The notes under the pieces: model-generated
What the model was told of the DNA's origin: nothing
The model's input: the letters and a program-made list of their open reading frames with translations, nothing else
The model's database searches: none
Sequence record: NC_014662.1
Length of the DNA: 64,000 nt
DNA from: Enterobacter phage CC31
Reading direction: 5' to 3' (one strand)
Made by a program: the position numbers and the translations under genes
In this document: piece after piece, positions 1 through 64,000 of the stretch
Layout: each line of letters begins with the position of its first letter
How positions within the stretch are numbered: position 1 is the stretch's first letter

Positions 1-1432
1 TGGTAAAATTGTAACTGATTCTGGTGTTCTGTTAACTGAACCAGAAACTGCTACCGAGCAAATGACTTCAGTTGCGTTCCAAACTGCGTTAAAAACTTAT
101 GGAATGCCAGGTGTCGCTGCTCTTTATCCAGGTGAGCTTGGTTCTCAGTTAGAACTTGAAATTGTCTCTAAAGCTGGATTTGAACAGGGCGCTGCTACAC
201 AGCTTCCAATTTATCCTGCTGGTGGTACTCGAGTATCAACTGCTCGTGCTGTATTCGGTTATGGACCACAATCTGACGACCAATATTGCATTATCGTTCG
301 CCGCGATGGAGCTATTGTAGAAAGCTTCGTTCTGTCTACTGAAAAAGGCTCTAAGGACGTTTACGGAAATAACATCTATATTGATGATTTCTTCTCTAAA
401 GGTTCAAGCAATTACATCTTTGCTACTGCTCAAGGCTGGCCTGCTGGATTCTCCGGTATTGTTCAGTTATCTGGCGGTGTATCAGCTAACGAATCTGTTA
501 CTGCTGGCGATGTAATGCAAGCATGGGATTTATTCGCTGACCGTGAAGCTCTGCATGTTAACCTCTTAATTGCTGGTGCATGTGCTGGTGAAGACCAAGA
601 ATTCGCATCTACCGTTCAGAAACACGTAGTATCAATTGCCGATGAACGTCAAGATTGTCTGGCTCTTATTTCTCCTCCACGTAGTGTGCTGGTTAATATT
701 CCACTGACTCGTGCGATTGATAATCTGGTCGATTGGCGTACAGGTCAAGGTACCTACACTGATGCAAACATGAATATTAGTTCAACTTATGCATCTATTG
801 ATGGTAACTACAAATATCAGTATGACAAATATAACGATGTTAACCGTTGGGTTCCGTTAGCTGCTGATATGGCTGGTCTGTGTGCTCGTACTGATAATAT
901 CAGTCAGCCTTGGATGTCTCCAGCTGGTTATAACCGTGGACAGATTCTGAACGTCATTAAATTGGCAATCGAACCTCGTCAGAGCCAACGTGACCGTCTG
1001 TATCAGGAAGCAATTAACCCTGTTACTGGCACCGGTGGTGACGGATTCGTTCTGTTTGGCGATAAGACTGCAACCAAAGTTCCTACTCCGTTTGACCGCA
1101 TCAACGTACGTCGTCTGTTCAACATGCTGAAAACGAATATTGGAAACGCTTCTAAATATCGTCTGTTCGAGATGAACGATAACTTCACTCGTTCAAGCTT
1201 CCGTATGGAAACCTCTCAGTACTTGTCTGGAATTAAATCTCTGGGCGGTGTATATGAATTCCGTGTGGTATGTGATACTACGAACAACACGCCTGCTGTA
1301 ATCGACCGCAATGAGTTTGTTGCATCGTTCTACATCAAGCCAGCTCGTTCTATCAACTACATCACTCTGAACTTCGTTGCTACTGCTACGGGTGCTGATT
1401 TCGATGAACTGATTGGACCACAAGCTCAATAA
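1..1432 (+). CDS. 18: tail sheath protein, C-terminal ~476 codons; 5' end is upstream of the window
   Basis: Frame is open from the window edge to TAA at 1430-1432; sits directly upstream of the tail tube gene as in T4. Confidence 0.8.
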   Translation, partial: GKIVTDSGVLLTEPETATEQMTSVAFQTALKTYGMPGVAALYPGELGSQLELEIVSKAGFEQGAATQLPIYPAGGTRVSTARAVFGYGPQSDDQYCIIVRRDGAIVESFVLSTEKGSKDVYGNNIYIDDFFSKGSSNYIFATAQGWPAGFSGIVQLSGGVSANESVTAGDVMQAWDLFADREALHVNLLIAGACAGEDQEFASTVQKHVVSIADERQDCLALISPPRSVLVNIPLTRAIDNLVDWRTGQGTYTDANMNISSTYASIDGNYKYQYDKYNDVNRWVPLAADMAGLCARTDNISQPWMSPAGYNRGQILNVIKLAIEPRQSQRDRLYQEAINPVTGTGGDGFVLFGDKTATKVPTPFDRINVRRLFNMLKTNIGNASKYRLFEMNDNFTRSSFRMETSQYLSGIKSLGGVYEFRVVCDTTNNTPAVIDRNEFVASFYIKPARSINYITLNFVATATGADFDELIGPQAQ

Positions 1433-1527
1433 TTCTAAGACATTTAGGGACCTTCGAGAGGAGGTCCATAAATACAATCATCTTAGGAAAACTAATTCAT
1501 CTCGGCCGCTCTGGCGAATCAGAGCGG

Positions 1528-1535
1528 TATAAATA
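1528..1535 (+). promoter_or_regulatory. late promoter core TATAAATA upstream of gene 19
   Basis: Exact T4 late consensus ~15 nt upstream of the start codon. Confidence 0.65.
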
Positions 1536-1549
1536 TAACAGGAACTCAC

Positions 1550-2041
1550 ATGGAACTTACAGATTTAACTCGTGCATTTGAATCCGGTGATTTCGCGCGT
1601 CCTAACCTGTTTGAGGTAGAAATTCCTTATCTCGGTAAGAACTTCAGCTTCAAATGTAAAGCAGCTCCACTGCCTGCTGGTATTGTTGAAAAAATTCCGG
1701 TCGGTTATATGAACCGTAAGCTTAACGTTGCCGGTGACCGTACATTCGACGATTGGACCGTGACTATCTACAATGACGATGCTCATAATACTCGTCAAGC
1801 TATTGTTGAATGGCAGGGTATCGCAGCAGGTCAAGGTAATGAAATTACTGGTGGCTCACCTGCAGAGTATAAGAAAAAAGCAATTGTCCGTCAATTCGCA
1901 CGTGATAGTAAAACAATCACTCGTGAAATTGAAATTACGGGCGTTTGGCCAACTAACGTTGGTGAAGTCCAGCTCGACTGGGATTCAAACAACGAAGTTG
2001 AGACCTTTGAAGTAACATTCTGTCTCGACTGGTGGTTGTAA
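1550..2041 (+). CDS. 19: tail tube protein
   Basis: 163 aa, same length and close match to recalled T4 gp19; TATAAATA late promoter just upstream. Confidence 0.9.
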   Translation: MELTDLTRAFESGDFARPNLFEVEIPYLGKNFSFKCKAAPLPAGIVEKIPVGYMNRKLNVAGDRTFDDWTVTIYNDDAHNTRQAIVEWQGIAAGQGNEITGGSPAEYKKKAIVRQFARDSKTITREIEITGVWPTNVGEVQLDWDSNNEVETFEVTFCLDWWL

Positions 2042-2046
2042 AATGT

Positions 2047-2060
2047 GGGCCTTCGGGCCC
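2047..2060 (+). terminator. GC hairpin GGGCCTTCGGGCCC after gene 19
   Basis: 5-bp GC stem with UUCG-type loop; no U-run, so termination is uncertain. Confidence 0.45.
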
Positions 2061-2061
2061 A

Positions 2062-2069
2062 TATAAATA
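2062..2069 (+). promoter_or_regulatory. late promoter core TATAAATA upstream of gene 20
   Basis: Exact consensus between the gene 19 hairpin and gene 20 start. Confidence 0.6.
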
Positions 2070-2101
2070 TTAGTATGCTTTAACCCTTATTGGAGACTCT
2101 A

Positions 2102-3670
2102 ATGAAATTTGACGTCTTAAGTTTGTTCGCGCCGTGGGCCAAAGTCGACGAACAGGAATACGACCAGCAGCTAAATAATAATTTAGAGTCTATCACGGCC
2201 CCTAAATTTGATGACGGCGCGACAGAGATTGAATCGGAACGTGGAGACATTGCAGGCGCTGGATTATTCCAGAGAATGTACGGTCAAAATGAACCGGGAA
2301 TGAAAAACACCAGGGAGCTTATCGATACTTACCGTCAGTTAATGAATAACTACGAAGTAGATAATGCTGTCCAAGAAATCGTCTTAGATGCAATCGTATA
2401 TGAAGACGAACATCCAGTAGTTGCACTGGATTTAGATAAAACAAATTTTAGCCCAGCGATTAAAGACCGACTGCAAGAAGAATTTAATGAAGTTCTTACT
2501 TGTCTGAATTTCGAAAGAAAAGGTCTCGACCATTTCCGTCGCTGGTACGTCGATTCTCGTATCTTCTTCCATAAAATTATTAACCCTAAAAACCCGAAAG
2601 AAGGTATTCAAGAGCTTCGTCGTTTAGACCCTCGCAATATTCAGTTCGTTCGTGAAGTTATCACTGACACTGAAGCGGGCGTGAAAATCGTTAAAGGCTA
2701 CAAAGAATATTTCGTTTATAACACCGGTCACGAATCTTATCAATGTGACGGTCGAATTTACGACGCTGGAACAAAAATTAAAATTCCAAAGGCTGCAGTT
2801 GTTTATGCACACTCTGGATTAGTTGATTGCTCAGGAAGAAACATCATCGGTTATTTGCACCGAGCTGTTAAACCTGCAAACCAGCTTAAACTGCTTGAAG
2901 ACGCAATGGTGATTTATCGTATTACACGTGCACCAGACCGTCGAGTATTTTACATTGACACAGGGAATATGCCTTCCCGTAAAGCTGCTGCTCATATGCA
3001 ACACATCATGAACACCATGAAAAACCGTGTGGTATATGATGCATCTACTGGTAAGATTAAAAACCAGCAGCATAATATGTCAATGACAGAAGATTATTGG
3101 TTACAGCGTCGTGACGGTAAAGCTGTTACTGAAATCGATAATATGCCTGGTGCTACTGGTATGAACGAAATGGACGATGTCCGTTGGTTCAAGAACAACC
3201 TTTACCAAGCATTACGTGTTCCACTGTCTCGTATTCCGAACGACCAGCAAGGCGGAGTTCAATTCGATGCGGGTACAGGTATTACGCGTGACGAGTTACA
3301 GTTTGCTAAATTCATTCGTGAATTGCAGCATAAGTTCGAAGAAATTTTCCTCGACCCTCTTAGAACGAATCTTGTTTTAAAAGGCGTAATGAGCGAAGAT
3401 GATTGGAAAGATGAAATAAATAACATTAAGATAGTATTTCATCGTGACAGTTACTTCACTGAACTTAAAGATGCTGAAGTTACCGAACGCAGATTCAATA
3501 TGCTTCAAATGGCCGAACCGTTTATCGGTAAGTATATTTCTCACCAGACAGCTATGAAGACTATTCTTCAAATGACTGATGAACAAATTGAACAAGAGGC
3601 TAAGCAAATTGAGCTAGAGTCTAAAGAGGCTCGTTTCCAAGACCCAGACCAAGAACAAGAGGATTTCTAA
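2102..3670 (+). CDS. 20: portal vertex protein
   Basis: N-terminus [14 protein letters not shown] and long blocks match recalled T4 gp20; ORF track start at 2090 is a TTG, ATG at 2102 preferred. Confidence 0.9.
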
Positions 3671-3912
3671 TGGAAGATTTCATCTCCGCACTCAAATCCA
3701 ACGACCTCGTTAAAGCAAAGAAAGCCTTTGGTGCTATTATGCTTGAACAGACCGCTGATTTGATTAGCCAACGTCGTGTTGAGATTGCCCAATCTATTAT
3801 GATTGAAGGCGAAGAAAAAGAAGACGACGAAGACGAGAATGATGATTCTGAAGATGAAGGTAAAGAAAAACCTGAATCTAAAGATGAAAAAGATTCTGAA
3901 GACGAAGACTAA
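3670..3912 (+). CDS. 67: prohead core protein gp67
   Basis: 80 aa with acidic C-terminal tail; ATGA overlap with gene 20 stop; T4 position. Confidence 0.8.
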   Translation: MEDFISALKSNDLVKAKKAFGAIMLEQTADLISQRRVEIAQSIMIEGEEKEDDEDENDDSEDEGKEKPESKDEKDSEDED

Positions 3913-3927
3913 GAATAAGGAGTCGCA

Positions 3928-4353
3928 ATGCTGATTGTTCCTGATGAGTACGAAGTCGTACTTGAAAACATCGAAGCAGCTATTCCTGAAGCCGAATCTC
4001 GTTTTAAGCAGTTGTCAGAAGCTCTCGATAAAGCAGACATAAATACAATTGTAGAAAACATGTTGCCAATTGAACCTGAAGTAGCAATTGCTATGGGTTC
4101 ACTGAATGAAGAAATGCAGCTCAATGAATTTATCGTTAAGCATGTTTCTTCTCGTGGAGAAATTACGCGTACTAAAGACCGTAAAACCCGCGAGCGTCAA
4201 GCATTCCAAACAACTGGTTTATCTAAAGCTAAACGTCGCGCTATCGCTCGAAAAGTCGTTAAGTCCAAACGCGCTAATCCGTCTGGTACTGTACGAGGCA
4301 ACCGCAAACGTAAGAAAGCTATGAAACGTCGTCAGGCGTTAGGATTAAGCTAA
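3928..4353 (+). CDS. 68: prohead core protein gp68
   Basis: 141 aa, basic C-terminus, T4 position between 67 and 21. Confidence 0.75.
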
Positions 4354-4994
4354 TGAATGAACCCCAATTACTCATTGAGCATTGGGGTCAACCCGGCGAA
4401 ATTTTGAATGGCGTACCGATGCTTGAGTCATACGATGGCTCAGATGCTGGGCTAAAACCTGGATTATACATCGAAGGCGTGTTCATGCAAGCCGAAGTAG
4501 TTAACCGAAATAAGCGTCTTTATCCAAAGAGAGTGTTGGAAAAAGCCGTAGCTAATTATATTAAAGAGCAGGTTTCTACTAAACAAGCACTTGGAGAATT
4601 AAATCACCCACCACGTGCTAACGTTGACCCGATGCAAGCCGCAATCATCATCGAAGATATGTGGTGGAAAGGAAACGATGTTTATGGACGAGCTCGTATT
4701 ATTGAAGGTGACCACGGTCCTGGAGATAAACTCGCTGCAAACATTCGTGCTGGCTGGATTCCTGGAGTATCTAGTCGTGGACTAGGCTCATTAACGGAAA
4801 CCAATAAAGGCTACCGTATCGTAAACGAAGGATTTAAACTCACCGTTGGCGTTGATGCTGTGTGGGGACCTTCTGCACCAGATGCTTGGGTAACTCCGAA
4901 GCAGATTTCGGAATCCGCTGAGGCGCAAGTCGCCAAAAAGAATGACGATGAGTCATTTAAAGCTCTCGTAGAGAGTCTCGAAAAAGCATTATAA
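4353..4994 (+). CDS. 21: prohead core scaffold protein and protease
   Basis: 213 aa, T4 gp21 length and position. Confidence 0.85.
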   Translation: MNEPQLLIEHWGQPGEILNGVPMLESYDGSDAGLKPGLYIEGVFMQAEVVNRNKRLYPKRVLEKAVANYIKEQVSTKQALGELNHPPRANVDPMQAAIIIEDMWWKGNDVYGRARIIEGDHGPGDKLAANIRAGWIPGVSSRGLGSLTETNKGYRIVNEGFKLTVGVDAVWGPSAPDAWVTPKQISESAEAQVAKKNDDESFKALVESLEKAL

Positions 4995-4997
4995 ATA
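4990..4997 (+). promoter_or_regulatory. late promoter core TATAAATA upstream of gene 22
   Basis: Exact consensus overlapping the gene 21 stop codon. Confidence 0.6.
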
Positions 4998-5027
4998 ATA
5001 ATGTAACTTAACAACAGGACTAACAAA

Positions 5028-5843
5028 ATGCTGAAAGACATCCTGCTCCAGGAAGCTCAGAATATTGAAGCTACCGTAGCTGTGGACAGTATTTTCGAAT
5101 CGGTCGAGCTTTCTCCGGAAGTAAAAGCGAAGTTCGAAACTGTATTCGAAGCAACTGTAAAGAAACATGCCGTTGAACTGGCTGAATCCCACATTACCAA
5201 AATTGCTGAAATGGCTGACGAAAAGCTGAAAGATGCTAAAGACGAAGCCGAAGAAAAAGCTGAAAAGAAACTGACTGAACATGCTTCTCGTTTCTTCAAT
5301 CACATCGCTCAAGAATGGATGAATGAAAACAAACTGGCTGTTGATAAAGGCATCAAAGCTGAACTGTTTGAATCCATGTTCGCTGGTATGAAAGAACTGT
5401 TCGTTGAACACAACGTTGTTCTGCCAGAAGAATCAGTTGATGTAGTTGCTGAAATGGAAGAAGAACTGGCTGAAGCTCGTGAAGAAATCAGCAATCTGTT
5501 CGAAGGTATTTCTGCTCGCGACGAAAAAATTAATACCATGCTGCGTGAAAGCGCTGTAATGGAATCAACTAAAGACTTGACCGACGTTCAGAAAGAGAAA
5601 GTAGCTTCTCTGACCGAAGGTATGGAATATTCCGACGAATTCTCAAGTAAGCTGTCTGCCATCGTCGAAATGGTTAAAGGCTCCGTCGAGAAAGAGGTAG
5701 TAAATGAAAGCATAAATACTACCGACAATGATGCTGACGGTCTCAACTTCATTACTGAAGAACATATTGAGCCAGAAGAAAAAGTATCAAAACAGCCATC
5801 GATGATGGACGCATACGTAGCCTCTGCGGCACGTCTTTCTTAA
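5028..5843 (+). CDS. 22: prohead scaffolding protein
   Basis: 271 aa, highly acidic and helical, T4 gp22-like; late promoter upstream. Confidence 0.85.
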   Translation: MLKDILLQEAQNIEATVAVDSIFESVELSPEVKAKFETVFEATVKKHAVELAESHITKIAEMADEKLKDAKDEAEEKAEKKLTEHASRFFNHIAQEWMNENKLAVDKGIKAELFESMFAGMKELFVEHNVVLPEESVDVVAEMEEELAEAREEISNLFEGISARDEKINTMLRESAVMESTKDLTDVQKEKVASLTEGMEYSDEFSSKLSAIVEMVKGSVEKEVVNESINTTDNDADGLNFITEEHIEPEEKVSKQPSMMDAYVASAARLS

Positions 5844-5865
5844 TTTTTAAAAGGTTATAAAACAC

Positions 5866-7428
5866 ATGAAAAAGATTAATCCGTTAGTAGAAAAATGGAC
5901 TCCGCTGCTTGAGAACGAAGCACTGCCTGAAATCGTTGGTGCTGGTAAAAAAGCTCTGATTGCAAAAATCATGGAAAACCAGGAATCAGCTATTAAAACT
6001 GAACCTGCATTCCGTGATGAAAAAATCGCTGAAGCATTTGGTTCGTTCCTGACTGAAGCAGAAATTGGTGGTGACCACGGTTATGATGCTCAGAACATCG
6101 CTGCTGGCCAAACCTCTGGTGCAGTAACTCAGATTGGACCAGCTGTTATGGGCATGGTACGTCGTGCAATTCCTAACCTGATTGCTTTCGACATCTGTGG
6201 TGTTCAGCCAATGAGTTCTCCTACCGGTCAGGTATTCGCTCTGCGTGCCGTTTACGGTAAAGACCCTCTGGCTGCTGGTGCTAAAGAAGCATTCCACCCA
6301 ATGTACGCTCCAGATGCAATGTTCTCTGGTCAGGGTGCTGCTGAGAAATTCGCTGCTGTAAAAGCTGCTGACGTTCTGACTGTTGGTACTATCGTAGTTC
6401 ACGATTTCGCTGATGTTGGTCGCGCTTACTTCCAGGTTGCTGAAGGTTTCACAGTAGATGCTGGTGCTACCGATGCTGAAAAACTGGATAAAGCAGTTAA
6501 AGCTGCTGAAGAAGCTGGTCAGCTGGTAGAAATCGCTGAAGGTATGGCTACCTCCGTAGCTGAACTGCAGGAAAACTTCAACGGTTCTACTGATAACCCA
6601 TGGAATGAAATGGGCTTCCGTATCGATAAACAAGTTATCGAAGCTAAATCCCGTCAGCTGAAAGCTCAGTACTCTATTGAACTGGCTCAAGATTTACGTG
6701 CTGTTCACGGTATGGACGCGGATGCTGAACTGTCTGGTATCCTGGCTACCGAAATCATGCTGGAAATCAACCGCGAAGTTGTAGATTGGATTAACTACTC
6801 TGCTCAACTGGGTAAAACCGGTATGACTCAGACTGTTGGTTCTAAAGCTGGTGTATTTGACTTCCAGGACCCAGTAGATATTCGTGGCGCTCGTTGGGCA
6901 GGTGAAAGCTTCAAAGCTCTGCTGTTCCAAATCGACAAAGAAGCTGCTGAAATCGCACGTCAGACTGGTCGTGGTGCTGGTAACTTCATCATCGCTTCTC
7001 GTAACGTAGTTAACGCTCTGGCAGCTGTTGATACTGGCGTTACTCCTGCTGCTCAGGGTCTGGGTCAAGGCTTCAATGCTGATACCACTAAGACTGTGTT
7101 CGCAGGTATTCTGGGCGGTCGTTATAAAGTATACATCGACCAGTACGCTCGTCAGGACTACTTCACCATTGGTTACAAAGGTGCTAACGAGATGGATGCT
7201 GGTATCTACTACGCTCCATACGTTGCTCTGACTCCACTGCGTGGTTCCGACCCTAAAAACTTCCAGCCAGTCATGGGCTTCAAAACCCGTTACGGTATTG
7301 GTATCAACCCGTTTGCTGATAGTGCATCACAGCAGCCGAATGCTCGCATTCAGTCTGGTATGCCTTCTATCGTCAACTCTGTTGGTAAGAACGCGTACTT
7401 CCGTCGCATCTGGGTTAAAGGTCTGTAA
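5866..7428 (+). CDS. 23: major capsid protein
   Basis: 520 aa, close match to recalled T4 gp23; followed by GNRA-loop terminator. Confidence 0.95.
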   Translation: MKKINPLVEKWTPLLENEALPEIVGAGKKALIAKIMENQESAIKTEPAFRDEKIAEAFGSFLTEAEIGGDHGYDAQNIAAGQTSGAVTQIGPAVMGMVRRAIPNLIAFDICGVQPMSSPTGQVFALRAVYGKDPLAAGAKEAFHPMYAPDAMFSGQGAAEKFAAVKAADVLTVGTIVVHDFADVGRAYFQVAEGFTVDAGATDAEKLDKAVKAAEEAGQLVEIAEGMATSVAELQENFNGSTDNPWNEMGFRIDKQVIEAKSRQLKAQYSIELAQDLRAVHGMDADAELSGILATEIMLEINREVVDWINYSAQLGKTGMTQTVGSKAGVFDFQDPVDIRGARWAGESFKALLFQIDKEAAEIARQTGRGAGNFIIASRNVVNALAAVDTGVTPAAQGLGQGFNADTTKTVFAGILGGRYKVYIDQYARQDYFTIGYKGANEMDAGIYYAPYVALTPLRGSDPKNFQPVMGFKTRYGIGINPFADSASQQPNARIQSGMPSIVNSVGKNAYFRRIWVKGL

Positions 7429-7439
7429 TCCAATTAAAT

Positions 7440-7469
7440 GGGAGCCGCAAGGCTCCCATTGTTGTTTCT
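7440..7469 (+). terminator. intrinsic terminator after gene 23
   Basis: GGGAGCC-GCAA-GGCTCCC stem-loop followed by ATTGTTGTTTCT. Confidence 0.7.
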
Positions 7470-7513
7470 ACGGATGATAAATAAAAGTATAATCCACTAG
7501 AGGAAAAGCGACG

Positions 7514-8797
7514 ATGGCTAACATCCATGACCTTCTGCGCGAATCAACTACAACGACGAGTTCAATTTCTGCCCGTCCTAGCCTCGTTGCATTGACTCGC
7601 GCTACTACTAAATTAATTTACTCTGATATTGTAGCTACTCAGCGTACTACTCAACCTACTGCTGCTTTCTACGGTATCAAATATTTGAACCCTAACAAAG
7701 AATTAACGTTCCTTACTGGTGCTACCTACGCAGGTCAAACTGGTACTGAGGACCGTAAATCTATTGAAACATTAACTGCTTCAAATAAAGATTCATTTGG
7801 CAAGGGTGATTTGTTCAAATACGATGACATTGTTTACAAAGTACTTGTAGATAATCCATTTGACCAGATTACTGAAACTGATTTAGAAGTTGTAATTCAG
7901 ATTTCTCTGGTTAAACTCACTACTCGTTTAATGTCTGACGCTGCTATCACTTCCAAGTTTGAAACTGCTGGAGCTGATATCGCTGAAGCTAAATTCCAAA
8001 TTGATAAATGGCAGACTCAAGTTAAATCTCGTAAACTTAAAACGAGCTTGACTGTTGAATTGGCCCAGGACCTTGAAGCTAATGGCTTTGATGCTTCCAA
8101 TTTTATCGATGATTTACTGGCTACTGAAATGGCCGATGAAATTAACAAAGACATTTTACAAAGTCTTGTGACAGTTTCAAAACGATATAAAGTTGAAGGT
8201 ATCACAGATACTGGATTCATCGATTTATCTTATGCATCTGCTCCAGAAGCTGGTCGTTCTCTGTATCGCATGGTATGCGAAATGGTTTCTCATATTCAGC
8301 GCTCAACATCCTTTACGGCAACATTCGCTGTAGCATCTACTCGTGCTGCTGCTGTTCTTGCTGCATCAGGTTGGTTGAAGCATAAACCTGAAGATGATGA
8401 TTATCTGTCACAGAACGCTTATGGTTTCCTGGCAAACGGTTTGCCTCTGTATTGCGATACTAACACTCCACTCGATTATGTAATCGTCGGTGTAGTAGAA
8501 GATATTGGTGATAAAGAAGTTGTATCGAGTATTTTCTATGCTCCATACACTGAAGGTATCGACCTTGATGACCCGGAACACGTTGGTGCATTTAAAGTAA
8601 TTGTTGACCCAGAAAGCTTACAGCCTTCTGTAGCTTTATTCGTTCGTTATGCATTGTCTGCTAACCCGTATACTGTAGCTAAAGATGAAAAGGAAGCTCG
8701 AATCATTGATGGCGGGGATATGGATAAGATGGCAGGACGTTCTGATTTATCAGTTCTTCTTGGTGTTAAGTTACCAAAAATCATCATTGAAGACTAA
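7514..8797 (+). CDS. 24: capsid vertex protein
   Basis: 427 aa, gp23 paralog at the T4 gene 24 position. Confidence 0.9.
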   Translation: MANIHDLLRESTTTTSSISARPSLVALTRATTKLIYSDIVATQRTTQPTAAFYGIKYLNPNKELTFLTGATYAGQTGTEDRKSIETLTASNKDSFGKGDLFKYDDIVYKVLVDNPFDQITETDLEVVIQISLVKLTTRLMSDAAITSKFETAGADIAEAKFQIDKWQTQVKSRKLKTSLTVELAQDLEANGFDASNFIDDLLATEMADEINKDILQSLVTVSKRYKVEGITDTGFIDLSYASAPEAGRSLYRMVCEMVSHIQRSTSFTATFAVASTRAAAVLAASGWLKHKPEDDDYLSQNAYGFLANGLPLYCDTNTPLDYVIVGVVEDIGDKEVVSSIFYAPYTEGIDLDDPEHVGAFKVIVDPESLQPSVALFVRYALSANPYTVAKDEKEARIIDGGDMDKMAGRSDLSVLLGVKLPKIIIED

Positions 8798-8803
8798 AAG
8801 AAA

Positions 8804-8826
8804 GGGAACCTCACGGTTCCCTTTTG
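8804..8826 (+). terminator. intrinsic terminator after gene 24
   Basis: GGGAACC-TCAC-GGTTCCC followed by TTTTG. Confidence 0.7.
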
Positions 8827-8829
8827 TAG

Positions 8830-9375
8830 TTATAAAGCAAATATATCGAATGTTGGTGCGTATTTTTCTTTAAATCTCTGATAGATTTCTTTCTCGTACA
8901 GATTGTAGCAAGGTATACCATGACGCTTGGCTATATCAACGGCCACTCGTGTCCCTCCAGTAACGCTAGAGAGTTTTATTGGAGCATAGAATAGTACCAT
9001 ATCCACAGGTGACTGGCAATCCTCTCCGAGCACCTGAAGTGCATTGCGGGCAAATAGAGTCTTCACTATATCCCGGCACTCATCCCAGTAGCTTGTCACT
9101 TCTCTTGCTTTAATTACACTCCTGATTCTCACTTCATTTGGAAAGTCTTTCCACACCTTTACTCCAACTCCAGTTTTAAGACCATTGAAGCCTTCGTATG
9201 GTATGATACGTAATGAACGTTCACGGTCGTATCTACTGAGCCATGATTCATCTGCACCAGGAGCACCTCCCGAATACGAAAAATGGCCTGACTCCGAAAG
9301 AGCCTGACCAGTTAATGACATGACATCTAAAACACGACGTGGCGTCTCTCGAGAACCGATTAACGCCAAACGCAT
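8830..9375 (-). CDS. conserved protein with DprA/Smf-like Rossmann (SLOG-type) motifs
   Basis: 181 aa; motifs IGSRETP ... SGGAPGADESW ... SSVTGGTRVAVDIA resemble the DprA/Smf nucleotide-binding fold; convergent with gene 24. Confidence 0.6.
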   Translation of the reverse strand: MRLALIGSRETPRRVLDVMSLTGQALSESGHFSYSGGAPGADESWLSRYDRERSLRIIPYEGFNGLKTGVGVKVWKDFPNEVRIRSVIKAREVTSYWDECRDIVKTLFARNALQVLGEDCQSPVDMVLFYAPIKLSSVTGGTRVAVDIAKRHGIPCYNLYEKEIYQRFKEKYAPTFDIFAL

Positions 9376-10379
9376 TAGTTACTTACCAGTTCAATCCAAA
9401 CTGGACGAATTACGCCTTGCACGTAATTGACAAGTTCTTTCTTGACTACATCAGGATTATCAGCGTCAGTAATGAAGATTTCTTCACGGCCAGCTTCTTC
9501 CAGAATATCCTGGACAGTAAGACCCATAACTTTACCAAAGTCCTTTGGACCAACTTGGCCAATCTTACTGATAACGTTATTGACTCGGTTCAGAGTAGCA
9601 TAAGCTGCCAGCGTAGAGAAAGCAACCTTATCAACATCAGTTAATTCAACCTTAGCTTTAATAGGCTTATCGGATTTAGCTTTCTCAGAGAACTTGGAGT
9701 TCTTGCATTTAATAGCTACGCGAGAACCATTAGGGAAAAATTTAGGGTAGCATGGTTTCAGAACGTAGCCTTCGGCGATATTACTTTCTGATACAACCGC
9801 TTGGAATGGCATAGTATTAGCTTCTTCAAGACCATGAGCTTCAATAGCTTGATTATAGCGATTAACTACAACATCCAGCATATTAGGAATTTGAATCAGG
9901 TCATCGAATTTACCACGGCCCAGAAGTGGAGCCATTTTAAACCCAAAGACGTTACACATACGTTCCATCATAAAATCATCAACGTAAGACGATTCACCTG
10001 ATTCGGTAGTCACTTTAATATCAAAGACGTAGAAGTCTTTTTCACCGTAATCAACACCCTTCTGAATTCCGCCGCCAGCAAATTCACCAAAGATTTGATA
10101 AGCTACTGTAGCACCAGTCAGTGCAGCTTGAACAGCTTTAAAGGACTCGTTATAACGACCCATGATAACCATATAGCCAAAGAAGTCTTCTGCTGGCAGA
10201 ATAGGACCAGTACGCTTGGCAGGTTGGATGCTATCTTTAGTTACGATAACAGAGAAGTTAGTGCCGTGAATTTTCTCACGCGCTACCCAAGTTTCAGAGA
10301 CATCAAAACCAGCATTACGAATACGCTCAATGAATTTACCGTTGTAGTGGTTCTCGAGCGTTGAATATTTCTCAAACAT
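9375..10379 (-). CDS. rnlB: RNA ligase 2
   Basis: 334 aa; [10 protein letters not shown] lysine-nucleotidyltransferase motif and overall match to recalled T4 Rnl2. Confidence 0.9.
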
Positions 10380-10387
10380 ATTTCACC

Positions 10388-10636
10388 TTAGAATTTAATT
10401 TTGAAAGATTTGCCCTGGTAGTCAGAATTGAACTCATAAGAGAACTTTTCTTTATTCAGGAATCCTTTTATAGCGGTTTCATGAGAATACCACTCACTTG
10501 GAATAATATAAAGGGCTTCAAACTTGCCGCGGGCGGCAGCGTCGCGAAGATGGTCTTCAATATGGGTTTGAACTTCTTTTGGTAAATTTGTATTAGCTGA
10601 CTCAGCCATATTCCTGTAGAAATTAGCAAGACTCAT
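10388..10636 (-). CDS. hypothetical protein
   Basis: ORF-track ORF trimmed to the ATG (MSLANF) that has a GGTGA ribosome-binding site. Confidence 0.55.
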   Translation of the reverse strand: MSLANFYRNMAESANTNLPKEVQTHIEDHLRDAAARGKFEALYIIPSEWYSHETAIKGFLNKEKFSYEFNSDYQGKSFKIKF

Positions 10637-10750
10637 TATAATCACCATATAAATATCAATAATTAGGGAGGGTTCTATCCTTCTATCGTCAAGCGTATGT
10701 ACTAGAAAGAATCCGTGAAACCATTATACCACGCGGATTCTTTAAGCATA

Positions 10751-11332
10751 TTATAGAGGGATTACTTTATACTTCTTATTGCCACGAGCATCACGCTTAC
10801 AAACTAATTTGCACTTCATGCCGCTTGTGATAGTGTAATCTTCATCAACCTTCATCCGCATCCAGTCTAATACCATTCCAGATGGGTTCAAAGATTTTTC
10901 AACTTCAACCATAATTTTAGTGCCAGACTTATAAAACTTAGATTCTTGTTGCTCATAGTCAGATAGTGCGCGAGCAAACGCAGATGGGCTTAAGAATTTA
11001 TTATAACCGTGAGCAGCAGCCACAAATGTATTATCTAAAGCATGTTTGATATTTTTGATTACGACTGTTGCGTAACCGATGTGTTTTTCTGGATAGTGAG
11101 TCATTACAAAGTCCTCATGAACTGCGAAAGTTTTTTGATGACGAGATTTTACATCAACATTTGATAAGCGTTTACGATAAACCACTTTCTCTTTTCGTTT
11201 AGATTTAGCTTTTGCCGATTCAACTTTAGCATAATATAAAGCTGCTTCTTCGGGTTTAATACCCGCTTCTCTCGCAATTTCAATAAAACTCAATCCGCAC
11301 TCATGCTTAAAATGAATCTCAATCGGTGTCAT
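10751..11332 (-). CDS. hypothetical protein with N-terminal helix-turn-helix-like segment
   Basis: 193 aa; GLSFIEIAREAGIKPEEA resembles an HTH; lysine-rich linker. Confidence 0.65.
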   Translation of the reverse strand: MTPIEIHFKHECGLSFIEIAREAGIKPEEAALYYAKVESAKAKSKRKEKVVYRKRLSNVDVKSRHQKTFAVHEDFVMTHYPEKHIGYATVVIKNIKHALDNTFVAAAHGYNKFLSPSAFARALSDYEQQESKFYKSGTKIMVEVEKSLNPSGMVLDWMRMKVDEDYTITSGMKCKLVCKRDARGNKKYKVIPL

Positions 11333-11377
11333 GGTAATATCCTACAGTAAAAGATGTTGATATAATACCACTCTCCA

Positions 11378-11404
11378 GAAAAAGCAAAAGGAGCCTTCGG
11401 GCTC
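11378..11404 (-). terminator. intrinsic terminator after hoc (minus strand)
   Basis: GGAGCC-CGAA-GGCTCC on minus strand followed by TTTTGCTTTTT. Confidence 0.7.
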
Positions 11405-11407
11405 CTT

Positions 11408-12106
11408 TTAATAGATGATACCAGCTTCTAAAGCTGAACGATGAACAATACGTCCATTACGTGATTCTTGAACATCAACTTCAGGGTAGTCTTCAATCAT
11501 TTTAGCTAACGTAGCCAAATGACAGTAATAAGGAGTATCAGAAGCGGTTGCAGTTTTCCAGTCTTTACCTTCTTCAGTAAGTTTCTGAATTGCATCCATA
11601 ACCCACCAACCAGCCCAGATATAAGCACTAGAGCGATGCGGAAGTGGATGAACATAGAGAATTGGGCATTCGTCTGGAACAACTGGCTCGGCAGCTTCAA
11701 CTGTAATATTCAGCACATTTGAAGTTTTAACAGTGTCTTCGTATCCAGTTGCTTTAGCAGTTACTTCACATGTTAAAGCAACATTTCCTTCCGTTTGAGC
11801 TACTGCACTAATATCAGCCGTAGTTTCTCCGGTTGACCATTTGTAAGCAAGAGTTGCTCCTGATGGTTGACCTGTTACTCCACAGGTTGCACTATAGCTT
11901 TCACCAACTTTAACAGTTTGAGACTGAGCTGAAATAGTAACAGTAAGATTCATAACGTCATTTACTGTTAAGTTAGTAGTTGCGGTTTGAATATCGTCTG
12001 GGTCTTCACCAGCTTTAGTGGTTGAAGTAACTTTAACTACTTTAGTTCCAGCCGAGTCAGCGGTGTAATCCAAAGTATCAGTCACAGATGATTGTACTAC
12101 AACCAT
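11408..12106 (-). CDS. hoc: outer capsid decoration protein Hoc, main reading frame (232 codons)
   Basis: Ig-like repeats plus C-terminal capsid-binding block PLPHRSSAYIW.GWWVMD...YPEVDVQESRNG matching recalled T4 Hoc; the true N-terminus lies in another frame (next feature). Confidence 0.8.
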   Translation of the reverse strand: MVVVQSSVTDTLDYTADSAGTKVVKVTSTTKAGEDPDDIQTATTNLTVNDVMNLTVTISAQSQTVKVGESYSATCGVTGQPSGATLAYKWSTGETTADISAVAQTEGNVALTCEVTAKATGYEDTVKTSNVLNITVEAAEPVVPDECPILYVHPLPHRSSAYIWAGWWVMDAIQKLTEEGKDWKTATASDTPYYCHLATLAKMIEDYPEVDVQESRNGRIVHRSALEAGIIY

Positions 12107-12219
12107 TCATAAGTTATAGTTGCTCCTTCTGGCGCTCCGTTAACAGTTGCTGTAAACTGTTGTGAATCTCCAACTTTGATAGTGGGATTTAGAGGAGTTA
12201 AATCTACTGTAGTAGCCAT
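12097..12219 (-). pseudogene. hoc: hoc N-terminal fragment, 40 codons in a different frame from the main hoc ORF
   Basis: MATTVDLTPLNPTIKVGDSQQFTATVNGAPEGATITYEWL then TAG; resembles the start of Hoc Ig domain 1; frames differ by one nucleotide. Confidence 0.6.
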
Positions 12220-12252
12220 ATAATTTCCATTATTTAAGAGGGACAAGCCCTC

Positions 12253-13008
12253 TTATGATAAAGTTACAAATGAAGAGTTTCGGGTTTCTCTTACTTGAAC
12301 TGAACCATTACGTTTGATGTAATAAATCAAGCTCAAAAGAGTTTGATGAGCAGTAGGATGCTCAAATGACAGTGGTCTAGATTTCCAATCTGGATTTTCA
12401 AGAATCCACTGATAAATCCACCAAGGAAGAGTAGCATAACCTGGATTACGCCCAATTAAATGCAGAGATGGACTGAAATCAGCCGGAAGCTCGAATGTGT
12501 CAGTTTCAATAACTTTGACAACTTTATCCATAGCTTCATTAAATTCATCTTGGGTCATATTCCCTACTGGAATTTTATGAACTTCGCCGTCATCTGAAAC
12601 TGCAATAACAGAATCACCAATCGGAGCTTCAAGGATTACACCTTTAACTGAGTCCATTGGCTTACCAAAATGAGGGTCGATATCAGTTACTTTCACTTGT
12701 GGTGCGTCAGCAGATACAGAATCAATCAATAGACGAGCTTCTTCTTTAGCTTCATCTTTAAAAATAGCAGTGCCTTTGGCTTCATCATCAGCTTGAATGA
12801 GGTCATAAATTGAAAGACCGTCATTATCTTCTGGCATAGGTTCTTCTGCTAGTTTAGCCAATTCGACTTCAAGGTCAGCGACCATATTGTCGAAGGCTTT
12901 AGTTTTCTTCAGCTTAATACCGAAGGTTTCAGCGTACTCGGCAAGCTTCTCTTTGGCTTCTTTTTTCTCAAGTGCACCGATTTCAGCAATATAATCTTTA
13001 TCTAACAT
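12253..13008 (-). CDS. inh: inhibitor of prohead protease
   Basis: N-terminus MLDKDYIAEIGALEKKEAKEKLAEYAETFGIKLKK matches recalled T4 Inh; start taken at the internal ATG 13008 behind a late promoter. Confidence 0.8.
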   Translation of the reverse strand: MLDKDYIAEIGALEKKEAKEKLAEYAETFGIKLKKTKAFDNMVADLEVELAKLAEEPMPEDNDGLSIYDLIQADDEAKGTAIFKDEAKEEARLLIDSVSADAPQVKVTDIDPHFGKPMDSVKGVILEAPIGDSVIAVSDDGEVHKIPVGNMTQDEFNEAMDKVVKVIETDTFELPADFSPSLHLIGRNPGYATLPWWIYQWILENPDWKSRPLSFEHPTAHQTLLSLIYYIKRNGSVQVRETRNSSFVTLS

Positions 13009-13023
13009 AGTAGCCTCGTTGTG

Positions 13024-13031
13024 TATAAATA
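13024..13031 (+). promoter_or_regulatory. late promoter core TATAAATA upstream of uvsW
   Basis: Exact consensus 30 nt upstream of the uvsW ATG. Confidence 0.6.
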
Positions 13032-13037
13032 TAAATG

Positions 13038-13045
13038 TATTTATA
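13038..13045 (-). promoter_or_regulatory. late promoter core TATAAATA (minus strand) upstream of inh
   Basis: Exact consensus on minus strand, divergent from the uvsW promoter. Confidence 0.55.
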
Positions 13046-13060
13046 ACTAAGGAATCGGCA

Positions 13061-14563
13061 ATGCACGATATCAATGTAAAATTTCATGATTTTAGTCATG
13101 TGTTTATTGAATGTGATGAATCCACATTTCATGAACTAAGAGACTATTTTAGTTTTGAAGCTGATGGCTACAAATTCAATCCAAAATACCGTTATGGGCA
13201 TTGGGATGGACGTATTCGTCTTCTGAACTACGATCGTCTGCTTCCGTTTGGCCTCGTCGGACAAATCCGCAAATTCGCTAATAGTATGGGTTATTCAGTT
13301 TACTTCGAACCGAAGATTTTTGAGACTGAAGAAATTACTCGTGAAGCGTTTGATGATTGGCTGGGCAATCTCAATATTTACTCTGGGAGTAAAAAGATTG
13401 AGCCTCACTGGTATCAGAAAGATGCAGTGTTTGAAGGATTAGTTAATCGCCGTCGAATTTTGAACCTTCCAACGTCTGCTGGTAAATCTTTAATTCAATG
13501 CTTACTTGCTCGTTATTATGTTGAGAATTATGAAGGTAAAATTTTAATCATCGTTCCAACAACAGCATTAGTAGACCAGATGATTAACGACTTCTGTGAT
13601 TATCGTCTATTTGGTAAACAACATTGTCTTGGTATTCGTTCAGGTACAAAGCGTGATTCTGATGCAATGATTTATGTTGCCACCTGGCAAACAGCAGTAA
13701 AACAGCCAAAAGAGTGGTTCCATCAATTCGGCATGATGATGAACGATGAATGCCACCTGGCTACCGGTAAGTCTATTTCTACTATCGTTGCTGGTCTAAA
13801 TAACTGCATGTTTAAGTTCGGCTTATCCGGTTCATTAAAAGACGGAAAAGCTAATATCATGCAATATGTTGGAATGTTTGGTGAAATTTTCAAACCAGTT
13901 TCAACATCACAGCTTATGGAAGATGGACAAGTAACTGACTTAAAAATTAACTCTATTTTCCTTCGGTACCCGGATGAGTTTACCGTCAAAATGAAAGGTA
14001 AAACTTATCAAGAAGAAATTAAAGTTATTACAAATGCAAAACGTCGCAATAAATGGATAGCTAATCTTGCAGTAAAATTGGCTAAGCGAGACGAAAATGC
14101 ATTTCTGATGTTTAAACACGTGGCTCACGGTAAAGAGCTATTTGAAATGATTAAAGAACTTGGGTATGAGAAAGTGTATTATGTTTCAGGGGAAGTTTCT
14201 ACTGAAGTTCGTAATGCTCTGAAGGTGATGGCTGAAAATGGAACAGGAATTATCGTAGTTGCGTCTTATGGCGTTTTTTCTACTGGCATTTCTGTAAAGA
14301 ATCTCCATCATGTTATTTTAGCTCACCCAGTTAAATCAAAAATTATCGTTCTGCAAACAATCGGTCGCGTACTTCGTAAACATGATTCTAAATCAGTTGC
14401 TACAGTATGGGATATCATCGATGATATGGGTGTTAAACCAAAATCAGCAAATGCTAAGAAAAAATATGTTCATTTGAACTATGCTTTAAAGCACGCGCTG
14501 GAGCGCATTCAAAGATATGCAGACGAAAAATTCAATTACGTAATGAAACAAATCGATATTTGA
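13061..14563 (+). CDS. uvsW: UvsW DNA/RNA helicase
   Basis: SF2 helicase motifs (PTSAGKS, DECH, QTIGRVLR) and close match to recalled T4 UvsW; start at MHDINVKF. Confidence 0.9.
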   Translation: MHDINVKFHDFSHVFIECDESTFHELRDYFSFEADGYKFNPKYRYGHWDGRIRLLNYDRLLPFGLVGQIRKFANSMGYSVYFEPKIFETEEITREAFDDWLGNLNIYSGSKKIEPHWYQKDAVFEGLVNRRRILNLPTSAGKSLIQCLLARYYVENYEGKILIIVPTTALVDQMINDFCDYRLFGKQHCLGIRSGTKRDSDAMIYVATWQTAVKQPKEWFHQFGMMMNDECHLATGKSISTIVAGLNNCMFKFGLSGSLKDGKANIMQYVGMFGEIFKPVSTSQLMEDGQVTDLKINSIFLRYPDEFTVKMKGKTYQEEIKVITNAKRRNKWIANLAVKLAKRDENAFLMFKHVAHGKELFEMIKELGYEKVYYVSGEVSTEVRNALKVMAENGTGIIVVASYGVFSTGISVKNLHHVILAHPVKSKIIVLQTIGRVLRKHDSKSVATVWDIIDDMGVKPKSANAKKKYVHLNYALKHALERIQRYADEKFNYVMKQIDI

Positions 14564-14570
14564 GGAAGTT

Positions 14571-14801
14571 ATGAAAACATTCGAAGAAGTCATTTACGAA
14601 GCTACTATCGACACGTTTATGAGTAAGATTGCTCAGTGCCAAACTTTAGAAGGTTTAGAAGAACTGGAAGCTTATTACAAAAAGCGTGTTAAAGAAGCTG
14701 ACCTGAAAGATACTGATGATATCTCTATTCGAGATGCATTGGCAGGAAAAAGAATGGAATTTGAATCTGAAGATGAGTCAGAATCAGAAGAAGAATTCTA
14801 A
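14571..14801 (+). CDS. uvsW.1: UvsW.1 small acidic protein
   Basis: 76 aa directly after uvsW as in T4. Confidence 0.75.
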   Translation: MKTFEEVIYEATIDTFMSKIAQCQTLEGLEELEAYYKKRVKEADLKDTDDISIRDALAGKRMEFESEDESESEEEF

Positions 14802-14802
14802 T

Positions 14803-14827
14803 AAAAAAGGCCCCTCAAAAGAGGGGC
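14803..14827 (-). terminator. intrinsic terminator after uvsY.-2, between convergent transcription units
   Basis: GCCCCTC-TTTT-GAGGGGC on minus strand followed by CTTTTTTATT. Confidence 0.65.
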
Positions 14828-14854
14828 AAACCACAAGTGGCATAAAACACTAGG

Positions 14855-15022
14855 CTACATTAAAAGTTGCGTTTCGTTTAATTGCTCTTCTGCGCTTTCG
14901 CTTACCGGCAATTCAATCGCATAATTATAACAAGCACCTGGATGAACAGGGCCTTTATCTGTTTCAACAACCAACGCCGAATCAATCGGTTGCTTACAGA
15001 CAGCACAAATCTTTTCAGACAT
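14855..15022 (-). CDS. hypothetical protein (T4 uvsY.-2 position)
   Basis: Small ORF with CxxC pair, start taken at MSEKICAV. Confidence 0.5.
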   Translation of the reverse strand: MSEKICAVCKQPIDSALVVETDKGPVHPGACYNYAIELPVSESAEEQLNETQLLM

Positions 15023-15055
15023 GATTGTCTCCTCAGTTATTAACAATTCTATTTA

Positions 15056-15469
15056 TTAGTCGCCTGCTTCAAACCTACGCATATCAATAATGTGCTTGAT
15101 TGAAAATCCGCGAGACTTAATAGCATCCATCGCATCGCGACAGAACTCTAACAAAATTCCCCAGTATTGCAAACTTGTATCAATACGAAGAACTTCTTTA
15201 TCGGCAGACAGAACAGTCTTCATCTCAGACTTTTCATAACGGTCCATGCTGAACTCGTCACCATCACCTCTACCTGTATAGTAATCCAACTTCTGCTTTA
15301 ACGCGGACTTCTTCGAAGCCTCGATGCGAAGCATTTCTTTACGAATAGCAGACAATTTTGTCAACCACTTACCATAAAGAACTGGATTATTAGCTGCTTC
15401 ATACTGCAATTTAGTTGAATCAATAATCAAATCTTGTTTCAACTCTTCCTGTAAATCTTCAAGCTTCAT
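15056..15469 (-). CDS. uvsY: UvsY recombination mediator
   Basis: ~137 aa; LEDLQEELK...STKLQYEAANN...SLQYWGILL match recalled T4 UvsY. Confidence 0.9.
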   Translation of the reverse strand: MKLEDLQEELKQDLIIDSTKLQYEAANNPVLYGKWLTKLSAIRKEMLRIEASKKSALKQKLDYYTGRGDGDEFSMDRYEKSEMKTVLSADKEVLRIDTSLQYWGILLEFCRDAMDAIKSRGFSIKHIIDMRRFEAGD

Positions 15470-15518
15470 AATCACCTTTCTTTGTTCAATTTGTTACTCT
15501 AGCAAGGAACTCAAAACC

Positions 15519-15548
15519 ATTATAACCATCTTGAAATAAAAGCGATTA
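15519..15548 (-). promoter_or_regulatory. candidate MotA-dependent middle promoter of uvsY (oriF-like region)
   Basis: Minus strand reads AATCGCTTTTA (MotA-box-like) about 12 nt upstream of TATAAT, ~45 nt before the uvsY ATG. Confidence 0.4.
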
Positions 15549-15944
15549 GTTACGGCTTGAGCTTGCCAATTGAAGCTTAATCTGTTCAAGGTCGTCCGGG
15601 TTGTCAATGACGGAGAACTGAACTTCAACGATAAGCGTGTAATCATCGTAAACCGGAGTGACGTTCACCTGAAGACGACGAATGCGTGGTTCATAGTTTC
15701 TTATAGCAGATGTGATGTTTCGTTCTACTGTGTCAGCCGTAAGAGGAGTCATGTTCTCGAAAAGCTGGTCTTGTAAATCACACCCAAAGTTAGGGTCAAA
15801 TGGACGGCTTCCCTTTCTTGTTGTTATAATACCTAAAAGAGAGTTTTTAATTGCTCGTAACCCACGAGCACGTGCAACGTCTTTGGACCAGTTCATTTTA
15901 AGTTCAGGGTCCAAATCCGAATAAAGGTCGTTTATATTTGCCAT
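15546..15944 (-). CDS. 25: baseplate wedge subunit gp25
   Basis: 132 aa, near-identical in length and sequence to recalled T4 gp25. Confidence 0.9.
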   Translation of the reverse strand: MANINDLYSDLDPELKMNWSKDVARARGLRAIKNSLLGIITTRKGSRPFDPNFGCDLQDQLFENMTPLTADTVERNITSAIRNYEPRIRRLQVNVTPVYDDYTLIVEVQFSVIDNPDDLEQIKLQLASSSRN

Positions 15945-16573
15945 TACAGATACCTGAAGAATTCTTTAAGGCCTTTAATCACTTCAACGTGAGTTGCTCC
16001 GCATTTCTGACATTTCACAGGAACTGCTAGATAAACGGTAGGCTTTAAAAGCATATTTTTGATGCGGATAATATCCTCTTCAGTGATAGCTGAGTAAAGG
16101 TCATCGATTTCTTTGTCATTCAAATCTTCGATTGAAATGGTTTCACCATTCACATAGATGTACTCGATACACGTAGCAATCATCTGTGCGATGTTTTTAT
16201 CATCGAATAATTTTGGATAACGAAGCTTAAGTTTAAAATTCGCTAGAGGATACCAGAGTTCCTCTGGTTCATCGATTTGTGCAGATGTAAAGTTAATCGG
16301 CGTTAATGTTTCGTGACCTTCTGGACATATCCAGATGTTCTCATGATTAACCTCACCTAATGAGTGAGACCATAACTGAATCAGCAGAAGTTCTGACTCT
16401 TGCTTGTTAAGGTTTCGTGCTGATGTACAATTATTAATCAGCCGTTTTACTACTTCACCAATGTTTCCATTGATTTTGCCATCGATGAGCTCTTTGTATT
16501 CTTCTAACGTAAAAGCTCTGCATTGGATATCAGAGCCATTAATCTGGACTTCAAATTTGTAATCGTAGTTCAT
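15944..16573 (-). CDS. 26: baseplate hub subunit gp26
   Basis: 209 aa, T4 position; divergent late promoter with gene 51. Confidence 0.8.
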   Translation of the reverse strand: MNYDYKFEVQINGSDIQCRAFTLEEYKELIDGKINGNIGEVVKRLINNCTSARNLNKQESELLLIQLWSHSLGEVNHENIWICPEGHETLTPINFTSAQIDEPEELWYPLANFKLKLRYPKLFDDKNIAQMIATCIEYIYVNGETISIEDLNDKEIDDLYSAITEEDIIRIKNMLLKPTVYLAVPVKCQKCGATHVEVIKGLKEFFRYL

Positions 16574-16590
16574 ATTAGCTCCTTACGGAC

Positions 16591-16598
16591 TATTTATA
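16591..16598 (-). promoter_or_regulatory. late promoter core TATAAATA (minus strand) upstream of gene 26
   Basis: Minus-strand consensus overlapping the plus-strand one. Confidence 0.55.
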
Positions 16599-16602
16599 AA
16601 TA
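16595..16602 (+). promoter_or_regulatory. late promoter core TATAAATA upstream of gene 51
   Basis: Exact consensus 20 nt upstream of gene 51. Confidence 0.6.
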
Positions 16603-16622
16603 TTTCAATAAAGGAGACCTCT

Positions 16623-17375
16623 ATGGCCAATATAATTCGTTGTGTACTACCGGACGGGGTCCATCGTTTTAAACCCTTCACGGTAGCTGATTACAGAGAT
16701 TTCCTTCTGGTTCGTAATGATATGCAACATAAAACTTACGAAGAGCAGAAGGTGATTATAAAAGAACTTTTAGCTGATTACTTTGGTGAATATCCTGAGA
16801 CTTTACGTCCATACATGTTCATGAAGGTATTCACTGGCTCAATCGGTAAAACAAAAATTCCAGTAGCTTTCACCTGTCCGACTTGCGAAAAACAAAAGCA
16901 AGTTCTGTTTGACATCAGCCAAGAAGATTTGGTTGAGCCTACTATTGAAGTTGCCGGAATCACAATAGCTTTTAAATTCCCTGAGAAGGAATACGAAGAT
17001 AAAGCTGCAATGATTTACGATTGCATTAAAGCAATTAAATACAACAATCAATGGTATCCTTGGAAAGAGATGTCAGAAGACAACCAAATCCAAGTGATAG
17101 AAGCAATTGACTTTACAACGTTTGAAAAGATTTACACTCAACTAACTCCAATGAGATTTGAACTTAAAATGAAATGTTGCGAGTTAAGAACAAACGTGTA
17201 TGAAGACATTTTATCAGTCTTTAAGCTTCTTATAAACCCAGATGAAATTTTTAGCTTCTATCAAATCAATCACACTCTGGTTAAAAGTTCATATGATTTG
17301 AACAGCATAATGGGTATGATTCCAATCGAGCGAAGCATCGCCCTTTCGTTAGTAGAGAAGGACAATAAGAAATGA
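16623..17375 (+). CDS. 51: baseplate hub assembly catalyst gp51
   Basis: 250 aa, T4 position. Confidence 0.8.
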
Positions 17376-18556
17376 CAGTACTACAACGTCCAGGTTTTCC
17401 TAACTTAAGCATAAAGCTCTATGAAAATTACGATGCTTGGTTAGATAACCGTTTCCTTGAATTAGCAGCAACTGTAACGACACTCACTATGCGTGATGGT
17501 CTTTATGGCAGAAATGAAGGGATGCTGCAATTTTATGATAACAAAAATATGCATACCAGAATGAATGGTGACCAAATCATTCAGATTTCTGTGGCCAATG
17601 CAAACAGTAAAAGAACATTGAACCGCATTTACGGTTGTAAGCATTTTTCAGTTTCAGTTGACTCTAAAGGCGATAACATCATCGCAATTCAACTTGGATT
17701 GGTGCACGAGATTATCAACCTCAAGTTTAGTCGTTGTTTCTTCAACGATGCTGGTGAGTCAATTAAAGAGATGATTGGTGTAATTTACCAAGAAACTCCT
17801 CATATTGCTCCAGCTATAAACTCGATTAACACCTACGTTCCACGGGTTCCATGGACGAGTACGTTAAAGGACTATTTAGCTTGGGTTAGAGAAATTTCAC
17901 TTGCCGTTGAAAGTGACCAATTCGTATTTGTGTGGGAAGACATCTATGGCATTAACATGATGGACTATGCATTTATGATTGCACAAGAGCCTATCCCGGT
18001 TGTGGTCGGTGAACCAAGACAAATCGGTCAAATGGTTAATGAGTTGAATACGGACTTGGCATATGACTTTGAATGGCTCACTAAAGCTAACCAATTTACC
18101 CGAAACCCAATGGCTAACGCTACATTTTATGCTCACAGCTTCTTGGATAATCAATTCCCTCGAATTGTTACGGGCGATGGTTATAACTCGGTGTTAGTGT
18201 CTCGTTCAGGTTCATATTCTGAAATGACTTATCGTAACGCATACGAAGAAGCTCTGCGATTAGGAACGATGGCACAATATGATGGTTATGCTAAGTGCAC
18301 GATGGTTGGTAATTTTGAATATACTCCAGGTCAAAAGATAAACTTCTTTGACCCTAAAAACCAATTCCGCACAAACTTTTACGTAGATGAAGTTATTCAT
18401 GAAGTTTCTAATAACGAATCAATAACTACATTGTATATGTTTACTAACGGACAGAACTTAAGTCCAGTAGAACCAATTAAGGTGAAAAATGAATTTAAAC
18501 CTAATACTTCCAATGAAAACAATTCAAGTGAACCAGAAGGAAATAAAAATTCCTAA
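17372..18556 (+). CDS. 27: baseplate hub subunit gp27
   Basis: 394 aa, T4 position and length. Confidence 0.85.
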
Positions 18557-19016
18557 GCTTGGATTGAAGCATCACAACATGCTGAAAGAAGTTAAATCTC
18601 CGGAAGAGAATTTATCTCTGCTGATTAATTCAATTCATCCGGGTTTAACACCAGCCGAAATCGATTACGTTTCAATTCATTTACTTGAGTTCAACGGTAA
18701 GATTAAAAGTAAGGTAGTCAAAGACGATTTTGAATATGACCTTTCAACTTTAAGAATTGTTCAACGATTAGAATTTCAATTCGCTGGTCATACTTTCAAA
18801 TTCAGAGCTCCTGAGCAGTTTGAAGGATTTGGCGGTGTTGATAAGATGCTTTCAAAATGCCTTGAAACGGTAGACGGTAAAAAAGAAGATGTCGACTTCA
18901 TGAAGATGCCAGCATTTGTGACCAAATGGGCAGATGACATTTCAAGTACCGTAGCAGTAAGCGGCCCTAATGGCGACATCAGAGGAGTTGCCAAAATCAT
19001 AGGAATTTTTGAATGA
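18489..19016 (+). CDS. 28: baseplate hub distal subunit gp28
   Basis: 175 aa overlapping the gene 27 3' end; start codon uncertain. Confidence 0.75.
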
Positions 19017-20773
19017 AAACCGAAAACATGAAGACTATGCGTCGGAAGGTTATTGAAGAGGGTCGTAGTGAAAGAGATGCAGCGAAAGCTGCATCAACTC
19101 AAGCCGAATCTTTATCAGTTCTTTCTTCACAGCTTGATGATTTACAAACTCAAGCTGAGCTTACGTCTGAAGTAATTGAGGATAAAGGTAATCAAGTTAT
19201 TGATGCCTTGAATCGAGTTGACCAAAGCATAATTGATACTACTGCCGGGGCTGAATTAACTGCCGAAGCATCTGAAAGAACCACGGAAGCTGTTAAGCAA
19301 CAGACCGAAGTGTCAAACAAGATTTCAGATAAGCTCAGTAAGCTGACTGAACTTTTAAATGAACGTCTTTCAGCTATCACTCCGAATCTTCCGCAGATAT
19401 CTGTTCCCGATACATCTCTGTCTGTAGTTGAAGATGCAGTACCTGTTGATATAGTGACACCAGGGTTACCAGAGTTACTTCAGGAGTTAATTCCTGACCC
19501 TGTCAATAATACCAATAACCCTAACGATGCGTTCTTCCCTACCGTTCCAGAGAACCCAGAGAGTGATTCTAAAAAGGGAGCTGACGAGGAACGTAAGAAG
19601 AAAGACTCTGACACTCTGAGTAATCTGCTTAAAGCTACAAAAAGTGGATTTAAGGCTTCAATGAGTATCACGGATAGAATAGCTGGAATGCTTTTCAAGT
19701 ACACGGTAACTGCTGTGATTGAAGCTGCTAAAACAGCCGCATTGCTGTTCTCTATTGTGCTCGGTATCGATGTCATAATGAAGCACTTCAAATATTGGTC
19801 AGACAAATTCACTTCAGACTTTGATAAGTTCTCTGCTGAAGCTGGCGAATGGGGAAGCACATTATCATCTATATTCGGAACACTTGAAAACATTCAGAAG
19901 TTCTGGGAAGCTGGAGACTGGTCTGGATTGACTGTTGCTATTGTAAAAGGCGTAACTGAAATCATTTACAACCTCAGTGAACTCATTTCTTTAGGAATGT
20001 CAAAAGTAGCTGCCGCTATTCTTTCACTTATTCCTGGCTTAGGAGATGCTGCATTATCTGTTGAAGGAGCTGCATTAGAAGGTTTCCAAGAAAGAACCGG
20101 TAACTCTCTTTCTAAAGAAGACCAAGATACATTAGCTAAGTATCAATCATCTAAGATTGAAAAAGGCGAAAACTTCTTCGATAAAGTATCTCAAGGTAAA
20201 ACTTGGATTGTTAACAAAATAACTGGAGATGCTAACATTTCTGATTTTGTTACAGACGAAGAAAGAACAGCTCAGAACGAAAAACTCCGTCAGATGAAAC
20301 CTGAAGAAAGGGAACAAGTTCTGAAGAAAGGTAATGAAGCTCGTGCTGCTATTGTCAGATTTGAAAAATACATGGAACAAATCAATCCTGACGATAAACG
20401 TTCAGTTCAATCAGCTGATAAAGCATACGCTAATCTTCAGACACAGTTAAATGACACTGACCTGAATAATTCTCCTATTACCAAAAAAGAATTAAATGCT
20501 CGTATGAATATTGTTACTGCTAAGTATGATAAGCTCAAAGGCAAAGAACCACAGCCTGCTCCATCATCTCAATCTGAAGATGTTAAAAAAGTCGAAAGTA
20601 TCGAGAAGAATAAAGCAGCTGAAAAAGCTTCATTAGGAACTGGCGCAGGAGCTGCAGCAGCTAACTTGTTCAATACAAACAACGTCATTAACAACAGTAG
20701 AACTATAAATACTGTTAGTCCTGTAACGAGCACTAATGCTCCAGGCGTATTTGGTGCAACTGGTGTTAACTAA
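19013..20773 (+). CDS. 29: baseplate hub subunit / tail length determinator gp29
   Basis: 586 aa, T4 position and length. Confidence 0.85.
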   Translation: MKTENMKTMRRKVIEEGRSERDAAKAASTQAESLSVLSSQLDDLQTQAELTSEVIEDKGNQVIDALNRVDQSIIDTTAGAELTAEASERTTEAVKQQTEVSNKISDKLSKLTELLNERLSAITPNLPQISVPDTSLSVVEDAVPVDIVTPGLPELLQELIPDPVNNTNNPNDAFFPTVPENPESDSKKGADEERKKKDSDTLSNLLKATKSGFKASMSITDRIAGMLFKYTVTAVIEAAKTAALLFSIVLGIDVIMKHFKYWSDKFTSDFDKFSAEAGEWGSTLSSIFGTLENIQKFWEAGDWSGLTVAIVKGVTEIIYNLSELISLGMSKVAAAILSLIPGLGDAALSVEGAALEGFQERTGNSLSKEDQDTLAKYQSSKIEKGENFFDKVSQGKTWIVNKITGDANISDFVTDEERTAQNEKLRQMKPEEREQVLKKGNEARAAIVRFEKYMEQINPDDKRSVQSADKAYANLQTQLNDTDLNNSPITKKELNARMNIVTAKYDKLKGKEPQPAPSSQSEDVKKVESIEKNKAAEKASLGTGAGAAAANLFNTNNVINNSRTINTVSPVTSTNAPGVFGATGVN

Positions 20774-20782
20774 GGAATAATC

Positions 20783-21832
20783 ATGGCTATAAGAGCTACA
20801 GAAATTCTAGATAAAGCTTTCGGCAGTGGAGAAAAGACCTCTGCCGGCCAAAGCTCTATTTCATCAACTCGAAGAAGTACTGTAACAGCTCAATATCCGG
20901 CAGAACGTTCTGCCGGTAACGACGCTGCAGGAGACCTTCGTGTTCATGACCTTTATAAGAACGGATTGCTGTTTACTGCATACGATATGAGTTCAAGAAC
21001 GACTCCCGACCTTCGTAGTATGCGTCAATCACAATTGAGTAAATCAGCAAGTTCTATTCTCAATAGTCTTGGAATTAAAAACAACGGACAAGTCGATAAA
21101 TCTCCGATTGCGAATATTTTACTTCCACGTTCTAAATCAGACGTTGAATCAATATCACACAAGTTCAATGATGTTGGTGATTCATTAATGACTCGTGGTA
21201 ATAACTCAGCTACTGGAGTATTGAGTAACGTTGCATCTACAGCAGTATTTGGTGCATTAGATTCAATCACTCAAGGTCTGATGGCTGACAATAACGAGCA
21301 AATCTATAACACTGCACGAAGCATGTATGCGGGCGCAGATAACAGAACGAAAGTATTCACTTGGGATTTGACTCCTCGTTCAGTGGCGGATTTGGTTTCA
21401 ATTATTCAAATATACGAGTACTTTAACTATTTCAGCTACGGTGAAACCGGTAATTCAACTTATGCTAAAGAGTTGAAAGGACAATTAGATGAGTGGTACA
21501 AAACAACTCTGTTATCTCCATTGACTCCAGATGGAGCTGATTTGAATAACACAATGTTTGAAAATATCACTTCATTCTTAAGTAATGTTATTGTTGTGAC
21601 TAACCCAACGGTATGGTTCATCAGAAACTTTGGTAAGACATCTAAATTCGATGGAAGAGCTGAAGTGTTTGGCCCATGCCAGATTCAGAGTATTCGCTTC
21701 GATAAAACTCCGAATGGTCAATTCAATGGTTTAGCAATTGCTCCTAATATGCCAAGCACATTCACTCTGGAAATTACTTTCCGTGAAATCTTGACACTGA
21801 ACAGAGCATCACTTTATGCAGAAGGTTTCTAA
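20783..21832 (+). CDS. 48: baseplate tail tube cap gp48
   Basis: 349 aa, T4 position. Confidence 0.8.
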   Translation: MAIRATEILDKAFGSGEKTSAGQSSISSTRRSTVTAQYPAERSAGNDAAGDLRVHDLYKNGLLFTAYDMSSRTTPDLRSMRQSQLSKSASSILNSLGIKNNGQVDKSPIANILLPRSKSDVESISHKFNDVGDSLMTRGNNSATGVLSNVASTAVFGALDSITQGLMADNNEQIYNTARSMYAGADNRTKVFTWDLTPRSVADLVSIIQIYEYFNYFSYGETGNSTYAKELKGQLDEWYKTTLLSPLTPDGADLNNTMFENITSFLSNVIVVTNPTVWFIRNFGKTSKFDGRAEVFGPCQIQSIRFDKTPNGQFNGLAIAPNMPSTFTLEITFREILTLNRASLYAEGF

Positions 21833-22794
21833 TGCTTAATTTAGATGAATTCAACAACCAAGTAATGAACGTTGATTTCCAACGTACAAATATGTTTAGT
21901 TGTGTATTCGCAACGTCTCCATCTGCAAAGTCTCAATTACTGTTGGACCAATTCGGTGGAATGCTTTATAATAACTTGCCAGTCTCAGGAGACTGGCTTG
22001 GATTATCTCAAGGCGAATTTACACAAGGACTTACATCAATTATCACCGCAGGTACTCAGGAACTTGTTCGTAAATCGGGCGTATCTAAGTACCTTATTGG
22101 AGCAATGACTAATCGTGTTGTTCAGTCTTTATTGGGAGAATTTGAAGTCGGTACTTATTTACTTGACTTCTTCAATATGGCTTTCCCAACATCAGGATTG
22201 ATGATTTATTCAGCTAAAATTCCTGATAATAGACTGTCTCATGAAACAGACTGGCTTCATAACTCTCCGAATATTCGTATCACCGGAAGAGAATTAGAGC
22301 CGCTTACTTTAAGTTTCCGAATGGATTCTGAAGCAAGTAACTGGAGAGCAATGCAAGACTGGGTTAACTCTGTACAAGACCCTGTCACTGGATTAAGAGC
22401 TCTTCCTGTTGACGTTGAAGCTGATATTCAAGTTAACTTGCATGCACGCAATGGACTACCTCATACAGTGTGTATGTTCACAGGTTGTGTTCCAGTTTCA
22501 TGTGGTTCACCTGAATTTACTTGGGATGGTGACAACCAAATTGCTGTATTTGACGTTCAGTTTGCTTATCGTGTTATGCAGGTAGGTGCTGTTGGTCGTC
22601 AAGCTGCTGCTGACTGGGTTGAAGATAGACTTGTTCATGCTATTGGAAATATTTCTGATGACATGGGTCTGGACTCATCACTGTCAAGACTTAGTAGATT
22701 AGGAGGCGCTGCTGGAGGTATTACTCAGATGGGTAATGCGATAGGGCGTAAGACTGGAATGTGGAATAGTACTTCCAAGATACTTGGACTATAG
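21832..22794 (+). CDS. 54: baseplate tail tube initiator gp54
   Basis: 320 aa, gp19-like, T4 position; followed by strong terminator. Confidence 0.85.
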   Translation: MLNLDEFNNQVMNVDFQRTNMFSCVFATSPSAKSQLLLDQFGGMLYNNLPVSGDWLGLSQGEFTQGLTSIITAGTQELVRKSGVSKYLIGAMTNRVVQSLLGEFEVGTYLLDFFNMAFPTSGLMIYSAKIPDNRLSHETDWLHNSPNIRITGRELEPLTLSFRMDSEASNWRAMQDWVNSVQDPVTGLRALPVDVEADIQVNLHARNGLPHTVCMFTGCVPVSCGSPEFTWDGDNQIAVFDVQFAYRVMQVGAVGRQAAADWVEDRLVHAIGNISDDMGLDSSLSRLSRLGGAAGGITQMGNAIGRKTGMWNSTSKILGL

Positions 22795-22799
22795 AAAAA

Positions 22800-22829
22800 G
22801 GGAGCCGCAAGGCTCCCTTTGTTTTATTT
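22800..22829 (+). terminator. intrinsic terminator after gene 54
   Basis: GGGAGCC-GCAA-GGCTCCC followed by TTTGTTTTATTT; hairpin identical to the one after gene 23. Confidence 0.75.
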
Positions 22830-23114
22830 GCGGAACACCACGAAAGCATTCAGAACAACTTCCGAAGATTGCTCAATGTTAGTTACAGTGATTTTAAACG
22901 GAACTTCACCATTGAACTTACCGTTCAGAGTGTAAGCGATATACCCCTCACATTTGTCTTCTGGAATTCCGAAAGGTGCCAGTGGAACCATTTCAACCAT
23001 TCCTTTAGCAATCTTTTGAATCTCGTTAAAGACCATGTTATTGAATTCGTCAGATACTGGAACTACACCTTCAACAACAGTTTCTTGGCCATTCATACGC
23101 AGAATCGATTTCAT
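22824..23114 (-). CDS. hypothetical protein (T4 alt.-1 position)
   Basis: ORF trimmed to MKSILRMNGQ because an early promoter -10 lies over the longer N-terminus. Confidence 0.55.
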   Translation of the reverse strand: MKSILRMNGQETVVEGVVPVSDEFNNMVFNEIQKIAKGMVEMVPLAPFGIPEDKCEGYIAYTLNGKFNGEVPFKITVTNIEQSSEVVLNAFVVFRK

Positions 23115-23140
23115 GATGTTCTCCTCAGTTAGTGTAAGTC

Positions 23141-23171
23141 TATAGTAACACACTTCCATGTGCGTGTAAAC
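23141..23171 (-). promoter_or_regulatory. early promoter (GTTTAC -35, TGTGT-TACTAT -10)
   Basis: Member of an eight-copy family; -35 abuts the alt stop codon. Confidence 0.6.
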
Positions 23172-23173
23172 GG

Positions 23174-25309
23174 TTAAAGAACGAACTTCTCTGGAGTGTC
23201 TTCAACATCAATCATTGAAGCCAACAGAGCAAGAATCTTGTTGCTTTCTGATGCCTTTGTGGACTTAACAAATCCTTCAAAATCATATGGACTTGGTTCA
23301 GGCTGAGGCTCGTCACTGTATTCTACTACTTCACCGGTTTCCATAAGAACGTCACCATCATAAACAACAGCTTCGTCTAACTGGTCAGCTGTCATTACTT
23401 CGCCTTGGATGAATTTCTGATTGTCATACACTAGACCATCACTATAAGAAGCATCTACAATGCTGTTGACTTTCAGCATAGTACCGCGAGGCAGAATAAC
23501 TTCCATTTCACCAGACATGTTGCTCAGGTCACCAGGATAAACAACGTTAACTTTCTCACCACCAGTAATAGCCCAACCAATCATGACTCTCGTGCTTTCC
23601 GCCTGCTGAACGTCTTTAGCTGCATGAACCTCATCAGTAAGACCTAATTCAGCATAAGTCATAGAAGCTAACTTGACAGTTTCTGCACTGTTATCTGGCT
23701 GATTCAATACTGCACGAGTATTATCAGAAGCCATTGCAACCGCTTGGTTACCTTTCCAACCACCAAAAATAATTGGAGACAGAGAAGTTGAAACATAGTT
23801 TCTGAAATAGAATACTCTGTTCTTAACCATTGCTTCAAAAATTGGTTTACGGACTGACTGCGAACGCCATAAGGTAAGTCCTTCTGGAATTCTGTCACCG
23901 CGTTTAAAAGCATCATCCAGATTTTTGATAGCAGTAGTAACTTCTTTATAAGACAGCGTATCGTAATTGTCAGCTCTATAACGGCCTAAAAGCATATTGT
24001 TGATGTCTGAATAGCCGGAACCAACATACTCTTTGATGCCGCGTTTTTCTGCATTTGTATATTGAAGAGGTGTACGAGTACGAGTAATATCTTCGATAGT
24101 AGCAGAAACGTTTTTAGCATAACCTTGAAGAGCAGCTTTAATCATTTTGGTACGTTCAATGTTCCAAAGATTGTTAGCCATTTGCTCTTTATCTTTTGGT
24201 TCAAGGTATTGTGGAACTTTAGTCATGATATGTTCCATTGCTTCATATTTACGCTCTTCTAATGTGTCTAAAAGAGTTTGAGTATATGCTTGCATACTCT
24301 GAACTGAAGTTAATGGAGCATTACCAATTCTTGATTCAAGTTCTTTTACGAATCTCTGCTCAAATTTTTCTGACTGACTTAATTTAATTGTAGTCAGTGA
24401 TTTCAAATGGAATATAGCTCCAGTGGCTGCCAATTGAGCAGAACGAGCTTTAGCCGCTTTAGATTCTACCGCGTCCTTTAACTGCTGAGCTTCCGGAATA
24501 GGATTTGCTGTAGCTGGTTTACTGAATTCAGCAGCAGTGGCTTCATACTTTTCAAATTCTTCCGGGTCATGAATGATATCAGAAGTTAATGATTGACTTG
24601 CCGCAACTTGACGACGAGATACCTTAGCACGAGCAATAACAGATTGGTCAGTACGTTTGTCATTCTCTTGAGCAATAGTAGCTGCTAACGCTTCCGATTT
24701 AGAAACTTGCTTACCTGACTTATTGTTGATGTAAACATCACCGACCGCAGTGTCAACCTTAGTGAACTCTTCTGTTGATATCTCTGGGATGCCAGGGATG
24801 GTCGAGAGGTCAACATTCTTACGATGAATAAGAACATATACGTACTTCTTATCGTAATCATAGAGTTCTTTCAGGATAACAAAACGACCACCCAGACGAC
24901 TCATCACCAAACGGTTGATAATCATCTGCACTGCTCGAGCTTGTCCACCCATCTTAGACTTATTGATGCGGAACATTACAGCATCCATTTTGTATTTCTT
25001 CACAGTTTGAGATACTAAGTCAAACATGGTAGAAATAACACCCAATGGATTGCCACCAAGATTTTTCAGCTTAACCAAAGTACCTTTTTCAGATACACCG
25101 AGCACAATAGCATGCATCATTTTATCACCAGGCTTAACGTTCTTGTTAACGTCTCCGCCGCCAGTGTAAGAACACATACGAAGAGCTACTGAACCTTCTG
25201 GAGCAGCAATAGCAAAAATCTGTGGAATTTTAGTTTTCGGATAAAGATTAGTGACCGGAAGCATTTCTGAATCCGCGTCAAAAATCTCATTTAATTGAAA
25301 TTCGGTCAT
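23174..25309 (-). CDS. alt: Alt ADP-ribosyltransferase
   Basis: ~711 aa; N-terminal TNLYPKTKIPQIF and YVLIHRKNV blocks match recalled T4 Alt; late promoter upstream. Confidence 0.85.
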   Translation of the reverse strand: MTEFQLNEIFDADSEMLPVTNLYPKTKIPQIFAIAAPEGSVALRMCSYTGGGDVNKNVKPGDKMMHAIVLGVSEKGTLVKLKNLGGNPLGVISTMFDLVSQTVKKYKMDAVMFRINKSKMGGQARAVQMIINRLVMSRLGGRFVILKELYDYDKKYVYVLIHRKNVDLSTIPGIPEISTEEFTKVDTAVGDVYINNKSGKQVSKSEALAATIAQENDKRTDQSVIARAKVSRRQVAASQSLTSDIIHDPEEFEKYEATAAEFSKPATANPIPEAQQLKDAVESKAAKARSAQLAATGAIFHLKSLTTIKLSQSEKFEQRFVKELESRIGNAPLTSVQSMQAYTQTLLDTLEERKYEAMEHIMTKVPQYLEPKDKEQMANNLWNIERTKMIKAALQGYAKNVSATIEDITRTRTPLQYTNAEKRGIKEYVGSGYSDINNMLLGRYRADNYDTLSYKEVTTAIKNLDDAFKRGDRIPEGLTLWRSQSVRKPIFEAMVKNRVFYFRNYVSTSLSPIIFGGWKGNQAVAMASDNTRAVLNQPDNSAETVKLASMTYAELGLTDEVHAAKDVQQAESTRVMIGWAITGGEKVNVVYPGDLSNMSGEMEVILPRGTMLKVNSIVDASYSDGLVYDNQKFIQGEVMTADQLDEAVVYDGDVLMETGEVVEYSDEPQPEPSPYDFEGFVKSTKASESNKILALLASMIDVEDTPEKFVL

Positions 25310-25332
25310 GACAAGTCCTCTATTGTTTCTTA

Positions 25333-25340
25333 TATTTATA
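25333..25340 (-). promoter_or_regulatory. late promoter core TATAAATA (minus strand) upstream of alt
   Basis: Exact consensus 24 nt upstream of the alt ATG at 25309. Confidence 0.55.
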
Positions 25341-25363
25341 GACAACAAAAGCCCCGAAGGGCT

Positions 25364-25582
25364 TTAGACTGCAATAATATTCCTGAAGATTTCAACCTTT
25401 CCACCGCCACGGGTAGCAATGACCTCATGCTTGTTAATTCCGGAAACTCGACCATCTGTAAATGATTCCACTTCACCCTGTGGACGGAATGGTAATTCGA
25501 CCAAACTCTGTGTTACATTAGCGGCTCGTCCTGAGCCTTCACCTGGATGAGCAATTGTGATAATTTCTAAATAGAATTTCAT
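25364..25582 (-). CDS. hypothetical protein
   Basis: 72 aa, ATGA overlap with gene 30 stop. Confidence 0.55.
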   Translation of the reverse strand: MKFYLEIITIAHPGEGSGRAANVTQSLVELPFRPQGEVESFTDGRVSGINKHEVIATRGGGKVEIFRNIIAV

Positions 25583-27027
25583 AGACCAGTTACCTCATGG
25601 AAATCACCCCAGATATCAGCAAACGTATTTGCTACATCTTTATCACGACGCATTTTAATCGCAATAGGCAAGAACAGCTTGACATAATCAGTTCGCCCTT
25701 CAGCAGCTAACCAACCATTACATTCGGATTCAAGAACACCACCGATGTAGTCATTCTTGTTTTCCCAAATTCGAGTTCGGTCTAACTCATGAGCATCTTT
25801 ACCTGGTTTGTCTTTAAGACCTGAACCAGCTTTAACTTTAATCAGACCACATTCGGATTCAAGATAAAAACCACCGGCTTTACCTGGCTGCTTGCTATGC
25901 TCATAGATATCAACAATACGAAGGTCAATCGTAATAACTTCTTTGAACTTATAAAGGTTTTTAGAACGGGTGTTTTCCCAGAAAGCCCCAATGTTCTTCA
26001 GGATAATACCTTCAAGACCTTCATCAACGTATTTGCGATAAATGACCTTAGCTTCATCAAGATTATGAACGATGTGGTTCTCAATCAGAATCATCTGAGA
26101 GTAACCTTGAACCATCAGTTCTAATGCACGGAAGCGAACATCATAAGCAAATCCAGATTGCTTACCTTCGGAATAAACAACATCCAACGGAACGTAATCC
26201 CATACTTGGAATTTCATACCAGCAGCTTCTTTAGCTGAGATAGTTCCTTTCAGAGATTTGTTAGCCAACCCGTTTGACATTGTACGGGATTCTTCTTTGA
26301 ATTCCTTAGCTTTACTCAGCTCGGGTAAATCACCGAAGATATCGTCCAATGGACCAGCTGGGAGAGTGCTTGCATGATAGACGAGTTCACCATCAATCAT
26401 TACACCGCCAGGATGACGTTCACGAGCTTCTTTGGTCATTTCAATGAGTTGTTGTTTTAACAAATCAAGACCAAGATACTCGTTACCCGCTCGGGACAGA
26501 ATTTTTACATCATCTAATTCATCACCACGAACTTCAGCAAATGCTCTGGCACCATCGGCTTTAAGCTGTGCAAATGCAGGGAACTTGATGTTCTTTTCAA
26601 TACCTTTTTCATCATAAGATGAAGCAAGCATCTGTGGCTGTTCGGGAATTAGATTTTTCCATACTTTATTCGCAATACTACGGGATGCGCCACAGCGCAA
26701 ATCACGAAGCAGAACTTTCTTAACAACTTCTGCATCTGCATCAGATGTTTGAGATAAAGCAATTTCAAGTTTTTCCTTTGCGGCATTACCGGTCACAACT
26801 CGCTTAGCTAATTTTTCTTCTAACAAATAAAGCATGTCTTCAAGAGTAAGATGAATATCACCTTTAGGTCTCGTATCCCACTTCTTGATGTAATACTGGA
26901 GCTTGCCATCATAAGTCATTCTGAATACTCGCTTCAGAAGCTCATTATCTTTATGACGACGGATGATAGCTTCTTTTTCTTTGGTAGAGCCAATTGAAGC
27001 AATTTCATTGATAATATCTAAAATCAT
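25579..27027 (-). CDS. 30: ATP-dependent DNA ligase
   Basis: KFPAFAQLKADGAR adenylation motif and long blocks match recalled T4 ligase; start at MILDIINEIASIGSTKEK. Confidence 0.9.
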   Translation of the reverse strand: MILDIINEIASIGSTKEKEAIIRRHKDNELLKRVFRMTYDGKLQYYIKKWDTRPKGDIHLTLEDMLYLLEEKLAKRVVTGNAAKEKLEIALSQTSDADAEVVKKVLLRDLRCGASRSIANKVWKNLIPEQPQMLASSYDEKGIEKNIKFPAFAQLKADGARAFAEVRGDELDDVKILSRAGNEYLGLDLLKQQLIEMTKEARERHPGGVMIDGELVYHASTLPAGPLDDIFGDLPELSKAKEFKEESRTMSNGLANKSLKGTISAKEAAGMKFQVWDYVPLDVVYSEGKQSGFAYDVRFRALELMVQGYSQMILIENHIVHNLDEAKVIYRKYVDEGLEGIILKNIGAFWENTRSKNLYKFKEVITIDLRIVDIYEHSKQPGKAGGFYLESECGLIKVKAGSGLKDKPGKDAHELDRTRIWENKNDYIGGVLESECNGWLAAEGRTDYVKLFLPIAIKMRRDKDVANTFADIWGDFHEVTGL

Positions 27028-27085
27028 ATTCACCTCGTTTATTGTCCCGAGCGGGTATGACAATTATATCATACCCTTTATAAAG

Positions 27086-27316
27086 CTATTGCCCGCGATA
27101 CTCACGAATGAGTTCAGCCAGAGTTCGGTGGTAAAGTACTCCACCATTTTTACGAGTAATGTAGATTGCGCCATTGAACATCGCATCAATCATTTCACGT
27201 TGTTTTTGATTATCAGCATGAATGTTACGCGCCTTGAAGAACTCTTCTTTGTTTGCGAAACTTTCTAAACGCTTAGTTTTGTCAGTTTGCGGGAACCATT
27301 CAATTACGTTAATCAT
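27086..27316 (-). CDS. hypothetical protein (T4 30.1 position)
   Basis: 76 aa ORF. Confidence 0.55.
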   Translation of the reverse strand: MINVIEWFPQTDKTKRLESFANKEEFFKARNIHADNQKQREMIDAMFNGAIYITRKNGGVLYHRTLAELIREYRGQ

Positions 27317-28182
27317 GCTTTACCTATAGTAGTTTTAGCTGTAGGCTGACGATTCAGATATTCGATACCTGTCCCAATTCCGTATCCTACACCTGGATTG
27401 TAAACAGGAAGATTACCTGGATGCTCATACCACGGCTTATAATCAGAAGGACCTGGATTTACCCATTTCTTTGGAAATTCTGGAAACTTATCAAATGGCC
27501 AATTCGGAGTAGTCTTTTCAACCTTTTTGAATAAGTCGCTCAGCTTATCACCGAGGCTTTCCTGGAATTCGCGCTGATTCATCAGACGCTGAACATGTTC
27601 CCAGTTATGCACCTTTTCTCCATATTTAGAGGAGGTGTCTCGCTGACCACGAGGCATAAACATGCAATTGACTTCACCGCCAAAGACTTCATAAGCTGAA
27701 TCTACATGATGAGGAAGGTCATCAATATAAGCAACAACTCTGTCGCCATATTTTTCTTTGATTTTCTCAAAGAGTTTAGTCTTTGGCTCAGCATGGTCAC
27801 AGATGAAAGTTTCAAGGAAAGCACCTGGGAACAAAGCATTCAAGTTGAATTGACGATTCAGTTTAGCATCTACAGAAGTACCAAGTGCCGTTACTGCAAC
27901 GAAGTCATACTTATCTTTCAGAGCATTGACAACCTTCAAAGCATCGTCATACGCAGCCAGATAGCGAATGAAATCTGAGCAATTATATTTGACCATCAGT
28001 TGTTGAGCAAATTCTTCGTCTACACCAAACAAATCTTTTGGAGCAACGAATTGGTCGTCAATAATCATTTCAAGAATGTGATGAACAGGCAGATTGTACT
28101 TCTGAGCGAAGTAAGGCAAGCCTGATTGCCACTTTACTAATACACCGTCTACATCAGTAGAGATAATTGGTTTATTTGACAT
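27313..28182 (-). CDS. HAD-superfamily phosphatase-like protein (T4 30.2 position)
   Basis: 289 aa; N-terminal ISTDVDGVL is a HAD motif I (DxDGV). Confidence 0.65.
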   Translation of the reverse strand: MSNKPIISTDVDGVLVKWQSGLPYFAQKYNLPVHHILEMIIDDQFVAPKDLFGVDEEFAQQLMVKYNCSDFIRYLAAYDDALKVVNALKDKYDFVAVTALGTSVDAKLNRQFNLNALFPGAFLETFICDHAEPKTKLFEKIKEKYGDRVVAYIDDLPHHVDSAYEVFGGEVNCMFMPRGQRDTSSKYGEKVHNWEHVQRLMNQREFQESLGDKLSDLFKKVEKTTPNWPFDKFPEFPKKWVNPGPSDYKPWYEHPGNLPVYNPGVGYGIGTGIEYLNRQPTAKTTIGKA

Positions 28183-28348
28183 TTTTAGCCTTCATTTTAG
28201 CAATCATGTAAGCCGCGATACAAGATTTACCCGGCAGCGATGGTTGTCCAACTCCACTTAATAGAGTAGTTAACTCTCCTACTTTAATACCGCCTTGATT
28301 TAAGCGTTTTAAAACATCAAGACCTTTCATATCATATTTGACTTGCAT
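28172..28348 (-). CDS. hypothetical small protein (58 aa), not in ORF track
   Basis: Hand-translated MQVKYDMKGLDVLKRLNQGG...AKMKAKNVK; stop overlaps the start of the downstream gene; conflicts with ORF-track ORF 28327..28548. Confidence 0.35.
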   Translation of the reverse strand: MQVKYDMKGLDVLKRLNQGGIKVGELTTLLSGVGQPSLPGKSCIAAYMIAKMKAKNVK

Positions 28349-28495
28349 AACATTTTCTCAAAGGTTGCGATACTGTTAGCTGGGCCACTTAGAGTTATCT
28401 CTATGAACCCAGGCTGACTTGAAGGACCAATTCTGTATATACATATGGCTAATGTTCTTGCGTATTCCAGAAGGTCCTTCGTTAACCCTCTTACA

Positions 28496-28699
28496 TTAAA
28501 CTGTTTCATAAATTTCGTCATTAGCAGCTTTAAGAGGTTCGATTTCACATTCTAAACGAATATCAGTATTCCCATCAACCCATTGTACTTCATAAGCAGG
28601 TTGAACACCATATTCTGGGATTGCTTCAGCAGTATCACAGATGACTCCCGGAATACCGCCTTTTCGCAGCTGTACGGCTTGTAAAATGTGGTATTTCAT
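28496..28699 (-). CDS. hypothetical protein
   Basis: 67 aa, ATGA overlap with the upstream small ORF. Confidence 0.5.
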   Translation of the reverse strand: MKYHILQAVQLRKGGIPGVICDTAEAIPEYGVQPAYEVQWVDGNTDIRLECEIEPLKAANDEIYETV

Positions 28700-28863
28700 T
28701 CTGCCACCGCATAAGTTGGAATTTGACGAAAGAAATCAGGGCATTCAAGCTGATACTTAACTTCTGTATCAGAGACAGTTACACCCAGCACTTCAATCAT
28801 TGGATTGCTCAACATGCCGCGTTCAAATTCAGGTGCTTTATTACGAGGAATAGTGATAATCAT
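28696..28863 (-). CDS. hypothetical small protein (55 aa), not in ORF track
   Basis: Hand-translated MIITIPRNKAPEFERGMLSN...; TAATG overlap upstream and ATGA overlap downstream, typical T4 packing. Confidence 0.45.
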   Translation of the reverse strand: MIITIPRNKAPEFERGMLSNPMIEVLGVTVSDTEVKYQLECPDFFRQIPTYAVAE

Positions 28864-29330
28864 TACAGAGTCTCCAATACAGTTTTTACTTTAGCTTCAG
28901 CAACTTGTTTAACAATCAGAACACGAACACCTTCAATCGCGTTGCGAATTTGCTTTTGAGCTTTTTCTGTAGCTTCATCTTCAGTGTAAGGACCAACACA
29001 GAAGGGCGATTGAGAACGACTGGCCGGGATGGTCATCATCCAGAAATCTTTATCTACAGAAGCTTGCTTAACTTCTTCAAGATACTTATGAATATCAGTA
29101 GCCAAGAAGAAGCACCATACTACATTGAATACACCAACATTAGCATGATGAAGTTTACCATCAACATCAATTGCAATAATGTTTCCACCGCCGTCTATCT
29201 TTTTGACTGTAAATGAAGTTAGTCCGTTATTCAACAGCTTAAGAAGTTCATCAGAATAAGAACTTCCACGATTCTTAAGACAAGTAACACCGGATTCAGT
29301 CAGTTTAAACTCTTTATCAATAATGCTCAT
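28863..29330 (-). CDS. hypothetical protein
   Basis: 155 aa with GAGGAA ribosome-binding site. Confidence 0.6.
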   Translation of the reverse strand: MSIIDKEFKLTESGVTCLKNRGSSYSDELLKLLNNGLTSFTVKKIDGGGNIIAIDVDGKLHHANVGVFNVVWCFFLATDIHKYLEEVKQASVDKDFWMMTIPASRSQSPFCVGPYTEDEATEKAQKQIRNAIEGVRVLIVKQVAEAKVKTVLETL

Positions 29331-29369
29331 AACTATTTCCTCAAGTAGAGGGGCCGAAGCCCCTAATTT

Positions 29370-29732
29370 TTAGATTACGAATTCGTTTGAAACGATATCC
29401 CAAATTGCTTCACGTTGTTCTTCAGTAGTTTTGAGGCTGAGAACATGACGCAGATAAAGTTTAACCAGAATTTTACGATTATCACCGTTCCAAGAAGGAT
29501 GAGTTCCTAAATCGCGAGTACGATGATCATCGTGGAAACCAATTGAAATGACTGAACCTTTGAGTTTGACGTCTAAGGTTGGGCCATTTTCAAAACTGAT
29601 GAAGACGTAGTTATCTTCCCAGTACATATCGATTTGAGCAACTGTGCCATTTTTATGTTCCCAGAGTAAAGTTGTTGAAACGTCCCATGCATTATCTTGA
29701 ACGTATTTTCTGTTAAAGTTTGTGAAGTTCAT
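29370..29732 (-). CDS. hypothetical protein
   Basis: 120 aa; preceded by early promoter and ACGGAG ribosome-binding site. Confidence 0.6.
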   Translation of the reverse strand: MNFTNFNRKYVQDNAWDVSTTLLWEHKNGTVAQIDMYWEDNYVFISFENGPTLDVKLKGSVISIGFHDDHRTRDLGTHPSWNGDNRKILVKLYLRHVLSLKTTEEQREAIWDIVSNEFVI

Positions 29733-29766
29733 TTTGTTCTCCGTTGTATCTGTTTGTTTTTGAGTT

Positions 29767-29799
29767 TATATACTAACACATACAACGGAGGATGTAAAC
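29767..29799 (-). promoter_or_regulatory. early promoter (GTTTAC -35, TGTGT-TAGTAT -10)
   Basis: Family member; 18-nt spacer. Confidence 0.6.
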
Positions 29800-29802
29800 G
29801 GT

Positions 29803-30324
29803 TTAGTTCACTTCTGTGAAAATTGTTTGAGGAACTTGCTCGGTTTTGGCAGTTGCAATCATCTTCATAATGGCAGCTTTTCCTTCAATGTTTTTACGCA
29901 AGAACGACTTGCATGCATCATGAGCTTCTTCGGACGTCATAAGCGTAGCTATTGAACGCGCTTCCCCTACTTGGTCCAGATTCAACCAAACGTTTTCTTT
30001 CTTAGTCTGGCCAAAAGCCGCATACATCACTTCAACGGTCTTTTCTTCAGTTTCAATCAGAAAATTTTTAATTTCATTTGAAGTAAACCAAGGACACGAA
30101 TCGCCATTCATACCATCAATATCAGCACCCTTTGGACTTATCCAGCCTTCATTTTCAAATCGGATAAGACCAATAGAACCTGAAGCAATTGCTTCACCCT
30201 TTGCAATGTAAAAAGGTCTGTCACCGATATAATCGGCAATCAATTGATTTACTCGCTGATTGCATCCTTCAGCGAACTTTAAAAAACCTTCTTTGTCTAA
30301 GCGGTACAGAACATCACTTTTCAT
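29803..30324 (-). CDS. hypothetical protein
   Basis: 173 aa ORF in the early gene run. Confidence 0.6.
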   Translation of the reverse strand: MKSDVLYRLDKEGFLKFAEGCNQRVNQLIADYIGDRPFYIAKGEAIASGSIGLIRFENEGWISPKGADIDGMNGDSCPWFTSNEIKNFLIETEEKTVEVMYAAFGQTKKENVWLNLDQVGEARSIATLMTSEEAHDACKSFLRKNIEGKAAIMKMIATAKTEQVPQTIFTEVN

Positions 30325-30348
30325 AGTTTCCTCATAAGGCCCGAAGGC

Positions 30349-30723
30349 CTAGAACATTTTACGTTCGGTCCAGTTATCAAGATTAACTGTGCCAGTTTTC
30401 TTCATTTTCTCAATCAAGTTATCTGCGCGAGTGCGTCCATTTTCATACCACACTACATCTTCAGAATAACCATCTTCGTCTTCATAAGTTTCTGAACGAA
30501 TGTGACCGTGAATGCTTGTTTTCAAAACGTATTCAGAGCCAGTGAACCAGTTAGTCAAAACGATGTACCAGCAGAAATCAGTAGATGGACCATCAGGAGT
30601 CATACAGTGAACTACATCTCCTTGCCATGAAGACAGATGCCACATTGGCTCTTCTACTTCAATTGCTTTATATCCGTCATGGTCTTTCGTTTTGATTTTA
30701 GCGTTCAGATTAATTGTGTTCAT
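30349..30723 (-). CDS. hypothetical protein
   Basis: Trimmed to MNTINLN behind early promoter and ACGGAG ribosome-binding site. Confidence 0.6.
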   Translation of the reverse strand: MNTINLNAKIKTKDHDGYKAIEVEEPMWHLSSWQGDVVHCMTPDGPSTDFCWYIVLTNWFTGSEYVLKTSIHGHIRSETYEDEDGYSEDVVWYENGRTRADNLIEKMKKTGTVNLDNWTERKMF

Positions 30724-30758
30724 TTTATTCTCCGTTACCATATTGGTTATTGAGATTC

Positions 30759-30789
30759 TATCATAACACAACTTTCAACAGATGTAAAC
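30759..30789 (-). promoter_or_regulatory. early promoter (GTTTAC -35, TGTGT-TATGAT -10)
   Basis: Family member. Confidence 0.55.
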
Positions 30790-30791
30790 GG

Positions 30792-30995
30792 TTAGAGTTT
30801 TTCGCAACTATGATATTCAGTATCTGTCCAAATACCAAATGACGGCAATGATTCTAGCATTGAGTTTCCGACTTTAACTGCGTCTTCCCATGGCCAAAGC
30901 GTAGCAACCTTTTCATAGAAAAAGATTGAATCCATGTGTGAATATTCTGCTGGGTATTCTGATGTAACTTTGAAAATAAATTTACGCTTAAACAT
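30792..30995 (-). CDS. hypothetical protein
   Basis: 67 aa ORF. Confidence 0.45.
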   Translation of the reverse strand: MFKRKFIFKVTSEYPAEYSHMDSIFFYEKVATLWPWEDAVKVGNSMLESLPSFGIWTDTEYHSCEKL

Positions 30996-31008
30996 ATGAA
31001 CCTCTTAA

Positions 31009-31036
31009 ACAAAAAAGGGACTCCCGAAGGAGTCCC
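31009..31036 (-). terminator. intrinsic terminator (minus strand)
   Basis: GGGACTCC-TTCG-GGAGTCCC on minus strand followed by TTTTTTGTTT. Confidence 0.65.
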
Positions 31037-31047
31037 GAACTTATGCT

Positions 31048-31227
31048 TTATGCTTTCTTACGTGGATTACCAAAAGCCGTGTCGTGAGCAATAACTTTAC
31101 GAGCACGAGATGCTAACTTATCTGTTAGCTGATTGATACGCTTGTTCGAACCACGCTTGTAGCCAGCGCGTTTAGAGGTACCAACAACTTCTTTTACTGC
31201 AGTTTTTGCTTTAGCTTGTTTAGCCAT
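31048..31227 (-). CDS. small basic protein (59 aa), not in ORF track
   Basis: Hand-translated MAKQAKAKTAVKEVVGTSKRAGYKRGSNKRINQLTDKLASRARKVIAHDTAFGNPRKKA; followed by a hairpin plus U-run terminator; weak ribosome-binding site. Confidence 0.4.
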   Translation of the reverse strand: MAKQAKAKTAVKEVVGTSKRAGYKRGSNKRINQLTDKLASRARKVIAHDTAFGNPRKKA

Positions 31228-31375
31228 TTTTAGTCTTCCATATAAGGAGGTAATAAAAGAGCTCTAAGTCTTAGACAGCTAACCTTTTGCTGACGCATAG
31301 AGCCGTTGTTAATGGAAGTTTTGGATATTTAACGTCTGGATAACTACCAACCACGACCAAGTCCTCGAAGGGTAC

Positions 31376-31630
31376 TTATTTCAAAGTCACTACGAAGTGA
31401 CGAACCGCTTTACGAGCTGCTGAACACAGAGGTTTAGCAAACTTCAACTCATCTTTCAGAGCAAGTGCATCGCGGAGGTCTGCCTGAACAGGATTCAGAT
31501 GTTTGAAACCTTTCAGAACTTCCAGTGCTTCGGCGTAAACGTCGATAGATGCACCGTAGTTTTCGTGACCTGCGTTCCAGGAGTTGCGCTGCAGATGCAG
31601 AGCGTGTTCAAGTTGTTTGTTCATTGACAT
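31376..31630 (-). CDS. rIII: rIII lysis-inhibition accessory protein
   Basis: ~84 aa directly downstream of gene 31 as in T4; late promoter upstream. Confidence 0.6.
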   Translation of the reverse strand: MSMNKQLEHALHLQRNSWNAGHENYGASIDVYAEALEVLKGFKHLNPVQADLRDALALKDELKFAKPLCSAARKAVRHFVVTLK

Positions 31631-31747
31631 TATGTCATTCCTCAATACGAGGTTAATAAAAGGTAGACGGTATCAGAGTTTAATCTATGCGTCTACCACC
31701 TTGTAATTTCTCCGGGTAACTTTTGTCCGGCAGCCAAATTACAATAA

Positions 31748-31755
31748 TATTTATA
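31748..31755 (-). promoter_or_regulatory. late promoter core TATAAATA (minus strand) upstream of rIII
   Basis: Exact consensus immediately after the gene 31 stop. Confidence 0.5.
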
Positions 31756-32079
31756 TCACCCGTAGATACACGGAATTGATTTCCAATGACAAGTCACAAA
31801 TTTTTGTGCAATTTCTTTTGGTTTTTTCATACCAGCAGCGACAAGCGGATGAGGTACATTACGAATCTGACCAGTTGGCAGCGGCACTAACATACCGACT
31901 TCGAAAATACCTTCAGGAACATCCGCGCCGATTGAATATATTTCACACATATCGGGGATTTGTCCGGTTTCTTGTTTGCCGATAACAATACCGCCAGAAG
32001 AAACGATTTCATCACCTTGCTGAGGCGGTTCAGAAACCAAGATAACATGTTCGCCGATAGCTTTAATTGGTAAATCCAT
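31756..32079 (-). CDS. 31: co-chaperonin for GroEL (gp31)
   Basis: [16 protein letters not shown]...GQIRNVPHP...[12 protein letters not shown] match recalled T4 gp31; start at MDLPIK with AAGGTG ribosome-binding site. Confidence 0.85.
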
Positions 32080-32135
32080 TGTTACACCTTGTTGTTTGAG
32101 CATGAAATAATATTATCATGCTCATATTTAAGCAA

Positions 32136-32465
32136 TTAACCTTTGACCTGAACCAGTTTCAGCAGATGCTCTACTTTAACACCATTCACTGAAACGATAG
32201 AATCCAGTTTGAATGAACGCCATGCGTGTTTTTCAGTGTCCCACACAGGAATAGCTTCTGTAGATTCTTTACGAGACACCTGAGAACCAGTGCTTTCAAC
32301 CAGGTCACTTGGAATGATGTCATGGTCGCGAGTACAACGCAGAGAGCGGATAGTACCGTCTACTTTCTCAAATACTACCTGAGATTCGCCACGAGCCAGA
32401 ATTGGTTTCAGAGTATCACGGATTTGTACTTTTTCAGCTTCAGTCAGTTTAGTTTTCTTAGTCAT
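32136..32465 (-). CDS. hypothetical protein (T4 31.1 position)
   Basis: ORF, start codon uncertain. Confidence 0.55.
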   Translation of the reverse strand: MTKKTKLTEAEKVQIRDTLKPILARGESQVVFEKVDGTIRSLRCTRDHDIIPSDLVESTGSQVSRKESTEAIPVWDTEKHAWRSFKLDSIVSVNGVKVEHLLKLVQVKG

Positions 32466-32772
32466 TAGTTTGGCCTTTATATTCAGCAAGATATTGGAAG
32501 CGGAATTTATACTTACCGCTCGGTTCTTTTGTTACTTCTCGTAAAAATACAACAATTGGATTGTACTCGTTGATTGCTGCGATAGCATAATCCAAATCAT
32601 CGGCAATCTTAGATACAACCTCGAAGCAAGAAGCTCCGTTGGCTTGTTCCAGTTGGAACGTTGGGCCAGGAATTTCAACGGTGTAGATTTCCAAGTCACG
32701 CAGACGTTGTGCTACATATCCAGTGATATCTTCCGGTTCAGCAGTAATCTTGGTTTTATTCAAATCAAGCAT
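32458..32772 (-). CDS. hypothetical protein (T4 31.2 position)
   Basis: ORF, start codon uncertain. Confidence 0.55.
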   Translation of the reverse strand: MLDLNKTKITAEPEDITGYVAQRLRDLEIYTVEIPGPTFQLEQANGASCFEVVSKIADDLDYAIAAINEYNPIVVFLREVTKEPSGKYKFRFQYLAEYKGQTND

Positions 32773-33331
32773 TTTCAACACCACAGTAGTTTTCAACATT
32801 ATACCAATTGAGTTTATTCAGGTTCGTCTTAGGAACATGATGAATCTCAATACCAGCATCGCGGAGTATGTTATCCCAACCATCGATGTTTTTATCGTAT
32901 GTTTCACAATATACGAGTTTCTTAATTCCAGATTGAGCAATAGCTTTAGCACAGTCTGGGCATGGTGAAAGTGTAACGTACATCGTAGCGCCTTCAATTG
33001 AAGAACCATTACGTGCTGCGAACAGAATAGCATTCAATTCAGCATGTATTTCGTTAATTTTCGACCACTCAGAGTGTTCAGCTCGGAATTTAGTGTCTAA
33101 TCCATATTTTGGAATTGGTCCATCTTGACGAAGACCACTTCCAGGTTTCTTAACTAACCACCCTTTATCTTCAGCGTGGTCGCAACAGTTAACTCCACCG
33201 GCAGGAGAACCATTATAGCCGGTAGAAATGATACGACCATTTTTCTCAATAACTGCACCGACTTTCCAGGAGCAGCATTTCGATTCTTGGGAAATCAGAT
33301 AAGCGATTTGTAAGACGGTGCTAGCTTTCAT
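32765..33331 (-). CDS. cd: dCMP deaminase
   Basis: 188 aa with CDHAE and SPCPDCAKAI zinc-binding deaminase motifs. Confidence 0.85.
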   Translation of the reverse strand: MKASTVLQIAYLISQESKCCSWKVGAVIEKNGRIISTGYNGSPAGGVNCCDHAEDKGWLVKKPGSGLRQDGPIPKYGLDTKFRAEHSEWSKINEIHAELNAILFAARNGSSIEGATMYVTLSPCPDCAKAIAQSGIKKLVYCETYDKNIDGWDNILRDAGIEIHHVPKTNLNKLNWYNVENYCGVENA

Positions 33332-33678
33332 TATTGAATCACCAAATAGTTTGAACGGTCAGTTTTAATCAGCGTGATTTCAGTATGAAGAGGAATAATC
33401 TCTTGTACCGTACTAGTGATTATAAACACCCCGTCTTTAAAGCGTTTCTTTTTGTCAAAGAAAACATCGCCATAAAAACGTTCACCTACGACAGGAGAAG
33501 TCTGGTCTTTTGAAGTGATAAGGATTCCATCATACCCCACGCAAGAATTCACCAGACGGTCACACGCTAACACAGAACGAATGAATCCAACACCATCTTC
33601 AGTGAATTGAGATTTATCACCACACGCGTTGTAATGTTCTTTTCGGACACCATCGAAGATGTCAGTTAAATTCATCAA
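33331..33678 (-). CDS. hypothetical protein
   Basis: 115 aa ORF. Confidence 0.55.
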   Translation of the reverse strand: MMNLTDIFDGVRKEHYNACGDKSQFTEDGVGFIRSVLACDRLVNSCVGYDGILITSKDQTSPVVGERFYGDVFFDKKKRFKDGVFIITSTVQEIIPLHTEITLIKTDRSNYLVIQ

Positions 33679-33905
33679 ATTATATCACCTAAAACGTTAG
33701 TCATTGTAACATGCCCATGACGGTCAAGAGTTAACAAAGCTGTCTGGTCCTTTCCGTTATGAGTGATTGTAATCAAAGCTCCATTAGAAACGCGGTCAGG
33801 ACGGAGCTGAACCTCAGCTCCTGGTACTTTATTTGCTAAAGCCTGCGCGAATTCTTTGAGCTTTTCCAGAAATTCAATCCGGGTAAAAGTTTTATCAGAA
33901 GTCAC
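33675..33905 (-). CDS. hypothetical protein
   Basis: 76 aa ORF. Confidence 0.5.
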   Translation of the reverse strand: MTSDKTFTRIEFLEKLKEFAQALANKVPGAEVQLRPDRVSNGALITITHNGKDQTALLTLDRHGHVTMTNVLGDII

Positions 33906-34188
33906 TGTTGTCCCAGCTATAAATTACGGAGAAGAAAATAGGGTCATCTTTATCAATATCTAAACGGAAATCAAAAGTCATTGAATAGCTATTGAAAGAT
34001 GGTGTAACTTTAAATTTAATGCCTTTCCACAGAATTTGTAAAGCACCTACAATATCCGCATGAATTTGCGCATGAGTCGGTGCTGTTGCTGGAACAAATA
34101 GAAAGTTATCTGCAACCTGAGCTACAACAACTTCAGCCACTTTACGAAAACTTGAAAGACCTGGACGTACTTCAGTATGAATTCCCAT
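33895..34188 (-). CDS. hypothetical protein
   Basis: 97 aa ORF. Confidence 0.5.
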   Translation of the reverse strand: MGIHTEVRPGLSSFRKVAEVVVAQVADNFLFVPATAPTHAQIHADIVGALQILWKGIKFKVTPSFNSYSMTFDFRLDIDKDDPIFFSVIYSWDNSDF

Positions 34189-34406
34189 TAGTGCACCGTG
34201 TGTACTTTAACGTTAACGACAAAGTGAGTAATAACCTCACCAATTGGAACGAACTCTACATAATACTCATCTTTGTATCGAGAGTTCATATCGGTGCGAA
34301 TTTGAGCAAGCTTATTAATGAGCTCAGGTGTCATATTCATACCGACTATTTCACGAAGAAGCTTGTAAGCTTCCTCTTTAACCTGTTCGTGTTTATTATA
34401 CATCAT
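34188..34406 (-). CDS. hypothetical protein
   Basis: 72 aa ORF. Confidence 0.5.
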   Translation of the reverse strand: MMYNKHEQVKEEAYKLLREIVGMNMTPELINKLAQIRTDMNSRYKDEYYVEFVPIGEVITHFVVNVKVHTVH

Positions 34407-34419
34407 TTCACCTTATGCA

Positions 34420-34611
34420 TTATCGACGATGCCACGGGAGCATGAGCTTAGTTTTCTTGACAGTATAACTTCTTTCAGGATTAGCTGCTCGAACTTTTAA
34501 GCATGTTTCCCAAGCAGCACCTTCTTCGCCATATACGCAATAATGATTATCAAATATAACTACGCAACCGGTGCTGCTATTAATGATAGCCCAACATTCA
34601 TGATAACCCAT
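34420..34611 (-). CDS. hypothetical cysteine-rich small protein
   Basis: Trimmed to the internal ATG that overlaps the pseT stop. Confidence 0.45.
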   Translation of the reverse strand: MGYHECWAIINSSTGCVVIFDNHYCVYGEEGAAWETCLKVRAANPERSYTVKKTKLMLPWHRR

Positions 34612-35498
34612 CAGAAATCTCCATGAGCAACTTGCCAGCATTCAACACCGATACGACGCCACATTTCAACTACTTGTGCTCGGTCATCTACTGCAAGCTT
34701 AATGTTATAATGAGGAGCAATATCGCGCCAGAAGATTTCTTCTTTTACGATATCATCTTTACGAGAATCGCCCTGCTTACGCTGCCAATGCCCATGAGTT
34801 TCACCGACATGGTCTAATACCCATTTCTGAGTCATGCGACGATAAACAGTTTCATCTTCTTTTGTACCAGATTCGCGCCCAGATACAGTAAGAATTTTAA
34901 ACCCTTTCTGCCGAAGCATTTTCAGGAGTTCAATAACCATTTCTTTTGGAGCATCTTCAGCACATTTATCAAGGTCAAATGGTGAACGATGATGGTTATC
35001 TGCAAGAGTTCCATCAAGGTCAAAGATAACCGCTTTTGGCTTAGACAAATCAGGAACGTAAACTTTCTCAACTTCCATCAGTGTATAAAAATGGCGCAGA
35101 ACATCAATCGGGACTGCTTTATCGCCACGATATTGGTTGCGCTTAACCAGTTCAGTCCAAGGAACATGGAAGTCCTGGAAAGACATTTCATACAGACCTT
35201 TGAAACGAAGTTCCCATTTCTCGACGGTTTTAGGGTTCAAGTTAGTGTCGCAGACTATAACACCTTTGGTGTGTTCAAGGTCAAGCAGAGACACTGCAGC
35301 AGAAATTTGAGCAGCTGTTACTGCACGCTCTTTATGCTTAGAATATTTGTAAGCATTGCGAGCATCAAGGCCAAACAGCTTTTCACGGAAATCATCACGA
35401 GACAGAATGTACCAACCAGGATTTTTAGCGACATATTCATTTGCCCAAGTTGACTTTCCACAACCTGGAGCACCGCGAGTCAAAATAATCTTTTTCAT
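34611..35498 (-). CDS. pseT: polynucleotide 5'-kinase / 3'-phosphatase
   Basis: Walker A GAPGCGKST, HAD motif DLDGTLA, C-terminus RRIGVECWQVAHGDF match recalled T4 Pnk. Confidence 0.9.
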   Translation of the reverse strand: MKKIILTRGAPGCGKSTWANEYVAKNPGWYILSRDDFREKLFGLDARNAYKYSKHKERAVTAAQISAAVSLLDLEHTKGVIVCDTNLNPKTVEKWELRFKGLYEMSFQDFHVPWTELVKRNQYRGDKAVPIDVLRHFYTLMEVEKVYVPDLSKPKAVIFDLDGTLADNHHRSPFDLDKCAEDAPKEMVIELLKMLRQKGFKILTVSGRESGTKEDETVYRRMTQKWVLDHVGETHGHWQRKQGDSRKDDIVKEEIFWRDIAPHYNIKLAVDDRAQVVEMWRRIGVECWQVAHGDF

Positions 35499-35833
35499 TC
35501 AAGTTCCTTTACGAAGTTATCAACATCAGCCTTAGCTTTATTATAATCAGCTAGAGTTTTAGCTAACCATTCTTCTTTGCGGCCTTTAAGCAAAGCAGAC
35601 AAATATGAACCCTGAGCAAATAGCTGTGTAGTCATTAAATTTGACATAACATTTGCTAGTTCTGGCGCTTTAGCTTTTACGGCGCGTCGTAAATTTGCTC
35701 CAGCTTCGTCTAAGTCTCTGGCGATGTTTTCAAGTTCTTGTTCTGCGCGAACTGAACCATCATCTACACGAAGTCCATACGAATAAGCATATGAAGCTTT
35801 GCGGTATTTTTCGAGTAGAATTTTAATGGACAT
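35495..35833 (-). CDS. hypothetical protein
   Basis: ORF, start uncertain. Confidence 0.5.
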   Translation of the reverse strand: MSIKILLEKYRKASYAYSYGLRVDDGSVRAEQELENIARDLDEAGANLRRAVKAKAPELANVMSNLMTTQLFAQGSYLSALLKGRKEEWLAKTLADYNKAKADVDNFVKELE

Positions 35834-36038
35834 TAGCAATTTCCTCAATAATGACGTTTACACGCGCAGTAGCTTCATCGTATCGAGCTTTAGCTTGCAT
35901 TGTTTCTACAACAAGGTCTTCGTAAGTCAAATAACCGTCTTCCATTTGCATACGAGTTTTAGCTGAACCATAGTCAATTGCGCGAGCCTTAAGTTCAGAG
36001 ATAGCGCCTTCAAGAGCCATTTTAGCAAATTTGTTCAT
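35823..36038 (-). CDS. hypothetical protein
   Basis: 71 aa ORF. Confidence 0.5.
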   Translation of the reverse strand: MNKFAKMALEGAISELKARAIDYGSAKTRMQMEDGYLTYEDLVVETMQAKARYDEATARVNVIIEEIANVH

Positions 36039-36514
36039 AGTCCAAGTGCCTCATATAATGATTTACGAATATCACGAACATCTTTACCTGCTGGTCGCAT
36101 TGAACCCTCGACATCCGAAATAAATCCGTTTGCACAATTGGATTTAATTTGCCCGTAAATTGAAGCTGCTTCAATAAGCTTGTCAATCAAATCACGTTTA
36201 TAGTCTTCTTCCATGCGAATGCCATACCATTCATCGTAATCTTCAACAGGAGCAAATATTTTGAACCAAGTTTCTTCTGAAATATAAGTTTGTTCTTTGA
36301 GCTTAAAGACATGAGATGGAATAGTTTCAGTTCCAGGAGCGAATACTCTCACAGAAACTACAGTAGGCTTTCCACCAATAATTTCAAACCAGGGACTCAC
36401 AGTAGCTTTACGCATCAATGGAGTTTTGTGACGGGCACCCTGCATACACAATTTGCGTAGCTGGGTCTTTTTAATTGCAGATAAGAATGAGCCATCTTTT
36501 ACAAAATAACGCAT
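36035..36514 (-). CDS. hypothetical protein
   Basis: Trimmed to MRYFVK; the longer ORF-track N-terminus would read through an intergenic UUCG hairpin. Confidence 0.55.
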   Translation of the reverse strand: MRYFVKDGSFLSAIKKTQLRKLCMQGARHKTPLMRKATVSPWFEIIGGKPTVVSVRVFAPGTETIPSHVFKLKEQTYISEETWFKIFAPVEDYDEWYGIRMEEDYKRDLIDKLIEAASIYGQIKSNCANGFISDVEGSMRPAGKDVRDIRKSLYEALGL

Positions 36515-36565
36515 ATTATTTTCCTCAAAGTTTATTATCCCGATGAGGCCCGAAGGCCTCAATTA

Positions 36566-36661
36566 AAACGTAACTACCATTGCAAGAGCTACGGAACATG
36601 CAACTGCAGCGATGAACAGACCGAAACAAAACAGCTTTGCACCTAACGTGAATTTACGCAT
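36566..36661 (-). CDS. small hydrophobic peptide (31 aa), not in ORF track
   Basis: MRKFTLGAKLFCFGLFIAAVACSVALAMVVTF with AAAGGA ribosome-binding site 8 nt upstream. Confidence 0.4.
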
Positions 36662-36945
36662 TTTGGTTCCTTTAATTCGTAGCGATAGTAACATATCATA
36701 CCATTAGCATCTTTGGTATAACGAAGAACATCATTTAACCAAATTCTAAACTCCTGAGAATCAGAATAAGGCATTCCCACGAATGGACGACCATCAACTT
36801 CAACGATAGTCCAATGCCCGTTCCAAGGCTTGATTTGGTCAGGCCAAGATGGATGCACTACCGTTGGCTGGGGTAACTCTGGTGTCTTCTGGGAACATCC
36901 AGCCAATAGTCCAATTGATAATACAGTGGCTACTAAGAGTTTCAC
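36643..36945 (-). CDS. outer-membrane spanin lipoprotein (Rz1-like; T4 pseT.2 position)
   Basis: Signal peptide with LLAGC lipobox, proline-rich mature part; ATGA overlap with the i-spanin gene. Confidence 0.7.
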   Translation of the reverse strand: MKLLVATVLSIGLLAGCSQKTPELPQPTVVHPSWPDQIKPWNGHWTIVEVDGRPFVGMPYSDSQEFRIWLNDVLRYTKDANGMICYYRYELKEPKCVNSR

Positions 36946-37298
36946 TTGGTGGCCTCCTGAAACTCTAGAGTCAATTTGTTGAAAGACTCATTTAACTGCT
37001 TTTCAACCAGCTTAGGCTTAGCTTTGACCACATGCTCACGCTTGGCATCTTTAGCCATTTTAGCGTCAGACTTATCAGCCTCTGCTCTGTTTTCTTTACG
37101 AGTCTCATCATACTTATTGAGATTCACAAAGTCTGTTTTTAACTTTTCAATAGCTTTGCCATTAGCTTCAGCTATTTGTTGCATTTGCTTAAGGTCTTCT
37201 TTTAAGCCATCAATCCGTGAAGATTGATATTGAATGAACCCATAAGCTGTTAATCCGAGCGCCACTAAAATGACGTGGATGTTTGTTATTTTGAACAT
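36942..37298 (-). CDS. inner-membrane spanin (Rz-like; T4 pseT.3 position)
   Basis: N-terminal TM helix (ITNIHVILVALGLTAYGFI) followed by charged coiled-coil region. Confidence 0.7.
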   Translation of the reverse strand: MFKITNIHVILVALGLTAYGFIQYQSSRIDGLKEDLKQMQQIAEANGKAIEKLKTDFVNLNKYDETRKENRAEADKSDAKMAKDAKREHVVKAKPKLVEKQLNESFNKLTLEFQEATK

Positions 37299-37792
37299 AA
37301 TTTGATGATTGCCTGTACAATATCGTCCTGAGAAAGACCATTGATAAGAATATGATGTTCAGCAGGAGAGTTTTGAATTTTGAAGCAAGGGTCCACCATC
37401 TCTGCCATTTCTGAAGCAGAAAGACGAGGATTTGAAACACCCAGACGATGCTTTCCATAGATTGGGTCTACGATGATGTAGCACTTACAACCATTTACAT
37501 GAACGTTTGGTTGGGAAATGTTAATCATCACTTCTGCGCCGTACTTGGTCAGATGATTATCTAAGAAGCTGCGCATTTCTTCTACTGCTTCAGGCATCTT
37601 CTCAGCACGTTCTTCATTTACCCGATTGCTGTATTCTTTACGAGCCTTTTGACGCTTTTGGTCGCGAGAGTAAGCTACACGTAAATCAGTGATGTAACCC
37701 AGAGGACGAGAATTTTTGAAAATACGAATCCCGTCATGGTGTGTACCTTCGTAAATTTCTACTAGCTCTTCGGCAGTGATTAAGTTCAGCAT
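37286..37792 (-). CDS. alc: Alc-like protein (transcription termination on dC-DNA), by position
   Basis: 168 aa at the T4 alc position between spanins and rnlA; early promoter upstream; sequence identity not verified. Confidence 0.55.
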   Translation of the reverse strand: MLNLITAEELVEIYEGTHHDGIRIFKNSRPLGYITDLRVAYSRDQKRQKARKEYSNRVNEERAEKMPEAVEEMRSFLDNHLTKYGAEVMINISQPNVHVNGCKCYIIVDPIYGKHRLGVSNPRLSASEMAEMVDPCFKIQNSPAEHHILINGLSQDDIVQAIIKLCSK

Positions 37793-37822
37793 TTCGTTTT
37801 CTCCATTTGGTTAGTGTAGAGA

Positions 37823-37853
37823 CATAGTAACACAATCAAATGGAGATGTAAAC
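37823..37853 (-). promoter_or_regulatory. early promoter upstream of alc
   Basis: Family member. Confidence 0.6.
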
Positions 37854-37855
37854 GG

Positions 37856-38986
37856 TTAGATGTACTCAGCCGGAGTGAATGGCTTTGTGTTCTTCAAGAA
37901 TGCACAGTTGAGCTTGGTGATGAGCTGGTCGTCATCAAGGTCTCCTGCATACATTTTCATGATGATACCGAAAACTTGAGGTAGACCGGCCAATGCGGTT
38001 TCAGCTTGAGCGTTTGCTGCGTAAGACTTACGGTCTTTACCACGATGAGTAGCATAGAAGTCCTGGCACAGCTTAAGAGAAGAACGCAGATAGTTCAAGT
38101 ACTGAGTTTCGAAAGCATTGATTTTACCCAACGCAAACTCGTCAGAATCGAACATACCACGAAGGTCATCTGCCGCGTTATTCACGATGCACTCAAACAG
38201 ACGCTCGTTGTTGATAATGGAGTCTTTGGTGTGGTGCAGAGCCGTGTACCATTCGGTTTTCAGCTTAAAGCGTAAACCATCTTCCATAACCATCACGTAA
38301 CCTTCGATTTGCTCTTCAGCTCGAAGCTTGGAAACAAAATCACCTTTAGGAACTTCAAAGGCTTCTACCAGATACTTACGAAAAACTGGATGAGCCAGAA
38401 GGTCTTCGTAGTCAACATACTCACCAGTATCGTTTTCACGAACGTTCAGAAGAACAAGCATCTTTTTAGGATAGCTCAGAACAATTCGGTTCTGCGGAGA
38501 GCAGTATTCGAAGTTAGCGGTGAAGCCATCTTTTGCTAAATCAATCAGAGCTTCAGCCAAATCCAAATGCTCAATACTTGCCAGCATTGCAGAAGCTTCA
38601 ACAGCCTGCTCAGATTTGATAGAAGTCTTAGACTTAAAGCGAATACGATTTTCGCCGTCTAGATAAGTAGAAACCAAAGAACCATCTTCTTTAGCCAGCA
38701 TGTACTTAACTTTGGAAAGGTCTAGATTCATTGTGAACGGAGTTTCATTCAGGTTGAAGAACTTTTCCATTGGACGAGATGCAATACGCACTGGGATGTC
38801 ATCAACATCAAGTTCAAACATGATGCCACGGCACTCTAATGCAGACGGCAGAAGCCAGTCAGAGTAAGATGCGTAATGGTAAGAAAACGTGCGGTATTTG
38901 TACCCCATTGGAGATACATCATCACGGTAGAAGAAACGAGTTTCATCGTTACATAGAGTCATGAGCTCATTGAATAATTTTTTCAC
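37856..38986 (-). CDS. rnlA: RNA ligase 1
   Basis: 376 aa; blocks RIASRPMEKFFNLNE, KEDGSLVSTYLDG, GFTANFE match recalled T4 Rnl1. Confidence 0.9.
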   Translation of the reverse strand: MKKLFNELMTLCNDETRFFYRDDVSPMGYKYRTFSYHYASYSDWLLPSALECRGIMFELDVDDIPVRIASRPMEKFFNLNETPFTMNLDLSKVKYMLAKEDGSLVSTYLDGENRIRFKSKTSIKSEQAVEASAMLASIEHLDLAEALIDLAKDGFTANFEYCSPQNRIVLSYPKKMLVLLNVRENDTGEYVDYEDLLAHPVFRKYLVEAFEVPKGDFVSKLRAEEQIEGYVMVMEDGLRFKLKTEWYTALHHTKDSIINNERLFECIVNNAADDLRGMFDSDEFALGKINAFETQYLNYLRSSLKLCQDFYATHRGKDRKSYAANAQAETALAGLPQVFGIIMKMYAGDLDDDQLITKLNCAFLKNTKPFTPAEYI

Positions 38987-39396
38987 TTTTTACCCTTATG
39001 TTGAGTATTCCACGGAGGATTGAATTTTTTGATGAACATCGGTTCTTCAAGGTCCATCGTTGAGATTGACATTTCACCGAGTTCGTTGTTTATCAGGAGA
39101 TTAAAGCACTGTCGAGCATAAAAGCTAACAGTCTTTCCTGACATCAGAGCATCGTAAATCTTAGCTGACTTAGTTGAGTCTGACGTCTGGTCTTTGCGAT
39201 TAATCGCTGTCCTGTAATAATTTATTCTCTTTCTGAGATTCTTGGTCTTACCGATGTAGACCAACTCATCATCAACTGCAATTGCATATACCACGTTCAA
39301 CTTGTTTGGAACTTGGACTTGGTCTATAGTGCAATCAGGTAGCAGCTTCAGTTGAGTGTATTCTATAAAAGAAAACTCGTTAGCAATATCTTTCAT
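38983..39396 (-). CDS. denA: endonuclease II (GIY-YIG family)
   Basis: 137 aa; VVYAIAVDDELVYIGKTKNLRKRINYYR GIY-YIG motif and near-identity to recalled T4 DenA. Confidence 0.85.
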   Translation of the reverse strand: MKDIANEFSFIEYTQLKLLPDCTIDQVQVPNKLNVVYAIAVDDELVYIGKTKNLRKRINYYRTAINRKDQTSDSTKSAKIYDALMSGKTVSFYARQCFNLLINNELGEMSISTMDLEEPMFIKKFNPPWNTQHKGKK

Positions 39397-39422
39397 AACA
39401 GAAGGGCCCGAAGGCCCTCTCC

Positions 39423-40598
39423 TTACAAATACTTTCTGAATTTCAACAGCACATCAGCATCGACATCGTTGTCAATCTGAGCTACAAGGTAACTTGAGAT
39501 TTCAACTTCTTGTGGAGCAGATTGTACCGCATCTGAGTTTAAGTATTCACGAATCCATGGGATTGGGTGACGAACAGGAGCGTCAGTAATCGGGCATGGA
39601 AGACCACAGCTACGCATACGTGAAACTGTCAGATAGTCAATGAAGTCATGAAGGATTTTCACAGATAGACCAGGAACCCCGCCATCGCGCCACAGATGAA
39701 CTGCCCATTCTTTTTCTTGGCGGTTGATTTCCATGAAGATATCAACTGCTTCTTGTTCGCATTCACGAGCAATCTGAACCCATTCTTCGCCATCAGTACC
39801 AAGCTGAAGCTGACGAATAATGTACTGTGTACCCTTAAGATGGAGCTGTTCATCACGTGCGATGAACTTCATAATCTTGGAGTTACCTTCCATGATTTCC
39901 ATGTTCTTATGGAAATTGAAGGTACATGCGAAAGATACGTAAAAACGAATTGCTTCAAGACCATTGATGACATGCAGACACAGATAAAGTGCTTTCATTA
40001 GTTCACGTTTAGCATCAATGACATATCCTTCATACATTTCAATGTCATTTTGTTGGCATGAACCAAGAGATTCTTCATACCGCTCTTTAGCGTTTTCCCA
40101 CAGACGAGTCTTCAGAATTACATCGTCATAATAATGACCAATTGTCTCAGCTCGTTTCATAATTGCTTCATCGAGAACAATCTCATCAAACACCTTTGCC
40201 GGGTCATTCAGCAGGTTACGCATGATGTGAGTATATGAACGAGAGTGAATCGTTTCAGAGAACGTCCAGGTCTGGTTCCATGTATCGAGTGATGGGTCAG
40301 AAATCAGAGCAGAAAGAACAGCAGCTGGAGCTCGGCCTTGGATTGAATCCAGAAGGCTTTGATATTTCAGATTATCAAGGAATACGTTTTGCTGGCCAAC
40401 TGGAAGCTTTTCAAATTGAGCTCGGTCAGTCATCAGGTTAACTTCTTCAGGACGCCAGAAGAACGAGAGTTGTTTCTCAATCAGTTCTTCAAATGTACGG
40501 TGGCGCTGAATATCATATCGTGCAATACCAAGCCCACTTCCGAAGAACATCGGCTCGGTCATCAAATCTACTTGTTGCGTATTAAAAACTGTGCTCAT
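39423..40598 (-). CDS. nrdB: ribonucleotide reductase small subunit (intron-free)
   Basis: 391 aa continuous ORF at the T4 nrdB position. Confidence 0.9.
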   Translation of the reverse strand: MSTVFNTQQVDLMTEPMFFGSGLGIARYDIQRHRTFEELIEKQLSFFWRPEEVNLMTDRAQFEKLPVGQQNVFLDNLKYQSLLDSIQGRAPAAVLSALISDPSLDTWNQTWTFSETIHSRSYTHIMRNLLNDPAKVFDEIVLDEAIMKRAETIGHYYDDVILKTRLWENAKERYEESLGSCQQNDIEMYEGYVIDAKRELMKALYLCLHVINGLEAIRFYVSFACTFNFHKNMEIMEGNSKIMKFIARDEQLHLKGTQYIIRQLQLGTDGEEWVQIARECEQEAVDIFMEINRQEKEWAVHLWRDGGVPGLSVKILHDFIDYLTVSRMRSCGLPCPITDAPVRHPIPWIREYLNSDAVQSAPQEVEISSYLVAQIDNDVDADVLLKFRKYL

Positions 40599-40645
40599 TA
40601 TTTACCTCTTAAGACCATCCGTGGTCCAATTATAAACTGAAAGAA

Positions 40646-42901
40646 TTAAAGCTTACATGCAGAACAATCTTCGGCTTTTGGTTTTTCGATTTCAAAATCG
40701 TCGTTACCAGAACCATCACGAGTGTTATGATAGTACAACGTCTTACCGCCAAAGTACCAGAAGTAAAGCAAGTCGTCCATCATAACAGACATTGGCACTT
40801 TACCTTTCTCATAGTTCTGAGGGTCATAGTAAGTATTAGCTGATGCAGATTGGCATACCCACTTCAACATAATAGCTACTTGAGTCAGATAAGGTTTGTT
40901 ACCCTGTTTAGCAAGTTTCCATGCATAATCATAGAGGTCAGCATTCAGTTCAACATTCGGAACTACTTGGTTGAAGCTTCCTTCTTTAGACTCTTTAATA
41001 GAGACTGGACCTCGTGGCGGCTCAATACCGTTTGTGCTGTTGGAAACCTGGGAGGAGGACTCACATGGCATGAGTGCGGACAATGTACTGTTACGGATGC
41101 CATATTGCTTGAGTTCTGCACGGAGTGCTTCCCAGTCACAAACGTAATTCGGCGCCGCGAGCTGGTCAATTCTCTTATTGTACCAGTCGATAGGTAATTC
41201 GCCTCGAGACCAACGAGTGTCTTTATAATACTCGCAAGGTCCTTTTTCTTTTGCAAGTTTAATTGATGCTTTAATGAGTGCATATTGCAGCCTTTCAAAC
41301 AGTTCATGAGTCAGGTCGTTTGCATCAGCGTATGTAGCAAAGTTATCTGCCAACCAAGCAGCATAGTTCGTTACACCAACACCCAATGCTCGGCGTTTAA
41401 GAGCTTTCAAAGCTTCTTTAACTGGATAACCTTGATAACTCAAGAGGTTGTCGAGTGCTCGGACTTGGACTTCTGCGAGTTCGTTAATAGTTTCTTGGTC
41501 TTGCCAATCGAAGTTGCCGAGCACGAACGCAGACAACGTACACAGCGCAATTTCTGCGTCTTCTGAGTAGACGTCTTTAGTAGGTAACGCAATTTCTGCG
41601 CAGAGGTTCGATTGCTTAATCGTAGCCACATCACGAATAAAAGGACCATAATCACCAACGTTATCTACGAAGTAAGGATAGATACGAGCAGTACCCGAAC
41701 GCTCAGTCAAGAACAGTTCAATTAATTCACGAGCTTTAACACGTTTCTTACGAACATCTGGGTTCTTTTCAAGAGCTTCATATTGTTCACGGAACGCAGC
41801 AGCATCTTTGAAATAGTTCTCATACAAACGACCCGCATCAATATCCGGAGAGAACAGAGTGATGTAGTCGTCTTTAATCAGACGTTCAAACATCAGGTCG
41901 TTGATTTGAACACCATAATCCAAGTGACGAATTCGGTTTTCATCTACGCCTTTGTTGTTCTTAAGTACGAGGAGGTTCTCAACTTCAAGGTGCCAGATTG
42001 GATAGTACAATGTCGCCGCGCCACCACGGACTCCGCCTTGGGAACAAGACTTAACTGCTGTTTGGATGTGTTTCCAGAAAGGAATAACTCCAGTATGCTT
42101 GACTTCTCCGAAGCCGATTTTTGAACCTTCTGCACGAATCATACCTGCGTTAATGCCGATACCAGCACGTTTAGAGATGTACTCTACAATTGATTCAGCT
42201 GATTTGTTAATTGACTTCAGTGAATCACCAGCTTCAATAACAACGCAAGAACTGAATTGACGAGTAGGAGTACGAGCACCTGCCATGATTGGAGTTGGCA
42301 GAGAAATTTTCTTAGTTGACACAGCATCATAAAAACGAATAGTGTTAACCAAGCGATTTTCACCATCATCCTGGTGCAGAGTCATACCGATGAGCATGAA
42401 TGCAAACTGAGGAGTTTCGATGATTTGACCCGTGCTGCGGTCTTTAACCAGGTATTTTTCAATGAGCTGCATTGTACCAGCATACGTCATTTCAAAATCA
42501 CGGTCATGAACAATTTTACTTTCAAGCAGAGCAATTTCTTCAGCAGACCATTTGGCAAGAACTTCTTTGTCATATTTGTTGTGATTAACACCAAATGAAA
42601 TCTGGTCAATAAATGAACGAGGCTCAAACTGCCCATAAACTTGCTTACGGAGATTGAACATCGCCAGATTACTTGCGACGTACTGATAATCTGGTTCTTC
42701 AATTGAAATCATTGAAGCTGCAACCTTAGTAGCTGCGCGTTGAATGTCATACGTCGTCATTCCATCTTGCAGATGTGGAACGATAGCTTGATATAGCTCA
42801 TATGGGTCAACTCGGGTGTTTTCACAACCCCATTCCAGAACCTTAATAAGTTTTTCTGGAGTAAATTCCTGAGAGGTACCACTGGACTTAATTACTTTCA
42901 T
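40646..42901 (-). CDS. nrdA: ribonucleotide reductase large subunit
   Basis: 751 aa class Ia RNR alpha chain at the T4 nrdA position. Confidence 0.9.
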   Translation of the reverse strand: MKVIKSSGTSQEFTPEKLIKVLEWGCENTRVDPYELYQAIVPHLQDGMTTYDIQRAATKVAASMISIEEPDYQYVASNLAMFNLRKQVYGQFEPRSFIDQISFGVNHNKYDKEVLAKWSAEEIALLESKIVHDRDFEMTYAGTMQLIEKYLVKDRSTGQIIETPQFAFMLIGMTLHQDDGENRLVNTIRFYDAVSTKKISLPTPIMAGARTPTRQFSSCVVIEAGDSLKSINKSAESIVEYISKRAGIGINAGMIRAEGSKIGFGEVKHTGVIPFWKHIQTAVKSCSQGGVRGGAATLYYPIWHLEVENLLVLKNNKGVDENRIRHLDYGVQINDLMFERLIKDDYITLFSPDIDAGRLYENYFKDAAAFREQYEALEKNPDVRKKRVKARELIELFLTERSGTARIYPYFVDNVGDYGPFIRDVATIKQSNLCAEIALPTKDVYSEDAEIALCTLSAFVLGNFDWQDQETINELAEVQVRALDNLLSYQGYPVKEALKALKRRALGVGVTNYAAWLADNFATYADANDLTHELFERLQYALIKASIKLAKEKGPCEYYKDTRWSRGELPIDWYNKRIDQLAAPNYVCDWEALRAELKQYGIRNSTLSALMPCESSSQVSNSTNGIEPPRGPVSIKESKEGSFNQVVPNVELNADLYDYAWKLAKQGNKPYLTQVAIMLKWVCQSASANTYYDPQNYEKGKVPMSVMMDDLLYFWYFGGKTLYYHNTRDGSGNDDFEIEKPKAEDCSACKL

Positions 42902-43199
42902 GCAAATCCTCTAGCGTAAATGTGTCTTTGAATAATCTGTTTACTATATGAGCTATTATATCACCATGGCAAGCTTTAGGTTTACAAGTGCATCCTAATC
43001 TCATTCCACGGAGAGTCTCCAGGTGCTCACGTTTTATTTCACCACTCCTAATACGCTTAATGAAGTCCTCTTTAAAGGCTTCAATGGCAGCCTCCCGGCT
43101 GCCAGCATTTTTACCAACGTCATTACCCCACATTGTACCTCGTTGGATATTAACGTCGAAATCGGAATGGTATTTATTAACCACTCGACAAGCTCTCAT
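42888..43199 (-). CDS. hypothetical protein with LGCTCKPKACHGD motif
   Basis: 103 aa; start overlaps nrdA by 14 nt. Confidence 0.6.
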   Translation of the reverse strand: MRACRVVNKYHSDFDVNIQRGTMWGNDVGKNAGSREAAIEAFKEDFIKRIRSGEIKREHLETLRGMRLGCTCKPKACHGDIIAHIVNRLFKDTFTLEDLHESN

Positions 43200-43429
43200 T
43201 TAACTTCCACAATAAACCATGTATCATGAATTAATTGATTAGATTCAAGTCCGAATTCTTCAAAACCGTGCGCTTTTTCGTATGCATGGACAACGTTACG
43301 AACATAGAGACGCGCTCCACGAACTTGAATAATTGAACCGACCTTTGGAATTTCAGAATCACGGATGTTATAAACTTCTGCGATAGGGTCTTCTTCATTA
43401 TTTTGAATTACAATTCTAAGATGTGGCAT
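43196..43429 (-). CDS. hypothetical protein
   Basis: 77 aa ORF. Confidence 0.55.
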   Translation of the reverse strand: MPHLRIVIQNNEEDPIAEVYNIRDSEIPKVGSIIQVRGARLYVRNVVHAYEKAHGFEEFGLESNQLIHDTWFIVEVK

Positions 43430-44475
43430 TATGCTTTACTCACAATAACAACGCGTTCAGTAGATTCACCAACAATTTCAATGTGATGAGCCAGAACTAT
43501 ATGAAAATAGCCATTAATCATAATAGAAGAGTTTAATTTGAAGTCAGCATCGCACAGTTGCTCATCAGTTTGAGCATAAACGATACTTCCCAAAGCATTT
43601 GTAAATTTAGTAATCATACAGCCATTTTTTCCTTTGATTGTTGGGTGACTTTCATAGTTAACTAACTTGAAGTCTTCGATAACAGCAAATCGGTTTATCC
43701 ACTTAAGCTGAGATGAAGTTTGCCAGCGCTCAAACTCAATTGGAAAATCAATTTCAAGATTGCAGAGTTCTTTTGGCTCTCGACGAAGAATTTCTTCGCA
43801 CTGCTCAATATGATTTGAATAAATGTGAGTGTTGCCGCCAGTAAATACCAAATGACCAGGTTTTAAGCCAGTCATTTTAGCTACGATATGAATCAAAGCA
43901 GCATACGACGCAATATTGAATGGTAGACCAAGGAATACATCTACCGACCTCTGGTACCACTGGAGGTCCAGAAGCCCATTGCGTACGTTGAACTGATATA
44001 TCATATGGCATGGTGGAAGCGCCATCTTAGGGATGTCTAGAGGGTTCCAGGCGGTCACAATTTGACGGCGGTCATTAGGTAGTTCTTTGATTCGGTTAAT
44101 AACCAAAGTCAATTGGTCAACACCCATAAAGTCTCGCCACTGCTTACCATAAACCGGACCAAGCTCGCCGTCGACATATCCCATTGAACGAGCTTGATTT
44201 TCGTAGTTGTCGTCCCAAACAGTTTTACCATTTGTCGGAGACCCATGCTGACGAAGACGCAAATCGTTTACATTCGTTGAACCGGACAAGAACCACAGAA
44301 GTTCTGCAATACATGCTTTCCAAGCAAGCTTCTTGGTAGTCACTGCTGGAAAACCTTCTTGCAAATCAAATCGTAATTGAGTACCAAACACAGCACAAGT
44401 GCCAGTTCCTGTGCGGTCGTCAGTTACATAGCCTTCATCAAAGATGTGTTGAATTAGTTGTTGATATTGTTTCAT
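43429..44475 (-). CDS. td: thymidylate synthase, intron-free; ORF as sequenced carries a 62-codon C-terminal extension
   Basis: TS motifs (ALPPCHMIYQF, DVFLGLPFNIASYA) complete through HPTIKGK at about residue 283; frame then continues to 43429, see finding. Confidence 0.85.
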   Translation of the reverse strand: MKQYQQLIQHIFDEGYVTDDRTGTGTCAVFGTQLRFDLQEGFPAVTTKKLAWKACIAELLWFLSGSTNVNDLRLRQHGSPTNGKTVWDDNYENQARSMGYVDGELGPVYGKQWRDFMGVDQLTLVINRIKELPNDRRQIVTAWNPLDIPKMALPPCHMIYQFNVRNGLLDLQWYQRSVDVFLGLPFNIASYAALIHIVAKMTGLKPGHLVFTGGNTHIYSNHIEQCEEILRREPKELCNLEIDFPIEFERWQTSSQLKWINRFAVIEDFKLVNYESHPTIKGKNGCMITKFTNALGSIVYAQTDEQLCDADFKLNSSIMINGYFHIVLAHHIEIVGESTERVVIVSKA

Positions 44476-44822
44476 TGGTTTCCTGGACGAAAGAAGATTT
44501 CACGGCCTTGTTTATCAAAACGACCAAAAACAGTCATCGTATTACCGGAGATAACAACGTTACCTTTAGCAATATGATGAATTGTTTGACGAGTGTTCAT
44601 CATAATTTTAACACCTAAACCATGAGCAATTCTGATGCCTTCATCAGCTGCCCAAGTGTCATTGATTTCAACGTCAATACGATAAAATCCATGAGGAATT
44701 GTTTTGTACAGCTCAGGTTTACGCTTATACTGTTCAATAGTAGGAGGATTACCCTCGATTACTAAAGCCCAATTCTTTTGGGCTTCTTCTTGTATCAACG
44801 TCAAATGATTATTGATTTTCAT
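44472..44822 (-). CDS. hypothetical protein, paralog B of a tandem pair
   Basis: Shares HG.Y and GNV..S.G..T..G.F.K.G...FF.P blocks with 44809..45129; start codon uncertain (ORF-track start 44879). Confidence 0.55.
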   Translation of the reverse strand: MKINNHLTLIQEEAQKNWALVIEGNPPTIEQYKRKPELYKTIPHGFYRIDVEINDTWAADEGIRIAHGLGVKIMMNTRQTIHHIAKGNVVISGNTMTVFGRFDKQGREIFFRPGNQ

Positions 44823-45129
44823 ATTGTTCTTCCAACGGATTGAAGAATACTTGACTTCCGCTTTTAAAGAAGTCTCCAATCATTGTAACACACCCATTTG
44901 AAAAGCTAACATTACCGTTCATTGAAGCAAGCAGTACTGATTTCATTGAACGACAAAGCTCAATTGGATTATTTCCGGTGCCGTCATATATAGTGTACTC
45001 ACCATTACGGTATTCTCTGATATCTCCAACCGCAAAGGATAACTCATACACGCCGTGTACTTTGTTCCAGTTCTTCCATTTCTTTTGAGTTTTGTAAGTC
45101 TCTAACAAACGAAGATTATATCCGTTCAT
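44809..45129 (-). CDS. hypothetical protein, paralog A of a tandem pair
   Basis: 106 aa; similarity to the downstream ORF visible by eye. Confidence 0.55.
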   Translation of the reverse strand: MNGYNLRLLETYKTQKKWKNWNKVHGVYELSFAVGDIREYRNGEYTIYDGTGNNPIELCRSMKSVLLASMNGNVSFSNGCVTMIGDFFKSGSQVFFNPLEEQYENQ

Positions 45130-45709
45130 AGACAGTCTCCGTTAATGAAGTTAGTTCATCACAACGTACCCAAGAAGTTTCTACCATTTGGAATGCGTTT
45201 TCCCATGCTGGATATGAAATGAAGCTCATGTCCAGAGTGACATCAGAGTTAACGCGATGCTTCTTCTGTATTGACGTTTGGACTATACGGTCTGCGTATG
45301 GCTGAGCCGTCTCTAGAATCCCCTTACCACCAATAACAGAATAGTTATCATTCGGAAGAAGACGAATACGAATGCCACCATGATTTGTGTAGTAGTTATT
45401 AGTTTTGTCAAGGAAAGCTTTAAATTCTTCTGGGCTCATGTAGCCATCAGGAAATAAACCATCTTTTGCTTGAGCAAATGGACGATTCATATCTTGGACA
45501 ACAATGCACTTGCGACCTTTAAGAGCAGTAGGCATGCTCATCCAAGTTTTTGCACCCATGATAACGACAGTGTCTTTAGTGCGTTTTGCAAAGTTTTGCA
45601 TATCACGCTTGATATGACCCCAAGGCAAGCCATCTTTAAGACCAAAAGCATATTCGTTTTGACCGTCAACGGTCTTGGTTCCGCAATAAGCATATACGAG
45701 TTGTAGCAT
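45116..45709 (-). CDS. frd: dihydrofolate reductase
   Basis: GLPWG, IMGAKT and VIGG motifs; start at MLQLVYAY overlapping the upstream stop. Confidence 0.85.
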   Translation of the reverse strand: MLQLVYAYCGTKTVDGQNEYAFGLKDGLPWGHIKRDMQNFAKRTKDTVVIMGAKTWMSMPTALKGRKCIVVQDMNRPFAQAKDGLFPDGYMSPEEFKAFLDKTNNYYTNHGGIRIRLLPNDNYSVIGGKGILETAQPYADRIVQTSIQKKHRVNSDVTLDMSFISYPAWENAFQMVETSWVRCDELTSLTETVYERI

Positions 45710-45921
45710 TATGATTTCCTGCATTTGATGAGTGCGTTGTAAAGGCGACGAGTAAATTCAATATTAGCTTCACGACCAATACGAGAGAAGAAGCCTTTAG
45801 TCATATCATCATATGATTGCTTTAAGCCAGTAGTGATTTCATCGACAGCCTTATTATATCCGGATTTATGAGCTTTGGCTTTAGCTTCTTCAAACTCTTC
45901 AAGAGTCATTGTGATTTGCAT
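45709..45921 (-). CDS. hypothetical protein
   Basis: 70 aa ORF. Confidence 0.5.
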   Translation of the reverse strand: MQITMTLEEFEEAKAKAHKSGYNKAVDEITTGLKQSYDDMTKGFFSRIGREANIEFTRRLYNALIKCRKS

Positions 45922-46160
45922 TATCGCACCTCAATATAAGCGACATACTTAGGAAGAATATAACCATCATCACCAGAACCAATAGCAAAGCGATAATTTT
46001 TATTGCGGCCCTGTTCCCAGACTAATTCAACCGTGTGAACTGTGCCATAAGTAGTTTCAACGATGAATGGCTTATCATATGCTTCATTTGCATAAAGTGT
46101 ATCAAGGCAAAAATCAGGACCAATTTTAACCAAACAGATGTCTTTGTATTCAAGTTCCAT
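45921..46160 (-). CDS. hypothetical protein
   Basis: 79 aa ORF. Confidence 0.5.
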   Translation of the reverse strand: MELEYKDICLVKIGPDFCLDTLYANEAYDKPFIVETTYGTVHTVELVWEQGRNKNYRFAIGSGDDGYILPKYVAYIEVR

Positions 46161-46402
46161 TACAATAATCCTTTTTCTTCAATGAATGCAATATCATCTG
46201 GGTCTATACCATAATCCATATCTTCACCAGGTTTCACAAAGCTAAAATGACCATCCTCCTTGCAAAGTTCTGCTTGGAAAATAGAACCCCATTTATCTTC
46301 AAGAACTAAAAGGCCACTGTAATGCTGGCTTTTCATCATTAGCCCGAGCTCATGAGGAGTTTTGTATTCAAATTCTTTTAATTCAATATTTTTACGTTTC
46401 AT
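46160..46402 (-). CDS. hypothetical protein
   Basis: Trimmed to the ATG in TAATG overlap with the upstream small ORF. Confidence 0.5.
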   Translation of the reverse strand: MKRKNIELKEFEYKTPHELGLMMKSQHYSGLLVLEDKWGSIFQAELCKEDGHFSFVKPGEDMDYGIDPDDIAFIEEKGLL

Positions 46403-46500
46403 TAACCTTGCCTCATTCCGCATTTAAAGCATTTACCGCCAAGTGACCACAAACCGGCACCACAATACTTGCATTCCCAATCAGAAAGAATTCGAATCAT
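46402..46500 (-). CDS. putative zinc-ribbon mini-protein (32 aa), not in ORF track
   Basis: MIRILSDWECKYCGAGLWSLGGKCFKCGMRQG with two CxxC pairs; overlaps upstream gene end by 20 nt. Confidence 0.3.
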   Translation of the reverse strand: MIRILSDWECKYCGAGLWSLGGKCFKCGMRQG

Positions 46501-46804
46501 AACCAGCAGCCCTTACAAGACGACGCATCAGTTCCATTCCGTCTTCAACAGCACAAGCAAGTTCTTCAAATGCTGCTTTAGTGAAGATGAAAGCCGCACC
46601 TACTTTCTGGCGTTGAAGATAACCGTTGATGATTTGGTCATCCAGCGGGAAGGTGCCATATCCAGTTTCAATTATGCCTGACACTCGGTTACCACGGGAG
46701 TGTGGGTCATACTCCATAGTAATCCAAGATACACCTGGAAAATTCTCAAACTGACAACGTACTTTAACTTTAGGATACGCAATTGAGTGAATATGGTTAG
46801 ACAT
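46481..46804 (-). CDS. hypothetical protein
   Basis: 107 aa ORF. Confidence 0.55.
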   Translation of the reverse strand: MSNHIHSIAYPKVKVRCQFENFPGVSWITMEYDPHSRGNRVSGIIETGYGTFPLDDQIINGYLQRQKVGAAFIFTKAAFEELACAVEDGMELMRRLVRAAGYDSNSF

Positions 46805-47088
46805 TATTTTGGTTCCTTTTTAGCAATTTTCCAGGCCGCTTTGAAAGCTTCGACTTCAGAAATTTCAATCCAAAAACCGCTGCCAAAGCCATCGTTATAG
46901 CAGGGACAGCCATCGCAGTAATTGTCCCAAGTAAGTACCAGACCATCACCACGAACAGCACCAGTTTCCATTTCGCGAAGGCGATCTTCAGCAGCTTCAA
47001 TAACTTCTGGGTCATTCCCTTCAATGATAAAGTACCACTTGCCATTGTATTCGCTTCCGAGTTTAATTGATTGACGTTGAAGTTTCAT
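46804..47088 (-). CDS. hypothetical protein
   Basis: Trimmed to MKLQRQ behind early promoter and GGAG ribosome-binding site; CDGCPC motif. Confidence 0.55.
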   Translation of the reverse strand: MKLQRQSIKLGSEYNGKWYFIIEGNDPEVIEAAEDRLREMETGAVRGDGLVLTWDNYCDGCPCYNDGFGSGFWIEISEVEAFKAAWKIAKKEPK

Positions 47089-47114
47089 TTTGTTCTCCTT
47101 TGTTTTGATAGGGC

Positions 47115-47145
47115 TATAGTAACACACCATAGCCCTGATGTAAAC
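47115..47145 (-). promoter_or_regulatory. early promoter
   Basis: Family member; -10 flanked by GGGCTAT/ATAGCCC inverted repeat. Confidence 0.6.
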
Positions 47146-47147
47146 GG

Positions 47148-47396
47148 TTAGTCGTCTACTTTTAGCAACTTTTTGAAAGCATCAAATGTTTTCATATGCT
47201 TAGCTTCAACATAAACATGCTTAACCATCTTGCCTTCAAGTGAGAAGACTTCAACTACCAAGTCATAGCACTCATCTTCAACGAGTTTCATGCATTTTGG
47301 AGTAGAAGCTTTGTCAAACAGCTGTACCAAGTTGTTGCCAGCCCAGATGTTTTTGCTGCCATCATAGCTATAATCTTCAGAAAGAACATAAAACAT
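47148..47396 (-). CDS. hypothetical protein
   Basis: Trimmed to MFYVLSEDY; longer N-terminus would read through an intergenic hairpin. Confidence 0.55.
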   Translation of the reverse strand: MFYVLSEDYSYDGSKNIWAGNNLVQLFDKASTPKCMKLVEDECYDLVVEVFSLEGKMVKHVYVEAKHMKTFDAFKKLLKVDD

Positions 47397-47428
47397 TTCA
47401 ATCTCCAAAGGGCCCGAAGGCCCCATTA

Positions 47429-47701
47429 TTAAGCGGTGTAATCTTCCATCATTTCCATGATGTATTCATAATCTTCTTCGTCTTGAGCATAAAAATTCTT
47501 AACCCAAAGACCGATGTCTACTTGATGACCAATTAATTTAATTTCTGGCCATCCGTCGCCTTGACCACTTTCATTTACAACTTCAAATTTCAAACCACTA
47601 AACGGGCTATTGAAACGAGAGCCATCGTCAAACTGCAAATCAACTACTTTACCATTTTCTTTAACGAGGTCGCATACGATGTCAATTACAAGTTGTTTCA
47701 T
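47429..47701 (-). CDS. hypothetical protein
   Basis: 90 aa behind early promoter. Confidence 0.55.
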   Translation of the reverse strand: MKQLVIDIVCDLVKENGKVVDLQFDDGSRFNSPFSGLKFEVVNESGQGDGWPEIKLIGHQVDIGLWVKNFYAQDEEDYEYIMEMMEDYTA

Positions 47702-47730
47702 TTTGATTTACTCTCTGTTGTTTTGATAGT

Positions 47731-47763
47731 GCTATAATACCACATCCATGTGGTGATGTAAAC
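47731..47763 (-). promoter_or_regulatory. early promoter (GTTTAC -35, TGG-TATTAT -10)
   Basis: Family member; palindrome CCACATCCATGTGG in the spacer. Confidence 0.6.
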
Positions 47764-47765
47764 GG

Positions 47766-47990
47766 TTAGTTGCAAATTTCAGAAATAGTGTCAGCCAAGA
47801 ATTCGCCAGTTTCGTCAGCGCCTACGCAGTAAGATTCAGTTAAGAATTTTACAATTTTCTCACGAGGACCGAATACTTTGTATTCATATCCCCATTCTAC
47901 ATCGCCTGCTAATTCGCAGTTAAGACCAAATTGTTCAACTTCAGCTTCGAAATGTTCTTCATCTGCAACGCCGAGATAGATATGTGCCAT
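47766..47990 (-). CDS. hypothetical protein
   Basis: 74 aa behind early promoter. Confidence 0.55.
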   Translation of the reverse strand: MAHIYLGVADEEHFEAEVEQFGLNCELAGDVEWGYEYKVFGPREKIVKFLTESYCVGADETGEFLADTISEICN

Positions 47991-48021
47991 TTTGTTTTAC
48001 TCCGTTTGGTTGGTGTAAGAG

Positions 48022-48052
48022 TATAGTAACACAGCTTAAAGCGGATGTAAAC
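48022..48052 (-). promoter_or_regulatory. early promoter
   Basis: Family member, just downstream of the palindromic repeat pair. Confidence 0.6.
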
Positions 48053-48059
48053 GGCAGAA

Positions 48060-48121
48060 TTAACGTAACGTATAAGTTACTTTAGGTGGGAATTGGGAGG
48101 TTAATGTAACGTATAAGTTAC
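48060..48121. repeat. two direct copies of a 21-bp element TTAAYGTAACGTATAAGTTAC, each holding the palindrome GTAAC-N6-GTTAC
   Basis: Copies at 48060-48080 and 48101-48121, centres 41 bp apart, between the gene 32 terminator and the next early promoter. Confidence 0.8.
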
Positions 48122-48127
48122 GATTCC

Positions 48128-48156
48128 AGAAACAACAAAAGGAGCCCGAAGGCTCC
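48128..48156 (-). terminator. intrinsic terminator after gene 32 (minus strand)
   Basis: GGAGCC-TTCG-GGCTCC on minus strand followed by TTTTGTTGTTT. Confidence 0.75.
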
Positions 48157-48164
48157 TTCTTTTA

Positions 48165-49085
48165 TTACAGACCGTTCAGCAGTTCGTCGAGGTCTTCATC
48201 ACCGCTGGAGGCAGAACCGCCAGTTTCCATGAAGTCTTCAGCTGGTGCTGATTTCTGAGAACCTGCGTTAAAGTTCGCGAGGTCATCTTCAAAGTTGTCC
48301 AGGTCTTCACCAACTTTATCAGCCTGAGCAGAAGCGCGAGACGCGGCAGTACCCATAGCAGCTGTACCCATAACCTGAAGGAATTTCTTCTGGTTATCTT
48401 CGAAAGATTTGAACTGGTCTTTCGCAGTCAGAGTGGTCAGGTCGACCATTTGTTCCTGCAGTTGTGCCTGATAAGCTTCATCTTCGATATTAGGAATCTC
48501 AGATTGACCAAGGAACTTGGATTCATCGTAGTTGCTGAAACCAGATACTTTCTTAACTTTCAGAACGAAGTTAGCACCTTCAAACGCACAAGTTACGTCG
48601 ATTGGAGTTTCGCCCATTTCAACGTCAACGGCAACCATTGCATTGATTTTGTCCCAAATTTTCTTACCGAAACGATATTTGAAGACTTTACCTTCGTTTT
48701 CTGGAGCAGCCGGGTCTTTAACAACCAGGATGTTCGCGTAGTAAGAAGTTTTGCGTTTCAACAGCTTGTATTCTTCGTTGTTGGTGTTATATGAATCATT
48801 CTTGGACAGATATTGACATACTGGGCAAGAATCATAATCACCGTGGGTAGAAGTACAGTTTTCAATGTACCATTTACCGCCTTTCTTGAAGCCGTGATTC
48901 ACCAGAACAGCGAATGGTACGCCTTCATCACCTTTACCTGGCAGGAAACGGATGACCGCTTGACCGTTACCAGCATTATCCAACTTCAGTTTCCATTCAC
49001 CTTTATCTTCGGAATTGAAACCTTTAGAACCAGACAGGGAAGCCAGTTGGGAAGCCAGGGCAGCAGGATTTTTACGCTTAAACAT
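48165..49085 (-). CDS. 32: single-stranded DNA-binding protein gp32
   Basis: 306 aa; N-terminus MFKRK, blocks [15 protein letters not shown] and acidic C-terminal tail match recalled T4 gp32; terminator downstream. Confidence 0.9.
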
Positions 49086-49095
49086 AGATTTTACC

Positions 49096-49749
49096 TTAAT
49101 ATTTACAGTTTTTGACAGTTTTTATGAACAGTTGTTTTGCTTCTTCGCGGTCAACATTAAGTATCTTTCGATACGCATGTAACTTTGTAGAGTAGTTTGA
49201 CCAGACCAGATTATCGGTTGCTTGGTCATGTTTATTTATAATGTCCAGAAACGAGTCCAGAATTATAAAAGTCTCGAAAGAGATGATATTACTTTGAAGT
49301 AATTTGAATATGTATGACGAGTTAACCTTATCATTATAATCAAATAACTCATTAAGCGATTTAACTTCAACTTTCTTGCTGAAATAGTAAATATTGCGAA
49401 CGTCTTCTTCGAAGTTCGACTTGATTAATTTCAGCTTACCGATATATTCACGATAAAACACTAACGCATCAGCATCGGAAATTTCACCAATCCAAGCGTC
49501 CTGGTTAGCTACCAGGTTACTGATGAATATCAAGGTCAATTCTTTTAATGTGTACTTCTCAGATAACTTCTTGAAGAAGTATTTGTCACGACGTTTATCG
49601 TAAGCCTTATCTGATACTCGCATGCACCAGTTGTACTTGACAACATCATATCGACCGTTGAAGTGATTCTTCAACATCAAGTACAACTTGTACACAGACT
49701 TACCGTCGATATATCGTCCACCATTTGGTGGCATGCGCAATTTAATCAT
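49096..49749 (-). CDS. 59: helicase loader gp59
   Basis: 217 aa, near-identical to recalled T4 gp59 (MIKLRMP...[10 protein letters not shown]...). Confidence 0.9.
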
Positions 49750-50087
49750 AACAGGAAATCGAGTGTATTTGTCTTTTGCTGTTTACTAAAGGATGGACGC
49801 AATAGATTATCGTCCAATGCTTCGCTCATAATCTTTTCAATTATATTACCAGGAATATATTTAGCGAATGCAGTTTCAGGGAAAGAATTTTCTTCTAACC
49901 AGTGTGTAGCAGCTTCAAGATAACTCATTCCATGTTCATTAACTAAAGCTTCGATAGCGAAGCCATTGTTCTGTTTATCTACTAATGTAGTAACAGAATC
50001 CGGCTTTTCAGCCGGAGTTTCATCATTTAGGGAAAACAGTGTCATACAGCTCAATCGCCTCTTCAGTTTCGGCTTCAAATTCATCAC
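49746..50087 (-). CDS. 33: late-transcription accessory protein gp33
   Basis: T4 position between 59 and dsbA; start codon uncertain since ORF-track start overlaps dsbA. Confidence 0.7.
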   Translation of the reverse strand: MMNLKPKLKRRLSCMTLFSLNDETPAEKPDSVTTLVDKQNNGFAIEALVNEHGMSYLEAATHWLEENSFPETAFAKYIPGNIIEKIMSEALDDNLLRPSFSKQQKTNTLDFLL

Positions 50088-50298
50088 GAGCAGATTTGAA
50101 GTATAGAGTCAGCAGTCGGTTAAACATCTTACCGTCAACGCCAAGTTCATCTTTAGCGCGAGTACGAATATCACCAATTAGGGTCTGGAAACCGGAGATT
50201 TTCAGTTTATGGTCGGCAGCTTCAACAATTAGTTTCTTGAGGTCAGCACCATGCACTGCTTCGTCAAATTCAACTGGTTCTTTCTTTTCTTTAGCCAT
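50023..50298 (-). CDS. dsbA: dsDNA-binding protein DsbA
   Basis: 91 aa at the T4 dsbA position. Confidence 0.8.
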   Translation of the reverse strand: MAKEKKEPVEFDEAVHGADLKKLIVEAADHKLKISGFQTLIGDIRTRAKDELGVDGKMFNRLLTLYFKSARDEFEAETEEAIELYDTVFPK

Positions 50299-50305
50299 AA
50301 TTTCC

Positions 50306-51229
50306 TCAGAAATCGTTAACGTTTTTGGTTAATTTTGAAAGTCCTGATTTCACGAAGTAAGGATAGATTTTACCACGTGGAGGTACTTTATAAGAGTTAT
50401 AATAATCCAGAATTTGATTAGCAATATCTTCTGGAATATAATCGAAGTCGATAAGCACTCGGTTTTCATAAAACCGTTTGAGCTGCTCACCTTCAAGAAT
50501 AGTTGTGATATCTTCTGCGTCACAACACTGTTCAACAAAAGCAGTTTTAGTTGGTGGAGTACGTTCACCATCTACGCGAGTATACCAGAAATCAGAACGC
50601 ACAGTAATTGCTGCCACGTTATCTTTCTTATCGCCTTTGACTACTTTCATCATACAATCAAGTGCAGGAGAACCTGTCTTCGCTTTAACGAATTTCTTCT
50701 GCATCGGAGACCATTGAGTTACATTCGGATATTTGTGCAACTGAGTAAAGTCACCATCTGATGAAACGATAAGTACTTTATTACCTTCTAGCGAAAGCTT
50801 TTTAGTGAGGACCGCAATATGGTCATCCGCTTCCATTTTATCAATATTCATCATATGATAAGGCATGTACTTTTCAAATTCTTCAATTACAGTACGAATA
50901 CCTTCGAAATAGCCTTCCCAGTCCCATTCAGACTCTTCGCGACCATCTGCACGGTTCTTTTTGTAGTAATAAGCTTTATCACGACGCCAATAGCCGGACT
51001 TAGCATTATCACAACAAATAATTACCTTGTTGTAACCGTCTTTGCGGAATTTGAATGCGTTAAATTTCAGAGTGCTCAATACCAGATGACGAAGCATCGG
51101 AGTAGTGATTTTCTCTTTATCTTTGAAAGTGTGCATCGCTGTCGCCAATGCGATTTGAGACAAGTCGACTAGAATGTAACCATCTTTTACTTGGTCTTCT
51201 TCGTCGAAGAGACAGTTTAAATTAGACAT
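50306..51229 (-). CDS. rnh: RNase H / 5'-3' exonuclease
   Basis: FEN-family blocks (CDNAKSGYWRRD, SSDGDFTQL, GDKKDNV) match recalled T4 RNase H. Confidence 0.9.
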   Translation of the reverse strand: MSNLNCLFDEEDQVKDGYILVDLSQIALATAMHTFKDKEKITTPMLRHLVLSTLKFNAFKFRKDGYNKVIICCDNAKSGYWRRDKAYYYKKNRADGREESEWDWEGYFEGIRTVIEEFEKYMPYHMMNIDKMEADDHIAVLTKKLSLEGNKVLIVSSDGDFTQLHKYPNVTQWSPMQKKFVKAKTGSPALDCMMKVVKGDKKDNVAAITVRSDFWYTRVDGERTPPTKTAFVEQCCDAEDITTILEGEQLKRFYENRVLIDFDYIPEDIANQILDYYNSYKVPPRGKIYPYFVKSGLSKLTKNVNDF

Positions 51230-51260
51230 TAGAACCTCGTTCATTTAGTAACAGAGTCAT

Positions 51261-51268
51261 TATAAATA
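51261..51268 (+). promoter_or_regulatory. late promoter core TATAAATA upstream of gene 34
   Basis: Exact consensus 30 nt upstream of the gene 34 ATG. Confidence 0.65.
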
Positions 51269-51298
51269 AGTTCTATAATAGCAAATAGGAGCACCATT

Positions 51299-54200
51299 AT
51301 GGCAGATTCAATCAAACGCAAGTTTCGTGGCGCTGAAGGCTTCGATGCTGCGGGTGAAAAAATAGTCAACGTTGCTACTGCTGACCGCACGGTGTTATCC
51401 GATGGCGTCAACGTTGAATTCCTTATACAAGAAAACACATTACAACAATATGATGAAACACGTGGCTACACTTCTGGCTTCGCAGTAATTTACGACAACC
51501 GTATTTGGGTTTCAAATCGTGATATTGCAAAACCTGCCGGTGCATTCAACGAACTCTTCTGGAACTCAGTACGTACTGACGCCAAGTGGCGAGTAGTTTC
51601 AAGCGGAACCACTACTCTGAAATCAGGTGAATTCATTTCAGTCGACACCAATAAAGGTAACGACATGGTATTCACTCTGCCGAATAACCCACAAGACGGC
51701 GATACAATTATGCTGAAGGATATCGGGAACAAAACCGGTACTGTAGGCGTAGTTATTAACGCATCAGTACAAGATATCGTTCTGCGTGACCCTACGAATA
51801 AAGTTCGTTCTGTTCGTATGACTCATCCGTTGTCTCAGTACGTGTTTGTGTTCAGTAACAGATTGTGGAACCTTTACGTTTCAGATTACGCTCGTTATGC
51901 TCGCATTGTAACTCCAAGTGCAGTTGTACAAGCACAATCAAACGACTTTATCGTTCGTCGCTATACTTCTCCAGGTCCAATTCGTATCACTTTACCTAAG
52001 TTTGCGAATACCGGAGATATTATCAACTTTACTGACCTTGATGGAAAGAACCCTCAATTCCACATGATTGTTAGTACTTTTGATGATAACACTAACATCG
52101 GTACTGTTGGTCAAAAATCAGTAGAAGTTCGTACTTCAGGCGACGGATTCATCGTATATGATGCTTCAGAATCTATCTGGAGAATCTGGGAAGGTGATTT
52201 ACGCCCACGTATGCGTATCATCACTGATAACGTAACTTTAATTCCAAACGATGTTGTTACTGTTTTTGGTGTAAATAACACTACCCAGAAAACTATTGAC
52301 ATCACTTTGCCTACTGATATTGCTGTTGGTGATACCGTCACTATCGCAATGAATTATATGCGCAAAGGCCAAAAGGTAAATATCAGAGCAGCTACTGGAG
52401 ACAAAATTGCTTCAAGTCTTCAATTACTGCAATTCCCTAAACGCTCAGAGTATACGCCTGATGCAGCTTGGGTAATGAATGATGTTCTTACTTTCGACGG
52501 CACTACTTCTTATGTTCCAGTGCTTCAGTTATCTTATATTGAAAATGCTGGTTCAAAATACTGGATTGTAGCAGATAATGCTCCGACGGTAGAACGTGTT
52601 GATTCAAAAGATAATGAAACTCGTAAGCGTCTTGGTGTTATTGCTCTTGCTTCTCAAGCTCAAGCTAACGTTGATTATGAAAATAGTCCAGAAAAAGAAT
52701 TAGCAATTACTCCAGAGACTTTAGCAAACCGTATTGCTACCAAGATTCGTCGTGGTATTGCTCGTCTGGTCACATTAACTGAAATTCAGGCTCCAACTTC
52801 TGGTCCGCATCTGGATGATGTTATTGTTACTCCAGCTATGCTGAATGAAAAAACAGCTACTGAAGAAAGACGCGGTGTTGCTGAAACCGCTACTCAGGCT
52901 GAAGCAAATGGTTCAACTGATGATGAAAGAATTGTTACTCCGAAGAAGCTGCATAACCGTATTGCTTCTGAGACGTTGACTGGTATTCTTAAATTAGTAA
53001 GAACTGTTGGAACTGCGGCGGGTATTGGACGAGATACGAAAGGTACTAACATTTATGACTATGATAACAACATTGATGCGGTAACTCCAAAATCACTGTT
53101 CCAATTCAAGTCTACTGAGCAAGCTCAGGGCGCTGTTTATCTGGCTACTCAAAACGAAGTAATTGCTGGTGGTCCAGCTCAACCTGGTTTCCCAGTCGTT
53201 GTTACTCCACAAACGCTTCACGGTAAAACTTCAACTGATTCAAGAATCGGTTTGATTCAAATTGCTAAACAAGCTGAAGTAGATGCTGGCACAGATTACA
53301 CAAAAGCAGTTACTCCTAAAACTCTGAATGACCGTAAGGCTCGTGAAGATTTAAGTGGTATTGCTGAAATTGCAACTCAAGCTGAATTTGATACTGGAAC
53401 AGACGATACTCGTATCGTAACTCCATTAAAGGTTAAAACTCGTTTCAATTCAACCGATAGAACATCTGTTGTTGCTCTGTCTGGATTAGTTGAGCAAGGA
53501 ACCTTGTGGGACCATTATACATTAGATATCAAAGAAGCATCTGAGACCCAGCGTGGTACCGCTGCTCTGGCTACTCAAGTACAAGTTGATGCTGGCACTG
53601 ATGATAAGACGATTGTTACGCCTAAGAAATTACAGGCTAAGAAAGCGACTGAGACTACCGAAGGTATTATCCAAGTTGCTAACCAAACTGAAACTGTAGC
53701 CGGCACCATCGCTATTAAAGCAGTTTCTCCGAAGAACTTGAAGTATATTGCTCAGGAAGAAAAAACTTGGGAATCTACTATAGCTCGTCGTGGTTTTGTT
53801 AAATTGTCAGAAAAAGCACTTACCTTTAAAGGGGATGCTACTAATGGTTCTGGCCGTCTGCTTCCAGGTGACTTAATCAACGAACCTGCTTTGACAGATT
53901 TGCCTAAAGAAGGATATGCAGTATCTCCATATGAGATGAACCGTGCGCTGCAATACTTCTTACCGGCTAAAGCGAAAGCTGTTGATTCTGATTTGCTTGA
54001 TGGACTTGATTCAACTCAGTTTGTACGCCGTGATATCGACCAAGTAGTTAATGGTAAAATTACGTTCAAAAAGGATGTTACTCTAGAAGCTCCTCTGGTG
54101 TCCTCTAGTACGGCCAAGTTCACTACCGTGAATGCTACTATATCTGTTGATATTGGTGACACCCTGGGTAATTCTAGAATCAATTTGAATACTCTGGCGA

Positions 54201-55093
54201 ATGGTTGGAACATCGAGACGCTGGCGAATGGTTCAACTCTTGATTTTACTGCCGTAGATAAAGTTCTGACACTTAATCGTAATGGAAACGTAACGGTTGC
54301 TCAGACTCTGACTGCAATGAACAAAGTTGATGCTAGTAAGGGCTTTTCAGTCGAAGGTGGTACAATGGTTATCAATCCTTCCTCTACTGAAATTGTCATT
54401 GGTACTCAATCTAAGCAAGTAACACTGCAGAACAAAGATGCTAAGACATTCTCAGTTGTAGACCCTTCTGGTACTTACACCATTCTGAATACCAAGAATG
54501 CTTTTGAAATAACGGCTCAAGGGTTCGTTAAGAAAGCTGGTGATTCAATGACTGGACCACTTCAAATTCAAGCTCCATTAACTGTTCAGATTCCTGAAGG
54601 ACGAGTTGCTCCTGATGTTAAACCATCAGATGATAACCCAGCTTCATGGTCTGCATCAATTACCACAGCAACGATTTACAATAAGTTGCCTGGTTATGGT
54701 GTTCCAGTTATGGAAAAAGATTCTGAAGGACAAGATACTGGTTTCGTAGACCATTACGAATATGTTAAAGGTCCTGGTGTATTAACTCAACATGGTATTG
54801 GTAAGACTGCGGTCTATCAAATTTGGGCACCTCGCCCAACAGTTCAAGAGTTAAACCACAATGCTCAGACTTTCTGGATTCGTAACTTCAACATTGTAAC
54901 TAATGATTGGGACGAATGGGGTAAGATGTACACCTCAGTTCAGAGACCTACTGCAGGCGAAATTGGTGCTGTATCAACTTCTGGTTCGGCTTTCAATAAC
55001 TTAACAATTCGCGACTGGTTACAAATTAAGAACGTTCGTATTGTTCCTAATGAAACCACTCGTACTGTTGACTTCATTTGGGTTGATGAATAA
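51299..55093 (+). CDS. 34: long tail fibre proximal subunit
   Basis: 1264 aa; N-terminal region and repeated TPKKL/TPKTL motifs match recalled T4 gp34; late promoter upstream. Confidence 0.9.
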   Translation: MADSIKRKFRGAEGFDAAGEKIVNVATADRTVLSDGVNVEFLIQENTLQQYDETRGYTSGFAVIYDNRIWVSNRDIAKPAGAFNELFWNSVRTDAKWRVVSSGTTTLKSGEFISVDTNKGNDMVFTLPNNPQDGDTIMLKDIGNKTGTVGVVINASVQDIVLRDPTNKVRSVRMTHPLSQYVFVFSNRLWNLYVSDYARYARIVTPSAVVQAQSNDFIVRRYTSPGPIRITLPKFANTGDIINFTDLDGKNPQFHMIVSTFDDNTNIGTVGQKSVEVRTSGDGFIVYDASESIWRIWEGDLRPRMRIITDNVTLIPNDVVTVFGVNNTTQKTIDITLPTDIAVGDTVTIAMNYMRKGQKVNIRAATGDKIASSLQLLQFPKRSEYTPDAAWVMNDVLTFDGTTSYVPVLQLSYIENAGSKYWIVADNAPTVERVDSKDNETRKRLGVIALASQAQANVDYENSPEKELAITPETLANRIATKIRRGIARLVTLTEIQAPTSGPHLDDVIVTPAMLNEKTATEERRGVAETATQAEANGSTDDERIVTPKKLHNRIASETLTGILKLVRTVGTAAGIGRDTKGTNIYDYDNNIDAVTPKSLFQFKSTEQAQGAVYLATQNEVIAGGPAQPGFPVVVTPQTLHGKTSTDSRIGLIQIAKQAEVDAGTDYTKAVTPKTLNDRKAREDLSGIAEIATQAEFDTGTDDTRIVTPLKVKTRFNSTDRTSVVALSGLVEQGTLWDHYTLDIKEASETQRGTAALATQVQVDAGTDDKTIVTPKKLQAKKATETTEGIIQVANQTETVAGTIAIKAVSPKNLKYIAQEEKTWESTIARRGFVKLSEKALTFKGDATNGSGRLLPGDLINEPALTDLPKEGYAVSPYEMNRALQYFLPAKAKAVDSDLLDGLDSTQFVRRDIDQVVNGKITFKKDVTLEAPLVSSSTAKFTTVNATISVDIGDTLGNSRINLNTLANGWNIETLANGSTLDFTAVDKVLTLNRNGNVTVAQTLTAMNKVDASKGFSVEGGTMVINPSSTEIVIGTQSKQVTLQNKDAKTFSVVDPSGTYTILNTKNAFEITAQGFVKKAGDSMTGPLQIQAPLTVQIPEGRVAPDVKPSDDNPASWSASITTATIYNKLPGYGVPVMEKDSEGQDTGFVDHYEYVKGPGVLTQHGIGKTAVYQIWAPRPTVQELNHNAQTFWIRNFNIVTNDWDEWGKMYTSVQRPTAGEIGAVSTSGSAFNNLTIRDWLQIKNVRIVPNETTRTVDFIWVDE

Positions 55094-56241
55094 TGGCTAA
55101 AATGATGGCGAGTTTTGGACAAGGATTTGTCCAAACTCAAGTTCTTTCTGAGAACAATTCCGTCAAGTATAAGCTAGCATTTGCGGCAGGGGTAGCTCAG
55201 TCTACCCCTTCTGAAGCTTATTATACTTTCCAGGATGAACCTGCTGGGGTTCAATATGACGGCCCAGGTATAAACCTGAGAGAATTTAATCCAGCAACTA
55301 ATCAAATGCTTAACTTCAAAACTTTTAATTTAAATCCTGAAGACGCAAACGCGGCTACTAAAGCATTTGTGCAACATATGCAAACCCTCCCGGCTTCTGA
55401 TAATTTGCTTATCATTACATCATATGAGAGGCTTTATTCAAGCCCTTCTGTAGATGCTTTGATGAAATCTCTTGGTTCAGTTATGTGGCCAAGTATATTT
55501 CTTACTACAAATTATGGATGCAATTACTGTGCTTTGTACTCTATTAGAAGAAAGAAAATAATTGCTGAAAACACAACATATTCAGATTTCAAAAAAGAGA
55601 ATAGAGACATACGTCCAGCTTTAGAATTCATTTATGATAAAGCAAATGATATCGGAGCTACTGGATATTCACAAAAAGCTATTGATGATTCAAACACATA
55701 TATCATTGATAAAGATAATCCAAGTAAAAGATTTCCGCAGCAGCTTGAGCAAATATCTCCAATAAATCAATACGGAATTGCTCCTGGAGATAAAATGCAG
55801 TGGAACTTTGAAGTAAAAGGAGATTCTTCTTTAACAGCTCCAGGACAAAACATTAGAGTAAATCTTCGTTGGTTCCAAGGCACTTCATATCTTTCTGGAG
55901 CAGTAGTTGAAACACAACCGACTGACGCAGATAAATGGATGTGGCACCAGAGATATGTAACCGTTCCTGATAATGCTGATGGATTTACAATAATTGCTTC
56001 TCGTTATCCAGAAGTAGCTGGTTCTGAAGGAAGCGGTGCTATTCGTGAAATGATGCTCACTCAAGTATCGAGAGCTGTAGAACCTCTTATGGACCCGGCT
56101 GGATTTGGTGTAAACGGAATCAGAATGAACAATATGATTTCTGATGGTGTAGATGAAAATACACTGTTAGTTCTTCCTGATACAGAAGACGATAAATCTG
56201 GTAATATCTACTCGGCTGACTTCAGAGAGTATAATGACTAA
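55093..56241 (+). CDS. 35: long tail fibre hinge connector gp35
   Basis: 382 aa, ATGA overlap with gene 34, T4 position. Confidence 0.8.
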   Translation: MAKMMASFGQGFVQTQVLSENNSVKYKLAFAAGVAQSTPSEAYYTFQDEPAGVQYDGPGINLREFNPATNQMLNFKTFNLNPEDANAATKAFVQHMQTLPASDNLLIITSYERLYSSPSVDALMKSLGSVMWPSIFLTTNYGCNYCALYSIRRKKIIAENTTYSDFKKENRDIRPALEFIYDKANDIGATGYSQKAIDDSNTYIIDKDNPSKRFPQQLEQISPINQYGIAPGDKMQWNFEVKGDSSLTAPGQNIRVNLRWFQGTSYLSGAVVETQPTDADKWMWHQRYVTVPDNADGFTIIASRYPEVAGSEGSGAIREMMLTQVSRAVEPLMDPAGFGVNGIRMNNMISDGVDENTLLVLPDTEDDKSGNIYSADFREYND

Positions 56242-56300
56242 AGCCCTTCGGGGCTTTTGTTGTTTCTGAATAAATACAACAAACATATAAGGGGAAGGCC

Positions 56301-56954
56301 ATGGCTGATTTAAAAGCTAACAGTACAATTGGCGGATTACCGATTTGGCACCAGGGGAGTTTCCCTCTTTTTCCAATAAACGATACTCTGCTTTACAAGA
56401 CTTATAAAGTCTACACAGAATATGATAAGCCACAAGCTGCAGATAACGACTTCGTTTCTAAAGCTAATGGCGGCATTTATGCAAAACCAGTTCAATTCAG
56501 TCAGGGATTAACTTTCCTGGATGATAAAGGAGCGACTGTTACAATAGGCAAAGCCACTGGAACAGCTGGAGCAACTTATACTGCTTCAATCAAAGTTCCT
56601 GCTCAATTTGCTTTTGAGACTGGCGAAGGCAAACCATTTGTAATTTTTGACCCAGTAACTGACATGACTAAGCCTCGTCTTGTTGTAATGGGAGATGTCT
56701 TAGGCAAGTTTTTATACGACGAAGCTGGTCGAGTTTATTCACCTGGAAATAAGCCAAATAACGTTGACGTTGGTTTAGGAAATGTAAGTAATGACGCCCA
56801 GGTGAAAATAAATACAACTACGTTACAAACAATGGCTGGTCCATTGGCTGCACCGAACTTAAGTTCTTTAAACGCAGCTTCTGCACCACAACACGTTCCA
56901 CGTTTTGACCAGATTGTCGTAAGAGACTCTATTCAAGATTTCGGAACCTATTGA
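56301..56954 (+). CDS. 36: long tail fibre distal connector gp36
   Basis: 217 aa, T4 position. Confidence 0.8.
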   Translation: MADLKANSTIGGLPIWHQGSFPLFPINDTLLYKTYKVYTEYDKPQAADNDFVSKANGGIYAKPVQFSQGLTFLDDKGATVTIGKATGTAGATYTASIKVPAQFAFETGEGKPFVIFDPVTDMTKPRLVVMGDVLGKFLYDEAGRVYSPGNKPNNVDVGLGNVSNDAQVKINTTTLQTMAGPLAAPNLSSLNAASAPQHVPRFDQIVVRDSIQDFGTY

Positions 56955-56961
56955 GGAATTT

Positions 56962-59574
56962 ATGGCAACTATCAAACAAATTCAATTTAAGCGTTCTAAC
57001 GTTGCTGGTAAAAGACCGCTTCCAGCTGATATCGCTGAAGGCGAATTAGCAATTAATATCAAGGATTCGACTTTATTCACTAAGAACGCTGATGGGCAAA
57101 TCATTGACCTCGGTTTTGCAAAAGGCGGCAGAATCGACGGTGACGTTGTACAAGTAGGTAATTATACTCAGACCGGTAATTACATTACTTCTGGTGATGT
57201 CAGTGCTAAAACTATTTTAGCCTCAGCAGGTGTTTCATCAAATGGTGATATTGTTGCTGAAAGAGGCGTAATTCGAACTCGTGCTGCTTCTTCAGGCAAC
57301 GCTCATTTGTGGTTTGAAGGCGAAGAAATTACAGGTGAAAACCGTAATAAAGAACGTGGTGTTTTATATGCTACCCAACAAACAGATACAGATGGGCGAG
57401 TAAACCTTCGAGTTTACAATGGTAAAGCCCACGCGGCTAATACAAACAACGCGCTGTTCGTGTTTAACGGTGCCGGGGATTTCGCGGCTCCTAAAGATTT
57501 GTATGGCCAGCGCTCTCGTTTAAGTATTGAGTCTATAGCCCCAGTAATGAATACAAATCGCCTTTTAACGGCGAATAAACCATTCGCAAACCAAGTGTAT
57601 AGCTTTGATGATATAGTCAATTATAAAGCCGGCGAGAATGGCGCTCTTGCGTTAAACTATGTGTACAAAGGCCGGGCGCATCAGACCGGCACGATTTGGC
57701 ATCATTTAATCGACGAACGCGAAGCTCCTGAATGGGCTCTTTATACTGGTTCGGGTCCAGCAAATAAAATGTTCGCGATTCGTTCAGTTGGTACATTAGG
57801 ACATGCTCAATTCACTGGTAGCTTATTCTTAGGTTCTGGTAGCAGTGGAACTGGTTTTGTATCTGGAATGGGTGAAGGTTCTTTAGCATTGGGTGATAAT
57901 GATACTGGTTTCCGTAACGATGGCGACGGGATGTTTAGTGTAATGGCTAACTCTCGGGCTCTTGTTAATTATAATGCTTCAGCCCCGAAGTTCCAAATTG
58001 AGCACAGAAAAGCTACTAGAATCACCCACACTGATAATACAAACACAACTATTCTTCCAAGTAACAACAATTCTTTATTGGAAATTGACACTTCGTTAGA
58101 TGGAAATAATGCTGGTGGAAACGGGTTAACTCTTTTAGGTTATATTTCAAGCGGAAAATATTATCATTATTTCAGAGGTTCTGGATATGTAGCTTATGAT
58201 ATGGATGAAGGCGTTAAAATTAATAAAGGTGGCTTGAATGTAGGCGGTAATACATCTATAACAGGAAATACTTATGTAACTGGCGCTGTTACATCAAATG
58301 GACAGTTTAAAACTTCCGCAAATGATGGTTTAAAAATTTGGAATGGCGATTATGGTATGATACTGCGTCGTTCTGAAAATAACTTTTATCTTATCCCAAC
58401 TGCGCAAGGTCAAGCCGAAAATGGTGGTATTAGTAATTTGCGCCCGTTTTATATTGATTGTGCTACCGGCAACGCTACTTTAGGACATAACGTAACAATT
58501 AATGGCCAATCTACGTTAAATGGCAACGTTACTTTAGGTTCGGGTCAAATTAACTTGCTTGGGGGTTCAGGTAATATTGGATTTGCAAAAGCAGGTACAA
58601 GCCCTTATTCAATGCGAATTTTCTATGCTGGGAATACTGAACGTGGCAACAGACTAGAAATAGCTGATGATTCGTCTTATTTGATGTATATTGAACGTCA
58701 TCCATCTATAGGTATTCAATTAGTTACTAATGGTGGTCACATAAAAACTAATGCTGGTAGCGTTTATACTGAAGCTATAGCGTTAAATAGCGGTGCAAGA
58801 TTTGTGGCTGATGGAAACATTTATTTACCAAATGCTACTAACGGATTTTCTGCTGGTTGGGTATTAGGTCAAATTAACAGCCGTCTTAACGCTGCTGTTC
58901 AAAAATCTGGCGATACCATGACTGGTACCTTGACTATTAACAACGGTGCAAACACTGGTGTAATGGTTTCTGGTATTACATCTGGTAGTGATAAAGGATT
59001 AATACGAGGTAACGTCGACGGTGGCGCTCATGATCAATGGGAAAACCGTTCTTCTGGTCTTCAATTAGATTGCCCGAGTTCCGATGATAGCGCATATAAC
59101 GTATGGAAAGCAACTAAATGGGGAGCTTATCATATTGCTGCAATGGACGTTTATGCTCCAAGTGGTAATGGTTATGTTCGCTTAGTTATTCGTAACGGCG
59201 GAGCCCACATTTGGAATAACAGCAGTTATACTTCTCCAGTGCAGATTAATGCTCCAGAATTTTATCTGACTTCAGATATTTCGTTGAAGAAAGATATTCG
59301 TTCAATCGAAGATTCTCGTTCTAACTTGCATAAAGTTGAAATTAAACGATATGCAATGAAAGATGGTTCTAACGATAATGCAATCGGTGTTATTGCACAA
59401 GAAGTTCAAGAAGTTTATCCAGAACTTGTTAATGAAAATAAAGACACTGGCAAATTATCTGTTAACTATCGTGGACTTTCTTCTGTTCTTTGGAAAATTG
59501 TTCAAGAGCAAGATAAAGAATTGGAAGATGTTAAATCTCGTTTAGCTCGCATTGAAGAACTTTTGTCTAAATAA
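56962..59574 (+). CDS. 37: long tail fibre distal subunit gp37 with C-terminal intramolecular-chaperone-like domain
   Basis: 870 aa; C-terminal ~100 aa (SDISLKKDI...VIAQEVQEVYPELV...RLARIEELL) resembles self-cleaving chaperone domains of other fibres. Confidence 0.8.
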   Translation: MATIKQIQFKRSNVAGKRPLPADIAEGELAINIKDSTLFTKNADGQIIDLGFAKGGRIDGDVVQVGNYTQTGNYITSGDVSAKTILASAGVSSNGDIVAERGVIRTRAASSGNAHLWFEGEEITGENRNKERGVLYATQQTDTDGRVNLRVYNGKAHAANTNNALFVFNGAGDFAAPKDLYGQRSRLSIESIAPVMNTNRLLTANKPFANQVYSFDDIVNYKAGENGALALNYVYKGRAHQTGTIWHHLIDEREAPEWALYTGSGPANKMFAIRSVGTLGHAQFTGSLFLGSGSSGTGFVSGMGEGSLALGDNDTGFRNDGDGMFSVMANSRALVNYNASAPKFQIEHRKATRITHTDNTNTTILPSNNNSLLEIDTSLDGNNAGGNGLTLLGYISSGKYYHYFRGSGYVAYDMDEGVKINKGGLNVGGNTSITGNTYVTGAVTSNGQFKTSANDGLKIWNGDYGMILRRSENNFYLIPTAQGQAENGGISNLRPFYIDCATGNATLGHNVTINGQSTLNGNVTLGSGQINLLGGSGNIGFAKAGTSPYSMRIFYAGNTERGNRLEIADDSSYLMYIERHPSIGIQLVTNGGHIKTNAGSVYTEAIALNSGARFVADGNIYLPNATNGFSAGWVLGQINSRLNAAVQKSGDTMTGTLTINNGANTGVMVSGITSGSDKGLIRGNVDGGAHDQWENRSSGLQLDCPSSDDSAYNVWKATKWGAYHIAAMDVYAPSGNGYVRLVIRNGGAHIWNNSSYTSPVQINAPEFYLTSDISLKKDIRSIEDSRSNLHKVEIKRYAMKDGSNDNAIGVIAQEVQEVYPELVNENKDTGKLSVNYRGLSSVLWKIVQEQDKELEDVKSRLARIEELLSK

Positions 59575-59579
59575 TTTAA

Positions 59580-59593
59580 GGGCCTTCGGGCCC
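59580..59593 (+). terminator. GC hairpin GGGCCTTCGGGCCC after gene 37
   Basis: Identical to the hairpin after gene 19; no clean U-run. Confidence 0.4.
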
Positions 59594-59607
59594 TAGAGGA
59601 TTTTTAT

Positions 59608-60393
59608 ATGGCTATAGCTGGTCCTAATATTGGGACATCATGGTTTAGAGAAACCGGTCAAAGACCGATGTCTGCCGCTCGAGTGGCAGTAAGACTTCCG
59701 GCAAGACCTGGAGGCGCTCGACAAATGGTTGGCTTATCTAAAGAAGTAAATTATAACATCGGCGCAAATAACTCTTACAATAAAGACACATTAATTAACT
59801 ACTTACGCTCTCAAGGCTCAACACCTGTAGTTGTTACTATCACTGGTAATTTAGTAAGTTATAGTTCTGGTGTAGCATGTCTTGAATTTCCGGCTAATTT
59901 ACCAAATGCTTATGTACATCTCATTATAAATGGCGGTGTTACTCTTTATGGAAGAGGAGGTAACGGTGGCGTTAAAGGGAATGGAGCTGCAGGCGGTCAT
60001 GCTATTAACAACCAATTTGGTACTCGTCTTCGTATTACAAATAACGGTGCAATAGCAGGCGGTGGTGGTGGAGGTGGAGGAAACTCTGCTAATGGTGGTA
60101 TGGGTGGTGGTGGTAGACCATTTGGTTATGCCGATAAAACACATCCGCCTGCTGCAGCTACTTCACGTGCTGCTACTGATGGTACTTTAACATCTCCAGG
60201 TATTGGTGCTGAATATAAAATTGGTACTGCAGTTCAATATACTTGTGGTTCTGGTGGTAATGTTGGAGCAAATGGTGGTGCATCTACAGGAAGGTTAGGA
60301 ACAAACTATGGAGGCGGATCTGCCGGTAGAGCTGTTATAGGTAATGCTCCTACATGGAATAAAGTTGGTACCATTTATGGGTCACGAGTTTAA
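59608..60393 (+). CDS. 38: T2-type receptor-binding adhesin gp38 with glycine-rich motifs
   Basis: 261 aa; several poly-Gly/GxG segments separated by variable segments. Confidence 0.75.
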   Translation: MAIAGPNIGTSWFRETGQRPMSAARVAVRLPARPGGARQMVGLSKEVNYNIGANNSYNKDTLINYLRSQGSTPVVVTITGNLVSYSSGVACLEFPANLPNAYVHLIINGGVTLYGRGGNGGVKGNGAAGGHAINNQFGTRLRITNNGAIAGGGGGGGGNSANGGMGGGGRPFGYADKTHPPAAATSRAATDGTLTSPGIGAEYKIGTAVQYTCGSGGNVGANGGASTGRLGTNYGGGSAGRAVIGNAPTWNKVGTIYGSRV

Positions 60394-60421
60394 ACATAAA
60401 TACCCTTGAAAAGGAGGGTAT

Positions 60422-61078
60422 ATGACCCAGAGAACACCACTACCAGGAATATCTGACATTTTATTTGGTGTTCTAGACAGACTCTTCAAAGATAACGCAA
60501 CCGGGAGGGTACTTGCTTCCCGGATTGTTGCTCTGATAGTTGTTTTCATTCTTTCGCTTACATGGTATCGCTTGGATGCTATAATGCAAGTATGGAAAGA
60601 GTCTCGTTATGAGACTTACACTAAAGTTTTGCAACAAGATAAAGAGGCTAAATTTGAAGCATCAGCTCTAGAACAACTACAGATAGCTCACGTTTCGAGC
60701 AATGCAGATTTTTCCGCAATTTACTCATTTAGACCACGCAACTTAAACTACTTTGTGGATTTAATTGCATATGAAGGGCGACTGCCTAGCACAGTCAACG
60801 AAAAAAATTTGGGAGGATTTCCAGTTGATAAGACTTCGAACGAATATTCTGCTCATTTGAGAGGTGCATATTTCTCTTCTGAGGATGAATTTGTTTTCTT
60901 ACCGACTAAGAAAAAGGATGGGGAGTTGAAGTACATGTACTCGTGCCCGTATTTCAACCTGGACAACGTTTATGCCGGGACAGTTTCCATGTACTGGTAT
61001 AGCAAACCACTCTTAAATGAAAATAGATTGGCCGCAATTTGTAGTCAAGCTGCTAGAACTTTAGGAAGAGCCAAGTAA
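60422..61078 (+). CDS. t: holin
   Basis: 218 aa; SDILFGVLDRLFKDNATG..VLASR and C-terminal YMYSCPYFNLDN match recalled T4 holin. Confidence 0.9.
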   Translation: MTQRTPLPGISDILFGVLDRLFKDNATGRVLASRIVALIVVFILSLTWYRLDAIMQVWKESRYETYTKVLQQDKEAKFEASALEQLQIAHVSSNADFSAIYSFRPRNLNYFVDLIAYEGRLPSTVNEKNLGGFPVDKTSNEYSAHLRGAYFSSEDEFVFLPTKKKDGELKYMYSCPYFNLDNVYAGTVSMYWYSKPLLNENRLAAICSQAARTLGRAK

Positions 61079-61086
61079 CAAGGATG

Positions 61087-61359
61087 TTACGGCTTGCTGT
61101 ACATCATCATATAGCGATATACTGATTCAAAACCTTCATTAAACTCTTCAACTAGCTGCTGTTTTTCTTCAGCTGTCATTTCTTCAATCATTTTACGGAA
61201 GTTACTCTGATTCAGAGGACGACCCAAATCATTCTTAATTCCAATTTCATTCAAAAATGCAATAAAATGTTCGCGTTTTTCAAGAATGTGTTCAGAACCA
61301 AATTTAATCAATACAGAAGCCACAGTAACAATTTCACGAACAATTTCAAGTTTAGACAT
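61087..61359 (-). CDS. asiA: anti-sigma70 factor AsiA
   Basis: 90 aa, close match to recalled T4 AsiA (VREIITVASILIKF, IAFLNEIG, NEGFE.VYRY); early promoter upstream. Confidence 0.9.
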   Translation of the reverse strand: MSKLEIVREIVTVASVLIKFGSEHILEKREHFIAFLNEIGIKNDLGRPLNQSNFRKMIEEMTAEEKQQLVEEFNEGFESVYRYMMMYSKP

Positions 61360-61392
61360 ATCAAGTATTTCCTACGACTTAATGGATTGAGA

Positions 61393-61424
61393 TTATAATA
61401 ACACAGTCTACTGCGAATGTAAAC
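61393..61424 (-). promoter_or_regulatory. early promoter upstream of asiA
   Basis: GTTTAC ... TGTGT-TATTAT, family member. Confidence 0.6.
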
Positions 61425-61426
61425 GG

Positions 61427-61684
61427 TTAGTTCACTACTTCCCAGCGTTGAAGTACATGGCCTGGTAGAGTCACATATTCGTCACCAGAGTCATAGCGAA
61501 TGGCGTAGCGACCATCAATCAACTCAGCTGATATATACCATTCGGCTCCTACTACACGAACCCTACGTTTCATCCAGTGACAAATCTCCATGGCCTCTTG
61601 ATAGCTGTAGTCCACCATGTCACCGAGCGCAAGCTTGTTCATCATTCCTTCAAGATAGCGTTGAATCTCTACTGTCTGGTTCAT
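61427..61684 (-). CDS. hypothetical protein
   Basis: 85 aa ORF. Confidence 0.55.
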   Translation of the reverse strand: MNQTVEIQRYLEGMMNKLALGDMVDYSYQEAMEICHWMKRRVRVVGAEWYISAELIDGRYAIRYDSGDEYVTLPGHVLQRWEVVN

Positions 61685-62034
61685 TAAATTTTCTCGTAGT
61701 TTATTTTCAATTCAAATTCGTCAGCAACACCTTTGAGGAATTGATAACCTTGCATGACGTCAGAAACACTACGCTTAGAGCTTACGGTGAAATAACAAAA
61801 TGTTTCTTCACTTGCTTTTATTTCGCAGTGAGTGAGTAGAGATTCTGGATGATTAATAGCGTTGACAAATTTTTGAAAAGTTGTATCTTCAAAATATTTC
61901 CAAGAGCAATCTTGCTCCTCTTGGCTCAAAGAGAACCATACCACGAGATGATACACTGGAGTTATTGCATCTACAACACTGGTGTGTTCATCCCATGCTT
62001 TCCGTTCGGCTTCGATATGAGAAATCTTATTCAT
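61684..62034 (-). CDS. hypothetical protein
   Basis: 116 aa ORF. Confidence 0.55.
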   Translation of the reverse strand: MNKISHIEAERKAWDEHTSVVDAITPVYHLVVWFSLSQEEQDCSWKYFEDTTFQKFVNAINHPESLLTHCEIKASEETFCYFTVSSKRSVSDVMQGYQFLKGVADEFELKINYEKI

Positions 62035-62305
62035 AATATCCTTCTGTCATTTCGTCAATAATATTGTCAATATGAGCAATAGCATCTTCAATTCGCTTAT
62101 CGGAAATTGCTACAATTTCAAACGTACCATTCAAAAACATACGAATGATGAAATCATTGTCATTAATATCCGATTTGACATCATTTTCAATTTCACTTAG
62201 AGTATCATAGAAAATGCCAGTGCCATTAAATTGGTCCTGGAACTCACGGAGTCTCTCGCTGGTATAAGTGACGTAAGGTACCATTTTAATTTCAGATGTG
62301 CTCAT
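62027..62305 (-). CDS. hypothetical strongly acidic protein (possible DNA mimic, Arn-like by size and charge only)
   Basis: 92 aa with ~23 Asp/Glu versus ~7 Lys/Arg. Confidence 0.5.
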   Translation of the reverse strand: MSTSEIKMVPYVTYTSERLREFQDQFNGTGIFYDTLSEIENDVKSDINDNDFIIRMFLNGTFEIVAISDKRIEDAIAHIDNIIDEMTEGYYE

Positions 62306-62388
62306 AACCTTTTCCTTTATGCTTTTGCTTACGACGAGATTCTTTTTCCTGGCGCTTCATATCTTTATGAGCGCCGCCTTTATTGAAA

Positions 62389-62604
62389 TCATGCTTTGCT
62401 ACTGGATTGTTCATAATGCTCTATAACCTCTCTTAGACAATATGACTCTAAGTTAAATCTTTTAGCAATCCCACACTCTATAATGTGGGACTTCAATTCG
62501 TTTGGAACAATATAACCTAATTCAACTATAAAGCGTTTAATCTGAGCCTTCTCTGAACGATTAAGGCTATTGAAATAATCACTCTTTCTGTGTATTGTTC
62601 TCAT
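62389..62604 (-). CDS. hypothetical protein
   Basis: 71 aa ORF. Confidence 0.45.
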   Translation of the reverse strand: MRTIHRKSDYFNSLNRSEKAQIKRFIVELGYIVPNELKSHIIECGIAKRFNLESYCLREVIEHYEQSSSKA

Positions 62605-62890
62605 TTAATTGTTCCAAACGTCGTTCGAGTTCTTTAATCATTTCGTTGTTCATTGCTTTGTATATATCAAGCAAGAATGGCTTAACACCGCCGTTATAAG
62701 GAGTTTCAAACGGACAGATATAATCTTTACCAAGAAGCTTCTTCATGAAAGGATGCTCTGCCATTCTGAATCCAGGGTCATTTGCATAAGTTCCCCAGTT
62801 TTCATCCATCATTTCATTAGCACGTTGCAGAGAAGCAATTTGAGTTTTGATTAAAATGATGTTGTGACGCAGACATGATAAATCAGACAT
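62579..62890 (-). CDS. hypothetical protein
   Basis: 103 aa ORF. Confidence 0.5.
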   Translation of the reverse strand: MSDLSCLRHNIILIKTQIASLQRANEMMDENWGTYANDPGFRMAEHPFMKKLLGKDYICPFETPYNGGVKPFLLDIYKAMNNEMIKELERRLEQLNENNTQKE

Positions 62891-63273
62891 TAGTATAAAT
62901 CCTCGGAAAATAATGTATCAGCAGGGCCGCCTTTCTGGCGGCGAGTATTAATTTGACCAGCATGAGTTGCAATGATTAATGCTTCTTTGCGAGTAAGATA
63001 ATTTCCCCATTGGTCCAGGAAACCTTGGTCATCACCATAAACTTGTTCAGAAACTACCTTATCACGCATTTGGTCTAATACTAGAGCCATGTCTTTTGAA
63101 TAATGACGAGTCCCTGGAATAACTAACTCTCCGCCATCTTTCAATTTAAAACGATTAGCTGCACAGACGATAACTCGTTGAAGTAAACGGCCATCCCACC
63201 AGTCAGCTTTAATGAAACAGATTTCAGGAATTCGTTCGCCGATATTCTGAGTTTCGATTAAATCACCATTCAT
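62890..63273 (-). CDS. hypothetical protein
   Basis: 127 aa with conserved-looking blocks VIVCAANR, GTRHYS, IATHAGQ. Confidence 0.55.
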   Translation of the reverse strand: MNGDLIETQNIGERIPEICFIKADWWDGRLLQRVIVCAANRFKLKDGGELVIPGTRHYSKDMALVLDQMRDKVVSEQVYGDDQGFLDQWGNYLTRKEALIIATHAGQINTRRQKGGPADTLFSEDLY

Positions 63274-63680
63274 TTGAAGAATCCTTTAATTTTCTGCCAC
63301 AGAGTTTTTGGTTCACGAATTCCCCAAACACGAAGTTCAGGTTCTTTAACTACTTCGTTAATCCACTCTTCAACTTCTTCAAGCTCTTTCTTTGCGATGA
63401 CGACAGAACATGAATCAATGAAGCGAGCCAATGCCTGCATGTAAGTTGCACAATCACCACAGTGACGACCTAAAGAACTGTGAACTGCATAACAACCTTT
63501 GTATTTACGTTCAATGCTACCAAGATGTGTTCCACGGAACCAGACTTCCCATGCTTCGGTTGGTAAGTAGTGTTCATCTGTTACTCGTTCAGCACAACGC
63601 TGAAGTTCATTCAAAATCGCTGGACGGTTCATTGACTTTTTGACGCGGTCGATTTGAGCATTCAGGTTTTTCATGTTCAT
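63270..63680 (-). CDS. hypothetical protein with Cys/His cluster
   Basis: 136 aa; C..H....HCGDC arrangement. Confidence 0.55.
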   Translation of the reverse strand: MNMKNLNAQIDRVKKSMNRPAILNELQRCAERVTDEHYLPTEAWEVWFRGTHLGSIERKYKGCYAVHSSLGRHCGDCATYMQALARFIDSCSVVIAKKELEEVEEWINEVVKEPELRVWGIREPKTLWQKIKGFFK

Positions 63681-63694
63681 CTTTAATTTCCTTA

Positions 63695-64000
63695 TTACAG
63701 AGTGTCAACAGCGTGGATGATGTTTTCAATGTTTTCCTGAGTACGTGGAATGTCCAGGTATACATTGCCATTTTTGGAATGTTTAGCAACCATTCCGAGG
63801 TCTTCGAAGTGTTTAACTTGTTCTTCAGTCATTTTGTAACCAGAGATACGGAAGTTACCTTTGTTTGATACCTCGAAGCTGCGAATACCGAAAGTACGTT
63901 TTTCAAGTACCGCGATGAAGTTGCTACGATAAACATCCAGTTTTTTGATTGTGAACAGATTATCTTTAGTAGCCAGAATTTCCATCATCAGATTTTTGTC
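63695..64000 (-). CDS. motA: middle-transcription activator MotA, C-terminal DNA-binding part; 5' end beyond window
   Basis: VYRSNFIAVLEKRT.GIR.FEV...GN.RI.GYKM...KNGNVYLDI matches recalled T4 MotA C-terminal domain; frame open to window edge. Confidence 0.8.
   Translation of the reverse strand, partial: DKNLMMEILATKDNLFTIKKLDVYRSNFIAVLEKRTFGIRSFEVSNKGNFRISGYKMTEEQVKHFEDLGMVAKHSKNGNVYLDIPRTQENIENIIHAVDTL

What the first reader, a model, noticed from the sequence alone, without database searches (positions are those of the whole stretch)
27086..31227. Variable early region between gene 30 and rIII with about 12 small ORFs including a HAD-like phosphatase
This is the slot of T4 genes 30.1-30.9. 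It holds tightly overlapping ORFs, two of which (28172..28348 and 28696..28863) are below the ORF-track size cut-off and were found by hand, plus a 289-aa protein with a HAD motif I (DVDGV) suggesting a nucleotidase or phosphatase. All functions are unknown.
Basis: inference. Interest (0 to 1): 0.35.

Follow-up and report, generated by a model that had tools for sequence, protein, structure and literature searches.

The report
Phage CC31 accessory early-gene cluster
This stretch is the already sequenced and annotated block of twelve small early genes between the DNA ligase and rIII genes of the T4-like Enterobacter phage CC31; one gene very probably encodes a HAD-type phosphatase (most likely a nucleotidase), and the region is ordinary for this phage family.

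Summary
The window is Enterobacter phage CC31. On the minus strand, 27086-31227 carries exactly 12 ORFs between gene 30 (ligase) and rIII. Eleven are annotated in CC31. The twelfth (28327-28509) is annotated in sister phages and has distant homologues. Ten ORFs show pN/pS of 0.02-0.28; w3 and w4 have too few substitutions to test this way.

Five ORFs are orthologues of T4 30.2, 30.5, 30.7, 30.8 and 30.9. One is 30.1-like and one is a relocated 30.4-like gene. T4 30.3 (the anti-DarTG1 NADAR AdfN) and 30.6 are absent. Karamvirus-type genes fill their slots, including two fast-evolving paralogues with no known fold.

Two T4-type early promoters and three C(UUCG)G hairpins organise the cluster. 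T4 omics data show the homologues are expressed early. "All functions unknown" is out of date for T4 30.3 and 30.5. Low novelty, modest interest.

The parts
27086..27316 (-). w1, 76 aa (CC31p202). Sits in the position of T4 30.1 and is weakly 30.1-like, sharing a C-terminal YHR(S/T)LxEL motif.
   Evidence: phrog_13133 at E 2e-44. BLASTP to T4 30.1 gives only E 0.033, and there is no DUF3045 hit. pN/pS 0.07.
27313..28182 (-). w2, 289 aa (CC31p203). Orthologue of T4 gp30.2 and a HAD-superfamily phosphohydrolase with a helical C1 cap (about aa 17-90). Catalytic residues are D10, D12, T98, K134, D154 and D155. The tail (aa ~230-289) is disordered and ends in a conserved GTG-IEYL-x-QPTA motif.
28172..28348 (-). 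w3, 58 aa (ADB81700.1; CC31p204 by numbering). A small protein restricted to Karamvirus.
   Evidence: phrog_23929 at E 2e-44. Found in 31 phage records, all Karamvirus. The frame is kept in the 62%-identical CW742 allele, where pN/pS is 0.59.
28327..28509 (-). w4, 60 aa. Not annotated in CC31 but annotated in sister phages. Together with w3 it fills the slot that holds 30.4 and 30.3 (AdfN) in T4.
   Evidence: The exact protein is annotated in VPA32, KaAlpha and AS6, and in the same 90% cluster in PS49 and COW86c. 37-39%-identical homologues occur in about 98 Klebsiella T4-like phages. phrog_27351 at E 1e-5.
28496..28699 (-). w5, 67 aa (CC31p205). Orthologue of T4 gp30.5.
   Evidence: 41% identity to T4 30.5, E 1.6e-13. 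phrog_1690. T4 30.5 binds host Ppk and activates bNACHT11. pN/pS 0.15.
28696..28863 (-). w6, 55 aa (CC31p206). DUF7428 protein.
   Evidence: PF24204 at E 3e-17. phrog_5769. Homologues at 32-46% identity in other genera. pN/pS 0.13.
28863..29330 (-). w7, 155 aa (CC31p207). A fast-evolving two-domain protein and a paralogue of w9.
   Evidence: phrog_8920. hhalign against the w9 family gives E 3e-6. An iterated HMM merges the two families. The N-terminal half is the most variable coding stretch. pN/pS 0.28.
29349..29364 (-). C(UUCG)G tetraloop hairpin (GGGGC-UUCG-GCCCC) between w8 and w7, with no U-run after it.
29370..29732 (-). w8, 120 aa. Orthologue of T4 gp30.7.
   Evidence: PF06919 at E 8e-59. 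52% identity to T4 30.7. pN/pS 0.14.
29770..29803 (-). T4-type early promoter (AACCGTTTACATC ... TGTGTTAGTAT) upstream of w8.
   Evidence: The window has 8 such sites, all on the minus strand, against 1.2 expected by chance. This segment is 100% conserved in relatives.
29803..30324 (-). w9, 173 aa (CC31p209). Inserted between 30.8 and 30.7 relative to T4. A two-domain protein with no known fold match.
30338..30349 (-). C(UUCG)G tetraloop hairpin (GGCC-UUCG-GGCC) at the stop codon of w10.
30349..30723 (-). w10, 124 aa. Orthologue of T4 gp30.8. The start is the ATG at 30723, preceded by GGAG.
   Evidence: PF06019 at E 2e-47. 41% identity to T4 30.8. The 124-aa form is the one annotated in relatives. 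pN/pS 0.07.
30760..30793 (-). T4-type early promoter (AACCGTTTACATC ... TGTGTTATGAT) upstream of w10.
30792..30995 (-). w11, 67 aa (CC31p211). A dispensable small gene and a distant relative of T4 30.4. It is inserted between the 30.9 terminator hairpin and the 30.8 promoter.
   Evidence: phrog_22802, and phrog_2042 (the T4 30.4 family) at E 2e-4. BLASTP to T4 30.4 gives E 0.006. Absent from fGh-Ecl01 and truncated in PG7. Homologues sit in other slots in other genera. pN/pS 0.20.
31007..31036 (-). Intrinsic terminator: GGGACUCC-UUCG-GGAGUCCC followed by a U-run, downstream of w12.
   Evidence: The same element follows 30.9 in T4 and in fGh-Ecl01.
31048..31227 (-). w12, 59 aa. Orthologue of T4 gp30.9, a very basic protein.
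   Evidence: 62% identity to T4 30.9, E 5e-14. phrog_1427. UniProt names it 'Uncharacterized protein 30.9'. pN/pS 0.14.

Best explanation
The interval is the phage CC31 version of the T4 30.1-30.9 hyperplastic region. It is a block of non-structural accessory genes transcribed early, leftwards from rIII towards the ligase gene.

Shown. There are twelve real protein-coding genes. A conserved backbone (30.9, 30.8, 30.7, 30.5, 30.2 and a 30.1-like gene) alternates with four slots whose content differs between genera. Two T4-type early promoters and three C(UUCG)G hairpins, one of them a terminator, divide the block into units. One gene, w11, sits exactly between a terminator hairpin and an early promoter that lie next to each other in T4 and in a sister phage. 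This is the pattern expected if promoter/stem-loop cassettes (PeSL-like) serve as recombination points for gene shuffling.

Shown by sequence and predicted structure. The 289-aa protein is the gp30.2 orthologue and a capped (C1) HAD-superfamily enzyme with a complete DxDxV / T / K / DD catalytic set.

Inferred. gp30.2 forms an aspartyl-phosphate intermediate on D10 with Mg2+ and dephosphorylates a small phospho-metabolite. The most likely substrates are (deoxy)nucleoside monophosphates, so the enzyme would trim or clean the nucleotide pool during infection. The other genes act on the host: w5 probably binds host polyphosphate kinase as T4 gp30.5 does, and the variable-slot genes w3, w4, w7, w9 and w11 are candidates for host-specific takeover or counter-defence.
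For: Identity and synteny. Exact protein matches to CC31. Flanks are gene 30 and rIII, and five ORFs are T4 orthologues.

Coding. pN/pS is 0.02-0.28 for ten ORFs. w3 keeps its frame in a diverged allele. w4 has distant homologues.

Variability. In 30 loci the interval spans 2.6-5.0 kb, with slot-wise replacement of genes. T4 30.3 and 30.6 are absent from the whole window.

Regulation. Eight sites match GTTTAC-N15-19-TANNAT, all on the minus strand, against 1.2 expected. Two of them are in the region. The hairpin and promoter are adjacent in fGh-Ecl01 and in T4. The PeSL concept is from PMC2839356 and PMC4122927.

Expression of homologues. T4 30.4-30.8 are early in both RNA and protein. T4 30.1 and 30.2 are early in RNA and middle in protein (PMC9697503 supplements).

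Precedent. T5 Dmp carries HAD-type motifs I and IV and is a phage dNMP 5'-phosphatase.

Host-directed neighbours. T4 gp30.3 is AdfN. T4 gp30.5 binds Ppk.
Against: The window protein gives no hit to any curated Pfam or NCBIfam HAD or NT5C model, even at E up to 1. Family assignment below the superfamily level therefore rests on weak scores.

Fold matches do not discriminate substrate. Dehalogenases, beta-phosphoglucomutases and sugar phosphatases score as well as nucleotidases.

T-even-type phages recycle host dNMPs into their own DNA, so a broad dNMPase would be costly.

No experimental work on gp30.2 turned up in two literature searches.

The promoters and the terminator are consensus matches only. 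CC31 transcription was not measured.

The roles proposed for w3, w4, w7, w9 and w11 are inferred only from their position, their rate of evolution and the T4 precedent.
Confidence: 0.8

Rival explanations
1. gp30.2 is a HAD phosphatase or mutase acting on a non-nucleotide metabolite. Candidates are a sugar phosphate (beta-phosphoglucomutase-like, for example to feed UDP-glucose for hmC glucosylation), phosphoglycolate or pyrophosphate.
Against: The only specific-family signals in sequence point to NT5C and cdN. The gene occurs in 1437 phage records, including KVP40-like Vibrio phages and 230-kb Aeromonas phages. PMC2993671 lists the giant Vibrio and Aeromonas T4 relatives (KVP40, nt-1, Aeh1, 65) as lacking the hmC pathway, so a glucosylation-specific role is unlikely.
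Confidence: 0.3
2. gp30.2 is a counter-defence nucleotidase that works like T5 Dmp. It would remove a nucleotide that host immunity uses as a precursor or alarm signal: dAMP for Kongming dITP signalling, or m6-dAMP for PUA-Cal-HAD.
For: T5 Dmp carries HAD-type motifs (D22-L-D24-G-T and MIDDH) and counters Kongming by depleting dAMP. m6-dAMP released by T-even DenA-dependent degradation of host DNA triggers PUA-Cal-HAD. The adjacent slot in T4 carries a proven counter-defence enzyme, AdfN. hhalign places motifs I and IV of gp30.2 and T5 Dmp in register.
Against: The hhalign score is weak (E 0.025, probability 2%), and the two proteins belong to different PHROGs, 420 and 415. gp30.2 is nearly universal in Straboviridae and under strong purifying selection (pN/pS 0.02). 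That profile fits a housekeeping gene better than a typical patchy, fast-evolving anti-defence gene. No defence phenotype has been reported.
Confidence: 0.12
3. gp30.2 is a polynucleotide or protein phosphatase that works with the neighbouring DNA ligase in end-healing, like the HAD 3'-phosphatase domain of T4 Pnkp.
Confidence: 0.06
4. Several of the small ORFs (w3, w4, w6, w11) are chance ORFs or annotation artefacts rather than genes.
For: w4 is missing from the annotation of CC31, Pet-CM3-4 and fGh-Ecl01. w3 and w4 show too few substitutions among close relatives for a selection test. w11 is absent or truncated in some relatives.
Against: w6 is a Pfam family. w4 has 37%-identical homologues in another genus. 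w3 keeps its frame, with an in-frame codon indel, in a 62%-identical allele. w11 has pN/pS 0.20 and homologues in several genera. All four lie on the coding strand with overlaps typical of translational coupling. T4 counterparts of similar size are detected as proteins.
Confidence: 0.04

Closest known systems
Bacteriophage T4 genes 30.1-30.9 (the gene 30 to rIII interval), a hyperplastic region of T4-like phages
   Same: Same flanking genes, strand and order. Orthologues of 30.2, 30.5, 30.7, 30.8 and 30.9 are present. An early promoter precedes both 30.7 and 30.8, and a UUCG-loop terminator follows 30.9.
   Different: 30.3 (AdfN NADAR) and 30.6 are missing. 30.4 is represented only by a distant relative in a different slot (w11). 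Six genes (w3, w4, w6, w7, w9, w11) have no BLASTP-detectable T4 counterpart. The interval is 4.3 kb against 3.6 kb in T4.
5'(3')-deoxyribonucleotidases of the HAD superfamily (Pfam NT5C PF06941; cdN/mdN, PDB 2jao, 2i7d, 4mum; the 3bwv-like bacterial proteins)
   Different: Below Pfam's threshold: the window protein gives no hit and the best family member reaches E 0.003. Only 14-20% identity. It carries an extra disordered tail of about 60 residues with a conserved terminal motif. Activity is untested.
Bacteriophage T5 Dmp (deoxynucleoside-5'-monophosphatase, anti-Kongming factor)
   Same: Phage-encoded and expressed before replication, with HAD-type motif I (DLDGT) and motif IV (IDD). hhalign puts the motifs in register.
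   Different: No significant sequence relationship (E 0.025) and a different PHROG (415 against 420). T5 discards host dNMPs, whereas T-even-type phages reuse them.
PeSL (promoter-early stem-loop) cassettes of T4-type phages (PMC2839356, PMC4122927)
   Same: A GC-rich stem-loop followed by an early promoter at the borders of variable genes. An indel of one gene (w11) lies at such a site.
   Different: In the window the two halves are separated by w11. Mobility was inferred from comparing genomes, not shown. CC31 was not among the phages analysed in those papers.
T4 gp30.5 (binds host polyphosphate kinase; activator of the bNACHT11 defence)
   Same: w5 is its positional orthologue, with 41% identity over 58 residues.
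   Different: Binding to Enterobacter Ppk or to bNACHT11 was not tested. Which residues mediate binding was not examined here.

Membership tests
HAD (haloacid dehalogenase-like) superfamily, phosphatase branch | Motif I DxDx(T/V), with a nucleophile Asp and an acid/base Asp two residues later | tested here: met
   D10-V-D12-G-V. Both Asp residues are at least 90% conserved in 40 family members.
HAD (haloacid dehalogenase-like) superfamily, phosphatase branch | Motif II (Ser/Thr), motif III (Lys) and motif IV (DD or DxxxD), in that order along the chain | tested here: met
   T98 and K134 are at least 90% conserved. D154 and D155 are invariant.
HAD (haloacid dehalogenase-like) superfamily, phosphatase branch | Rossmann-like core fold with a cap inserted after motif I (C1 type) | tested here: met
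HAD (haloacid dehalogenase-like) superfamily, phosphatase branch | Match to curated HAD profile models at their thresholds | tested here: not met
   The window protein gives no Pfam or NCBIfam HAD hit. Among 40 family members, 13 hit PF00702 weakly (best E 1e-4).
HAD (haloacid dehalogenase-like) superfamily, phosphatase branch | Mg2+-dependent phosphoryl-transfer activity | not testable with these tools
   Needs an enzyme assay.
NT5C 5'(3')-deoxyribonucleotidase family (PF06941) | Pfam gathering threshold | tested here: not met
   No hit for the window protein. Ten of 40 relatives hit, best E 0.003. The profile against PDB 2jao gives E 0.17.
NT5C 5'(3')-deoxyribonucleotidase family (PF06941) | dNMP phosphatase activity and a base-stacking cap pocket | not testable with these tools
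   W18 aligns with the Phe of cdN, but substrate binding cannot be computed here.
T4 gp30.2 family (phrog_420) | Sequence homology and conserved position next to 30.1 and gene 30 | tested here: met
   phrog_420 at E 2.6e-75. 49% identity to T4 30.2. Synteny in 30 loci.
T5 Dmp family (phrog_415) | Significant sequence homology | tested here: not met
   hhalign E 0.025 with probability 2%. Different PHROGs.
T4 30.1-30.9 region | Location between gene 30 and rIII, on the same strand, with orthologues of the backbone genes | tested here: met
AdfN / NADAR anti-DarT factor (T4 gp30.3) | Presence of a 30.3 / PF08010 homologue | tested here: not met
   tblastn of T4 30.3 finds nothing in the 64-kb window. 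The slot is filled by w3 and w4.
PeSL regulatory cassette | Stem-loop immediately followed by an early promoter at the border of a variable gene | tested here: inconclusive
   Both elements are present and flank the w11 indel. They are adjacent in fGh-Ecl01 and in T4. Recombination at these sites was not demonstrated.

The most novel reading that the evidence does not exclude
gp30.2 would be the Straboviridae counterpart of T5 Dmp: an early HAD 5'-nucleotidase selective for particular nucleotides such as dAMP, dIMP or Dam-methylated m6-dAMP released by degradation of host DNA. Removing them would clean the pool the phage recycles and would also deny nucleotide-sensing defences (Kongming, PUA-Cal-HAD) their precursor or trigger. 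The conserved C-terminal GTG-IEYL-QPTA peptide would dock the enzyme to a partner, for example the dNTP-synthesis complex.
Probability: 0.12. Interest if true: 0.6.

Novelty: new member of a known kind. Interest (0 to 1): 0.25.

Why it matters
The region itself adds nothing new. It is an annotated piece of the published CC31 genome, and the type of region is well described.

Its value is as a set of leads:

1. gp30.2 is found in 1437 phage records, is under strong purifying selection and is expressed in T4, yet no biochemical study turned up in my searches. The evidence points to an active HAD phosphatase. That is directly testable, and it is topical now that nucleotide pools are known to feed bacterial immune signalling.

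2. In T4 the slot next to gp30.2 holds the proven counter-defence enzyme AdfN. In CC31 the same slot holds two unrelated small genes, which makes them and the fast-evolving w7/w9 paralogues reasonable candidates for host-specific counter-defence.

3. The placement of w11 between a terminator hairpin and a promoter is a clean example of gene insertion at a promoter/stem-loop cassette.

Tried and rejected
- Rfam scan of 26900-31800 at E up to 1: only a chance-level sRNA hit inside rIII.
- NCBIfam and PADLOC scans of the ORFs: nothing.
- PDB sequence searches for w2, w5, w8, w10 and w12: nothing significant.
- The AlphaFold-database fold library was not available.
- Building a diverse T5 Dmp profile: the viral-contig scan returned only relatives at 90% identity or more, so the comparison stayed single-sequence and weak.
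- Search for MotA-box middle promoters: none on the coding strand inside the region.
- RNA-structure explanation for the hyper-conserved block 28320-28520: z-score only -2.08, so not supported.
- Possible 30.2-30.1 fusion protein (P0058) as a functional link: it comes from a 1.4-kb metagenome contig and may be a frameshift artefact, so it was given no weight.
- Literature on gp30.2: no paper found. The T4 genome review (PMC150520) is not held.
- Plus-strand ORFs of 78-103 aa inside the region lie antisense to well-supported genes and are not annotated in any relative, so they were treated as spurious.

Full report
**What the window is**

The region's DNA matches Karamvirus phages (PG7, myPSH1140, Pet-CM3-4, VPA32) at 89-95% identity. 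The proteins of 11 of the 12 ORFs are exact matches to database entries named as Enterobacter phage CC31 proteins (CC31p202-p212) or carrying consecutive CC31 accessions. An IMG/VR copy of the 165,540-bp CC31 genome reproduces all 12 ORFs at 100% identity (L037). CC31 (GU323318) was published in 2010 as a T4 relative with hydroxymethylcytosine and glucosylation genes (PMC2993671).

**Check of the observation**

On the minus strand, between gene 30 (ligase, 25579-27063) and rIII (31376-31645 as listed by the ORF listing; relatives annotate a shorter, 255-nt gene), there are exactly 12 ORFs:
- w1: 27086-27316
- w2: 27313-28182
- w3: 28172-28348
- w4: 28327-28509
- w5: 28496-28699
- w6: 28696-28863
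- w7: 28863-29330
- w8: 29370-29732
- w9: 29803-30324
- w10: 30349-30723
- w11: 30792-30995
- w12: 31048-31227

w1 to w7 overlap by 4, 11, 22, 14, 4 and 1 nt. All 12 are annotated in Klebsiella phage VPA32.

One of them is Pfam DUF7428 at E 3e-17. w4 is missing from CC31's own annotation. It is nonetheless annotated in five sister phages and has 37-39%-identical homologues in about 98 Klebsiella T4-like phages.

Against seven Karamvirus relatives, pN/pS is 0.02-0.28 for ten ORFs. w3 and w4 have too few differences for this test. However, w3 keeps its reading frame, with an in-frame codon indel, in the 62%-identical CW742 allele.

**Relation to T4**

BLASTP against the T4 30.x proteins gives:
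- w2 = 30.2 (49% identity, E 5e-86)
- w5 = 30.5 (41%)
- w8 = 30.7 (52%; PF06919)
- w10 = 30.8 (41%; PF06019)
- w12 = 30.9 (62%)

w1 occupies the 30.1 position but is only weakly similar to it (E 0.033). w11 is a distant member of the 30.4 family (phrog_2042 at E 2e-4; BLASTP E 0.006), but it lies in a different slot. T4 30.3 and 30.6 have no counterpart anywhere in the 64-kb window.

**Variability**

I fetched 30 T4-like loci around 30.7 homologues and mapped their ORFs. The rIII-to-ligase interval spans 2.6-5.0 kb. The backbone is conserved: 30.9, 30.8, 30.7, 30.5, 30.2 and 30.1. Four slots vary:
- Between 30.9 and 30.8: w11, in Karamvirus and one other lineage.
- Between 30.8 and 30.7: zero to two w9-type genes, none in T4.
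- Between 30.7 and 30.5: w7-type genes, 30.6, DUF7428 and w11-like genes.
- Between 30.5 and 30.2: 30.4 plus 30.3 in T-even types, w4 plus w3 in Karamvirus, and other unknown genes elsewhere.

fGh-Ecl01 lacks w11. This is the hyperplastic-region behaviour long described for T4-like phages.

**Regulation**

The pattern GTTTAC-N15-19-TANNAT occurs eight times in the window, always on the minus strand, against 1.2 expected by chance. The longer motif AACCGTTTACATC occurs five times exactly. Two of these early-promoter-like sites lie in the region, upstream of w8 and of w10. They fall in segments that are 98-100% conserved among relatives.

Three C(UUCG)G hairpins follow w8, w10 and w12. The last has a U-run and scores as an intrinsic terminator.

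In T4 and in fGh-Ecl01, the 30.9 terminator hairpin is followed directly by the 30.8 early promoter. In CC31, w11 sits exactly between the two. That is the arrangement expected from the promoter-early/stem-loop (PeSL) cassettes proposed to mediate modular shuffling (PMC2839356, PMC4122927). Those papers did not analyse CC31, and I did not demonstrate mobility.

I found no CC31 transcription or proteomics data. In T4 omics data, 30.4-30.8 are classed as early in both RNA and protein, and 30.1 and 30.2 as early in RNA and middle in protein (PMC9697503 supplements).

**The HAD-like protein (w2)**

Curated profile libraries give nothing for this protein. A search of 5.8 billion proteins found 105 relatives, essentially all from T4-like phages or metagenomes.

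In an alignment of 40 diverse members, D10, D12, T98 and K134 are at least 90% conserved and D154 and D155 are invariant. These residues correspond to HAD motifs I-IV, in the right order. A helical segment of about 75 residues lies between motifs I and II, which makes this a C1 cap.

From general knowledge of the HAD superfamily, the second Asp in DxD marks phosphoryl-transfer enzymes rather than dehalogenases.

Three results point towards nucleotidases, but none is significant alone:
- The family profile's best PDB hit is mouse 5'(3')-deoxyribonucleotidase, aligned from motif I through the cap to motif II, at E 0.17.
- Ten of 40 members weakly hit Pfam NT5C, against 13 of 40 for the generic Hydrolase model.

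I therefore file w2 as a HAD-superfamily phosphohydrolase (high confidence). I describe it as NT5C-like in how it probably works, without claiming it as a member of that family.

The HAD core is found by tblastn in 1437 phage records, including KVP40-like Vibrio phages and 230-kb Aeromonas phages, and pN/pS is 0.02. This profile fits a conserved metabolic function better than a patchy counter-defence gene. Several GenBank records already label the homologue 'haloacid dehalogenase-like hydrolase', '5' nucleotidase' or 'putative phosphatase'. No experimental paper on gp30.2 turned up.

**A relevant precedent**

T5 Dmp is a dNMP 5'-phosphatase. It carries HAD-type motifs I and IV (D22-L-D24-G-T and MIDDH). 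It protects T5 from the Kongming system by depleting dAMP (bioRxiv 10.1101/2024.12.20.629578). In addition, m6-dAMP released by T-even DenA-dependent degradation of host DNA triggers the PUA-Cal-HAD defence (bioRxiv 10.64898/2026.01.15.699771).

The direct similarity between gp30.2 and T5 Dmp is weak. hhalign gives E 0.025 with the motifs in register, and the two proteins belong to different PHROGs. I keep a Dmp-like counter-defence role only as the most novel reading that the evidence does not exclude (about 12%).

**The other genes**

'All functions unknown' is out of date for T4:
- gp30.3 is AdfN, a NADAR ADP-ribosylglycohydrolase that counters DarTG1 (bioRxiv 10.1101/2024.07.11.602962). 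CC31 lacks it, and w4 plus w3 fill its slot.
- gp30.5 binds host polyphosphate kinase and is one of the activators of the bNACHT11 defence (bioRxiv 10.1101/2024.12.17.629029). w5 is its orthologue.

The functions of w1, w3, w4, w6, w7, w8, w9, w10, w11 and w12 remain unknown.

**Unexplained**

A block of about 450 bp (28076-28525) covers the 5' end of w2, w3, w4 and the 3' end of w5. It is 98-100% identical in six of seven relatives, apart from a 92-94% dip inside w3, while the neighbouring genes differ by 4-12%. A predicted RNA structure there is only marginally more stable than in shuffled sequences (z -2.08). A recent recombinational spread of this cassette is possible but was not tested.

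**Verdict**

The observation and most of the interpretation are correct, but the feature is an annotated, ordinary hyperplastic region of a published phage. The most useful product of this work is a well-supported and testable assignment of gp30.2 as an active HAD phosphatase, probably a nucleotidase. Interest 0.25.

Noticed in passing
window 28327-28509 (-): The 60-aa gene w4 is absent from CC31's own GenBank annotation. It is annotated in sister phages and has 37-39%-identical homologues in about 98 Klebsiella T4-like phages.
   Followed up: yes
window 28076-28525: This block is 98-100% identical at the DNA level in six of seven Karamvirus relatives (with a 92-94% dip inside w3), although flanking genes differ by 4-12%. 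RNA folding gives z of only -2.08. Possibly a recent recombinational sweep of the w3-w4 cassette; not resolved.
   Followed up: partly
window 30760-31036 (-); L008 3936-4054; L002 8255-8364: w11 is inserted exactly between the 30.9 terminator hairpin and the 30.8 early promoter. The two elements are adjacent in fGh-Ecl01 and in T4, which is a PeSL-like insertion point.
   Followed up: yes
window 23142, 29770, 30760, 37824, 47116, 47734, 48023, 61395 (all minus strand): Eight T4-type early promoter matches share the consensus GTTTACAT...TGTGTTAnTAT, against 1.2 expected by chance.
   Followed up: partly
window 31226-31345 (30.9-rIII intergenic): This is the most variable stretch among Karamvirus relatives, with 48-77% column identity and indels. 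CW742 annotates an extra 40-aa ORF there.
   Followed up: no
w2 residues ~230-289 (window 27316-27495): The long forms of gp30.2 carry a disordered Pro/Trp/Tyr-rich tail ending in a conserved G(T)G-[IV]EYL-x-[QR]PT[AS] peptide. This is also present in T4 but absent from the 196-225-aa short forms. It looks like a docking motif; the partner is unknown.
   Followed up: no
loci L025-L033, L038 at ~740-1960 and L027/L028 at ~1020-1590: Further members of the w7/w9 superfamily (175-221 aa) lie about 3-4 kb upstream of 30.7 in JS98-like and T4-like loci (L025-L033, L038). They are absent from the T4 stretch examined (NC_000866 122000-134000).
   Followed up: no
protein P0058 (metagenome contig, 1378 bp): An apparent single-ORF fusion of a 30.2 HAD domain with a 30.1 (DUF3045) domain. 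It could be a genuine fusion or a frameshift artefact.
   Followed up: partly
window 30724-30771 and 28510-28548: The TTG and GTG-extended ORF forms listed mechanically for w10 (140 aa) and w4 (73 aa) are probably too long. Relatives annotate the ATG starts at 30723 and 28509.
   Followed up: yes
PP212877.1 (Aeromonas phage PS49), locus L005: A phage recorded as infecting Aeromonas hydrophila is a Karamvirus 93% identical to CC31 across this region. The host assignment looks unusual for this genus.
   Followed up: no

What the first reader, a model, noticed from the sequence alone, without database searches (positions are those of the whole stretch)
29349..29364. C(UUCG)G-type hairpins in short gaps between early genes
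On the transcribed minus strand, GC stems with UUCG loops occur at about 25349-25364, 29349-29364, 30337-30350, 36545-36560, 39403-39418 and 47410-47423, usually without a U-run. Several ORF-track N-termini would translate through them, which is why those starts were trimmed. They probably stabilise or mark processing sites in polycistronic early mRNAs.
Basis: partly seen in the sequence, partly recalled or inferred. Interest (0 to 1): 0.3.

Follow-up and report, generated by a model that had tools for sequence, protein, structure and literature searches.

The report
Classic T4-type CUUCGG mRNA hairpins
The short GC hairpins with UUCG loops are real, conserved RNA structures sitting just after stop codons in this T4-like phage, but they are the well-known "CUUCGG hairpins" first described in phage T4 in 1988, so the finding is ordinary.

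Summary
All six hairpins exist at the stated coordinates. Twelve strong stems closed by C(UUCG)G occur where 0.10 is expected by chance, and no other tetraloop occurs more than twice.

All 12 lie in the ~7% non-coding DNA, and each starts between 2 nt inside and 11 nt after the upstream stop codon. Eleven of 12 have UUCG on the mRNA-sense strand. Across related loci the tally is 39 sense to 2 antisense.

The window is a Karamvirus, a T4-like phage of Enterobacter and Klebsiella. Orthologous junctions in T4, Mineola and dozens of viral contigs carry the same hairpins with compensatory stem changes. Loop replacements are mostly UACG, GCAA or GUAA, which are other extra-stable tetraloops.

Three sub-types emerge:
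- U-tailed intrinsic terminators: 31017, 48137, 11386, 25348, 56240.
- One "split Shine-Dalgarno" translation enhancer at nrdB|denA (39402), built like T4 gene 38.
- Bare hairpins without a U-run, including the focal 29349. These are most likely 3'-exonuclease barriers or cistron boundaries that transcription reads through.

This is the phenomenon of Tuerk et al. 1988. Its interpretation is plausible for the bare sites but incomplete. Novelty: already known.

The parts
29349..29364 (-). Focal hairpin AGGGGC-UUCG-GCCCCU between gene 30.7 and a 155-aa ORF. It has no U-run (bare intercistronic type).
   Evidence: dG -11.2 kcal/mol. It is conserved after 30.7 in 14 of 18 viral loci and in T4, where the loop is UUCA. 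Pair count: 88.9% of cells paired against 80.1% in shuffles, with a G-C to C-G swap.
29370..29372 (-). Stop codon (TAA) of gene 30.7, 5 nt upstream of the focal hairpin.
29328..29342 (-). SD GAGGAAA (29336-29342), a 5-nt spacer and the ATG (29328-29330) of the downstream 155-aa ORF. The SD lies downstream of the hairpin.
   Evidence: PHROG 8920 gives a full-length match to the short form.
25348..25365 (-). AAAGCCC-UUCG-GGGCUUU between alt.1 and alt, followed by UGUUGUCU and the late-promoter motif TATAAATA. Terminator-like.
   Evidence: Orthologous hairpins occur in T4 (L003 13542-13565) and in Mineola, where a terminator is annotated.
30337..30350 (-). AGGCC-UUCG-GGCCU overlapping the gene 30.8 stop codon, 12 nt before the next ATG. 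Bare type.
   Evidence: It is conserved in Karamvirus loci. L008 and Mineola have UGGGGC/GCCCCA (Mineola is at the matching junction; the junction in L008 was not checked).
31017..31036 (-). GGGACUCC-UUCG-GGAGUCCC followed by UUUUUU, after gene 30.9.
   Evidence: Among 15 phages the loops are UUCG (10), UACG (3), UUCA (1) and the inverted CGAA (2). Mineola annotates a terminator here.
36544..36561 (-). UGAGGCC-UUCG-GGCCUCA, 1 nt after a small ORF's stop codon and 29 nt before the ATG of a 159-aa ORF. Bare type.
   Evidence: A TTG at 36562 would read through it, but the short form matches PHROG 4482 from residue 1.
39402..39419 (-). GAGGGCC-UUCG-GGCCCUU between the SD and the denA AUG. This is a split ribosome-binding site.
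   Evidence: Covariation: 5 of 7 pairs have double-sided changes, 19 cells against 6.0 in shuffles, 0 of 500 shuffles reach this. The build matches T4 gene 38.
39419..39425 (-). nrdB stop codon TAA (39423-39425) overlapping the SD AAGGAG (39419-24). The SD lies 22 nt from the denA ATG at 39394-39396, or about 6 nt once the hairpin is looped out.
   Evidence: Read from the sequence. The review gives 22 to 5 nt for T4 gene 38.
47409..47424 (-). GGGGCC-UUCG-GGCCCU between a 90-aa ORF and an 82-aa ORF, followed by SD GGAG. Bare type.
   Evidence: The in-frame ATG at 47426 is not conserved: it is ATA in PG7 and frame-shifted in KaAlpha.
48137..48160 (-). AGAAGGAGCC-UUCG-GGCUCCUUUU followed by GUUGUUUCU, 4 nt after the gene 32 stop codon.
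   Evidence: Mineola annotates a terminator at the same place.
2043..2064 (+). AUGUGGGCC-UUCG-GGCCCAUAU, 1 nt after the gene 19 (tail tube) stop codon. Its 3' arm overlaps a TATAAATA late-promoter motif ahead of gene 20 (portal).
11386..11409 (-). Terminator hairpin after hoc, AAAAGGAGCC-CGAA-GGCUCCUUUU followed by GCUUUUUCU on the sense (minus) strand. The UUCG reads on the antisense strand in this genome only.
   Evidence: The source contig (L057, 100% matches to the window) has CGAA, while three other Karamvirus contigs, KaAlpha and Mineola have UUCG.
56240..56257 (+). AAAGCCC-UUCG-GGGCUUU followed by UGUUGUUUCU between genes 35 and 36. The 18-mer is identical to the one at 25348.
59579..59594 (+). 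AGGGCC-UUCG-GGCCCU between genes 37 and 38, followed by SD GAGGA. This is the same junction as T4's classic gene-38 hairpin, but here the SD is downstream of the stem.

Best explanation
**What they are.** These are the classical C(UUCG)G extra-stable RNA hairpins of T4-type phage messages. Each is a 5-10 bp G+C-rich stem closed by C-G and capped by UUCG. Each is encoded immediately after the stop codon of a gene and folds in the polycistronic mRNA.

**Shown.**
- They are real and massively over-represented.
- They are confined to intergenic gaps and oriented with the transcript.
- They are conserved at orthologous junctions from Karamvirus to T4 with compensatory stem changes.
- When the loop is replaced, it is mostly by another extra-stable tetraloop (UACG, GCAA, GUAA). 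Selection therefore acts on hairpin stability and not on a protein-binding sequence.

**Inferred mechanism for the focal hairpin (29349) and the other U-run-less sites (30337, 36544, 47409, 59579, 2043).**
- RNA polymerase reads through, because the next gene has no promoter of its own in the 12-37 nt that follow.
- The hairpin then acts as a boundary for the upstream cistron. It blocks the 3'-to-5' exonucleases RNase II, RNase R and PNPase after endonucleolytic cuts downstream (RegB or RNase E), or after leaky termination.
- It also keeps the adjacent ribosome-binding site free of competing structure.

**The other sub-types.**
- The U-tailed members (31017, 48137, 11386, 25348, 56240) work as ordinary intrinsic terminators.
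- The nrdB|denA member (39402) works as a split Shine-Dalgarno/AUG bridge. It shortens a 22-nt SD-AUG spacing to about 6 nt, as shown experimentally for T4 gene 38.
For: **Enrichment.** 12 observed against 0.10 expected, and no other tetraloop occurs more than twice.

**Placement.**
- 12 of 12 lie in the 7.4% non-coding DNA.
- The distance from stop codon to stem is -2 to +11 nt (median about 2), while the distance from stem to ATG ranges from 5 to 146 nt (coordinates).

**Orientation.** 11 of 12 are sense in the window (binomial p = 0.006). Among distinct hairpins in 52 related loci the tally is 39 sense to 2 antisense (p = 8e-10). Both exceptions are long-stem terminators with an exactly inverted loop.

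**Conservation and covariation.**
- 30.7 site: present in 14 of 18 loci and in T4, with a G-C to C-G swap; covariation score 0.189 against 0.068, 0 of 500 shuffles reach it.
- denA site: 5 of 7 pairs are compensatory, 19 cells against 6.0, 0 of 500.
- Loop substitutions: UACG at the 30.7 and 30.9 sites; GCAA and GUAA at the denA site.

**The hairpin belongs to the upstream gene.** It persists after 30.7 in front of at least 6 different downstream genes. The L015/L016 indel breakpoint is a 14-nt SD-linker repeat and not the hairpin.

**Read-through is required.** There is no promoter in the short gaps, and promoter-like sites are not enriched (25 found against 36.6 expected).

**Literature.**
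- CUUCGG hairpins are 'especially abundant in T4', lie predominantly in intergenic regions, and stop reverse transcriptase (citing Tuerk et al. 1988).
- T4 intergenic stem-loops often carry UUCG and resist RegB.
- RegB cuts in the SD of T4 gene 30.7, and RNase II and RNase R attack from such ends.
- The split SD of genes 38 and 25 is established experimentally.
- Mineola's curators placed terminators at the U-tailed positions.
Against: - No RNA 3'-end, half-life or termination data exist for this phage or were obtainable here. The exonuclease-barrier role is inference from position and analogy.
- The 61-nt context of the focal site does not fold significantly better than shuffles (z = -1.38). 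The significance rests on counts and comparative data, not on energy.
- One close relative (L014) has lost the 30.7 hairpin cleanly, and two more (L005, L009) carry a stem mismatch. The structure is therefore dispensable in at least some backgrounds.
- The downstream SDs here are mostly GAGGAAA, not the GGAG that RegB cuts. I did not check whether this phage encodes RegB.
- Predicted sense-versus-antisense stability differs by only about 1 kcal/mol in the energy model.
Confidence: 0.6

Rival explanations
1. The U-run-less hairpins are weak intrinsic terminators or attenuators. They stop or pause a fraction of RNA polymerases and so step expression down along the early operons. They would not act after transcription.
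For: - Their sequences grade into those of the clear terminators in the same window (31017, 48137, 25348).
- PeSL stem-loops in RB49 terminate efficiently in a reporter assay.
- The nrdB|denA hairpin is followed by a U-rich spacer in many phages, for example CCCUUUUUUAAU in L032 and CCCAUUUUAUU in T4.
Against: - The focal site is followed by CUACUUGAGG. Across 14 orthologues no U-run ever appears after the stem.
- The terminator scan does not list 29349, 30337, 36544, 39402 or 47409 on the sense strand.
- The downstream genes have no promoter in the gap and therefore depend on read-through.
Confidence: 0.2
2. The hairpins serve translation of the downstream gene. They would act as a structural insulator or standby platform next to the Shine-Dalgarno sequence, or as a split-SD bridge. 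The upstream mRNA's stability would not be the target.
For: - This is the supported reading for 39402. The order SD, hairpin, AUG is conserved in 32 of 34 loci plus T4 and Mineola, with strong covariation. The mechanism is shown experimentally for T4 genes 38 and 25.
- All bare hairpins lie within 5-37 nt of the next start codon.
Against: - At the focal site, and at 30337, 36544, 47409 and 59579, the SD lies downstream of the stem at normal spacing, so nothing needs bridging.
- The hairpin position is anchored to the upstream stop codon, not to the start codon. The stem-to-ATG distance varies from 5 to 146 nt.
- The 30.7 hairpin persists in front of at least 6 unrelated downstream genes.
- L014 expresses the same downstream gene without the hairpin.
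Confidence: 0.15
3. The elements act at the DNA level. They would be cruciform or recombination linkers that shuffle gene cassettes (PeSL-like), or small mobile palindromes.
For: - Several hairpins border ORFs that T4 lacks (PG7_222, _224, _240).
- Near-identical copies recur: the 18-mers at 25348 and 56240, and the stems at 11386 and 48137.
- There is a clean 23-nt presence/absence difference between L018 and L014.
- Loop inversions show that the palindromes are mutationally active as DNA.
- PeSLs are proposed recombination linkers in T4-like phages.
Against: - The strong strand bias of the asymmetric loop (39 to 2) is not expected for a DNA-level palindrome.
- There is no promoter component, so the PeSL definition is not met.
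- In the one exchange event examined, the breakpoint is a 14-nt SD-linker repeat, and the second copy has no hairpin.
- Loop replacements by other extra-stable RNA tetraloops point to RNA thermodynamics.
Confidence: 0.04

Closest known systems
CUUCGG hairpins of bacteriophage T4 mRNA (Tuerk et al. 1988, PNAS 85:1364; cited in PMC8948821 and PMC4371310)
   Same: - The motif is identical: (X)n-C-UUCG-G-(Y)n with complementary G+C-rich flanks.
- The location is intergenic and the orientation is sense.
- The phage family is the same.
- T4 itself carries the orthologous hairpins at alt.1|alt, 30.9|30.8 and g37|g38, and, with drifted loops, at 30.7|30.6 and nrdB|denA.
   Different: - Nothing differs in kind.
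- This Karamvirus has about 10 in the syntenic 50 kb, where T4 has 4.
- In T4, some junctions use UUCA or GCAA instead of UUCG.
Split Shine-Dalgarno/AUG initiation regions of T4 genes 38 and 25 (Nivinskas, Malys and co-workers; reviewed in PMC3014915)
   Same: - Hairpin 39402 lies between AAGGAG and the denA AUG.
- The linear spacing is 22 nt, the same figure as gene 38. It collapses to about 6 nt when the stem forms.
- The sequence is almost the same as the T4 gene 38 site: TAAGGAGAGGGCCUUCGGGCCCUUCUGUUAUG against TAAGGAGAGGGGCUUCGGCCCUUCUAAAUAUG.
   Different: - The gene is different (denA), and the review consulted does not list it.
- The focal hairpin 29349 and the other bare sites do not have this arrangement.
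Rho-independent (intrinsic) terminators
   Same: There is a G+C-rich hairpin directly after a stop codon. Five members have U-rich tails and coincide with terminators annotated in Mineola.
   Different: The focal site and five others lack any U-tract, and transcription must read through them to express the next gene.
PeSL promoter-early stem-loop cassettes of T4-like phages (Arbiol 2010; Comeau 2014)
   Same: They are repeated intergenic stem-loops next to an SD and ATG in T4-like genomes. They are associated with variable ORFs.
   Different: [quoted passage not shown] The gaps here (hairpin to ATG 5-38 nt at most sites) hold none.
- The reported PeSL stem consensus is polyG/polyC or AGNA/TCNT, and UUCG is not mentioned.
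Intercistronic mRNA stabiliser hairpins, e.g. REP elements in E. coli operons (from general knowledge, not tested here)
   Same: They are stable stem-loops at cistron ends, thought to block 3' exonucleases and set differential segment stability.
   Different: REPs are longer imperfect palindromes with their own sequence family and protein partners. The hairpins here are minimal tetraloop stems.

Membership tests
T4-type CUUCGG extra-stable hairpins (Tuerk 1988) | UUCG tetraloop closed by a C-G pair | tested here: met
   All 12 hairpins read C-UUCG-G. At 11386 this is on the antisense strand only.
T4-type CUUCGG extra-stable hairpins (Tuerk 1988) | Complementary flanks of 2-8 or more bases forming a stem | tested here: met
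   The stems are 5-10 bp and mostly G-C. Covariation supports pairing at two sites.
T4-type CUUCGG extra-stable hairpins (Tuerk 1988) | Predominantly intergenic, in phage messages, on the sense strand | tested here: met
   12 of 12 are intergenic. 11 of 12 are sense in the window, and the tally in related loci is 39 to 2.
T4-type CUUCGG extra-stable hairpins (Tuerk 1988) | Unusual thermal stability, and reverse-transcriptase stops | not testable with these tools
   Only predicted energies are available, from -7.9 to -15.3 kcal/mol.
Intrinsic terminator | U-tract immediately 3' of the stem | tested here: not met
   For the focal 29349 the tail is CUACUUGA. The feature is also not met at 30337, 36544, 39402, 47409 and 59579. 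It is met at 31017 (UUUUUU) and partly met at 25348, 48137, 56240 and 11386.
Intrinsic terminator | Transcripts end at the site | not testable with these tools
   No transcript data were available.
Split SD-hairpin-AUG initiation region (T4 gene 38/25 type) | SD upstream of the stem, start codon a few nt downstream, linear spacing too long without the stem | tested here: not met
   Focal 29349: the SD GAGGAAA is downstream of the stem at a normal 5-nt spacing. The feature is met at 39402: the spacing of 22 nt becomes about 6 nt, and the arrangement is conserved in 32 of 34 loci.
PeSL (promoter-early stem-loop) | [quoted passage not shown] | tested here: not met
   The gaps are too short: 18 nt from hairpin to ATG at the focal site. 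The scan finds no promoter downstream of the hairpins and no enrichment (25 against 36.6). The only overlap is a weak 9-of-12 match at 36562-36534.
Any curated Rfam RNA family | Match at gathering threshold | tested here: not met
   There are 0 matches in the 64-kb window.

The most novel reading that the evidence does not exclude
The U-run-less CUUCGG hairpins may form a conserved 'punctuation' layer of T4-like phage operons. It would set cistron-by-cistron mRNA stability by blocking 3' exonucleases after endonuclease cuts.

The nrdB|denA hairpin may be a previously unlisted third split-RBS, conserved across Tevenvirinae. It may also double as a terminator for nrdB transcripts. That would imply that the RefSeq T4 denA start (GTG) is mis-annotated.

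Recurrent exact loop inversions in the long-stem terminators would then be a visible mutational signature that selection tolerates only where the stem alone gives enough stability.
Probability: 0.3. Interest if true: 0.3.

Novelty: already known. Interest (0 to 1): 0.15.

Why it matters
- It matters little as a discovery. [quoted passage not shown]
- Practically, recognising these hairpins helps annotation. They mark true gene ends and argue against N-terminal extensions that read through them. Examples are the two ORF-track extensions here and the GTG start of denA in the T4 RefSeq record.
- They also separate terminator sites from read-through sites when operon maps are drawn for T4-like phages.
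- What the U-run-less members do has apparently never been measured directly, and would be easy to test.

Tried and rejected
1. **Rfam and tRNA scans of the window.** Nothing was found.
2. **PeSL membership.** Rejected, because the gaps hold no promoter and promoter-like sites are below shuffle expectation.
3. **Hairpin as the cassette-exchange breakpoint.** L015 and L016 diverge exactly after hairpin plus SD. However, the extra gene in L015 is flanked by a 14-nt SD-linker repeat whose second copy has no hairpin. The linker is therefore the exchange site, not the hairpin.
4. **Energy z-score of the focal site in 61-nt context.** It is not significant (z = -1.38). Dinucleotide shuffles of a short G+C-clustered stretch are a poor null, so counts and comparative data were used instead.
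5. **Original papers.** Tuerk 1988 (PMC279771) and the Miller 2003 T4 genome review (PMC150520) are not held. Their content is cited second-hand.
6. **Search for T4 Term-seq or 3'-end mapping papers.** Nothing relevant turned up.
7. **The presumed source record NC_014662 (CC31).** It is not in the annotated collection, so the depositors' start calls could not be checked. The identification as CC31 rests on my memory of the genome length (165,540 bp) plus 100% matches to an IMG/VR contig of that length.
8. **RegB-coupled model.** It could not be tested. The downstream SDs are mostly GAGGAAA rather than GGAG, and I did not look for regB in this genome.

Full report
**Observation.** On the minus strand at 29349-29364 the sequence is AGGGGC-UUCG-GCCCCU. 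It lies 5 nt after a TAA stop codon and 18 nt before an ATG that has a GAGGAAA Shine-Dalgarno sequence.

- 31017-31036 and 48137-48160 on the minus strand
- 2043-2064, 11386-11409, 56240-57 and 59579-94 reading UUCG on the plus strand

Stems of at least 5 Watson-Crick pairs (at least 3 G-C) capped by TTCG occur 12 times. The mean in 100 dinucleotide-preserving shuffles is 0.10 and the maximum is 1. No other tetraloop occurs more than twice. The bare hexamer CTTCGG occurs 39 times against 18.3 expected.

A crude gene caller leaves 7.4% of the window non-coding, and all 12 hairpins lie there. Among the 50 intergenic gaps of at least 14 nt, about 28 hold a hairpin of -6 kcal/mol or better. Eleven of those have a sense-strand UUCG loop, two have GCAA, and the rest are singletons.

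**What the window is.** The region is 92-95% identical to Karamvirus phages of Enterobacter and Klebsiella (PG7, KaAlpha, myPSH1140). It is syntenic with T4 alt-30-30.x-rIII-31-cd-pseT-alc-rnlA-denA-nrdB-nrdA-td-frd-32-59, flanked by late structural genes. An IMG/VR contig of 165,540 bp matches at 100%. That length fits Enterobacter phage CC31 from memory, but the record is not in the annotated collection.

**Gene context.** The hairpins lie at these junctions:

| Hairpin | Junction |
|---|---|
| 2043 | g19\|g20 |
| 11386 | hoc\|orf193 |
| 25348 | alt.1\|alt |
| 29349 | 30.7\|orf155 |
| 30337 | 30.8\|orf173 |
| 31017 | 30.9\|orf67 |
| 36544 | orf43\|orf159 |
| 39402 | nrdB\|denA |
| 47409 | orf90\|orf82 |
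| 48137 | g32\|frd.3 |
| 56240 | g35\|g36 |
| 59579 | g37\|g38 |

Three of them lie in late structural-gene units, so the feature is not specific to early genes.

The first base of each stem lies between 2 nt inside and 11 nt after the upstream stop codon (values -2, -2, -2, -2, 1, 1, 3, 4, 4, 4, 5, 11). The distance from stem to the next ATG ranges from 5 to 146 nt. The hairpins are therefore anchored to the end of the upstream gene.

**RNA level or DNA level.** UUCG is not its own reverse complement, so orientation is informative.
- In the window, 11 of 12 hairpins read UUCG on the strand of the flanking genes (p = 0.006).
- In 52 related loci oriented by their early genes, 39 distinct hairpin-plus-flank sequences are sense and 2 are antisense (p = 8e-10).
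- Both exceptions are the 9-bp-stem terminator after gene 30.9, with the loop exactly reverse-complemented.
- The one exception in the window, the 10-bp hoc terminator, is likewise inverted only in this genome. Three other Karamvirus contigs, KaAlpha and Mineola read UUCG there in an otherwise near-identical context.

Inversions thus occur as mutations of the DNA palindrome. They persist only where a long stem makes the loop bonus unimportant. This argues for selection on RNA hairpin stability.

**Conservation and covariation.**

*Gene 30.7 site.* Using gp30.7 as an anchor, 14 of 18 viral contigs (gp30.7 68-100% identical) have a hairpin right after the stop codon.
- Stems are GGGGC/GCCCC or GGGCC/GGCCC.
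- Loops are UUCG, UACG (2 contigs) or UUUG (1 contig).
- One phage has lost the hairpin cleanly, and three have overlapping genes instead.
- T4 has GAGGGGC-UUCA-GCCCCUU at the same 30.7|30.6 junction.
- Pair counting gives 88.9% of cells paired against 80.1% in shuffles, and a covariation score of 0.189 against 0.068. No shuffle out of 500 reaches either value.

*nrdB|denA site.* Of 34 contigs, 32 have the hairpin, as do T4 and Mineola.
- Stems include GGGCC, GGGGC, GGGC, GGGAC and GGGAGAC.
- Loops are UUCG in 24 loci, GCAA in 4 and GUAA in 1 (counts), with occasional variants such as UUUG.
- Five of 7 pairs show double-sided changes: 19 cells against 6.0 in shuffles, with 0 of 500 reaching that. 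Slid controls are far lower.

*Other junctions.* T4 and Mineola also have hairpins at the alt, 30.9, frd-region, gene 32 and hoc junctions. When the loop changes it usually becomes another member of the extra-stable UNCG or GNRA classes. This again points to thermodynamic selection rather than a sequence-specific ligand.

**Sub-types.**

*(i) Terminator-like.*
- 31017 is followed by UUUUUU. 25348, 48137 and 56240 share the tail UUUUGUUGU(U/C)U. 11386 has GCUUUUUCU.
- Mineola's curators annotated terminators after hoc, before alt, after 30.9 and after gene 32.

*(ii) Split ribosome-binding site at 39402.*
- The order is nrdB TAA overlapping AAGGAG, then the hairpin, then CUGUU, then the denA AUG.
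- The SD-to-AUG distance is 22 nt in linear sequence and about 6 nt with the stem formed.
- This is the arrangement shown experimentally to enhance initiation of T4 gene 38 (22 to 5 nt) and gene 25.
- The T4 gene 38 site is almost the same sequence.
- The T4 RefSeq record starts denA at a GTG that reads through the hairpin (VGRKAHFI-MKEIA...). The crystallised EndoII construct (2WSH) is a His-tag followed by MKEIA....

*(iii) Bare hairpins with no U-run and the SD downstream.*
- These are the focal 29349 plus 30337, 36544, 47409, 59579 and 2043.

**Mechanism for the bare type (inferred).**
- The gaps hold no promoter. Promoter-like sites number 25 against 36.6 expected, and none lies downstream of a hairpin. 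Polymerase must therefore read through.
- The hairpin stays with gene 30.7 in front of at least six different downstream genes.
- In the one indel examined, the breakpoint is a 14-nt SD-linker repeat whose second copy lacks a hairpin.
- T4 early messages are cut by RegB in SD sequences, including that of gene 30.7, and by RNase E. RNase II and RNase R then digest from the new 3' ends.
- T4 intergenic UUCG stem-loops resist RegB.

The best-supported reading is a read-through boundary hairpin. It would protect the upstream cistron from 3' exonucleases and keep the neighbouring ribosome-binding site unstructured. Rival readings are weak attenuation, a downstream translation role, and a DNA-level role. 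The last is disfavoured by the strand bias.

**Weaknesses.**
- There are no transcript data.
- The fold z-score of the focal site in 61-nt context is -1.38.
- The hairpin has been lost in one relative and is mismatched in two more.
- The downstream SDs here are GAGGAAA, not the RegB target GGAG.

**Comparison with what is known.** These are the CUUCGG hairpins of Tuerk et al. 1988. They are described as common in phage intergenic regions, 'especially abundant in T4', and as stops for reverse transcriptase. Their discovery in T4 mRNA founded the study of the UUCG tetraloop.
- They are not PeSLs, because the promoter is missing.
- No Rfam family matches.
- The only mildly new points are the higher density in Karamvirus (10 in the syntenic 50 kb against 4 in T4), the denA split-RBS conserved across Tevenvirinae, and the recurrent loop inversions.

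**N-terminus claim.** Only two ORF-track starts read through hairpins: TTG at 36562 and ATG at 47426.
- The 47426 ATG is ATA in PG7 and out of frame in KaAlpha.
- The short form of the 36514 gene matches its PHROG profile from residue 1 and has a strong SD.
- Trimming those starts was justified.

**Verdict.** The phenomenon is already known. Interest is low.

Noticed in passing
window 11386-11409; L014 1835 and L015 1445: Exact 4-nt loop inversions (UUCG to CGAA on the sense strand) occur in long-stem terminators in otherwise conserved contexts. The hoc terminator is inverted only in the window's genome; four other Karamvirus genomes (three IMG/VR contigs and KaAlpha) and Mineola read UUCG. 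The 30.9 terminator is inverted in 2 of 15 phages. This looks like hairpin-mediated template switching, tolerated only in stems of at least 9 bp.
   Followed up: partly
L003 (T4 NC_000866) 25518-25952, minus strand: The T4 RefSeq record starts denA at a GTG that reads through the conserved SD-hairpin-AUG structure, adding VGRKAHFI. All homologues start MK(D/E)IA, and the 2WSH crystal construct is a His-tag followed by MKEIA. The annotated start is probably 8 codons too long.
   Followed up: partly
window 39394-39425 and 34 related loci (L023-L056): The nrdB|denA junction is a split Shine-Dalgarno/hairpin/AUG site conserved across Tevenvirinae. Its sequence is nearly identical to the T4 gene 38 site. 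The review consulted names only genes 38 and 25 as examples. In many phages the spacer after the stem is U-rich enough to look like a terminator as well.
   Followed up: yes
window 25330-25347 (minus) and 2058-2070 (plus): The T4 late-promoter motif TATAAATA lies immediately after hairpin 25348 (ahead of alt) and overlaps the 3' arm of hairpin 2043 (ahead of gene 20). This gives terminator-then-late-promoter junctions.
   Followed up: no
window 7429-7513, 8798-8829, 14802-14854, 22795-22823: Other strong intergenic hairpins carry non-UUCG loops. GGGAGCC-GCAA-GGCUCCC occurs twice, at 7429-7513 and at 22795-22823. The second lies between convergent genes and has A/U runs on both sides, which makes it a likely bidirectional terminator. 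GGGAACC-UCAC-GGUUCCC and GCCCCUC-AAAA-GAGGGGC also lie between convergent genes.
   Followed up: no
L015 2879-2892 and 3375-3388, compared with L016 2879-2892: A ~480-bp gene is present in L015 and absent in L016. It is bracketed by a 14-nt direct repeat of the ribosome-binding linker CTCTGAGGAAAATA. This suggests that gene gain and loss in these phages can proceed by recombination between conserved SD linkers.
   Followed up: partly
window 36534-36562 (minus): A weak sigma-70-like match (TTGAGG, 17-nt spacer, GATAAT; 9 of 12) has its -35 hexamer formed by the 5' arm of hairpin 36544. It is conserved in PG7 and KaAlpha and is probably chance.
   Followed up: no
window 25348-25365 compared with 56240-56257; 48137-48160 compared with 11386-11409: There are pairs of near-identical terminator modules at unrelated loci. 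One pair shares the same 18-mer AAAGCCCTTCGGGGCTTT and the tail TGTTGT. The other pair shares near-identical 10-bp stems (A[A/G]AAGGAGCC / GGCTCCTTTT) around the loop, which is inverted (CGAA on the sense strand) at 11386. They could reflect convergence under tight constraints or copying between sites.
   Followed up: no

What the first reader, a model, noticed from the sequence alone, without database searches (positions are those of the whole stretch)
29739..29790. Early promoters carry an inverted repeat that would sequester the downstream ribosome-binding site only in read-through transcripts
Eight minus-strand early promoters share GTTTAC(A) at -35, an 18-nt spacer and TGTGT-TA.TAT at -10, each abutting the stop codon of the upstream gene. 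At two of them a perfect 10-11 bp inverted repeat pairs the ribosome-binding region of the downstream gene with a segment lying between the -35 and -10: CTCCGTTGTAT at 29739-29749 with 29780-29790, and TCTCCATTTG at 37800-37809 with 37837-37846 (upstream of alc). Transcripts from the proximal promoter start inside the loop and lack the upstream arm; read-through transcripts contain both arms. This mirrors the known T4 arrangement for e and soc, and would make translation promoter-specific.
Basis: partly seen in the sequence, partly recalled or inferred. Interest (0 to 1): 0.55.

Follow-up and report, generated by a model that had tools for sequence, protein, structure and literature searches.

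The report
Promoter-embedded hairpins that hide ribosome sites
In this T4-like phage, two early promoters sit inside RNA hairpins that should bury the next gene's ribosome-binding site in any transcript arriving from upstream, so that gene (one is alc, the host-transcription inhibitor) should be translated only from its own promoter. The same design recurs, with different sequences, in phage T4 itself.

Summary
The window (a Karamvirus, T4-like phage) has exactly eight minus-strand early promoters of the form TAACC-GTTTACA-N-TGTGTTAnTAT. At two of them, upstream of a gp30.7 homologue and of alc, the -35/-10 spacer is complementary to the downstream Shine-Dalgarno region. The stems are 19 bp with 2 mismatches and 13 bp with 1 mismatch (shuffle p<=0.002).

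Folding predicts unstructured promoter-proximal mRNAs. In read-through RNA it predicts stable hairpins (-27.8 and -26.6 kcal/mol, z about -5). The cost of opening SD..AUG rises from about 1-2 to about 15.5 kcal/mol, more than the same measure gives for the validated T4 e and I-TevI hairpins.

The pairing covaries. The alc promoter carries five different stem sequences in different phage lineages, T4 included.

A survey of 70 promoter instances (window, T4, PG7) found 26 significant spacer-anchored hairpins in two discrete classes. In 15 the 3' arm covers the SD; in 11 the hairpin encloses only the -10.

These are PeSL-like promoter/stem-loop cassettes. The SD-covering class works like the T4 e/soc gate but with an early promoter. 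The T4 reviews I could read list only late genes for this mechanism.

Everything here is computational. No transcript start has been mapped and no translation measured.

The parts
29803..29805 (-). TAA stop codon of the upstream 173-aa ORF (29803..30324), 3 nt before the -35
   Evidence: the ORF listing; sequence
29794..29799 (-). -35 element GTTTAC of the early promoter for the gp30.7 homologue
29772..29790 (-). 5' arm CTCCGTTGTATGTGTTAGT (perfect core 29780-29790). It lies in the -35/-10 spacer and runs into the -10.
   Evidence: the repeat finder; MFE
29770..29775 (-). -10 hexamer TAGTAT. The predicted transcription start is about 29762-29765, in the loop (inferred, not mapped).
29739..29757 (-). 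3' arm ACAAACAGATACAACGGAG (perfect core 29739-29749). It contains the Shine-Dalgarno GGAG at 29739-29742.
29370..29732 (-). gp30.7 homologue, 120 aa, ATG at 29732-29730
   Evidence: PG7 annotation 'gp30.7'
37856..37858 (-). TAA stop codon of rnlA (37856..38986), 2 nt before the -35
   Evidence: PG7 annotation
37848..37853 (-). -35 element GTTTAC of the alc early promoter. In the MFE, CGUUU of this region also pairs with AAACG between the SD and the AUG.
37834..37846 (-). 5' arm TCTCCATTTGATT (perfect core 37837-37846), entirely within the spacer
37824..37829 (-). -10 hexamer TACTAT. The predicted start is about 37817, in the 21-nt loop (inferred).
37800..37812 (-). 3' arm AACCAAATGGAGA (perfect core 37800-37809). 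It contains the SD GGAG at 37801-37804.
37286..37792 (-). alc (inhibitor of host transcription), 168 aa, ATG at 37792-37790
   Evidence: tblastn hits annotated Alc; PG7 annotation
47994..48054 (-). Weak third candidate at promoter 48052. The -35 hexamer plus spacer (CCGTTTAC..TCCG.TTT) pairs with AAACGGA-GTAAAAC at and after the SD.
   Evidence: MFE z -2.3; opening energy 1.9 -> 8.8; not significant in the spacer-shuffle test
47110..47136 (-). The other hairpin class at promoter 47145: AGGGCTAT/ATAGCCCT encloses the -10 and ends 21 nt before the ATG. The SD is not covered.
   Evidence: z -3.4; ddG 1.4
47739..47754 (-). Hairpin ACCACAT/ATGTGGT at promoter 47763, running from the spacer into the start of the -10; SD not covered
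23142..23171 (-). Early promoter (Alt.-3-like gene) without significant spacer-SD pairing
30760..30789 (-). Early promoter (gp30.8-like gene) about 1 kb upstream of site 1. It is a likely source of read-through into the gp30.7 homologue. Its own SD pairing is only weak (ddG 5.2).
61395..61424 (-). Early promoter without significant hairpin

Best explanation
Each of the two sites is a sigma-70-type early promoter nested inside an RNA hairpin. The 5' arm is the promoter's own -35/-10 spacer. The 3' arm is the Shine-Dalgarno region of the gene the promoter serves.

RNA polymerase starting at this promoter begins in the loop. It makes a short, unstructured, A-rich leader of about 25-32 nt with a free GGAG, which should be translated well. 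RNA polymerase arriving from upstream transcribes both arms. No terminator separates the upstream gene from either promoter: its stop codon lies 2-3 nt before the -35. The hairpin then closes on the SD as soon as the SD is made, and 30S binding is blocked. Translation of the gp30.7 homologue and of alc is thereby coupled to their own early promoter.

Likely consequences (inferred):
- The protein is made only while early promoters fire, and synthesis stops when they are shut off even if longer transcripts still cross the gene.
- Tandem strong promoters do not add up at the protein level.
- The untranslated read-through RNA becomes a substrate for Rho or for decay.

Shown here: the sequences, their non-random complementarity, the predicted thermodynamics and the covariation. 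Inferred: the start site, the existence and abundance of read-through RNA, and the effect on translation.
For: 1. Complementarity is far beyond chance (z -5.5 and -5.4).

2. Strand folding gives read-through MFEs of -27.8 (z -5.4) and -26.6 kcal/mol (z -4.6), with GGAG fully paired. Predicted proximal RNAs fold at only -1.1 and -0.3.

3. The opening energy of -13..+2 is 2.0 -> 15.9 and 1.2 -> 15.5 kcal/mol. In 98 control gene starts the mean difference is 1.3+-2.9. The top outliers are the experimentally validated or proposed T4 cases I-TevII 12.6, e 9.0, I-TevI 8.5 and segB 8.5. Review PMC3014915 states that the e hairpin lowers lysozyme synthesis 100-fold.

4. Covariation at alc. Five different stems all pair the spacer with the SD:
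- Karamvirus: TCTCCATTTGGTT/AACCAAATGGAGA
- L040/L048: CCGTTT/AAACGG
- an EcS1-sized contig: TCCTCATTTTGTTG/CAACAAAATGAGGA
- T4-like: AAGTCC(C)TCGTGTT/AACATGAGGACTT
- a Cronus-sized contig: TCTCCTCAG/CTGAGGAGA
Within one register, 96.7% of cells are paired, 4 of 13 pairs show double changes, and 0/500 shuffles reach the score.

5. Covariation at gp30.7. L016 has CTCCGAGGTTT/AAACCTCGGAG.

6. Generality. Of 70 promoter instances in the window, T4 and PG7, 26 have significant spacer-anchored hairpins. Their 3' arms are bimodal: 15 cover the SD and end 1-8 nt before the ATG, 11 begin at the -10, and none lie in between. Strongly occluded T4 genes are alc, alt.-3, ndd.4, regB, modB, nrdC.8 and 30.8. 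In PG7 they are modB, 30.7, alc, denV and gp151. Nine of 43 promoters have ddG>=10 against 3 of 98 controls, Fisher p=0.0012.

7. Interior mismatches are G.U 15, A.C 7, other 3. This favours a sense-strand RNA structure.

8. There is no terminator-like signature at either site, although canonical tetraloop terminators exist elsewhere in the window.
Against: - There is no experimental datum for this phage. The start site is assumed from the -10 position, and read-through RNA is assumed from the absence of a terminator.
- Six of the eight window promoters lack SD pairing. Eleven of 26 significant promoter hairpins enclose only the -10 and do not change SD accessibility.
- Orthologous promoters switch class between phages. 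The gp30.7 promoter is SD-covering here but -10-enclosing in T4 and several IMG/VR phages.
- The alc promoter has a spacer-internal hairpin in Mosigvirus, a -10-enclosing one in an Acinetobacter phage, and none in a Morganella phage. What is selected might therefore be 'any hairpin that only read-through RNA can form', with SD occlusion incidental.
- The window's own alc stem carries an A.C mismatch where relatives have G-C.
- Covariation at gp30.7 rests on a single divergent sequence.
- Durand et al. (PMC1702504) suggest that in vivo RegB may cut nascent RNA before some predicted SD structures can form. Kinetics may therefore matter.
Confidence: 0.65

Rival explanations
1. PeSL-type attenuator, terminator or 3'-end stabiliser. 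The stem-loop acts on the upstream transcript. It would stop or pause read-through polymerase, or protect the 3' end of the upstream mRNA after cleavage. Overlap with the SD would be incidental.
For: Arbiol et al. 2010 (PMC2839356) defined promoter-early stem-loops in RB49/phi1. They showed that one SLS lowers downstream lacZ expression about as much as rrnB T1. The window's cassettes have the same layout (stop codon, promoter, stem-loop, SD, ATG). The -10-enclosing class exists alongside, and orthologous promoters switch class.
Against: No U tract follows either stem. The loops are 14 and 21 nt, which is poor for intrinsic termination. The terminator scan calls nothing there, while it finds real tetraloop+U terminators elsewhere. 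The 3' arms of this class always include the whole SD and never sit in the mid-leader. Five independent alc stems keep the pairing to the SD despite the cost of a large loop. The five SLS positions listed for PeSLs do not include the SD.
Confidence: 0.13
2. Nuclease shield. Pairing of GGAG protects read-through transcripts from the phage RegB endoribonuclease, which cuts GG|AG in early Shine-Dalgarno sequences, or from other RNases. Polycistronic RNA would survive while promoter-proximal RNA is inactivated.
For: The SD at 29739-29749 reads GGAGAACAAAA, an exact match to the RegB consensus GGAGRAYARAA. The reviews state that RNA secondary structure protects against RegB (PMC3014915; PMC1702504). 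The Karamvirus PG7 encodes regB. T4 regB's own SD, which RegB cleaves, lies in such a promoter hairpin.
Against: The alc SD (GGAGAAAACGA) has A at position 7 and C at position 9, which the consensus study associates with resistance. T4 denV, reported RegB-resistant by sequence, also has the hairpin. The hairpin therefore does not track RegB-site quality. A protected but paired SD would still not be translated, so this is an added effect rather than an alternative.
Confidence: 0.1
3. DNA-level role. The inverted repeat flanking the -10 and start site forms a cruciform or single-strand hairpin. This would modulate promoter melting or strength, or serve as a recombination hot spot for cassette shuffling.
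For: The repeat brackets the -10 in every case. PeSL cassettes are documented recombination sites (PMC2839356, PMC4122927). L011 looks like a recombinant within the cassette.
Against: Arms separated by 14-30 nt extrude poorly as cruciforms. Mismatches are biased to G.U on the sense strand (15 against 7 A.C), which a double-stranded DNA structure would not produce. Recombination needs direct sequence homology between cassettes, not an inverted repeat within one. Stem sequences differ between promoters, so a common DNA-binding protein is unlikely.
Confidence: 0.06
4. Chance or neutral by-product of conserved promoter and SD sequences.
For: All promoters share ATC after the -35 and GGAG in the SD, which gives a few complementary bases for free. 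Six of eight promoters show only shuffle-level pairing.
Against: Shuffle and cross-pairing controls exclude it for the two sites. Compensatory changes in several lineages exclude neutrality.
Confidence: 0.02

Closest known systems
T4 promoter-in-hairpin translational gates of e (lysozyme), soc, 49, I-TevI/II/III, segB and Aeh1 mobE
   Same: A stable helix sequesters the SD and/or AUG in transcripts initiated upstream. A promoter located inside the hairpin yields a shorter RNA that lacks the 5' arm and is translated (PMC3014915 sect. 29, PMC2988022). With my opening-energy measure, these known cases score 8.5-12.6 kcal/mol and the two window sites about 14.
   Different: The internal promoter there is a late promoter (gp55-dependent TATAAATA; middle promoters also occur for some endonuclease genes), and the gate delays expression. 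Here it is a sigma-70 early promoter, the 5' arm is the -35/-10 spacer itself, and the gate would confine expression to the earliest period. PMC2988022 states that the genes known to be regulated this way 'are all late genes'.
PeSLs (promoter-early stem-loops) of T4-type phages RB49/phi1, PST/T4 and nt-1/KVP40
   Same: [quoted passage not shown] Both are concentrated in hyperplastic regions. The stem-loop often lies between the -35 and -10 or overlaps the -10. The window has 8 such cassettes with a shared TAACCGTTTACAT...TGTGTTAnTAT frame.
   Different: The published stem-loops are compact and often G/C tracts. They are interpreted as terminators or attenuators and as recombination sites. Five positional subclasses are listed and none involves the SD. 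For PST/T4 the stems are drawn upstream of the promoter. Here the stem is long-range (14-21 nt loop) and its 3' arm is the SD.
IS10/Tn10 'protection from external promoters' (fold-back inhibition) and similar arrangements in other insertion sequences
   Same: Transcripts entering from outside contain a segment that pairs with the transposase ribosome-binding site. Transcripts from the element's own promoter start downstream of that segment and are translatable. (From my own knowledge of Davis, Simons & Kleckner 1985, cited as ref. 24 in PMC13181058.)
   Different: That arrangement serves a mobile element silencing fortuitous host read-through. It is not a viral temporal programme, there is one site per element, and the 5' arm is not a promoter spacer.

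Membership tests
T4 e/soc-type promoter-in-hairpin translational gate | SD and/or AUG lies in a stable helix in transcripts initiated upstream | tested here: met
   MFE -27.8 and -26.6 kcal/mol with GGAG paired. Opening energy rises by about 14 kcal/mol, above the values for e and I-TevI. In silico only.
T4 e/soc-type promoter-in-hairpin translational gate | A promoter lies between the arms, so its transcript lacks the 5' arm | tested here: inconclusive
   The -10 hexamers (29775-29770, 37829-37824) lie between the arms, so a start 6-8 nt downstream falls in the loop. The start is not mapped.
T4 e/soc-type promoter-in-hairpin translational gate | The internal promoter is a late (gp55, TATAAATA) promoter and the gene is a late gene | tested here: not met
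   The internal promoter is GTTTACA-N17-TAnnAT, the T4 early consensus. alc is an early gene product in T4 (PMC2988021).
T4 e/soc-type promoter-in-hairpin translational gate | Long transcripts are translationally silent in vivo or in vitro | not testable with these tools
   Needs fusions, toeprinting or Ribo-seq.
PeSL (promoter-early stem-loop) cassette | Conserved sigma-70-like early promoter between the upstream stop codon and the downstream SD/ATG, repeated in the genome | tested here: met
   8 copies in 64 kb against 0.36 expected. Each has the stop codon 2-7 nt before the -35 and the SD+ATG 27-37 nt after the -10.
PeSL (promoter-early stem-loop) cassette | A stem-loop associated with the promoter | tested here: met
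   Significant hairpins at 29799, 37853 and 47145. 26 of 70 promoter instances across the window, T4 and PG7 have one. Some promoters have none.
PeSL (promoter-early stem-loop) cassette | Location in hyperplastic regions and association with indels or exchange | tested here: inconclusive
   The sites lie in the gp30-gp31 and rnlA-alc-pseT regions. The genes upstream of the 30.7 promoter differ between phages, and L011 looks recombinant inside the cassette. No systematic indel analysis was done.
PeSL (promoter-early stem-loop) cassette | The stem-loop acts as a transcription terminator or attenuator | tested here: inconclusive
   No terminator-like signature (no U tract, loops of 14-21 nt) at either site. 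Actual termination cannot be measured here.

The most novel reading that the evidence does not exclude
About one in five early promoters of T4 and of Karamvirus phages is built into a hairpin that silences the downstream cistron in every transcript except the one started at that promoter. The affected genes include alc, regB, modB, denV, alt.-3, ndd.4, nrdC.8 and 30.7/30.8. This would be a widespread and previously unrecognised 'early-only' translational gate, the mirror image of the late-only gates of e and soc. It would contribute to the abrupt shut-off of early protein synthesis once early promoters are turned off. It would also insulate tandem transcription units, possibly by exposing untranslated read-through RNA to Rho.
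Probability: 0.4. Interest if true: 0.7.

Novelty: new variant of a known kind. Interest (0 to 1): 0.55.

Why it matters
T4-type phages pack dozens of very strong early promoters in tandem, so most early genes sit on several nested transcripts. A hairpin that lets only the promoter-proximal transcript be translated would tie protein output to one promoter. It would also give a sharp post-transcriptional off-switch when early promoters are shut down.

The T4 review I read calls the mechanism of early-promoter shut-down 'not completely understood' (PMC3014915). This matters most for products that must be made briefly, such as the host-transcription inhibitor Alc, the RegB nuclease and the ADP-ribosyltransferase ModB.

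The finding also gives the promoter stem-loop cassettes (PeSLs) a second, testable function besides termination and recombination. It warns annotators and phage engineers that early-promoter spacers in these phages are not free sequence. Changing a spacer, or placing a gene behind a foreign upstream promoter, may switch its translation on or off. The T4 examples found here can be tested directly in the best-studied phage.

Tried and rejected
- **Other window promoters.** Spacer-versus-RBS duplex tests for the other six promoters are indistinguishable from shuffles. 48052 and 30789 show only intermediate opening-energy effects (6.9 and 5.2 kcal/mol), so I did not count them.
- **Intrinsic terminator reading.** The scan finds none at either site.
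- **Known RNA families.** Rfam gathering search of the whole window gives 0 matches.
- **One consensus structure for all alc orthologues.** This failed because the T4-like and Cronus-like stems are shifted by 2 nt relative to the Karamvirus register. I counted pairs only within one register (A3) and listed the other lineages by eye. A4 was built but not scored.
- **Shared protein operator.** Rejected because stem sequences differ between promoters.
- **RegB shielding as the main purpose.** The hairpin does not track RegB-site quality.
- **Literature.** The T4 genome review (PMC150520) is not held. Searches for an explicit description of early-promoter/SD hairpins returned only the reviews already read. 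One search failed on term length. Older print-only T4 literature could not be checked. From memory, Valerie et al. 1986 (NAR) remarked on potential stem-loops before ipIII, ipII, denV and tk.2.
- **Deep conservation at alc.** Not universal: it is absent in Mosigvirus, a Morganella phage and an Acinetobacter phage.
- **Corrected gene assignments.** The T4 promoter at L032 24907 serves ndd.4, not ndd.5. The PG7 promoter at L052 47435 serves gp151 downstream of denB, not denB.

Full report
**What the window is.** The region around the finding is about 91% identical to Enterobacter phages of the genus Karamvirus, such as PG7. Both loci are 100% identical to an IMG/VR contig of 165,540 bp (L018 and L020). 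The genes run on the minus strand in T4 order: ligase, 30.x genes, rIII, 31, cd, pseT, alc, rnlA. The gene after the first site is a gp30.7 homologue (120 aa, 29370..29732). The gene after the second is alc (168 aa, 37286..37792), and it is preceded by rnlA.

- GTTTAC-N17-19-TAnnnT occurs 10 times against 2.1 expected, 8 times on the minus strand.
- A 30-nt consensus (GTTTACA-N12-TGTGTTANTAT, up to 3 mismatches) finds exactly those eight against 0.36 expected.
- All eight are intergenic, and the upstream gene's TAA lies 2-7 nt before the -35. Seven share TAA(A)CC-GTTTAC.
Arms 29739-29757 and 29772-29790 are 19 nt with 2 mismatches. Arms 37800-37812 and 37834-37846 are 13 nt with 1 mismatch.
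- Spacer-versus-RBS duplex energies are -20.8 and -15.0 kcal/mol. Shuffled spacers give -8.2+-2.3 and -6.4+-2.1, with 0/1000 and 2/1000 doing as well. The best cross-pairing between different promoters is -13.7.
- The other six promoters are at shuffle level.

**Predicted behaviour of the two RNA species.**
- With 100 nt of upstream context, the read-through RNAs fold to -27.8 (z -5.4) and -26.6 kcal/mol (z -4.6), with the whole GGAG inside the stem. At alc, a second short helix also joins part of the -35 to the SD-AUG spacer.
- RNAs starting 7 nt after the -10 are essentially unstructured, at -1.1 and -0.3 kcal/mol.
- The free energy needed to expose -13..+2 rises from 2.0 to 15.9 and from 1.2 to 15.5 kcal/mol.
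- I applied the same calculation to 98 SD-bearing gene starts of T4 and the window that lack an early promoter. The mean difference is 1.3+-2.9.
- The extreme outliers of that control set include the literature's own examples: I-TevII 12.6, e 9.0, I-TevI 8.5 and segB 8.5. These are described in PMC3014915 and PMC2988022. The measure therefore recovers validated cases, and the two window sites exceed them.
- Neither site resembles an intrinsic terminator. Canonical tetraloop+U terminators are found elsewhere in the window.
- Rfam has nothing in the window.

**Evolutionary evidence.**
- Upstream of alc, the spacer-SD pairing is kept with five different sequences:
  - Karamvirus: TCTCCATTTGGTT/AACCAAATGGAGA
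  - two contigs with CCGTTT/AAACGG
  - a 175,437-bp contig: TCCTCATTTTGTTG/CAACAAAATGAGGA, 14 perfect pairs
  - T4 and T4-like contigs: AAGTCC(C)TCGTGTT/AACATGAGGACTT, where one variant turns a G.U into A-U
  - a 175,774-bp contig: TCTCCTCAG/CTGAGGAGA
- Within the one register that can be aligned, 96.7% of cells pair and 4 of 13 pairs carry double changes. No shuffle of 500 reaches the covariation score, and sliding the partner columns drops pairing to 32-53%.
- At the gp30.7 promoter, one divergent relative has CTCCGAGGTTT/AAACCTCGGAG. This gives two scored compensatory pairs, with 8/500 shuffles doing as well. This evidence is thin but consistent.
- Interior mismatches in 49 distinct promoter stems are G.U 15, A.C 7, other 3. 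Several A.C cases sit in doubtful terminal extensions. The bias points to RNA of the sense strand rather than DNA.

**The wider family.** I surveyed all GTTTAC-N17-19-TAnnnT promoters with a downstream SD and ORF: 8 in the window, 35 in T4 (NC_000866) and 27 in PG7 (8 of these are orthologues of the window's).
- Twenty-six have a hairpin anchored in the spacer at z<=-3.4.
- The 3' arms fall into two discrete positions, with none in between.
- In 15, the arm covers the SD and ends 1-8 nt before the ATG.
- In 11, it starts at the end of the -10, puts the -10 in the loop, and leaves SD accessibility unchanged.
- Strongly occluded genes (ddG>=9.9) in T4 are alc, alt.-3, ndd.4, regB, modB, nrdC.8 and 30.8. 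denV, e.8 and rnh are intermediate.
- In PG7 the strongly occluded genes are modB, 30.7, alc, denV and gp151.
- Variants exist in which the 5' arm is the -35 hexamer itself, pairing with GUAAAC after the SD, or lies between the -10 and the start.
- Nine of 43 promoters (window plus T4) have ddG>=10 against 3 of 98 controls, Fisher p=0.0012.

**Limits.**
- Orthologous promoters can switch class. The gp30.7 promoter is -10-enclosing in T4 (GGTACAGG/CCTGTACC) and in several IMG/VR phages.
- The alc promoter has a spacer-internal hairpin in a Mosigvirus, a 17-bp -10-enclosing hairpin in an Acinetobacter phage, and none in a Morganella phage.
- The deeper constant may therefore be 'a hairpin that only read-through RNA can form'. 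SD occlusion is one of two discrete outcomes.
- The function of the -10-enclosing class remains unexplained.

**Comparison with what is known.**
- The mechanism is that of T4 e, soc, 49 and the homing-endonuclease genes. In those cases the internal promoter is late. PMC2988022 says explicitly that the genes known to use it 'are all late genes'.
- The cassette architecture is that of PeSLs (PMC2839356, PMC4122927). Their stem-loops were read as terminators or attenuators and as recombination sites. None of the five listed positions is the SD.
- The logic also matches IS10's protection from external promoters (my own knowledge; reference listed in PMC13181058).
- I therefore file the sites as PeSL-like cassettes whose stem-loop works like an e/soc gate with an early promoter. 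This is a new variant of a known kind. Print-only T4 literature that I could not read may contain earlier remarks.

**RegB.** Several SDs here, including 29739-29749, match the RegB consensus GGAGRAYARAA exactly. Structure is known to block RegB, and PG7 encodes regB. Shielding of read-through RNA is therefore a plausible side effect. However, alc's SD and T4 denV's SD are poor RegB sites and still carry the hairpin.

**Verdict.** Confidence is 0.65 that the hairpins form in read-through RNA and block translation of the gp30.7 homologue and of alc. The biological purpose (early-only expression and insulation of tandem units) is inference. The decisive experiments are start-site mapping and translational fusions with arm and compensatory mutations, most easily done on the T4 examples found here.

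Noticed in passing
window 47110-47136 (-) and 47739-47754 (-): Two other early promoters carry hairpins that do not touch the SD. AGGGCTAT/ATAGCCCT encloses the -10 of promoter 47145. ACCACAT/ATGTGGT runs from the spacer of promoter 47763 into the start of its -10. The -10-enclosing type is as common as the SD-covering type in T4 and PG7, and its function is unexplained.
   Followed up: partly
window 47994-48054 (-): At promoter 48052 the -35 hexamer itself (GTTTAC) can pair with GTAAAAC just after the SD, and TCCG.TTT pairs with AAACGGA. This is a weaker RBS-occluding fold (z -2.3, opening energy +6.9). The same 'GTAAAC after the SD' device appears at PG7 modB (ddG 19) and at PG7 L052 44589.
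   Followed up: partly
window 23172-23176, 29800-29805, 30790-30794, 37854-37858, 47146-47150, 47764-47768, 61425-61429 (-): The upstream gene's stop codon is part of the conserved cassette (TAACC-GTTTACAT). Any UP-element-like sequence must therefore lie inside the upstream coding region.
   Followed up: no
window 29732-29742, 30723-30733, 47088-47098 (-): The SD contexts read GGAGAAYAAAA (followed directly by TG of the start codon), an exact match to the published RegB cleavage consensus GGAGRAYARAA. The alc SD (GGAGAAAACGA) is not a match.
   Followed up: partly
window 31017-31036 (-), 25348-25365 (-), 22797-22820 (+), 29349-29364 (+): Canonical G+C stem, tetraloop (UUCG or GNRA-like) and U-tract terminators. 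This shows the phage uses ordinary terminators where it needs them.
   Followed up: no
window ~11270-11335 (-): A gene start with a Mot-box-like TTGCTT..TATTAT upstream and TCCT/AGGA pairing (opening energy +6.1). It may be a middle-promoter version of the same gate.
   Followed up: no
window 37786-37806 (-): A six-codon upstream ORF (ATGGAGAAAACGAAATGCTGA) overlaps the alc start, and its ATG lies in the 3' arm of the hairpin. It is not conserved in the more distant relatives L040/L048 (CAAACGGAGA).
   Followed up: partly
L011:1435-1503: This 30.7 promoter combines the 5' arm of the 30.7-type cassette with a leader resembling the window's 30.8-type cassette (ccaatacggtaacggag). It looks like a crossover inside the cassette that breaks the stem, as the PeSL recombination model would predict.
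   Followed up: no
L032:24849-24864 (T4 ndd.4): The annotated ndd.4 start (ATG inside 'ATGGAGGAAC') has no SD. An in-frame ATG 15 nt downstream has GGAGGAA at the right distance and is the one occluded by the promoter hairpin. The annotated start may be wrong.
   Followed up: no
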